Assembly: GCA_029932425.1 (NCBI GenBank)
Contig: JAOZQC010000001.1
Span: 691-24,976 of the forward strand
Reading direction: 5' to 3'
Source: Planctomycetota bacterium
Lineage (GTDB): Bacteria; Planctomycetota; JAJSAM01
DNA length: 24,286 nucleotides
In this document: positions 1 to 24,286 of the stretch, piece after piece
Layout: the number at the start of each line of letters is the position of its first letter
How positions within the stretch are numbered: the stretch's first letter is position 1
Made by a program: the position numbers and the translations under genes
Notes under the pieces: generated by a model
What the model saw: only the letters and a program-made list of their open reading frames with translations
What the model was told of the DNA's origin: nothing
Database searches by the model: none

Positions 1-790
1 GCCACCAGGGGGCGTAGCCGCCGTGTCCCTCGAAGCCGCGGCCGGCGCGCTCCCCCACGTGGTGGCCCAGGCCCACCCGGGCGAAGTCCCCGTGGGTGCG
101 GAGGATCGCGGGCACCCCCCAGGCGGCCGCGAGGAGGAGGGTGAAGAGGAGGCCCGCCCCGATCCTCGCCGCGGCCCGGGCGTCGATCTCCCGCCGCCGG
201 ACCGCGAGGACTCCGATCCCGGCGGCCGCCGGCGCCACCCAGCCCGGAGGCCCCTTGGCGAGGAAGCAAAGGGCCAGCCCTCCGTAGAGCCGGATCCAGG
301 TGCCCGGGGTTCGGGTGCCCCGGAGGCGCGCGTGGAGGGCGTCGATGGTGAGCACCACCATCCCGAGGAGGATCCCATCCGCGGTGGCCGCGCGCCCCGT
401 CACCTGGCTCTGGAGGCAGGTGCCGAGGACGAGCCCCGCGGCGAGCCCCGCCCGGGGATCGAAGATGCGGCTGCCGATCCGGGCCGTGAACAGCGCCGCC
501 AGGGCCAGACCCAGCACCGAGGGCAGCCGGGCCCCGGTCTCCCCCACCCCGAAGAGGAGGTAGCCCGCGGCCTGGATCCAGTAGACGAGGATCGGCTTGT
601 CGTAGCGGGGCCGGGCGTTCAGGTAGGGGACGACGAAGTCTCCCCGGACGAACATCTCCCGGGAGGCTTCCGCGAAGCGGGGCTCGTCCGAGTCCCACAG
701 GGGGTGGGTCCAGGTTCCGAGGAGACAGAGGAGGAAGACGGCGAGGAAGGCGAGCGCCGCCGCCCTTCCCGGGGTGAGCCGGAACCTCAC
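1..790 (-). CDS. ArnT/GT39-GT83-like membrane glycosyltransferase (3' end runs off the window)
   Basis: Not in the ORF track because it has no stop in the window. Manual translation from GTG at 790 gives MRFRLTPGRAAALAFLAVFLLCLLGTWTHPLWDSDEPRFAEASREMFVRGDFVVPYLNARPRYDKPILVYW...CFLAKGP..., with the DE, KP and LAKGP motifs and multiple hydrophobic helices. The start overlaps the PAP2 stop (GTGA). Confidence 0.85.
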   Translation of the reverse strand, partial: MRFRLTPGRAAALAFLAVFLLCLLGTWTHPLWDSDEPRFAEASREMFVRGDFVVPYLNARPRYDKPILVYWIQAAGYLLFGVGETGARLPSVLGLALAALFTARIGSRIFDPRAGLAAGLVLGTCLQSQVTGRAATADGILLGMVVLTIDALHARLRGTRTPGTWIRLYGGLALCFLAKGPPGWVAPAAAGIGVLAVRRREIDARAAARIGAGLLFTLLLAAAWGVPAILRTHGDFARVGLGHHVGERAGRGFEGHGGYAPWW

Positions 791-1524
791 TCCCCCTCCT
801 CCGCCGTCCGGAGGCGGGACCGTGCCCCCAGGGCTGCGGCCACGAGCCAGGCGCCGGGGGCGGCGCCCAGGAAGAAGTCGCGCCACCGGTCGCCGCCCCG
901 GGCGAAGAGAGGGAGGGCGAGAAGCAGGACGAGCAGCACGTGGGTGCGGCGGATCCTCACGCCCTCGGGAAACGGGATCCACCCGGCGAGGACCACGCTG
1001 AGGAGCCCCAGGGCGGCGCCCCCCACCACGTCGGAGGGGAAGTGCTTGCCCAGCCCGATCCGGGTGAAGGCGGCGAGGGCGACGACGAGCATGAGGGGGA
1101 CCCAGAGCCGGAGGCGGCGCCCCGCCAGGGAGGCCATGACGGCCATCGTCCCCGCGGTATGTCCGCTGGGGAAGGAATCGAGGTCCGCGCGGTTGGGACG
1201 GGCGCGAAGGATCCCTTCCTTCAGCAGGTATCCGAGGAGGCCCGCGAGGACGAGCGCCAGGAGCGCCCGGGCCGCGGTGCGACCCGACCCCCCCGCGGCG
1301 TAGACGGCGAGCACGATCCAGGCCAGGGCGGCCCCGTCGAACACGGCGGTGAGGAAGAGGAGCAGCTCCCCCCCGGGCGTATCCTTCTTCCAGCGGTGGG
1401 CGTCGAGCCACGTCCCCGCCGACACCCGGTGCTCGAAGGCGAAGAGGAGCCCGCAGGCGGCCGCGAGGACGGCCGCCGCGGCCAGGATGCGTCCCGGGGG
1501 GATCGCCGGGTGCGGGCGCTTCAC
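787..1524 (-). CDS. PAP2-family membrane phosphatase
   Basis: Motifs K(EGILRA)RP, SFPSGHT and TRIGLGKHFPSDV; several TM segments; GGAGG upstream of GTG. Confidence 0.88.
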   Translation of the reverse strand: MKRPHPAIPPGRILAAAAVLAAACGLLFAFEHRVSAGTWLDAHRWKKDTPGGELLLFLTAVFDGAALAWIVLAVYAAGGSGRTAARALLALVLAGLLGYLLKEGILRARPNRADLDSFPSGHTAGTMAVMASLAGRRLRLWVPLMLVVALAAFTRIGLGKHFPSDVVGGAALGLLSVVLAGWIPFPEGVRIRRTHVLLVLLLALPLFARGGDRWRDFFLGAAPGAWLVAAALGARSRLRTAEEGE

Positions 1525-1716
1525 GCCCCCCTCCGGATGCCGGACGTCCGGTCTTCCGTTCGGGGGAGGGGCGGGCGGGATCGTTTCGACATCACGATCG
1601 GAGGAGGATACGACGTTCCCTCGCCAAACGGAACGGACGCCCGGGGAGCGACGCTCCCCGCCGGAGACGCGCCGCGTTCCCGGCGCCGCCCCGGTGGGAA
1701 ACCCGCCGGTTGGATC

Positions 1717-2400
1717 CTACTTCCGCGGCAAGAAGAGATTCTGGGCAAAGAGCAGGATAAGACCGACCGCCACCGGCAAGAGGACCGCATAGAGCAATGT
1801 CTTCACCGACTTGAACTCGGTACTCAACGCCGCAACGTTCTTGGTGAGGGCGCGAACGCCCTCACCGAGGCTCGTCAAACTCTTCGTCTCCAGAGAGTAA
1901 AGGTAGTCCTTCATCTGGCGAGGAAGTTCGCCGCGGATGTATTCGGGCCTCTCGCCGAACACCTTTCTTGCCGGGACCGCCAGCCGGAAGAACTGGATGG
2001 AACACAGGTCGCCCTTGTACTCGATGACGTATTTCCTCGGAGAGGAGTTGTAAAGGCCGAGGATGAGATGCCCTTTGAAACCCGGATCGATCTGCATTCC
2101 GGCCTGGAGGATCACGCCCTTGGTCGTGAGATACGTCCGGGGACCGATGTTCACCACGAAGTTCTGGGGAATCTCGAAGTACTCGTCCGACACGGTGACC
2201 GCGAAATCGCCGGGAGGTAAGGCAATCGCCGTTTCTTTCGAGAGGTCGAGCACGCGGTCGTGGCCGGAGATCAGTAGCCTTTTCCCGACCCGGAGGTCGT
2301 AGCTTGCCCCCTGCAACCGAGCAGGATCGAACGGTCGAACGATGAGGCCCGATTCCTCGTCCTCGATCATGGCCTGGATCTCTGAGTCAGCCAGCAACAC
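1717..2400 (-). CDS. dCTP deaminase/dUTPase-fold protein with a C-terminal helical segment and transmembrane helix
   Basis: LLADSEI...GASYDLRVG, LPPGDFAVTVSDEYFEIP and QIDPGFKGHL motifs; hydrophobic tail LLYAVLLPVAVGLILLFAQNLF. Start placed at GTG 2400 (GGAGG about 10 nt upstream) rather than 2463. Confidence 0.8.
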   Translation of the reverse strand: MLLADSEIQAMIEDEESGLIVRPFDPARLQGASYDLRVGKRLLISGHDRVLDLSKETAIALPPGDFAVTVSDEYFEIPQNFVVNIGPRTYLTTKGVILQAGMQIDPGFKGHLILGLYNSSPRKYVIEYKGDLCSIQFFRLAVPARKVFGERPEYIRGELPRQMKDYLYSLETKSLTSLGEGVRALTKNVAALSTEFKSVKTLLYAVLLPVAVGLILLFAQNLFLPRK

Positions 2401-2453
2401 CTTCTGAATCCTCCCGCTGCAGGGGTCGAGGGCTCTTCCTGCCGGACGTGGGA

Positions 2454-2462
2454 AGCATACCA
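2454..2462 (-). promoter_or_regulatory. Candidate extended -10 promoter (TGgTATGCT) for the dcd-like gene
   Basis: Reverse complement of 2454-2462 reads TGGTATGCT (TGn-TANNNT), about 55 nt upstream of the start. Confidence 0.4.
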
Positions 2463-2718
2463 TGATGTGGGGACAAAGCCCTCGGGAGGTTCCTGCGGCT
2501 TCCAGGATCGGGTTTACGCCGATCCCCCTCCGAGCGGTTTCCCACCCCTTGTCCGGCCGCCGCGCGGTGCCGGCTTGAGGCGCGCGGCCCGGGTTTCGAG
2601 ATGATGGGGTGGGCTTGAGGACCTTGTTTGCCGGACCGAGAGGACGGGCCTACGAGCTTCTCCCCAGACCCTCGGCGGCGGAGCGGCAAGGCCCGGCGCG
2701 TCCCCGGGCGGCGGTTCC

Positions 2719-3948
2719 TCACTCCGTCGTCAGCTCCCGGATGAGCTTCTCGTCCAGGACGTAGCGTTCCGTCCGGAAGGTCAGGCCCTTCTTGCCGAAG
2801 GGGCCGATGCGGTCCCGTTCCACGTAGTAGTCGTGGCCCCGCCGGACCGCGATGGTGGTGAGATCCACGAAGGCGCGGCGGAGGAGGATGCCGAGGTTCT
2901 TCCGGGCGCGTTCCACCGGGCCCCAGGCGCGGAGGACCTCCGCCTGGCGGAGGAACGGGCGGCCCGGGGCGGCCACGGGGCGGACGGCGTTCGCGGCGAG
3001 GAGCTCGGGGGAGATGGGGGGGCGTTCGCTGGGGGGGGTGAGAAGCCAGGTGAGCTTGAAGCGCGCTCTCCGGATCTTCCGGAGGATCGAGTCGCCGAAG
3101 GGGGAGCGGATGTCCCGGAGGAAGTCGCTCTGCTTCGGGGTGAGCCAGGTGGTGGTGACGAGGCGGTAGTCGAGGTGGTAGGTGCGGACGGGGAGCTCCC
3201 GCGCGTCGAGGGCGCGGAGGTCGGTCTGCCGGAAGTCCCGGGGGGAGAAGATCGTGGTGGTGGCGTAGCGCTTCGTCTCGTTGCCCCGCCGCACCAGGAG
3301 GACGAGCAGGCGGTCCGCGAAGGCCGTGGGGCCCTGCCGGAGCCGGATGAGACGCAGCTCGTCGTCCTCGGGCGGAGCCGTGATCTCCGCGATGAACTTC
3401 ACCTCGTCTCCGTAGCGGATCTCCAGCATCCCCGCGTACCGGAAGGTCCACGCCGAGAGGCTTCCCCCGTGCCCGTGCTCCCGCACCAGCCGGGCGTACC
3501 GGGGGTCGTCCGGGGCCGCGGCCAGCGGCGCGTGGCCCACGTGCTCGTAGGCCCGGAACCTCGCCACCCGGGCGCCGTGGAGGACGGGGTAGCGGGAGAA
3601 ACGCACGTCGAAATCGATGGAGGGCGGGTTCCGGAAGAATCCCGGGTCGCGCCGGGGAGGGACGGGCTCGTGCTCCGGGGCCGGCGTCTTCGCGGCGGGC
3701 TTCGCCTCCGGGGGAGGGGAGGGCTTCCGCTCCGGGGGAGGGGCCGTACGCGTGACGGACCTCACGCGGGACCGGGGAATCCGCATCTCCATCCCGTCGC
3801 CCAGGCGGACCACCACCTCCTTCTCCGTCTCGGAGACCACCCGGCCCGTGATCCGCCCCCCGTTCACGAGGACGATCTCGTCCCCCCGGGCGGGGGCGGC
3901 GGGGACGGCGAACAGGAGCAGCAGGATCAGGACCGCGCTTCTCGTCAC
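2719..3948 (-). CDS. Secreted hypothetical protein (signal peptide, small N-terminal beta domain, Pro-rich linker, unknown C-terminal domain)
   Basis: Signal-like MTRSAVLILLLLFAVPAAPARG; DEIVLVNGGRITGRVVSETEKEVVV module of a kind I associate with PVC proteins; GC3-rich codons; GGAGG 5 nt before GTG 3948. Confidence 0.72.
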   Translation of the reverse strand: MTRSAVLILLLLFAVPAAPARGDEIVLVNGGRITGRVVSETEKEVVVRLGDGMEMRIPRSRVRSVTRTAPPPERKPSPPPEAKPAAKTPAPEHEPVPPRRDPGFFRNPPSIDFDVRFSRYPVLHGARVARFRAYEHVGHAPLAAAPDDPRYARLVREHGHGGSLSAWTFRYAGMLEIRYGDEVKFIAEITAPPEDDELRLIRLRQGPTAFADRLLVLLVRRGNETKRYATTTIFSPRDFRQTDLRALDARELPVRTYHLDYRLVTTTWLTPKQSDFLRDIRSPFGDSILRKIRRARFKLTWLLTPPSERPPISPELLAANAVRPVAAPGRPFLRQAEVLRAWGPVERARKNLGILLRRAFVDLTTIAVRRGHDYYVERDRIGPFGKKGLTFRTERYVLDEKLIRELTTE

Positions 3949-4057
3949 GGGCACCTCCGGTTCCCTATCGGTTGCGGACGCGGGTTCGCTCGCGCGGAAA
4001 GCGGGGGATTCCGCTCCCGTGCCGCCGCGCGCAGAGTGTGCGGGGGTCCCCGATCCG

Positions 4058-4063
4058 TACTAT
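4058..4063 (+). promoter_or_regulatory. Candidate -10 box (TACTAT) 9 nt upstream of the transketolase ATG
   Basis: TANNNT in GC-rich surroundings; no SD motif between the box and ATG 4073. Confidence 0.45.
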
Positions 4064-4072
4064 CCTGCTCCC

Positions 4073-6646
4073 ATGGCAAAGGTCGGAGGCTCTCCCCCGG
4101 TCACGGTGCACGGCCCGGCCGCGGGCCCGGCGCCGCCCGCCCCCGCGGCCTCCCTCTCCCCCCTCGAGCGGGAGAGGTTCGAGGACACGGCCTTCCTCAC
4201 CGCCATGATCCTGGTCCTCCTGGGGAACTACCGGGAATCCGGTCACTACGGGGGACCCCTGGCGGTCACCCCCCTGAACGTGGCCCTGCATCTCGGAGGA
4301 CCCGGGCGGGGAGGTCTCGCCTGGGACTTCCGCGAGCCGAAGCATCCCCTCGCGGACCGCTTCCTCCTGGCCGGGGGCCACACCGTCCCCTCCTGCTACG
4401 CCCTCTGGATGGTCCTCTACGAGGCCCTCCGCGCCGAGCGGGAGGCCACCGGGGACGAGTCCTTCTCCTTCGATCCCCGGGTGGGCGTGCTCGCCGTCGA
4501 CGCCCTGGGGTTCCGGAGGGGGGCGCGGGCGCTGGCCACGCTCCTCGAGGACCACGGCCTGGCCGGCCATCCCCTCTTCGCGGAGGCCCGGCTCCGGGGA
4601 ATCCGGGCGCTCTCCGGGCATGCGGAGTCCACCGACGTGACGATCGCGGGGAACGGGGGCCCCTCGGGGGTGGCCGCCGCCGCCGCGCCCGGTCTGGCCC
4701 TCTTCCTGGAGCGGGCGGGGCTGCCGGCCGCCCGGAAGGTCCTGGCCCTGGAGGGCGAGTTCGCCATGACCGAGGGCCATGCCCAGGAGATGAAGACGGC
4801 GGCGCTCGCCCAGCAGGTGGGGAAGCGCCTGCGGATCCTCCTCTCCTGGAACAACGCGGGCATCGACGATGCCCTGGTGGGAGGGGTGGTGCGGGAGGAG
4901 TACCGGGGATACGACCTGGCCCGCCAGTGGACCTCCTACGGGTGGAACGTCCTCTCCGTGAAGGACGGGAACGCCTTTCCCGACCTGTTCGCCGCGCTCG
5001 GGCTCATGGAGGACTGGGACCCCGGGGACCGGCGGCCCATGATCCTCCTGGCCCCCACGCTGAAGGGGTGGTGGCCGGCCGCCGCCGGGGGCCGGATCCC
5101 GGGCGACGGGGCGCAGCTCACGGGGGCTCCCAGCCATCCCTGGTCCTTCCCCGTGAACTCCCCCTACGTCTCGGCGCTGGCCCGGACCTTCGAGGAGAGG
5201 TACGGCGTCACCTTCGCGGGGATCCACGACGGCCCCCCCGCGACCCCCGCGGACCGCCTGGTGGAGCTGAAGATGAACGTCGACACGGCCCTGTCCGTGC
5301 TCGAGCGGCGCCCGGGGCTTCGCTCCTGGATCGCGGGCCGGCTCCGGGAGATCGCCCGGTCCTTCGAGCACCGGACCGTGGTGGACATCCCCGGGGATCG
5401 CGACCCCTTCCGGGACGAGCGCCTCCGGCCGGAGCGCCTGCCCCCCGGGCCGATCCGGATCCGGGCCCGGGACGCCCGGACCGGCCGCCGCGTGGACCGG
5501 GAGGTGCGCCTCTTCCGGGAGCCGGGGGAGATGGCGGGAGCCCGCCGCGCGATCTCGGAGGCGGGCCTGTGGCTGAACCACGTCACGGGAGGGAGGTTCT
5601 TCACCGCGGCCGCCGACCTCTCCTCCTCGATCAACGTGGAGGGAGCGCACCTCTTCGGGCACTACGATCCCGTGGAGAACCCCGCGGGCACGCGGCTCAA
5701 GGCCGCCATCCAGGAGGCGGGGAACACGGCCCTCCTGGCCGGGCTCGCCGCCGGATCGGTGTCCCCGGACCCGGATCTCCACGCCGGATTCTGGGGGCTC
5801 TCGGGGAGCTACGGGGCGTTCACCCCGCTCATGTACACCCCCGCGCGCGTCTTCAGCCAGCAGAACCAGGACAGCCCCCACCGGCTCGGGGTGCTCGTGG
5901 TGCTGGCCGCCCACTCCGGGCCCGAGACCGCGGCCGACGCCCGGACCCACTTCGGCGTCTTCGCCCCGCGGATCTGGACGCTCTTCCCCCGGGGGCAGGT
6001 GGTGGACCTCCACTTCTGGGACTACAACGACGTGGCCCCGGCGTTCTTCGCCGCCGTCTCCCTGGCGGCCCGGAGGAAGGAAACGGGGATCATCGCCCTC
6101 CACGCGGCGCGTCCGGACCAGCCGGTGGCGGACCGGAGCGGCTTCGCCGACCCCGACCTCCGGGCCGCGGCCCGGGGCCTCTACCTGATCCGGGAAGCCG
6201 AATCGGGGAAGCCCCCCGGCGGCACCGTGCTCGTGCAGGGGGCGAGCGCCGCCGCGAACCTCGTCTCCGTCCTCCCGGAGCTCGCGGCCCGGGGGGCGAA
6301 CGTCCGCGTGGCGGCGGTGGTGAGCGAGGAGCTCTTCGCCGTCCAGCCCCCCTCCTACCGGGAGCGCGTGCTCCCGGAGGCGGCGCGCTACGACGCCATG
6401 GTGATCTCCACCATGACGAAGCGGGTCCCTCCGGTGGCGAACCTGGGGCCGCTCACCGAGGAGTACTCCCTCTACGCGGACTCCGACGACCGCTGGCGGA
6501 CGGGGGGGACGGAGGAGGACGTGATCCGGGAGGCGGGGCTGGACCCGGAGTCGATCCGGGAGGCGGTGCTCCGCTTCGCGAGGGACCGGGCGGCGCGGCT
6601 CGCCCGGCAGCGCGCCGCCCTGGCGGGAGGAGACCGGGGTGCCTGA
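4073..6646 (+). CDS. tkt: Large divergent transketolase-family ThDP enzyme (857 aa)
   Basis: SGHYGG, DRFLLAGGH, LSGHAE, GEFAMTEG...WNN (ThDP motif variant), AAIQEA, SYGAF and HSGPETAADARTH match transketolase landmarks. The track's 3617 start is an extension overlapping the divergent gene. Confidence 0.8.
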   Translation: MAKVGGSPPVTVHGPAAGPAPPAPAASLSPLERERFEDTAFLTAMILVLLGNYRESGHYGGPLAVTPLNVALHLGGPGRGGLAWDFREPKHPLADRFLLAGGHTVPSCYALWMVLYEALRAEREATGDESFSFDPRVGVLAVDALGFRRGARALATLLEDHGLAGHPLFAEARLRGIRALSGHAESTDVTIAGNGGPSGVAAAAAPGLALFLERAGLPAARKVLALEGEFAMTEGHAQEMKTAALAQQVGKRLRILLSWNNAGIDDALVGGVVREEYRGYDLARQWTSYGWNVLSVKDGNAFPDLFAALGLMEDWDPGDRRPMILLAPTLKGWWPAAAGGRIPGDGAQLTGAPSHPWSFPVNSPYVSALARTFEERYGVTFAGIHDGPPATPADRLVELKMNVDTALSVLERRPGLRSWIAGRLREIARSFEHRTVVDIPGDRDPFRDERLRPERLPPGPIRIRARDARTGRRVDREVRLFREPGEMAGARRAISEAGLWLNHVTGGRFFTAAADLSSSINVEGAHLFGHYDPVENPAGTRLKAAIQEAGNTALLAGLAAGSVSPDPDLHAGFWGLSGSYGAFTPLMYTPARVFSQQNQDSPHRLGVLVVLAAHSGPETAADARTHFGVFAPRIWTLFPRGQVVDLHFWDYNDVAPAFFAAVSLAARRKETGIIALHAARPDQPVADRSGFADPDLRAAARGLYLIREAESGKPPGGTVLVQGASAAANLVSVLPELAARGANVRVAAVVSEELFAVQPPSYRERVLPEAARYDAMVISTMTKRVPPVANLGPLTEEYSLYADSDDRWRTGGTEEDVIREAGLDPESIREAVLRFARDRAARLARQRAALAGGDRGA

Positions 6647-7442
6647 GCGAGGGAGACGGGGACCGGAAAGGGGGGGCCGGGCGGTGGGAGGGCCGGGCCG
6701 GGTGCCCTGGGAGGTGGTGTTCGGGGTGCACCCGGTGCGGGAGGTGCTCCGGGTGGGGAAGCGGCGGATCCGGGATCTGTGGACGGCCCGCTCGCCGCGG
6801 GACGCCGCGATCCGGGAGATCCTGGCTCTCGCCCGGGAGCGGGGAGTGGCGGTCCATCCGGTCTCGAAGGAGGAGGTGGAGCGCCGGGCTCCGCGCCGGG
6901 GGCATCAGGGGGTGGCGATCCGCGTGGAGCCCCTGGAGACCCCCGTGCTGGCGGAGGCTCTGGAGGTCCTCCCCCGGGGGGAGGGAACGATCTGGGTGGG
7001 ACTCGACGGGATCACCGATCCGCACAACCTCGGCGCCATCCTCCGGAACGCCGCCTGCTTCGGGGCGGGGGCGGTGCTGCTCCCGGACCGCCGGAGCGCG
7101 GGGCTCACGCCGCTCGTGCAGAAGATCGCCTCCGGGGCCGCGGAGCACGTGCCGGTGGTGGCGGCGGGGAACCTGAACCAGGCCGTCCGGCGCCTGCAGG
7201 AGGAGGGGTTCCGGGTGTACGGCGCGGCCCCGGAGGGGAAGCCGGTCGGCGAGGTGCGGATCCACACCCCCGCCCTCCTCCTCATCGGCTCGGAGGGCCG
7301 CGGCCTCCGGCGGAGGACCCGGGAGCTCACCGACGAGCTGGTGGCGGTCCCCCAGGCCCCGGGCGGCGTGGCCAGCCTCAACGCTTCCTGCGCCCTGGCC
7401 GTCCTCCTCCACGAGTTCCGCCGCAGGCGCGGCGGGCCGTGA
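6639..7442 (+). CDS. rlmB: 23S rRNA (guanosine-2'-O)-methyltransferase RlmB (TrmH/SPOUT family)
   Basis: VFGVHPVRE, HQGVA, LDGITDPHNLGAILRNA, KIASGAAE, IGSEGRGL and SLNASCA SPOUT motifs; start overlaps the transketolase stop. Confidence 0.9.
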   Translation: MPERGRRGPERGGRAVGGPGRVPWEVVFGVHPVREVLRVGKRRIRDLWTARSPRDAAIREILALARERGVAVHPVSKEEVERRAPRRGHQGVAIRVEPLETPVLAEALEVLPRGEGTIWVGLDGITDPHNLGAILRNAACFGAGAVLLPDRRSAGLTPLVQKIASGAAEHVPVVAAGNLNQAVRRLQEEGFRVYGAAPEGKPVGEVRIHTPALLLIGSEGRGLRRRTRELTDELVAVPQAPGGVASLNASCALAVLLHEFRRRRGGP

Positions 7443-7485
7443 CCGATCCGGGTCTTCCGCCCGGCCGCCGGCCCGGGACGGTCAC
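7439..7485. terminator. Imperfect GC hairpin between convergent stop codons
   Basis: GTGACCG (7439-7445) pairs with CGGTCAC (7479-7485), followed by a TCCGGG/CCCGGGA arm; no U-tract. Confidence 0.3.
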
Positions 7486-8966
7486 TGCGCGGAGACGAAA
7501 CCCTTGCCCCGCTTTACGAGGCGCACCCGCCGGCCGGCCCGGCGATCGCCGCACCGGCACTCCACCCGGATCACCGGGGCCCCGAATCCGGTGAGATCGA
7601 GCTTCTTCACGGTGAGGACGAAGGTGTTCTTGGCGGGAGAGTAGGCGAACTTGACCAGGCCGCCGGTCGGCAGGGAGCCCTTGTAGGAGACCTTGCCCTT
7701 CTTCGACACCCGGGCCGCGCCGGCGGGGACGGTGAAGACCCTGTCCCCCACCGTCACCACCAGGTCGTTCGCCGAGGTGTCGATGCCCGGGGGGCCGTTG
7801 TACCACCGGCCTTTCACGCTGATGGAGTCCCGGCCCGGCTTCTTCACCTTGAGCTTCAGCTTCTTCAGATCGAGACCCGCGGAGCCTCGCGGCCAGATCT
7901 CCGTCCCGTCCCCGCGCCTGAGGGGCGTGAAGACGGATCCCTCCGGAAGGGTCGCGGTGAGGACCTCCCCTTCGGAGATCGTCACCCCTCGCCAGTCCGC
8001 TCCGAGACGCCCGTCGGCCCCGGACCGGCGGAGCACCACGGCATCGAAGGTGCCGCCGGCGGTGCCCGTGAGAGTGAGCTCCGCCGAAGGGGCCTCCGCC
8101 TCGAGGCAGTACTTCGGTTCTTCTCCCGGCAGCTCCACCCGCATGAGGAACGTCCCCGGGATCTCGTCGACCACCGTCCCGTCGGGGAGGACCCCGGACC
8201 GGCGCCCCTCCCCATCGGTGAGGAGCGGCGTCACCGGGCTCATGGTCACCACCGTGATCGATTCCGCCGGCGCGATCTCGCCCCAGGATCTCAGGCTTGC
8301 GATGGGGGGATAGGTGTCGGGGTAGCGGCCCCCGCTGGTAGCCGGGTAGAGATCCCGGTAGGCGGGGTCGGGGTCCACGGTCGCCGCCGCTCCCGCCCGC
8401 GCCGGGGGCCATTCCGCCCAGGTGAAGGCCTGTTTCTCCGCCGACCACAGGGGGTCGAGGACATAGCCGTCGTTCCACTGCTTCCCCCGGGGGTAGAAGG
8501 CGACGGCCCGGTACCCCTCGCCGGTGACGATGGGCGCCCAGTCGTACCCGTCCACCAGGGCCGCTTCTTCCGGGAACGAACGGAGGAAGTCCAGGAAGGC
8601 CAGGGTCTCGAGCTGCATCGCCGAGCTCAGGGACGTGGAACCTCCGTGCCCGGCGAGGAACTCGACGGTGGCTTCCTCCACCCCCCCTTCCTCCAGGAAG
8701 AGGGATCGGGAGAGTCCGTACTCCGCGGCCCAGCCCTCGCGGCTGTCGTGAAGCTCGAGAAAGACCTCCTCGAGGTCGGTGCCCGGAACCATCATGACCG
8801 CCCGCGACTCCCGGATCGTCTCTCCTCCGATCTCGGCGATTGCCGCCACGGTGGCGGGTCGGAGGAGGCCGTGGTCGGGTCCGCTGGGGTCGCTGTAGAG
8901 ACGGATGTGGCCCACGCGGTCGTTTCGCTCTTCCCGGATGACGGGAGTGTGCGCGGTGAGGATCAC
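7482..8966 (-). CDS. C-terminal part (or second gene) of an exported multidomain protein
   Basis: Coding-like codon usage from about 8966 (GTG) to the stop. Contains an SPVTPLLTDGEGRRSGV...DEIPG beta module and a Lys-rich C-terminal beta domain. The upstream part of track ORF 7482..9815 is an off-frame shadow. Confidence 0.65.
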   Translation of the reverse strand: MILTAHTPVIREERNDRVGHIRLYSDPSGPDHGLLRPATVAAIAEIGGETIRESRAVMMVPGTDLEEVFLELHDSREGWAAEYGLSRSLFLEEGGVEEATVEFLAGHGGSTSLSSAMQLETLAFLDFLRSFPEEAALVDGYDWAPIVTGEGYRAVAFYPRGKQWNDGYVLDPLWSAEKQAFTWAEWPPARAGAAATVDPDPAYRDLYPATSGGRYPDTYPPIASLRSWGEIAPAESITVVTMSPVTPLLTDGEGRRSGVLPDGTVVDEIPGTFLMRVELPGEEPKYCLEAEAPSAELTLTGTAGGTFDAVVLRRSGADGRLGADWRGVTISEGEVLTATLPEGSVFTPLRRGDGTEIWPRGSAGLDLKKLKLKVKKPGRDSISVKGRWYNGPPGIDTSANDLVVTVGDRVFTVPAGAARVSKKGKVSYKGSLPTGGLVKFAYSPAKNTFVLTVKKLDLTGFGAPVIRVECRCGDRRAGRRVRLVKRGKGFVSAQ

Positions 8967-9676
8967 GGCCGCGATCCCTCGTCCGTCCTCACCGTCACGC
9001 CGTCGGTGGCGCTGAGAGCCTGCTCGGCGGGATAGCTGAACTCGGCGTTGAAGAGATCGAAGAAGGTGTACGGGAGGGCCTTCATCTCGTCGAGTCGGCC
9101 GAGATTGGTCGTGAAGGTGACGTGTGCCTCCGGAACCGGCTCCCCGCACTCCGTCACCAGGGCCTCGATCCTCTTCCAGGACTGGCCGTCCATCCTCAGG
9201 CCGTCCGGGATCTCCGGAACTTCCCGCAGCGTGATCCTGGGCTCCGCCCTGAGGATCAGGATCTGCTTCTTCTCGGTGTAGTACCAGTCGCCCCAGGAGC
9301 TCTTCTGGTACTTCACCTGGATCTCCGCCATCGTCCCCACCTCGCCCACCACCTCGAACTCCCAGGTGGGCGGTCCGTTCCAGGCCATGGTCCATTCGTA
9401 GGCCGAGCCGTGAAAGGAGACCCCCGGCTGGTCCGTGGTGTCCCAGCCCTTGTGGTGCATCCAGGCCCGTACGAACCGGAGGTTCGACGTCAGGACCTGG
9501 GTGCTTTCGTGGCCCCCGTTGCTGGTCATGGTGACCTGGATCAGGCTGCACCGCTTCGCCTTGCCGGGCGGGGGGGCGGGCTCGAGGGTGTCCGGCGGGT
9601 CCTCGGCGGAAACGTTCCCGGCCGCGAGGAGGAACAGGAGGGCCATCGGCGGAAAGGCCGCGAGCGCGTGCCGCAT
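8963..9676 (-). CDS. N-terminal part of an exported protein (signal peptide, Ig-like segment); possibly frameshifted relative to 7482..8966
   Basis: Signal-like ALLFLLAAGNVSAED; VPEAHVTFTTNLG and GVTVRTDEG resemble a bacterial Ig-like (Big_1) strand pattern and end abruptly at the stop. The start could alternatively be the internal MALLF Met. Confidence 0.65.
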   Translation of the reverse strand: MRHALAAFPPMALLFLLAAGNVSAEDPPDTLEPAPPPGKAKRCSLIQVTMTSNGGHESTQVLTSNLRFVRAWMHHKGWDTTDQPGVSFHGSAYEWTMAWNGPPTWEFEVVGEVGTMAEIQVKYQKSSWGDWYYTEKKQILILRAEPRITLREVPEIPDGLRMDGQSWKRIEALVTECGEPVPEAHVTFTTNLGRLDEMKALPYTFFDLFNAEFSYPAEQALSATDGVTVRTDEGSRP

Positions 9677-9729
9677 CGCATTCTCCCCGGGGGGCTGGGG
9701 GTTCGAGAGTCAGCACTCGTAACGACGAT

Positions 9730-9774
9730 CCGCCCCGGCGACCACTCGGGAGAGCCCCATGTCGCCGGGGCGGT
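9730..9774. terminator. Perfect 13-bp GC stem-loop downstream of the Nudix gene
   Basis: CCGCCCCGGCGAC (9730-9742) is the exact reverse complement of GTCGCCGGGGCGG (9762-9774), with an inner GGGG/CCCC stem; no U-tract. Confidence 0.45.
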
Positions 9775-9786
9775 GAAGGCTGCCAT

Positions 9787-10197
9787 TCACTCCCGCCTCC
9801 GTATGTAACCTTCAAAGAACTCCGCGTCCTTCGGGTGGGTGAGGAGGGCGGCCACCTCCGCCTCCGGGACCCACCGGGCCTCGGGGTGCTTCGGGTCCCG
9901 CGGGGCCAGCCGCGTCTGCCGGGTGGTGAAGAGGAAGAAGGTGATCGTCTTCATCTCCGTGGGGTCGTCCCCCCCGTCGAGGGCGATCCGGGGCCGCCGG
10001 TAGGTCCCGAGCTCCCGCACCGGGGTGAGATCGGTGAGGCCCGTCTCCTCCTCGATCTCCCGGAGCGCGGCCTGGAGCAGGGTCTCCCGCTTCTTCCGCC
10101 TCCCCTTGGGAAGCGACCAGACGCCGCCCCGCTGGGCCACCACCGCCACGAGCCCGTCCCGCACCACCACCCCCCCCGCGCTCACCGTCTCCTTCAT
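9787..10197 (-). CDS. Nudix hydrolase
   Basis: Complete Nudix box GRRKKRETLLQAALREIEEETGL (GX5EX7REUXEEXGU), SAGGVV and WSLPKG. True start is ATG 10197. Confidence 0.92.
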   Translation of the reverse strand: MKETVSAGGVVVRDGLVAVVAQRGGVWSLPKGRRKKRETLLQAALREIEEETGLTDLTPVRELGTYRRPRIALDGGDDPTEMKTITFFLFTTRQTRLAPRDPKHPEARWVPEAEVAALLTHPKDAEFFEGYIRRRE

Positions 10198-10205
10198 GGC
10201 CTCCC

Positions 10206-10211
10206 ATTCTA
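10206..10211 (-). promoter_or_regulatory. Candidate -10 box (TAGAAT) 8 nt upstream of the Nudix ATG
   Basis: Reverse complement of ATTCTA at 10206-10211. Confidence 0.5.
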
Positions 10212-10242
10212 ACCGGCGCGCCGGGTGAGGAACATGCGCCCG

Positions 10243-10444
10243 CCCGCATGGTTCTTCGGGGCTGCCGGTGATGTCTCCCCCCTGCTTCCGGGAACGGGCT
10301 TGCCTCGGAGCGCGGGGCGCGTGGCCCACCCCCGGCGCCTGTTCGGCGAGAGCTCGTCGTCCCGGGGCGGGTCGTGACGGGGAGCCGCCGCGCCGGGGGC
10401 GGCGGGAACCGGCGGATGCCGCGCGTTCCGACGGGGAGTGCGGG
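10243..10444 (-). repeat. Dispersed intergenic repeat family, copy A
   Basis: Starts right after TGA (10445-10447). The 5' 45-mer CCGCACTCCCCGTCGGAACGCGCGGCATCCGCCGGTTCCCGCCGC aligns without gaps to the other copies; shares CTCTCGCCG and CCCGCGCTCCGAGGCAAGCCCGTTCCCG with copy C. Confidence 0.75.
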
Positions 10445-10800
10445 TCAGGTCGCGGAGTCGGGGCGCCAGTGGCGGGCGAGCTCGGAAGCGTACCGCCGCC
10501 CCAGCTCCTCCGCGTGATCCGCGAGCCACTCCGTGAGCCGCGTGGGGCAGGTGGGGGCCCCCGCGAGACGAGGAGGCCGGCGGCGAGCCCCCGGATCTCC
10601 GCCCGCGTGAGCACCACGTCGCCGAGGAACCGGCCGGCCAGGAAGCCGGCGAGATGGACCAGGGGGCCCGGCATGGGGAGGACCGGGGTGCGCGCGCCCA
10701 GGGCGTCGCGGATCGTGCGCACCAGGTCCGCGAAGGAGAAGACCTCCGGCCCCACCGCGTCCCGCACGCGGTTCTCCGCGCCGTCGATCTCCCGGACGGG
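10445..10800 (-). pseudogene. 5'-truncated, frameshifted remnant of an NDUFA9-like/atypical SDR NAD(P)-binding protein
   Basis: ENRVRDAVGPEVFSFADLVRTIRDALG...GDVVLTRAEIRGLAAGLLVSRGPP continues after a frame change as TCPTRLTEWLADHAEELGRRYASELARHW. This matches the C-terminus of that family as I recall it. No Rossmann N-terminus is present. Confidence 0.7.
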
Positions 10801-10830
10801 GATTGTCCCGGCGGCGGGGGGGCCATCCGG

Positions 10831-10836
10831 TACATT
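10831..10836 (+). promoter_or_regulatory. Candidate -10 box (TACATT) 7 nt upstream of the HAD ATG
   Basis: TANNNT directly before ATG 10844; no SD. Confidence 0.4.
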
Positions 10837-10843
10837 CACGGGG

Positions 10844-11641
10844 ATGGGAGACGACGGCCGAGACGAGCCTCGAGGCGACCACCGGAACGGGCGGATCCGG
10901 GCCCTCGATCCGCCGCCCCGCGGGGTGCTCTTCGACTACGGGAACACCCTGATTCCCTTCGGCCGGAGGGAGATGGACCGGATCGGCGACGCCCTCGTCC
11001 GCTTCGTGCGGGAGAAGCTCCCGGACCGGGCGCCCCTCGAGATCCGGGACGCCCTCACGGAGACCTGGGTGGACCTCCACCGGGAGCGGATCACGACCCT
11101 CCGGGAATCGGACACACGCGACGTGATCCGGGGGACCTTCGCCCGGCTCGGTGCCCCGGCGCCGGGCCCCGCCTTCGAGGAGGAGGGTCTCCGGGTCATC
11201 GTCCGGGCCTTCACGTCGGCGTCCCGCCTCGGGGAGGGCTCGCTGACCGTGCTCTCCCGGCTCCGGGAGCGCGGCTTCCGCCTGGGGCTCCTTTCGAACT
11301 ACTCGCTGGGAGAGGCGATCCGGGCGTCGCTGGCGAAGCTCGACCTCCATCGGTGGTTCGACGCGGTGGTGGTGTCCGGCGACCTGGGATGGGTGAAGCC
11401 GCACCCGGAGGTCTTCCGGGAGGCGGCCCGCCGGCTCGGACTGCCCCCGGCGGAGATCCTCTACGTGGGGGACAACCCCCGGGCGGACATCGCGGGGGCG
11501 AAGGCGGCGGGGATGCGCGCGGCCCACGTCACCCAGCACCTCGACGGCGCCTACCACTTCGAGCATCCCGACGAGAATGCGGCGGAGGTGGCGCCGGATC
11601 TCGTCTGCGAGCGGCTCGCCGACCTCATCGCGGAGGACTGA
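10844..11641 (+). CDS. HAD-superfamily hydrolase (subfamily IA)
   Basis: Motif I VLFDYGNTL, motif II LLSNY, motif III KPHPEVF and motif IV VGDNPRADIAGAKAAGM. Confidence 0.9.
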   Translation: MGDDGRDEPRGDHRNGRIRALDPPPRGVLFDYGNTLIPFGRREMDRIGDALVRFVREKLPDRAPLEIRDALTETWVDLHRERITTLRESDTRDVIRGTFARLGAPAPGPAFEEEGLRVIVRAFTSASRLGEGSLTVLSRLRERGFRLGLLSNYSLGEAIRASLAKLDLHRWFDAVVVSGDLGWVKPHPEVFREAARRLGLPPAEILYVGDNPRADIAGAKAAGMRAAHVTQHLDGAYHFEHPDENAAEVAPDLVCERLADLIAED

Positions 11642-11643
11642 CC

Positions 11644-14340
11644 ATGGCCGAACCGGAGCGCCTCTTCCTGCTCGACGGCACGGCCCTCGCCTACCGCTCC
11701 TACTACGCCTTCATCCGCAACCCCCTCTTCGACGCCAAGGGCCGGAACGTCTCCGCGGTCTACGGGTTCGTGGGGACCCTCTTCCGGCTCCTGGAGACGG
11801 AGAAGCCCGAGCACCTGGCGGTGGCCTTCGACCCGCCCGGACCCACGTTCCGGCACGAGCGGTATCCGGAGTACAAGGCCACGCGGGAGAAGATGCCGGA
11901 CGAGATGGTGGATTCCCTCCCCGGCATCCGGGCCGCGGTGGAAGGGTTCCGGATCCCCGTCTTCGAGGTGCCGGGCTTCGAGGCGGACGACGTGCTCGGC
12001 ACCCTCGCGCGCCGGGCGGAGGAGAAGGGGATCGAGGTCTGGCTCGTCACCGGGGACAAGGACCTCATGCAGCTCGTGACGGACCGGGTCCGGATCTACA
12101 ACATCCTGAAGGCGGGGGTGGAGCTGGAGAGGATCGGCCCGGAGGAGGTGGTGGAGAAGCTCGGGGTGCCCCCCGAGCGGGTCGTCGACTACCTGGGCCT
12201 CGTGGGGGACGCCTCGGACAACATTCCCGGGGTGCCCGGCATCGGCCCGAAGACGGCCCGGGCGCTGCTGGCGACCTGGGGCTCCATGGACGCGCTGCTG
12301 GAGAGGGCGGAGGAGGTGAAGGGGAAGCGGGCCCGGGAGAACCTGGTGCGCTACCGGGACCAGGCCCTCCTCTCGCGGGAGCTGGCCACGATCCGGACCG
12401 ACGTCCCCCTCGACTTCGACTGGGAAGCCCTCCGCGTGGGGGAGAAGGACGACCGGAAGCTCATCGCTCTCTTCCGGGACTACCAGTTCAACAGCTTCCT
12501 CCTGAAGCTCGGCACCGGAAGGGACGAGGGCGAGGCCACCTGCCGCACCGTGCAGAGCGAGGCGGAGCTCGAGGACCTCCTGGCCCGCCTCCGGAGCGTC
12601 CCCCGGTTCGTGGTGGACACGGAGACCACCGCCCTCGACCCCATGCGGGCCGACCTCGTGGGCCTCTCCTTCTCCACGGCTCCGAAGGAGGCCTGGTACG
12701 TCCCCCTGAACCTCTCCCCCTCCTACCTGCCCCGGGAGGAGATCCTCGACCGCCTCCGCCCCGTGCTCGAGGATCCGGGGCTGGGCAAGGCGGGGCAGAA
12801 CATCAAGTACGACATGAAGGTGCTCGCCCGCGCGGGGATCCGGCTCGAGGGGATCACCTTCGACACCATGGTGGCCTCGTTCCTCCTGGAGCCCGGGAGC
12901 CGCCAGCACAACCTCGACACCCTGGCCCTCGTCCACCTCGACTTCCGGAAGATCCCCACCTCCGCGATCATCGGGAAGGGCAAGGACGAGGTGACGATGG
13001 CGGACGTCCCCGTGGAGAAGGTGGCGCCCTACGCCTGCGAGGACGCGGACATCACCATGCGTCTCGTGGAGCGGTTCACCCCCCGGCTCGCCGAGGCCGG
13101 TCTCGACCGCCTGAACGACGAGGTGGAGGTGCCCCTCATCTCCGTGCTCGCCCGCATGGAGATGCACGGCGTCCTGGTGGATACCGGCCGGCTCCGGGCC
13201 ATGTCCGAGCGGATGGCGGCGGAGATCGAGCGCCTCGAGGCCGAGATCCGGCGGGAGGCCGGGTGCGACTTCAACGTGAGCTCGCCCCCGCAGCTCGGGG
13301 AGGTCCTCTTCGAGAAGCTGCGGATCCACGAGGGTCGTCGCGGGAAGCCGAAGCGGACGAAGACCCGGCAGTACGCCACGGACCAGGAGACGCTCGCCCG
13401 CTACGCCGACCACCCGATCATCCGGAAGATCCTCGACTACCGGGAGTACGTGAAGCTGAAGGGAACCTACGTGGACTCGCTCCCCGCCCTGGTGAACCCC
13501 GAGACGGGGCGGATCCACGCCTCCTACCACCAGACGCAGGCGGTGACGGGGCGCCTCTCCGCGTCCGATCCGAACCTCCAGAACATCCCCGTGCGGACGG
13601 AGGTGGGACGGGAGATCCGCACCGCCTTCGTGGCCCCCGAGGGCCGCCGGCTCCTCTCCGCCGACTACAGCCAGATCGAGCTCCGGGTCATGGCCCATCT
13701 CTCCGGGGACGAGACGCTCATCGCCGCCTTCCGGGAGGGGAAGGACATCCATACCGACACCGCGGCGCGGATCTTCGGCGTACCCTCCGGGGAGGTGGAC
13801 GCCACCCTGCGCAACCGCGCCAAGGCCATCAACTTCGGGATCATCTACGGGATGGGCCCCCGCCGGCTCGCCTCCACCACCGGCATCTCGATGGAGGAGG
13901 CGACGGAGTTCATCCAGGCCTACTTCCGGACCTACCCCGGCGTCCGGGCCTTCCAGGAGGAGCAGAAACGGCGGGCCCGGGAGGAAGGCTACGTCCAGAC
14001 CCTGCTCGGCCGGCGCCGCTGGATCCGGGACGAGATCCTCTCGCGCGACCGCCGGGTCCAGGTGAACGCCGAGAACGTGGCCATCAACACGCCGATCCAG
14101 GGCACGGCCGCGGACATGATCAAGGTGGCGATGGTGCGGATCGACCGCCGGCTCCTCGACGAGGGGCTCCGGGCCCGCATGATCATCCAGGTCCACGACG
14201 AGCTGGTCCTGGAGGTTCCGGAGGCGGAGATGGCGGCGGTGCGGGAGATCGTGCGGGCGGAGATGGAGGGGGCGATCGAGCTGGCCGTCCCCGTCCTGGT
14301 GGACCTGGGCGAGGGCGCGAACTGGCTCGAAGCCCACTGA
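11644..14340 (+). CDS. polA: DNA polymerase I (898 aa) with 5'-3' exonuclease, 3'-5' exonuclease and polymerase domains
   Basis: LLDGTALAYRSYYA, EADDVLGT, GDASDNIPGVPGIGPKTA; ExoI DTETT, ExoII NIKYD, ExoIII YACED; GRLSASDPNLQNIP, ADYSQIELR, AKAINFGIIYG, QVHDELV. Confidence 0.98.
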   Translation: MAEPERLFLLDGTALAYRSYYAFIRNPLFDAKGRNVSAVYGFVGTLFRLLETEKPEHLAVAFDPPGPTFRHERYPEYKATREKMPDEMVDSLPGIRAAVEGFRIPVFEVPGFEADDVLGTLARRAEEKGIEVWLVTGDKDLMQLVTDRVRIYNILKAGVELERIGPEEVVEKLGVPPERVVDYLGLVGDASDNIPGVPGIGPKTARALLATWGSMDALLERAEEVKGKRARENLVRYRDQALLSRELATIRTDVPLDFDWEALRVGEKDDRKLIALFRDYQFNSFLLKLGTGRDEGEATCRTVQSEAELEDLLARLRSVPRFVVDTETTALDPMRADLVGLSFSTAPKEAWYVPLNLSPSYLPREEILDRLRPVLEDPGLGKAGQNIKYDMKVLARAGIRLEGITFDTMVASFLLEPGSRQHNLDTLALVHLDFRKIPTSAIIGKGKDEVTMADVPVEKVAPYACEDADITMRLVERFTPRLAEAGLDRLNDEVEVPLISVLARMEMHGVLVDTGRLRAMSERMAAEIERLEAEIRREAGCDFNVSSPPQLGEVLFEKLRIHEGRRGKPKRTKTRQYATDQETLARYADHPIIRKILDYREYVKLKGTYVDSLPALVNPETGRIHASYHQTQAVTGRLSASDPNLQNIPVRTEVGREIRTAFVAPEGRRLLSADYSQIELRVMAHLSGDETLIAAFREGKDIHTDTAARIFGVPSGEVDATLRNRAKAINFGIIYGMGPRRLASTTGISMEEATEFIQAYFRTYPGVRAFQEEQKRRAREEGYVQTLLGRRRWIRDEILSRDRRVQVNAENVAINTPIQGTAADMIKVAMVRIDRRLLDEGLRARMIIQVHDELVLEVPEAEMAAVREIVRAEMEGAIELAVPVLVDLGEGANWLEAH

Positions 14341-14391
14341 TCGGGGCGGACTCCCCGCGTCCGGCGGGAGGAGGAGAAGGAGGAGGTGTCC

Positions 14392-14655
14392 ATGAGGGGA
14401 GGAGACGGGCCCCCGCCGGCCCCGCCCCTCGCGCGGAGGCGCGACGGGCCGATCGCGGGCGTGTGCGCGGGGATCGCCGCCTGGTTCGGCTGGGGATCCC
14501 GGGAGCTCCGCCGCCTCCGCATCGCCTGGCTCGTCCTCGCCGTGCTCACCCTCCTGCCCTCGGCGAACTACGTGGCCCTCTGGGCCTACCTCCCCCTCGA
14601 GGGTGAGGAGGGAGAGGACGGAGATCCGTCGCGCCCGGGGCGCGGAGGCGGCTGA
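14392..14655 (+). CDS. PspC-domain membrane protein
   Basis: LARRRDGPIAGVCAGIAAWFG...LRIAWLVL...NYVALWAYLP fits the PspC pattern; strong GGAGG 5 nt before ATG 14392. Confidence 0.8.
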   Translation: MRGGDGPPPAPPLARRRDGPIAGVCAGIAAWFGWGSRELRRLRIAWLVLAVLTLLPSANYVALWAYLPLEGEEGEDGDPSRPGRGGG

Positions 14656-14986
14656 GCCGGGCCCCCGTCCCCGGCCTCCGGGAAGGGAAGCCGGCTTCGC
14701 CGGCCGCGCCTCGAGATCGTCGTCGAGGGTCGGGGGCGCGCCCGCGGGCATCCCGAGGCCGGTCCGGGACCGTGCGCACCCGCGCCCGCGCCGGGGTCCC
14801 GGCGGTCCCGGGATCCCGCCGCCGCCGGAGCGTCCGGAGGTCCCTCGCTCCGATCGTGCCGCGGCGGGGGTGGATTCCCGGTTTGAGCCGGGTCTCTCGA
14901 ATGGAGAGGGGAGGCAGGGAGCGGGGAGGGGACGCAAGACGTTTGCCGGCAAGGGGTTCGCCGATTCCCCCGCGATCCGGGGGCTC

Positions 14987-15000
14987 GGCACGGGCCTTGC
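14987..15000 (+). promoter_or_regulatory. Candidate sigma-54 (-24/-12) promoter
   Basis: GGCACG-GGCC-TTGC: GG-N10-GC spacing with the GGCACG and TTGC consensus halves, 13 nt before ATG 15014. Confidence 0.5.
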
Positions 15001-15013
15001 CCGGGGGGCGGGC

Positions 15014-15664
15014 ATGAGGAACCGACTGAAGGGAGCGACCGACACCCGCGCGGAGATCCGGGAGGGGCTCCAGGCGATCCTCGCCGCCCTCATCGGGCGG
15101 GCCGCGCGCGGCGGCCGCCATCCGCAGCTCTCCGAGGCCGGGGCGGACCTCGGAAGGATCGTCTCCCACGCGGCCCGGGTCCGCCTCGCGATCCGGGAGA
15201 CCGACTCCGGGGGGGAGGACCGGGACTTCGCGGCGGGGCTGGTCCGGGAGCTGGGGGCGCGGGTGGTCCTCGCCCGGACCCCCATGGCGCCCTCCGGGGG
15301 GAAGGCGCCCGCCGCCTTCGAGCATGCCTTCCTCCTCGCCCAGCTCGGCCCCCTCATGAAGCACGTGCGGGACCGGGGCGGCGACCCCGATCAGCCCGGC
15401 GGCTGGCAGTGGGCGGACGCCCTGCCCATGGGGCGGCTCGCCGTGGCGCCCGGGGAGAGCGTGACCCTGGTGGCCGCCCGCCCCGACCCCTCCTCCCCGG
15501 GGCGCGGGATCGGGCTGGCGCTGCTGGGCCGGAGACCGGGCGACGGCCGGGGTCCCCCGCCGGCCCCGGTGATCTCCTTCACCTTGATCGTGCCGTACTA
15601 CCGGCAGGAGGAGACGGGCCCGAGCCTCCCGCACGCCTACACCCTGCAGGTCGAGGTGGCCTGA
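15014..15664 (+). CDS. Hypothetical protein (216 aa)
   Basis: GC3-rich, globular-looking translation from ATG 15014. The upstream extension to 14603 in the track is low-complexity intergenic sequence. Confidence 0.65.
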   Translation: MRNRLKGATDTRAEIREGLQAILAALIGRAARGGRHPQLSEAGADLGRIVSHAARVRLAIRETDSGGEDRDFAAGLVRELGARVVLARTPMAPSGGKAPAAFEHAFLLAQLGPLMKHVRDRGGDPDQPGGWQWADALPMGRLAVAPGESVTLVAARPDPSSPGRGIGLALLGRRPGDGRGPPPAPVISFTLIVPYYRQEETGPSLPHAYTLQVEVA

Positions 15665-15744
15665 GGCCCCCTCCCCCCCGCGGGACCCGCGTCCCGGGGC
15701 GCCGCTTCTCCCCGTTTTCCCGGGGTTTCCGGGTGAGGTGGGGG

Positions 15745-15773
15745 TTCAACCGGGGCCGGGAGCACGCTATCAT
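15745..15773 (+). promoter_or_regulatory. Candidate sigma-70 promoter (TTCAAC-N17-TATCAT)
   Basis: -35-like TTCAAC at 15745-15750, 17-nt spacer, TATCAT at 15768-15773; GGGAGG before ATG 15822. Confidence 0.45.
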
Positions 15774-15821
15774 GGGCGCGGGGTCACTCCCCTTGTCCGG
15801 GCCGGCGAGGGAGGCGCGCAG

Positions 15822-16091
15822 ATGCGGATGATCGATGTCGACTACTCTCTGTTCATGAACCGCCTGAAGAAGGCGGGGACCGACGGGCATCGCATCGAGA
15901 AGAAGGACCGGGAGAGATGGAAGGCCTACGTCAAGAAGCACAACGTGAAGGAGGCCGCCTCCCAGGTCCATGCGCGCGCCATCTGCGACAACATGACCCC
16001 CGTGATCATCGACTCCGATGACTCCTGGAACGGCTACTACCTGTTCTCCAAGCGGGAACAGATCTGCCTGAAGTACGATCCGGGCCGGTAG
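15822..16091 (+). CDS. Small hypothetical protein (89 aa)
   Basis: Lys/aromatic-rich translation MRMIDVDYSLFMNRLKKAG...YYLFSKREQICLKY with clear coding bias; SD present. Confidence 0.8.
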   Translation: MRMIDVDYSLFMNRLKKAGTDGHRIEKKDRERWKAYVKKHNVKEAASQVHARAICDNMTPVIIDSDDSWNGYYLFSKREQICLKYDPGR

Positions 16092-16093
16092 GT

Positions 16094-16389
16094 CCGCGTT
16101 TCTCGTCCGGACGCACGGTCCTCGCCGGATCCCGCCGCCCCGGGCGTCTCCCCGCCATCGACCCGTCGAGGGTCGACTCCTCGCGGCGCCCGGCCCTCTC
16201 CGGCGATCTCTCGCCGAAAACCGCCCGCGCTGACCTTCTCGCCGGGGGAGGCGGATCCTCTCCCGCCGCCCGCTCCCGCCGATTCCGCGGGCTGCGCGAA
16301 GGTCCGGAAGGTCGGGAGTACACTCCGAGGGAACCGCGCTCCCGCCACCCGCCGGGAGGCGCCGCCCGCACGCCGGGTGAGAAACGCGG
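16094..16389 (+). repeat. Dispersed intergenic repeat family, copy B (296 bp)
   Basis: Starts 2 nt after TAG. Ends CCGCGTTTCTC (16094-16104) and GAGAAACGCGG (16379-16389) are perfect inverted repeats; internal GAGGGTCGACTCC and GCGATCTCTCGCCG are shared with copy C. Confidence 0.8.
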
Positions 16390-16469
16390 GCTCGGGAGAG
16401 GGGCCCGGCGGGACGGGGGCGCGAGAGAGGCTCCCCCCCGGACCGGGAGGTTCCGGCCGGCCGGGGAGG

Positions 16470-16832
16470 CTACCCGTGCTCCACCTTCTCCACGGCGATC
16501 ACCACCTCGCTCACCACGAGGGATCCGCTGGTGGCGCGGACCGTCACGGGGACCGCGTTCGTGAAGAGCCACTTCGCGACGGTGCCCCCACCGGGCTGCG
16601 TCCGGACGACCCGCCCGGACCTGCGCACCCCCCGGCCGGCCACGAACGCCTCCCGCCAGCGCACGAGGTCGTCCGAAATCAAGGTGCCGCGCTTCAGGGT
16701 GAGCTGCGGGGCGTTCCGGGACTCGGGCCCGTCCTCCACCAGCGCCTGGAACGAGCCCACGACCTCGTCCCCCAGCACGAGCTGGTAGCTCCCGAGCGGA
16801 TCGCCGAAGTACTCCAATCGCCTGGCGGGCAT
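16470..16832 (-). CDS. T4 gp19-like/contractile-injection-system tail tube homolog (120 aa, orphan)
   Basis: DPLGSYQLVL, VGSF, QLTLKRGT, DLVRWRE, RRSGRVV, AKWLFTNAVP and VVSEVVIAVEKVE reproduce the motif order of gp19/Afp1-type tube proteins; GAAGGAG SD before ATG 16832. Confidence 0.72.
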   Translation of the reverse strand: MPARRLEYFGDPLGSYQLVLGDEVVGSFQALVEDGPESRNAPQLTLKRGTLISDDLVRWREAFVAGRGVRRSGRVVRTQPGGGTVAKWLFTNAVPVTVRATSGSLVVSEVVIAVEKVEHG

Positions 16833-17080
16833 GTCGATCTCCTTCCCGGGTGTTCCCCGGCGGGCCCGGTCCCGGAAGGCGTGGAGCCGGCCGGAAGGGA
16901 TTCGCGGCTCCGCTCGAGGCCCCGGGAACCGGGGCCGGCGAAGCCCCCCGCCGCGAATCCCGGACGGGGCCCCGAGCCCCCGGGAGCTGATCCTCCCGGC
17001 GGGACGGCGGACCCCGGCGCAGGCGCCGCGCACGACGGCCGGCCCGGACCGTGCGAGTTCGTGAAGAGAGCGGGCCCAGG

Positions 17081-18310
17081 CTACACCGCGCCGGGCGGTT
17101 CCGCAACCCCGAGCTCCAGGTCCGATCCGGGCCGGTAGCGGGCCTCCACCGCCACCTCGTCCCCCGGCGAGACGGGGAAGGGGCGGGGGACGGGAAACAG
17201 CGGGTTCTTCCAGTGGGTGGGTGGGCTCCCGGGCCGGTTGTCCAGGGACACGCCGTCCGCCAGGTCCAGCTCGAAGGCGAGGAGGACCCCGGAGAGCTCG
17301 CCCGCCTCGCGGATGCCCAGGTGCGTCCGGGCCTCGAACCGCGGCGCGTCGAGAGCGCGCAGATCGACGCGGGCCAGCTCCGACGCCTCCCCGAGGAGGC
17401 GGAATCCGGGCGCGTGCGCATCCGTTTCCACGATGAGCCCGCCGGCCTCGAGCCGCCGTTCCATCCAGCGGAGGAGGGATCGGAGCCCGACCCCCGTCTC
17501 GGCCTCGACCTCCGCCAGCACCTCCCGGTAGCGGGCGGGCGCTTCGAACATCACCGGGTAGGCGAGGATCGAGATCGCCCGGGGAATCGCGGCGGCCCCG
17601 GGCGCCAGCAACCGGCGGAACGCGTCGTGGGTCACCTCGAGCAGGTCCTCGTTCAGGATGCGGTTGCCGACCATCTCCGCGAGGAGGAGGTCCGCCCCGG
17701 GCGAGAGGGAGAGGCGGCGGGAATCCGCGTGGTGGAGGGTCACGCGATCCTCCACCCCCGCCTCCCGGATCGTCCGGCGGGCCATCTCGATGACGTCCGC
17801 CCGCTCCACGGCGTGGACCCGGGCGCCCGCCCGCGCGGCCATCACCGCGAGGATCCCGGTGCCCGTGCCGATCTCCAGGACCGTCATCCCCGGCTCCACG
17901 GCGGTCTCGATCGCCCGGCGGTAGGCCCTCACGCGGCGGCGGTCGGTGACCATCCGGAAGTGGTAGTTCCACTCCTCGATCCCCGGGAACGGGTCGGTGC
18001 GCCCCGCCGGTCCGGCCGGGGGGCCCGCGGGGAGGAGGAGGCCGGCCTCGACGAGCCGGAGGCAGGCGGCGAGCCAGGCGTCGATCTCCGTCCCCGGCGC
18101 GTCACGGGGCACGAGCTCGTGAAGAGCCTCCGCCACGTCCCGCCCCGCGCCGAACAGGTCGAGAAGGGCGAGGGATCGCGGGCCGATCTCGAGCCCGGGC
18201 CGCCCACCGCCCCGCTCGATCCGGAGCCGGCCGGGCTTCTCGTCCATCCAGGCCATGCGGATCCCCGAGGCGCGGCGGTACCGGCCCGACGGCCACGGCG
18301 GCCGGCTCAT
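17081..18310 (-). CDS. PRMT-like class I SAM-dependent methyltransferase with an N-terminal accessory domain (409 aa)
   Basis: YHFRMVTDRRRVRAYRRAI, VLEIGTGTGILAVMAARAG, double-E loop AEMVGNRILNE and THW loop (PTHWK). Start ATG 18310; the track's extension to 19216 runs through repeat DNA. Confidence 0.85.
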   Translation of the reverse strand: MSRPPWPSGRYRRASGIRMAWMDEKPGRLRIERGGGRPGLEIGPRSLALLDLFGAGRDVAEALHELVPRDAPGTEIDAWLAACLRLVEAGLLLPAGPPAGPAGRTDPFPGIEEWNYHFRMVTDRRRVRAYRRAIETAVEPGMTVLEIGTGTGILAVMAARAGARVHAVERADVIEMARRTIREAGVEDRVTLHHADSRRLSLSPGADLLLAEMVGNRILNEDLLEVTHDAFRRLLAPGAAAIPRAISILAYPVMFEAPARYREVLAEVEAETGVGLRSLLRWMERRLEAGGLIVETDAHAPGFRLLGEASELARVDLRALDAPRFEARTHLGIREAGELSGVLLAFELDLADGVSLDNRPGSPPTHWKNPLFPVPRPFPVSPGDEVAVEARYRPGSDLELGVAEPPGAV

Positions 18311-18494
18311 ACCCGCGGGGGCCTCTCCGGCGCGCGCCGGTTCCCGTCGCTCCGGCGGGGGCCCGGGGTGCACCCGCCCGCTCGCGTGAGCTCCTCGTCG
18401 TCGATCCGCCCCGTGGCCACGTGTCCTCCCGCCCCCGGACGGGTACCCCTCCCCGGGCCGCCGGGGGACGCCGGGCCGGGGCCCGCAGGCTAAC

Positions 18495-18780
18495 CCGCCT
18501 TCCTCGCCGGGACGCACGGTTTTCGCCGGATCCCGCCGCTCCTCGCCGTGGGACCCCCACCCTCGATCCCGGCGGGACGAGACCGCATCCCCCCGACGAC
18601 CCGATCCCCGCGAATGGATCCGAGACCCCCGGGCAGGGTCGACTCCCCGCCGCGCCCTGCCCCGGAGCGCGATCTCTCGCCGGGGACGGCCCCGGGGGGG
18701 CCGAGGGCCCGCGCTCCGGGGGAAGCCCGTTCCCGTGACCGGCCCGGAGACGACACCCGCACGCCGGACGAGGAATGCGG
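18495..18780 (+). repeat. Dispersed intergenic repeat family, copy C (286 bp)
   Basis: Preceded by TAA. Ends CCGCCTTCCTC and GAGGAATGCGG (10 of 11 positions pair). The 5' 45-mer and internal blocks match copy B. Confidence 0.8.
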
Positions 18781-18786
18781 GCCGCC

Positions 18787-19016
18787 CCGCGTTCTTCGCC
18801 GGGACGCACGGCGCCCGGCGGACCTCTCCGCCCGGGGCGATGCCGCTCCCCGCCCTCGACCCCCCGGGAGGACCGGCTCCTCGTCGCGCCCGGCCCCTCC
18901 CGGCGATCGCTCTCCGGGGGAACCCGCCCGGCACCCGGGACCCCGCTCGCCCGGGGAAGCCCCTCCCCGGAGACCACCCCGGCGCCGTCGCCCGCTCGCC
19001 GGAGGGGAGAACGCGG
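18787..19016 (+). repeat. Dispersed intergenic repeat family, copy D (230 bp, tandem with C)
   Basis: Ends CCGCGTTCTTC and GGAGAACGCGG (all pair, one G-U); shares GGGACGCACGG, GCGCCCGGCCC...CGGCGATC and GGGGAAGCCC blocks with other copies. Confidence 0.75.
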
Positions 19017-19167
19017 CGGACCGTCCCTTTCCCCACCGCCGGTCTCCGGGCCGGGCGGGAGCCCCCGAGGGGGTGCGTGCACCCCGGCCGCCCCGCGCCG
19101 GGACCCGGTGGGCCGGTCCCGTCCGTGGCGAGTCGCGATTCGTCGCGGGCGGACCGTTCCTTCCGGG

Positions 19168-19173
19168 TAGAAT
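19168..19173 (+). promoter_or_regulatory. Candidate -10 box (TAGAAT) for the 19189 gene
   Basis: TAGAAT 15 nt before ATG, with GGAGG in between. Confidence 0.5.
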
Positions 19174-19188
19174 GGACGCGGAGGCACG

Positions 19189-19443
19189 ATGGCCGAGGAA
19201 CGCGAGAACGAGACACGGAAGTTCGCCATTCTCTTCGGGATCGGGCTGGACGGCCGGGACGGCCACTACCGGCAGACGAAGGGGGAGAACTTCTTCCTGG
19301 TGGGCGGCTCGGAGACGACGCACCGCGTCATGCAGGACAAGGCGGTCTCCTTCAACGAGGAGCTGCGCCGCCGGGGAAAGAGGCTCGAGGACGTGGAGAG
19401 CCCCGAGGAGTTCCGCGACATCGCCCGCGACGCCGGCCTCTGA
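19189..19443 (+). CDS. Small conserved hypothetical protein (84 aa)
   Basis: GIGLDGRDGHYRQTKGENFFLVGGSETTHRVMQDKAVSFNEEL resembles a small protein family I recall from PVC bacteria; SD and -10 present. Confidence 0.85.
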   Translation: MAEERENETRKFAILFGIGLDGRDGHYRQTKGENFFLVGGSETTHRVMQDKAVSFNEELRRRGKRLEDVESPEEFRDIARDAGL

Positions 19444-19446
19444 AAC

Positions 19447-19476
19447 AGCGCTGACAGGCAGAGCTTTTTCGTTTTT
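19447..19476 (+). terminator. Possible weak intrinsic terminator
   Basis: Short imperfect stem (AGCGCTG/CAGAGCT) followed by TTTTTCGTTTTT just after the 19443 stop. Confidence 0.35.
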
Positions 19477-19632
19477 CTCCTCCCCTCCGACCCGGATCCC
19501 ACCTTCCAGACCGTTCTCTCGTCGCCGTCGCCCGCCCTCGGCGCTCGTCCGGGGGCGTGGGAACGGCGGGGTCCGTCTCCGGGGAGCGCTGCGAGGGAGG
19601 GGGGAAGGCTTGTCCCCGGGAATCCAGGCCAC

Positions 19633-19790
19633 GGGGCCGCACCCTGGATTTCGTTCCGGGGCGCGGTGCCCCGGGGGGCCTGACCCTGGATTTGCAGGCC
19701 ATGGGGCCGTACCCCAGGTTTGCAGGGCGCGGTGCCCCGGGGGGCCTGACCCTGGATTTGCAGGCCATGGGGCCGTACCCCAGGTTTGCA
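19633..19790. repeat. Tandem repeat: two identical 66-bp units (19659-19724, 19725-19790) plus a partial third, built from 22-nt GGGGCC-N-ACCC-N-TTTGCA units
   Basis: Exact 66-nt periodicity read directly; 22-nt units at 19633, 19675, 19703, 19741 and 19769. Confidence 0.92.
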
Positions 19791-20606
19791 TCAGTGGGTG
19801 CCGCGGCCGGAGGTGACCTCCGGCCCGCCGCGGCGGTAGCGCGTGAGGCGCAGGGAGATCCGCCCCACCTTGGTGTCCGCGTCGATCCTCACGGGGACCC
19901 GGTCCTCGTCGTCGCTGATCCAGATCGCGGCCTGGCGGCCGTGGTCCTCGGGCTTGCCCTTCACCACCTTCCGGATGTCGACCCGCACGAGGAACGCGTC
20001 CCGGGGTCCGGCGGGGACCCGGACGCGCTCCCTGCCCACCACCAGGCACTCCGCCCGGTACAGGTTGCGTTCGGTGAAGAGCGTGGCCCGGAAGCTCCGC
20101 CCCGGTTCCAGAGCGGAGCGCCGGAGGGCGTGGATGATGCCCAGCGGGTCGAGGGCCCCGGGGACCTCGAGGCTCACCTCCTCCACCTTCTTCCGCGAGC
20201 GGATGACCGAGCGGACCTTCCCCGTCTCCGGATCATAGGTCACGCGGACCCGCCGGGCCTCGCCGCCCGTCCCCGACTCGTAGGACCACTCCCGGCTGAG
20301 GAGATCCTCCGCCCCCGAGACCGCCCTCGCGCGGACCTCCACGCCGTAGAGGAGGGAGACCACCCCCGTCGTCTCCACCCGGGCGTCGCCCACGTAGACG
20401 TCTCCCCGGCGCTCGAACCGGAAGACGCCCCGTCCCGCGGCGATCCCGTTCCAGGAGGCGGAGTAGGCGATCTCCTCCCGCCGCGGAAGGACCGCTCCCT
20501 CCGCGCGGAAGGCGCCCGCGCCCCGCGTGGCCTCCGGAGCCAGCGGCCGGAAGGCGGCGCACCCCGCGAAGGCGAGGGACAGGAGAACGGTCGGAAGGAG
20601 GCGCAT
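19791..20606 (-). CDS. DUF3108-like lipoprotein
   Basis: Lipobox LAFAGC; EEIAYSASWNGIAAG, ALDPLGIIHALR and IWISDDEDRVPVRIDADTKVGRISLRL patterns. Start ATG 20606. Confidence 0.8.
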   Translation of the reverse strand: MRLLPTVLLSLAFAGCAAFRPLAPEATRGAGAFRAEGAVLPRREEIAYSASWNGIAAGRGVFRFERRGDVYVGDARVETTGVVSLLYGVEVRARAVSGAEDLLSREWSYESGTGGEARRVRVTYDPETGKVRSVIRSRKKVEEVSLEVPGALDPLGIIHALRRSALEPGRSFRATLFTERNLYRAECLVVGRERVRVPAGPRDAFLVRVDIRKVVKGKPEDHGRQAAIWISDDEDRVPVRIDADTKVGRISLRLTRYRRGGPEVTSGRGTH

Positions 20607-20613
20607 CGAGCCC

Positions 20614-20619
20614 ATTGTA
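20614..20619 (-). promoter_or_regulatory. Candidate -10 box (TACAAT) 7 nt upstream of the DUF3108 ATG
   Basis: Reverse complement of ATTGTA at 20614-20619; no SD. Confidence 0.5.
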
Positions 20620-20979
20620 GGCCCGGGCCGCCTGCCGGCCGAGAGCCGCCCTTCCCCGCCTCGCCCGGCTTTGCCGGCCGGAGCCCGGCCCGCCGGGGCC
20701 GGGAAGGCGCGCCTCCGCGCGGAAGGGGCTCGCCCCGGGGCGCGATTCACGCGGATCCCCGGGAGGCCCCGGCCGCGCGTCCCGGGCGAAGGAGCGTGCG
20801 GGAGGCCGGGGAGGGTGCGGGAGTCGCCCCCCGGGAGGGCGGAGAGCCGGCGGCGCCCGCTCTCCGGGGCCGGGAGCGGGTTTCGAGAGCGACGGCGCGG
20901 GGGACGGTCGCGGGCGGCGGCCTCCGGTCTCGCCCCCGCGGGCCGCCGGGAACGGCGGGCCCGCCCCGGCCGCGCCGGC

Positions 20980-23346
20980 TCAGCCGTGCGGCTCGGGCCG
21001 CCGGGTGCCGAGGAACTTCTGGACCCAGCTCAGGACGTGGCCGGGGTACTTCTTGGTGAGGATCACCGTGTTCGGGATCTCGCGGGCGAGCCGCTCCGGC
21101 GCCTCGCCGAAGTAGTGGCGGCTGAGCACCCCCTCGTGAAGCCCCTCGACCACCACGAGGTCCGCCTCCTTGACGAGGGAGAGCAGGGTCCCCACCACGT
21201 TCTTGGCGTGCACGATGCGGTGGCGGACCCGCGACAGATCGATCCTCGCGGAGAGCGCTTCCCGCTCCCTCGCGAACGCCTCCGCGACCGCCTCCCTCTC
21301 CACCTCGTGGCGCTCCGACACGTGGATCGTGTGCACGGGGATCCCCTTCGCGGCGGAGAGCGCGAGGGCCACGTCCAGGGAGAGGAGGGCGTGACGGTAG
21401 TCGAAGAGGATGGGAACGAGGATGCGCTTCGCGCGGTCGAGGAAGGCCGCGGAGGGACGGGCCATCATCACCACGTCGCACCGGGCGTTGAACACCGTCT
21501 CGTCGAGCACGCTGCCGAAGAAGGAATGCCGTCGCTTGAACCCTCCCCGCCAGCCGAGGATCAGGAGATCGATTCTCCGGCTCGCCACCACGTTGCTGAT
21601 GGCGAGGGGGACGCTGTGGGCGACCTTCACCAGGGCGGTGACGGGACGCGGCTCGGGGGACGCCTTCCGGATCGCGTCCCCGGAGCGGCGGATCATCTCC
21701 CGGGCCTCGTCGAGCAGGCTCTCCGTGGCGGAGACGGGGAGCTGGGCGGGCACCTTCACCACGTTCGCGAGAACGATCTCCGCCCGGCGGGAGGAGGCGA
21801 GCAGGGCCGTGAGCTTCATGAGCCCGGGGATGGACCGCGGGTTGGCCACCGGGGTGAGAATGCGGAAGTCGGCCTCCGCGAGGGAGGCCACCTCCTGGTA
21901 CACCGTGGGCACCTCGCGCTCCTCCGCCTCCGCCTCCCTCCGGCGCGCGTAGGCGAGGTAGATCCCCACGCCCGCGAGGATGAAGGCGAGCGTGATGCTG
22001 GTCCCGAGCCGGTAGTGCCCGAAGAGGAACACCGCCAGCCCGAGGTTGCAGGCGATGGCCAGGAGCGGCAGGAAGGGCACGAGGGGGACGCGGAACCCCC
22101 GTTCCAGGTCCGGGCGGTTCCGGCGGAGGTTCAGGACGGCGATGTTCACCAGCACGAAGAGGAGGAGGAACATGGCGTCCGTGGCCGAGGCCACCTGCTC
22201 GATGGGGAGGGCCACCGCCATCGCGATGATGAGGGCGGCGGAGATCATGGTGGCGAAGTGCGGGGTGCGCCGCACGGGGTGGATCCGGGCGAAGACCGCC
22301 GGGAGGTTGTGATCCCGGGCCATGGCGAAGGAAACCCGGCTCGAGGAGTACATGGTGGCGTTGAGGGCGCTCATCGTGGAGAAGAGGCCGCCCACCAGGA
22401 AGACGAGCGCCCCGAAGGGCAGGAACCGGGCCGCGGCCTCGATCATGGCGAGCTCCTTCAGCTCGCCGAGGTACTGCCAGCTCGTGGTCGCGGGGCCCGC
22501 GTAGCCGGCGGGGATCGTCACCCCCGCCACGGCCACGAACGCCACCACGACGTAGATGGGAACCACGATGAGGATCGAGAGGAAGATGGAGCGGGGGACG
22601 TTGCGCCGGGGGTCCACCACCTCCTCGCCGCACTGGGCGATGATCTCGTACCCCTCGAAGGCGATGAAGGTAAGCCCCATCGCCACCGCGATGCCGCGGA
22701 AACCGTGGGGGAGGAAGCTCCGGCCGTCGGTGAAGTAGTGCTCCCAGCTCCCGGCCCGGACGAGGATGGCCCAGAGGCCGGCGGCGCAGAACGCCGCGAT
22801 GATCACGATCTTGACCACCGTCACGAAGGTCTCCGCGCGCCCCGTCTCCTCCGCGCCGCGGTAGTTGATCCAGGCGAAGACCACGGTCACCAGCACCGCC
22901 AGAGCGCTCCTCAGCGCTGCGCTCCCCTCCAGGCCGCCGAGCCCGGGAACGAGCGAGAGGATCTTCGCGCCGAAGGCCCCGAAGGCCACCGCGTACAGCG
23001 AGCAGGCCACGGCGTGGGCGAACCAGCTCATCCAGCCGGAGAGGAACCCGCTCGGCTGGGGGAGGGCCTGCTTCACCCAGAGGTAGCCTCCTCCCGCCTC
23101 CGGGAAGCAGGATCCGAGCTCCGCATAGGAGAGCGCGGTGAGGGTGGTGACCACCCCGTTCAGGAGGAACACCAGGACGAGCGCCGGGCCCGCCACCCCG
23201 GCGGCGATGCCTGTGAGCACGAAGATGCCCGCCCCGATCATGGCCCCCACCCCGATCATCACCACGTGGTGGAGGCTCATCGTGCGCGAGAGCTCGGTGG
23301 CCACCGGAGGGGAGTCGGGTCGGGAAGCGGTTTCCGGGGAGGACAC
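20980..23346 (-). CDS. APC-family amino acid permease fused to two C-terminal universal-stress-protein domains
   Basis: GAMIGAGIF, SYAELGSCFPEAGGGYLW, AFEGYE and SSSRVSFAMARD APC motifs; ILTPVANP...LLILGWRG...FFGSVLD and RILVPI...DLVVVEG USP-like domains. Confidence 0.9.
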   Translation of the reverse strand: MSSPETASRPDSPPVATELSRTMSLHHVVMIGVGAMIGAGIFVLTGIAAGVAGPALVLVFLLNGVVTTLTALSYAELGSCFPEAGGGYLWVKQALPQPSGFLSGWMSWFAHAVACSLYAVAFGAFGAKILSLVPGLGGLEGSAALRSALAVLVTVVFAWINYRGAEETGRAETFVTVVKIVIIAAFCAAGLWAILVRAGSWEHYFTDGRSFLPHGFRGIAVAMGLTFIAFEGYEIIAQCGEEVVDPRRNVPRSIFLSILIVVPIYVVVAFVAVAGVTIPAGYAGPATTSWQYLGELKELAMIEAAARFLPFGALVFLVGGLFSTMSALNATMYSSSRVSFAMARDHNLPAVFARIHPVRRTPHFATMISAALIIAMAVALPIEQVASATDAMFLLLFVLVNIAVLNLRRNRPDLERGFRVPLVPFLPLLAIACNLGLAVFLFGHYRLGTSITLAFILAGVGIYLAYARRREAEAEEREVPTVYQEVASLAEADFRILTPVANPRSIPGLMKLTALLASSRRAEIVLANVVKVPAQLPVSATESLLDEAREMIRRSGDAIRKASPEPRPVTALVKVAHSVPLAISNVVASRRIDLLILGWRGGFKRRHSFFGSVLDETVFNARCDVVMMARPSAAFLDRAKRILVPILFDYRHALLSLDVALALSAAKGIPVHTIHVSERHEVEREAVAEAFAREREALSARIDLSRVRHRIVHAKNVVGTLLSLVKEADLVVVEGLHEGVLSRHYFGEAPERLAREIPNTVILTKKYPGHVLSWVQKFLGTRRPEPHG

Positions 23347-23413
23347 GAGCGACGGTTATACCGGCCGCTCCCCGCCCCGCCACGCGGTTTCGTTCCGGGG
23401 CCCGGGGCGGGAG

Positions 23414-23566
23414 CCCGCGTTTCTCACCGGCGCGCGGGCGCCGGCGGCGAGCCGCTTCCGGAAACGGGTTTCCCTCGCCGGAGCGAGGGGCCCGCGGCCC
23501 GCCTCCGGCCGGAGCCGGGCGCCACGGGATCCGCCGGGAACCGTCCGTTCCGGCGGGGAATGCGGG
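23414..23566 (-). repeat. Dispersed intergenic repeat family, copy E (153 bp, internally shortened)
   Basis: Starts immediately after TGA (23567-23569). 5' CCGCATTCCCCGCCGGAACGGACGGTTCCCGGCGGATCCCG; 3' CCCGCGCGCCGGTGAGAAACGCGGG is nearly identical to the 3' end of copy B. Confidence 0.75.
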
Positions 23567-24286
23567 TCAGCCCGCCACCGCGAGGATGCAGGTGAGGTAG
23601 CGCCCCTCCGGGAAGTTCGCGGCCAGCGGGTGGTCCGGGGCTGCGCCCCGGACCTCGAGGATCCGGAGATCCCGGCCTCGCCGCGCCGCCGCCTCCCGGA
23701 GCACCCCGAGGAACCGGCCCGGCGAGACCCGCCCGGAGCAGCAGGAGGAGACGAGGATCCCGCCCCGGGGCAGGGCGTCCAGGGCGAGGCCGGTGAGGTC
23801 CCGGTACCGCTCCATCCCTCTCTCCTCGTCGTCCCGCCCCGAGATCCACTTCGGGGGATCGAGGAGGATCAGGTCCGCCTCCGGGCGGGCCCGGAGGACG
23901 TCGAAGGCGTCCCCGTGGTCGAACCGGACCTCCAGGCGGTTCCTCCGGGCGTTCTCCCTCGCCCGGGCCACGGCCGCCTCGTCGAGGTCCACGCCCCGGA
24001 CCTCCCGGGCCCCGGCCTTCGCGCAGGCCAGCGCGAACCCGCCGTCGTAGCAGAAGAGGTCGAGAACGCGACGCCCCCGGGCGAGGGCCGCCGCCCTCCG
24101 GCGGTTGTCGCGCTGGTCCAGGAAGGCCCCCGTCTTGTGGCCCCGGGCCAGGTCGACGCGGAAGACCAGGCCGTCGCACCGGATGTCCGCCGCGGCCTTC
24201 GGCGGCGGCTCCGGCACCCGGAACCCCTCGATGCGCTCGGCCTCCTCGTCCCTCCGGTAGAGGGCCGCGGCCCCCGGGTAGTGGCG
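23567..24286 (-). CDS. RlmI/RlmK-like class I SAM-dependent rRNA methyltransferase (5' end outside the window)
   Basis: GHKTGAFLDQRDNR, VLDLFCYDGGF, GVDLD, LILLDPPKW and SSCCSG motifs; the frame stays open to the window edge. Confidence 0.88.
   Translation of the reverse strand, partial: RHYPGAAALYRRDEEAERIEGFRVPEPPPKAAADIRCDGLVFRVDLARGHKTGAFLDQRDNRRRAAALARGRRVLDLFCYDGGFALACAKAGAREVRGVDLDEAAVARARENARRNRLEVRFDHGDAFDVLRARPEADLILLDPPKWISGRDDEERGMERYRDLTGLALDALPRGGILVSSCCSGRVSPGRFLGVLREAAARRGRDLRILEVRGAAPDHPLAANFPEGRYLTCILAVAG

Follow-up and report, generated by a model that had tools for sequence, protein, structure and literature searches.

A predicted membrane-anchored Dcd/dUTPase-fold protein without the deaminase glutamate in a planctomycete genome

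The Dcd/dUTPase fold is a textbook element of soluble nucleotide metabolism. Dcd and Dut proteins all trimerise, and in these enzymes a C-terminal arm closes over the bound nucleotide. For deamination Dcd uses Glu138 together with Ser111 and Arg115. Phage Dut proteins are also known as moonlighting regulators, which bind repressors. A different link between nucleotides and membranes is provided by the transmembrane effectors of CBASS and Pycsar systems, which respond to the signal of a partner enzyme and usually contain two or more transmembrane helices. The anti-phage 'dCTP deaminase' and DcdV proteins reportedly have a layout of a kinase domain and a zinc cytidine-deaminase domain. Nucleotide-depletion genes directed against phages, namely a 'dCTP deaminase' and a dGTPase (bioRxiv 10.1101/2021.04.26.441389) and DcdV (10.1101/2021.03.31.437871), are described in two preprints.

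We analysed a stretch of 24,286 nucleotides from a Planctomycetota genome, in the following called the window, which contains a gene for a Dcd-like protein with a C-terminal membrane helix. The gene and the elements preceding it are located as follows:

1717..2400, minus strand: coding sequence, 227 amino acids plus stop codon, GTG start (open reading frame list, translation)
2410..2415, minus strand: Shine-Dalgarno-like GGGAGG, 9 nt 5′ of the GTG at 2400 (read from the sequence)
2454..2462, minus strand: weak extended −10 candidate TGgTATGCT (read from the sequence; silent in the consensus scan)

The longest open reading frame (248 aa) starts with an ATG at position 2463. The database gene call P0002 has a length of 227 aa, starts from the GTG at 2400 and is 100% identical to the product of 1717–2400. 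An alignment of near relatives revealed a common MLLxD start in all homologs. According to this common start and to the GGGAGG element 9 nt before the GTG, the gene was placed correctly at 1717–2400 by a sequence-only reading that preceded our analysis.

The gene has a GC content of 0.583, compared to a window mean of 0.726 (sd 0.037, z −3.8), and represents the lowest-GC stretch of 684 nt within the whole window. GC at third codon positions is 0.79, versus 0.94–0.95 in the three adjoining genes. Thus, the lower GC content that the sequence-only reading had derived from a few sampled lines holds for the complete gene. Its further proposal, a stand-alone unit with an extended −10 element of its own, was supported in part. 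Intergenic gaps of 192 nt downstream and 318 nt upstream separate the gene from its neighbours, which are both encoded on the same strand, but the extended −10 amounts to no more than TGgTATGCT, and a consensus promoter scan found no site. A hairpin downstream of the gene was rejected as a terminator, as it was no better than shuffled sequences (z −1.0).

The gene lies in a well-supported part of the assembly. In the source run, a hydrothermal-vent metagenome, a 2313-base contig covers positions 1095–3407 with zero differences. Identical pieces were also present in a run from a different study, one of which corresponds to 1476–1763 and thereby bridges the 3′ junction of the gene. No empty-site variant was seen in other samples, and the contigs of the second study carry the gene at the same place.

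The N-terminal two thirds of the protein form the head domain, for which the following positions are relevant:

1951..2400, minus strand: Dcd/dUTPase-fold head, residues 1–150 (Pfam PF22769, AlphaFold, Foldseek)
2122..2139, minus strand: R88-T-Y-L-T-T93, aligned to R110-S-S-L-A-R115 of Dcd (HMMER alignment to E. coli Dcd chains; codons read by hand)
2086..2088, minus strand: Asp105 of IDPGF, a dUTPase motif-3-like Asp; IDPGF aligns to IDPGW of Dcd (HMMER; codon read by hand)
2056..2058, minus strand: Gly115, aligned to the deaminase Glu138, with L-I-L-G-L-Y-N on I-V-L-[E138]-F-Y-N (HMMER; codon read by hand)

The protein passes the Pfam model DCD (PF22769) with an E-value of 4.2e-19 and 69.6 bits (cut-off 27). 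It scores below the cut-offs of the dCTP deaminase equivalog TIGR02274 (79.3 bits, cut-off 92.8), of the Pfam dUTPase model PF00692 (13.5 bits, cut-off 22) and of TIGR00576 for dut (22.6 bits, cut-off 102.55). In the AlphaFold model, which has a mean pLDDT of 88.7, the head comprising residues 1–150 is a β-barrel with pLDDT values above 90.

Alignment by HMMER to E. coli Dcd places Thr93 at the position of Arg115, and Thr89 and a Tyr at those of Ser111 and Ser112, while the equivalent of Arg110 is kept. The by-eye assignment of RTYLTT and LILGLYN, with retention of the Asp in IDPGF, was thereby confirmed, and a proper alignment did not bring back the catalytic Arg and Glu. The same positions were inspected in a family alignment of 152 sequences. 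In the column of Glu138 the commonest residues are Gly (82), Ser (19), Thr (15) and Ala (9), and Glu is not among these four. An Arg is present at the site of the R88–T93 motif in 94 of the 152 sequences; the near clade reads KTYLTK. Asp105 is invariant in the alignment of near relatives (A1) and is an Asp in 142 of the 152 family members. Other residues of the pocket are near-invariant across the family as well (Y34, D35, E73, G95, P106, G107 and N118).

Since the deaminase Glu is missing, the protein, as judged from its sequence, is not a dCTP deaminase. The Thr at the position of Arg115, the TIGR02274 score under the cut-off and the family-wide column without a listed Glu point in the same direction, in agreement with the initial suggestion that the gene does not encode a working deaminase. 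The public annotation of its relatives as 'dCTP deaminase' is not supported.

The head is followed by three further elements:

1879..1950, minus strand: C-terminal arm and linker helices, residues 151–174 (RGELPRQMKDYLYSLETK; AlphaFold helices 152–156 and 161–171; nearly invariant in the near clade)
1804..1878, minus strand: coiled-coil stalk, residues 175–199, with hydrophobic residues in 3-4 spacing (L/I/V/F pattern across the family; AlphaFold helix)
1732..1794, minus strand: C-terminal transmembrane helix, residues 203–223 (Kyte-Doolittle window peak 2.52; four residues follow)

Residues 175–223 form a single long helix in the AlphaFold model. Positions 175, 178, 182, 185, 189, 192, 196 and 199 are occupied by L, I, V or F in this protein and across the family, and this 3-4 spacing within the long helix suggests a coiled-coil stalk. 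An amphipathic segment followed by one transmembrane helix, as initially described, was thus recovered from the heptad pattern, from hydropathy and from the structural model. The N-terminus is acidic and carries no signal sequence. Together with the mere four residues that follow the membrane helix, this suggests that the head is cytoplasmic and that the protein is tail-anchored. The architecture is therefore a Dcd/dUTPase-fold head, a conserved heptad stalk and a single C-terminal membrane helix.

A word-indexed search yielded 47 relatives, mostly from metagenomes and 224–242 aa in length. The linker KDYLYSLETKSLTxLGEDVRALT and the membrane helix are common to all full-length relatives found in this way. 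The YxGxYQ arm motif of the wider family is missing from the protein of the window. An exhaustive search of 1.84 billion cluster representatives resulted in 3495 matches with E ≤ 1e-3, 464 with E ≤ 1e-10 and 13 with E ≤ 1e-30. The best 150 of the 464 are mostly 210–260 aa long and aligned across the whole query, and about 70% of these 150 show the combination of head, stalk and anchor. For possible variants with a C-terminal winged helix, only a sub-threshold MarR match was obtained.

A C-terminal hydrophobic or transmembrane helix is present in 104 of the 152 aligned members. Both R/K-S/T-x-x-x-R and the C-terminal arm motif Y-x-G-x-Y-Q are retained in 31 membrane-anchored members; 53, including the query, have neither. 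The near clade reads KTYLTKKG, and more distant members from Planctomycetota still read RSSLARKG. Judging from this series, erosion of the motifs looks stepwise. As RSSxxR and YxGxYQ are eroded in the clade of the query, its catalytic activity may be weak or of changed specificity.

A scan of named genomes with alignment A1 as query detected the family in a wide range of hosts. Bacterial hosts belong to Planctomycetota, Acidobacteriota, Chloroflexota, Verrucomicrobiota, Actinomycetota, Bacillota, Pseudomonadota and Nitrospinota, archaeal hosts to Methanocellales, Halobacteriales, Asgard archaea, Nitrosotalea and ANME-1. The best match among the named genomes reached only 44% identity. A search of the 40 closest genomes, comprising 3 from the same family, 13 from the same order and 24 from the same phylum, did not detect the gene, with the exception of one weak partial match. 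Homologs with 65–74% identity are located on contigs with a flank GC of 0.37, 0.40 and 0.61, compared to 0.73 here, and the GC content of the gene is below that of its flanks in 21 of 23 loci. Furthermore, five chromosome-scale genomes with a family member each contain a canonical-scoring DCD match as well (116–129 bits), and three of the five also have a canonical Dut. The patchy host range, the 40 relatives without the gene, the foreign GC content and the coexistence with canonical Dcd favour horizontal acquisition as an accessory gene over vertical inheritance as a housekeeping gene. Homologs vertically inherited in housekeeping contexts, which the sequence-only reading had named as an observation that would speak against it, were thus not the pattern seen.

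Full-length relatives were absent from 50,697 phage records; these contained only canonical Dcd-like matches, none of which extended over more than 76% of the query, and a phage origin was rejected. Synteny did not reveal the insertion site, as a homolog of the neighbouring 411-aa protein occurs only in the same-family genome G003, where it is split over contig ends and has unrelated neighbours. Inverted repeats at 1630–1647 and 2701–2718 and similar pairs were rejected as a mobile boundary, since they were not above chance for the GC content (blastn E 0.15–0.26).

Our preferred explanation is an accessory, membrane-tethered dNTP pyrophosphatase of the dUTPase type, or a binder of such nucleotides, that acts in conflicts with phages or mobile DNA. 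We assign it a probability of roughly 0.4, so that it is put forward as a tentative reading. It draws chiefly on two observations. The nearest structures are dUTPases: by sequence, the best PDB matches (E 4e-18, about 31% identity) are the archaeal Dcd-type dUTPases P45 (9ln0/9ln3) and that of T. pacificus (8y1w), and the same enzymes are best by fold (Foldseek E 1e-14, TM by target 0.87–0.88 for 9ln0 and 8y1w). Secondly, sister branches of the family have nucleotide-enzyme partners. Links to nucleotide and conflict genes outside the clade of the query, detailed below, point the same way: the guanylate-kinase fusion with its methylase and HD partners, the member with a kinase-like gene upstream in a methylase and helicase island, the plasmid modules with UDG, MazG and HTH-ImmA/IrrE, and the overlap with AbiEi_2/NTP_transf_8. 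The conserved pocket, stalk and membrane helix and the accessory, horizontally moving status of the family also speak for this explanation. The similarity to these structures in Foldseek and HMMER also fits a membrane-anchored dUTPase, which had been listed among the initial alternatives.

In such a protein the heads would form the usual trimer, and the three stalks would assemble into a coiled coil that continues into a three-helix bundle in the membrane. The coiled coil would position the head some nanometres beneath the membrane. The conserved pocket (Y34-D35, D105-P-G, N118) probably still binds a pyrimidine deoxynucleotide, and the role of the protein might be to clear or sequester dUTP, dCTP or a modified pyrimidine dNTP in the course of such conflicts, not in housekeeping metabolism. 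The loss of the second Arg of RSSxxR and of YxGxYQ, both kept by the 31 anchored relatives, weakens the case for catalysis. Removal of nucleotides from the pool gives by itself no reason for a membrane anchor. The missing PADLOC match, the housekeeping character of the window and of most immediate neighbours, the 66 loci without a conserved partner, PADLOC matches that are no denser close to the gene (all detailed below) and the phage records without a full-length relative also count against this explanation.

The main alternative is a pseudoenzyme sensor coupled to a membrane effector, that is, abortive infection by a single gene. The head would only bind a nucleotide that appears or disappears during infection, and ordering of the arm over the pocket would be transmitted via the coiled coil to the three membrane helices, with the consequence that the membrane is disturbed and growth stops. 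Several properties of the clade are consistent with this: catalytic-type motifs are eroded and pocket residues are kept, the arm and linker KDYLYSLETKSLT belong to the most strongly conserved segments in the near clade, and the arm, which in Dcd and Dut enzymes closes over the nucleotide, runs straight into the stalk. The gene also stands alone and has spread horizontally. Nevertheless, one tail-anchor helix with 2–6 external residues would be a minimal effector, and the 31 members with complete enzyme-like motifs have the same anchor, which indicates that anchoring is independent of the loss of catalysis.

The genomic neighbourhood bears on this alternative as well. The window encodes a PMT_2 glycosyltransferase, a PAP2 protein, the secreted 411-aa protein, a transketolase-like protein, a SpoU methylase, DNA polymerase I (PolA) and an amino-acid permease. 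No integrase, transposase or defence gene was found within the window, which is a housekeeping region. PADLOC-DB 2.0 contained no meaningful match for the protein (only PDC-M15B at E 0.038). Across 66 non-redundant loci there was no conserved partner, and no neighbour family occurred in more than four loci; according to this, the form of about 220 aa is a stand-alone gene. A partner of the ThyX type was likewise not present beside the gene of the window or its near relatives. At a minority of loci defence or toxin-antitoxin genes are close, which speaks for the sensor alternative. One member overlaps by 44 nt with an AbiEi_2/NTP_transf_8 pair near a caspase-like gene, and another is part of an island with an MmeI-type methylase and a PLD-helicase, with a small separate guanylate-kinase-like gene upstream.

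For a quantitative comparison, 150 genes at most two positions from the gene, drawn from 42 loci, were scanned, with 150 genes at least five positions away in the same loci as control. The near genes mostly have housekeeping functions (aconitase, SecA, LpxK, gyrase B and others) and include a few HepT/MNT or PIN toxin genes or restriction genes, one type I methylase and one HKD-Snf2 helicase. PADLOC matches were no fewer among the control genes, two strong GajA matches being among them. This comparison within the loci shows no tight coupling to defence genes, and the link to abortive infection proposed by the sequence-only reading found no direct support in the window, in PADLOC or in the 66 loci. 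On balance we regard a pseudoenzyme sensor with a membrane effector as rather unlikely. The more specific version, in which the solitary clade is a single-gene abortive-infection switch, appears distinctly improbable to us; here a trimeric Dcd-fold pseudoenzyme would sense a phage-specific or depleted pyrimidine dNTP, and arm and coiled coil would drive the three tail-anchor helices to permeabilise the membrane.

The protein could also serve a mobile element instead of host defence, by adjusting nucleotide pools for replication or DNA modification of the element or as a moonlighting regulator. Members on three alphaproteobacterial plasmids point to this option. There the gene lies beside genes for an HTH protein, ImmA/IrrE, a C1 peptidase and a hypothetical protein, near replication genes; UDG is found in two of the three plasmids, in some cases MazG or a 'DNA base hypermodification' gene is present as well, and genera differ by rearrangements of the gene order. 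IS1-type transposases are located directly upstream of a member in two loci. Other branches are associated with kinases and methylases: in four loci, a fusion of guanylate kinase, Dcd-like domain and transmembrane helix shares a conserved operon with genes for a DNA methylase and an HD protein. The plasmid module (HTH-ImmA/IrrE-C1 peptidase-UDG) was considered as a general partner and rejected, because its protein profiles matched nothing beside other loci, including those nearer to the query. As the window has no mobile-element gene near the gene and phage records hold no full-length relatives, we consider a selfish function of the planctomycete protein to be highly doubtful.

In the genome of the window, which is 79% complete, the gene at 1717–2400 is the only PF22769 match, and PF00692 gave no match. 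The three other genomes belonging to its family (88–93% complete) likewise yielded no DCD and no dUTPase match; the lineage thus seems to do without them, and the gene looks like an addition rather than an ancestral enzyme. That the protein is the housekeeping dUTPase of the organism, keeping dUTP out of DNA as its sole Dcd/Dut-superfamily member and tethered by chance, would agree with this single match and with the true dUTPases as nearest structures, but is very unlikely in view of these three genomes, the 40 relatives without the gene, its foreign composition, the coexistence of the family with canonical Dcd and Dut elsewhere and the loss of the RSSxxR and C-terminal arm motifs.

The accessory dUTPase-type reading and the sensor alternative have one consequence in common, namely that the automatic label 'dCTP deaminase' is wrong for these genes. 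In this large family the fold has lost deamination, and a conserved coiled coil links it to the membrane; the genes move between distant phyla. Should the family police pyrimidine dNTP pools during phage or plasmid conflicts, nucleotide-based immunity would gain a new fold. A sensor role of the degenerate clade, if true, would offer a simple model of ligand-to-membrane signalling.

Among described systems, Dcd and Dcd-Dut enzymes (E. coli 1xs1; M. tuberculosis 2qlp/2qxx; M. jannaschii 1ogh) share with the protein of the window the Pfam family, the fold, the Arg110 equivalent and the Asp of IDPG. They differ by Glu138, Arg115, Ser111 and Ser112, which are replaced by Gly, Thr, Thr and Tyr, respectively, and by the membrane anchor. 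The archaeal Dcd-type dUTPases from Pyrococcus ('P45') and Thermococcus pacificus have the same β-barrel head with YDLRVG and DPG motifs, and at the position of Glu138 they carry Met (LTLMLYN) where the protein of the window has Gly (LILGLYN). These dUTPases are soluble, have a length of about 155 aa and retain RSSLAR, whereas the 227-aa protein reads RTYLTT, lacks the YxGxYQ arm motif and is extended by the coiled-coil stalk and the membrane helix.

CBASS and Pycsar transmembrane effectors resemble it in joining a soluble nucleotide-binding domain, predicted in our case, to membrane helices and in being encoded by horizontally mobile genes; in contrast to them, it has no partner and only one tail-anchor helix. 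To the anti-phage nucleotide-depletion enzymes there is a possible functional analogy, as both would be products of single accessory genes acting on dNTP pools. The catalytic folds are unrelated, the anti-phage dCTP deaminases having a zinc deaminase fold and the protein of the window a Dcd/Dut β-barrel. Nevertheless, some of its relatives carry a fused guanylate-kinase-like domain or are preceded by one, which resembles the kinase-plus-deaminase layout of the anti-phage enzymes. Pfam, NCBIfam and PADLOC hold no model of their own for membrane-anchored, Glu-less Dcd-like proteins, and a full-text literature search found no publication on a membrane-anchored Dcd-like protein. Fold and enzymology are well known, the membrane-anchored, Glu-less family is without a description in the libraries and papers searched, and the present instance adds to it a solitary, motif-eroded clade, here located among housekeeping genes in a hydrothermal-vent genome of high GC content.

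The gene at window 1717-2400, which encodes a Dcd/dUTPase-fold head with a coiled-coil stalk and a C-terminal TM helix, carries a C instead of T at window 2218 in one contig from a second run of the source sample, which represents a strain variant with higher depth. Directly downstream of the gene, the intergenic segment 1657-1705 weakly resembles 23465-23512, where one member of the window's family of dispersed repeats lies; the match (73% over 49 nt, E 0.04) is not significant alone, and the segment may represent a degenerate fragment of this repeat. Two other ORFs of the window are of note:

3617-6646, + strand: transketolase-like ORF, 1009 aa
10654-14340, + strand: DNA polymerase I ORF, 1228 aa as called

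The product of the former, with only weak matches to the transketolase N- and C-domains (E about 1e-5), is a divergent transketolase-like protein of unusual length. In the latter, the 5'-3' exonuclease domain begins only at residue 336, and therefore either the protein has an N-terminal extension of ~335 aa or the ORF was called over-long in high-GC DNA.

Domain composition varies among the membrane-anchored Dcd-like proteins related to gene 1717-2400. Four representatives of ~450 aa (P0077, P0081, P0096, P0138) contain two tandem Dcd/dUTPase-like domains followed by two C-terminal membrane helices, and in a distant branch a single protein of ~400 aa joins guanylate-kinase-like and Dcd-like domains to a C-terminal TM helix. 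The loci considered in other genomes are:

L081, L082, L086, L087 (e.g. L087:5427-10573): kinase-Dcd-TM fusion
L012:798-8753: homolog P0045
L103:3380-8693, L104:5167-10843, L105:4209-9898: Dcd-like TM protein on alphaproteobacterial plasmids
L006:2886-5651, also L007 and L008: homolog P0005

The fusion gene, found in Dyadobacter, Bacteroidota, Dehalococcoidia and ANME-1, closes a conserved operon that also encodes an N6/N4 DNA methylase along with one HD-domain and one FAD-dependent-like protein. At the P0045 locus a separate guanylate-kinase-like gene (179 aa) lies 44 nt upstream of the homolog, and MmeI-type methyltransferase and PLD-Snf2 helicase genes precede the homolog as well; this kinase and Dcd-TM gene pair was found again on three contigs.

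On the three plasmids the Dcd-like TM protein adjoins a conserved module encoding a small protein, an HTH protein, an ImmA/IrrE peptidase, a C1 peptidase and a hypothetical protein, with a uracil-DNA glycosylase inside the module in two of the three and, in some, an additional MazG or 'DNA base hypermodification' gene. Since gene order varies among the genera, functional linkage is suggested.

P0005 belongs to the clade nearest to gene 1717-2400. It overlaps by 44 nt, on the same strand, the start of an AbiE-like AbiEi_2/NTP_transf_8 pair, which is followed by a caspase-like Peptidase_C14 gene.
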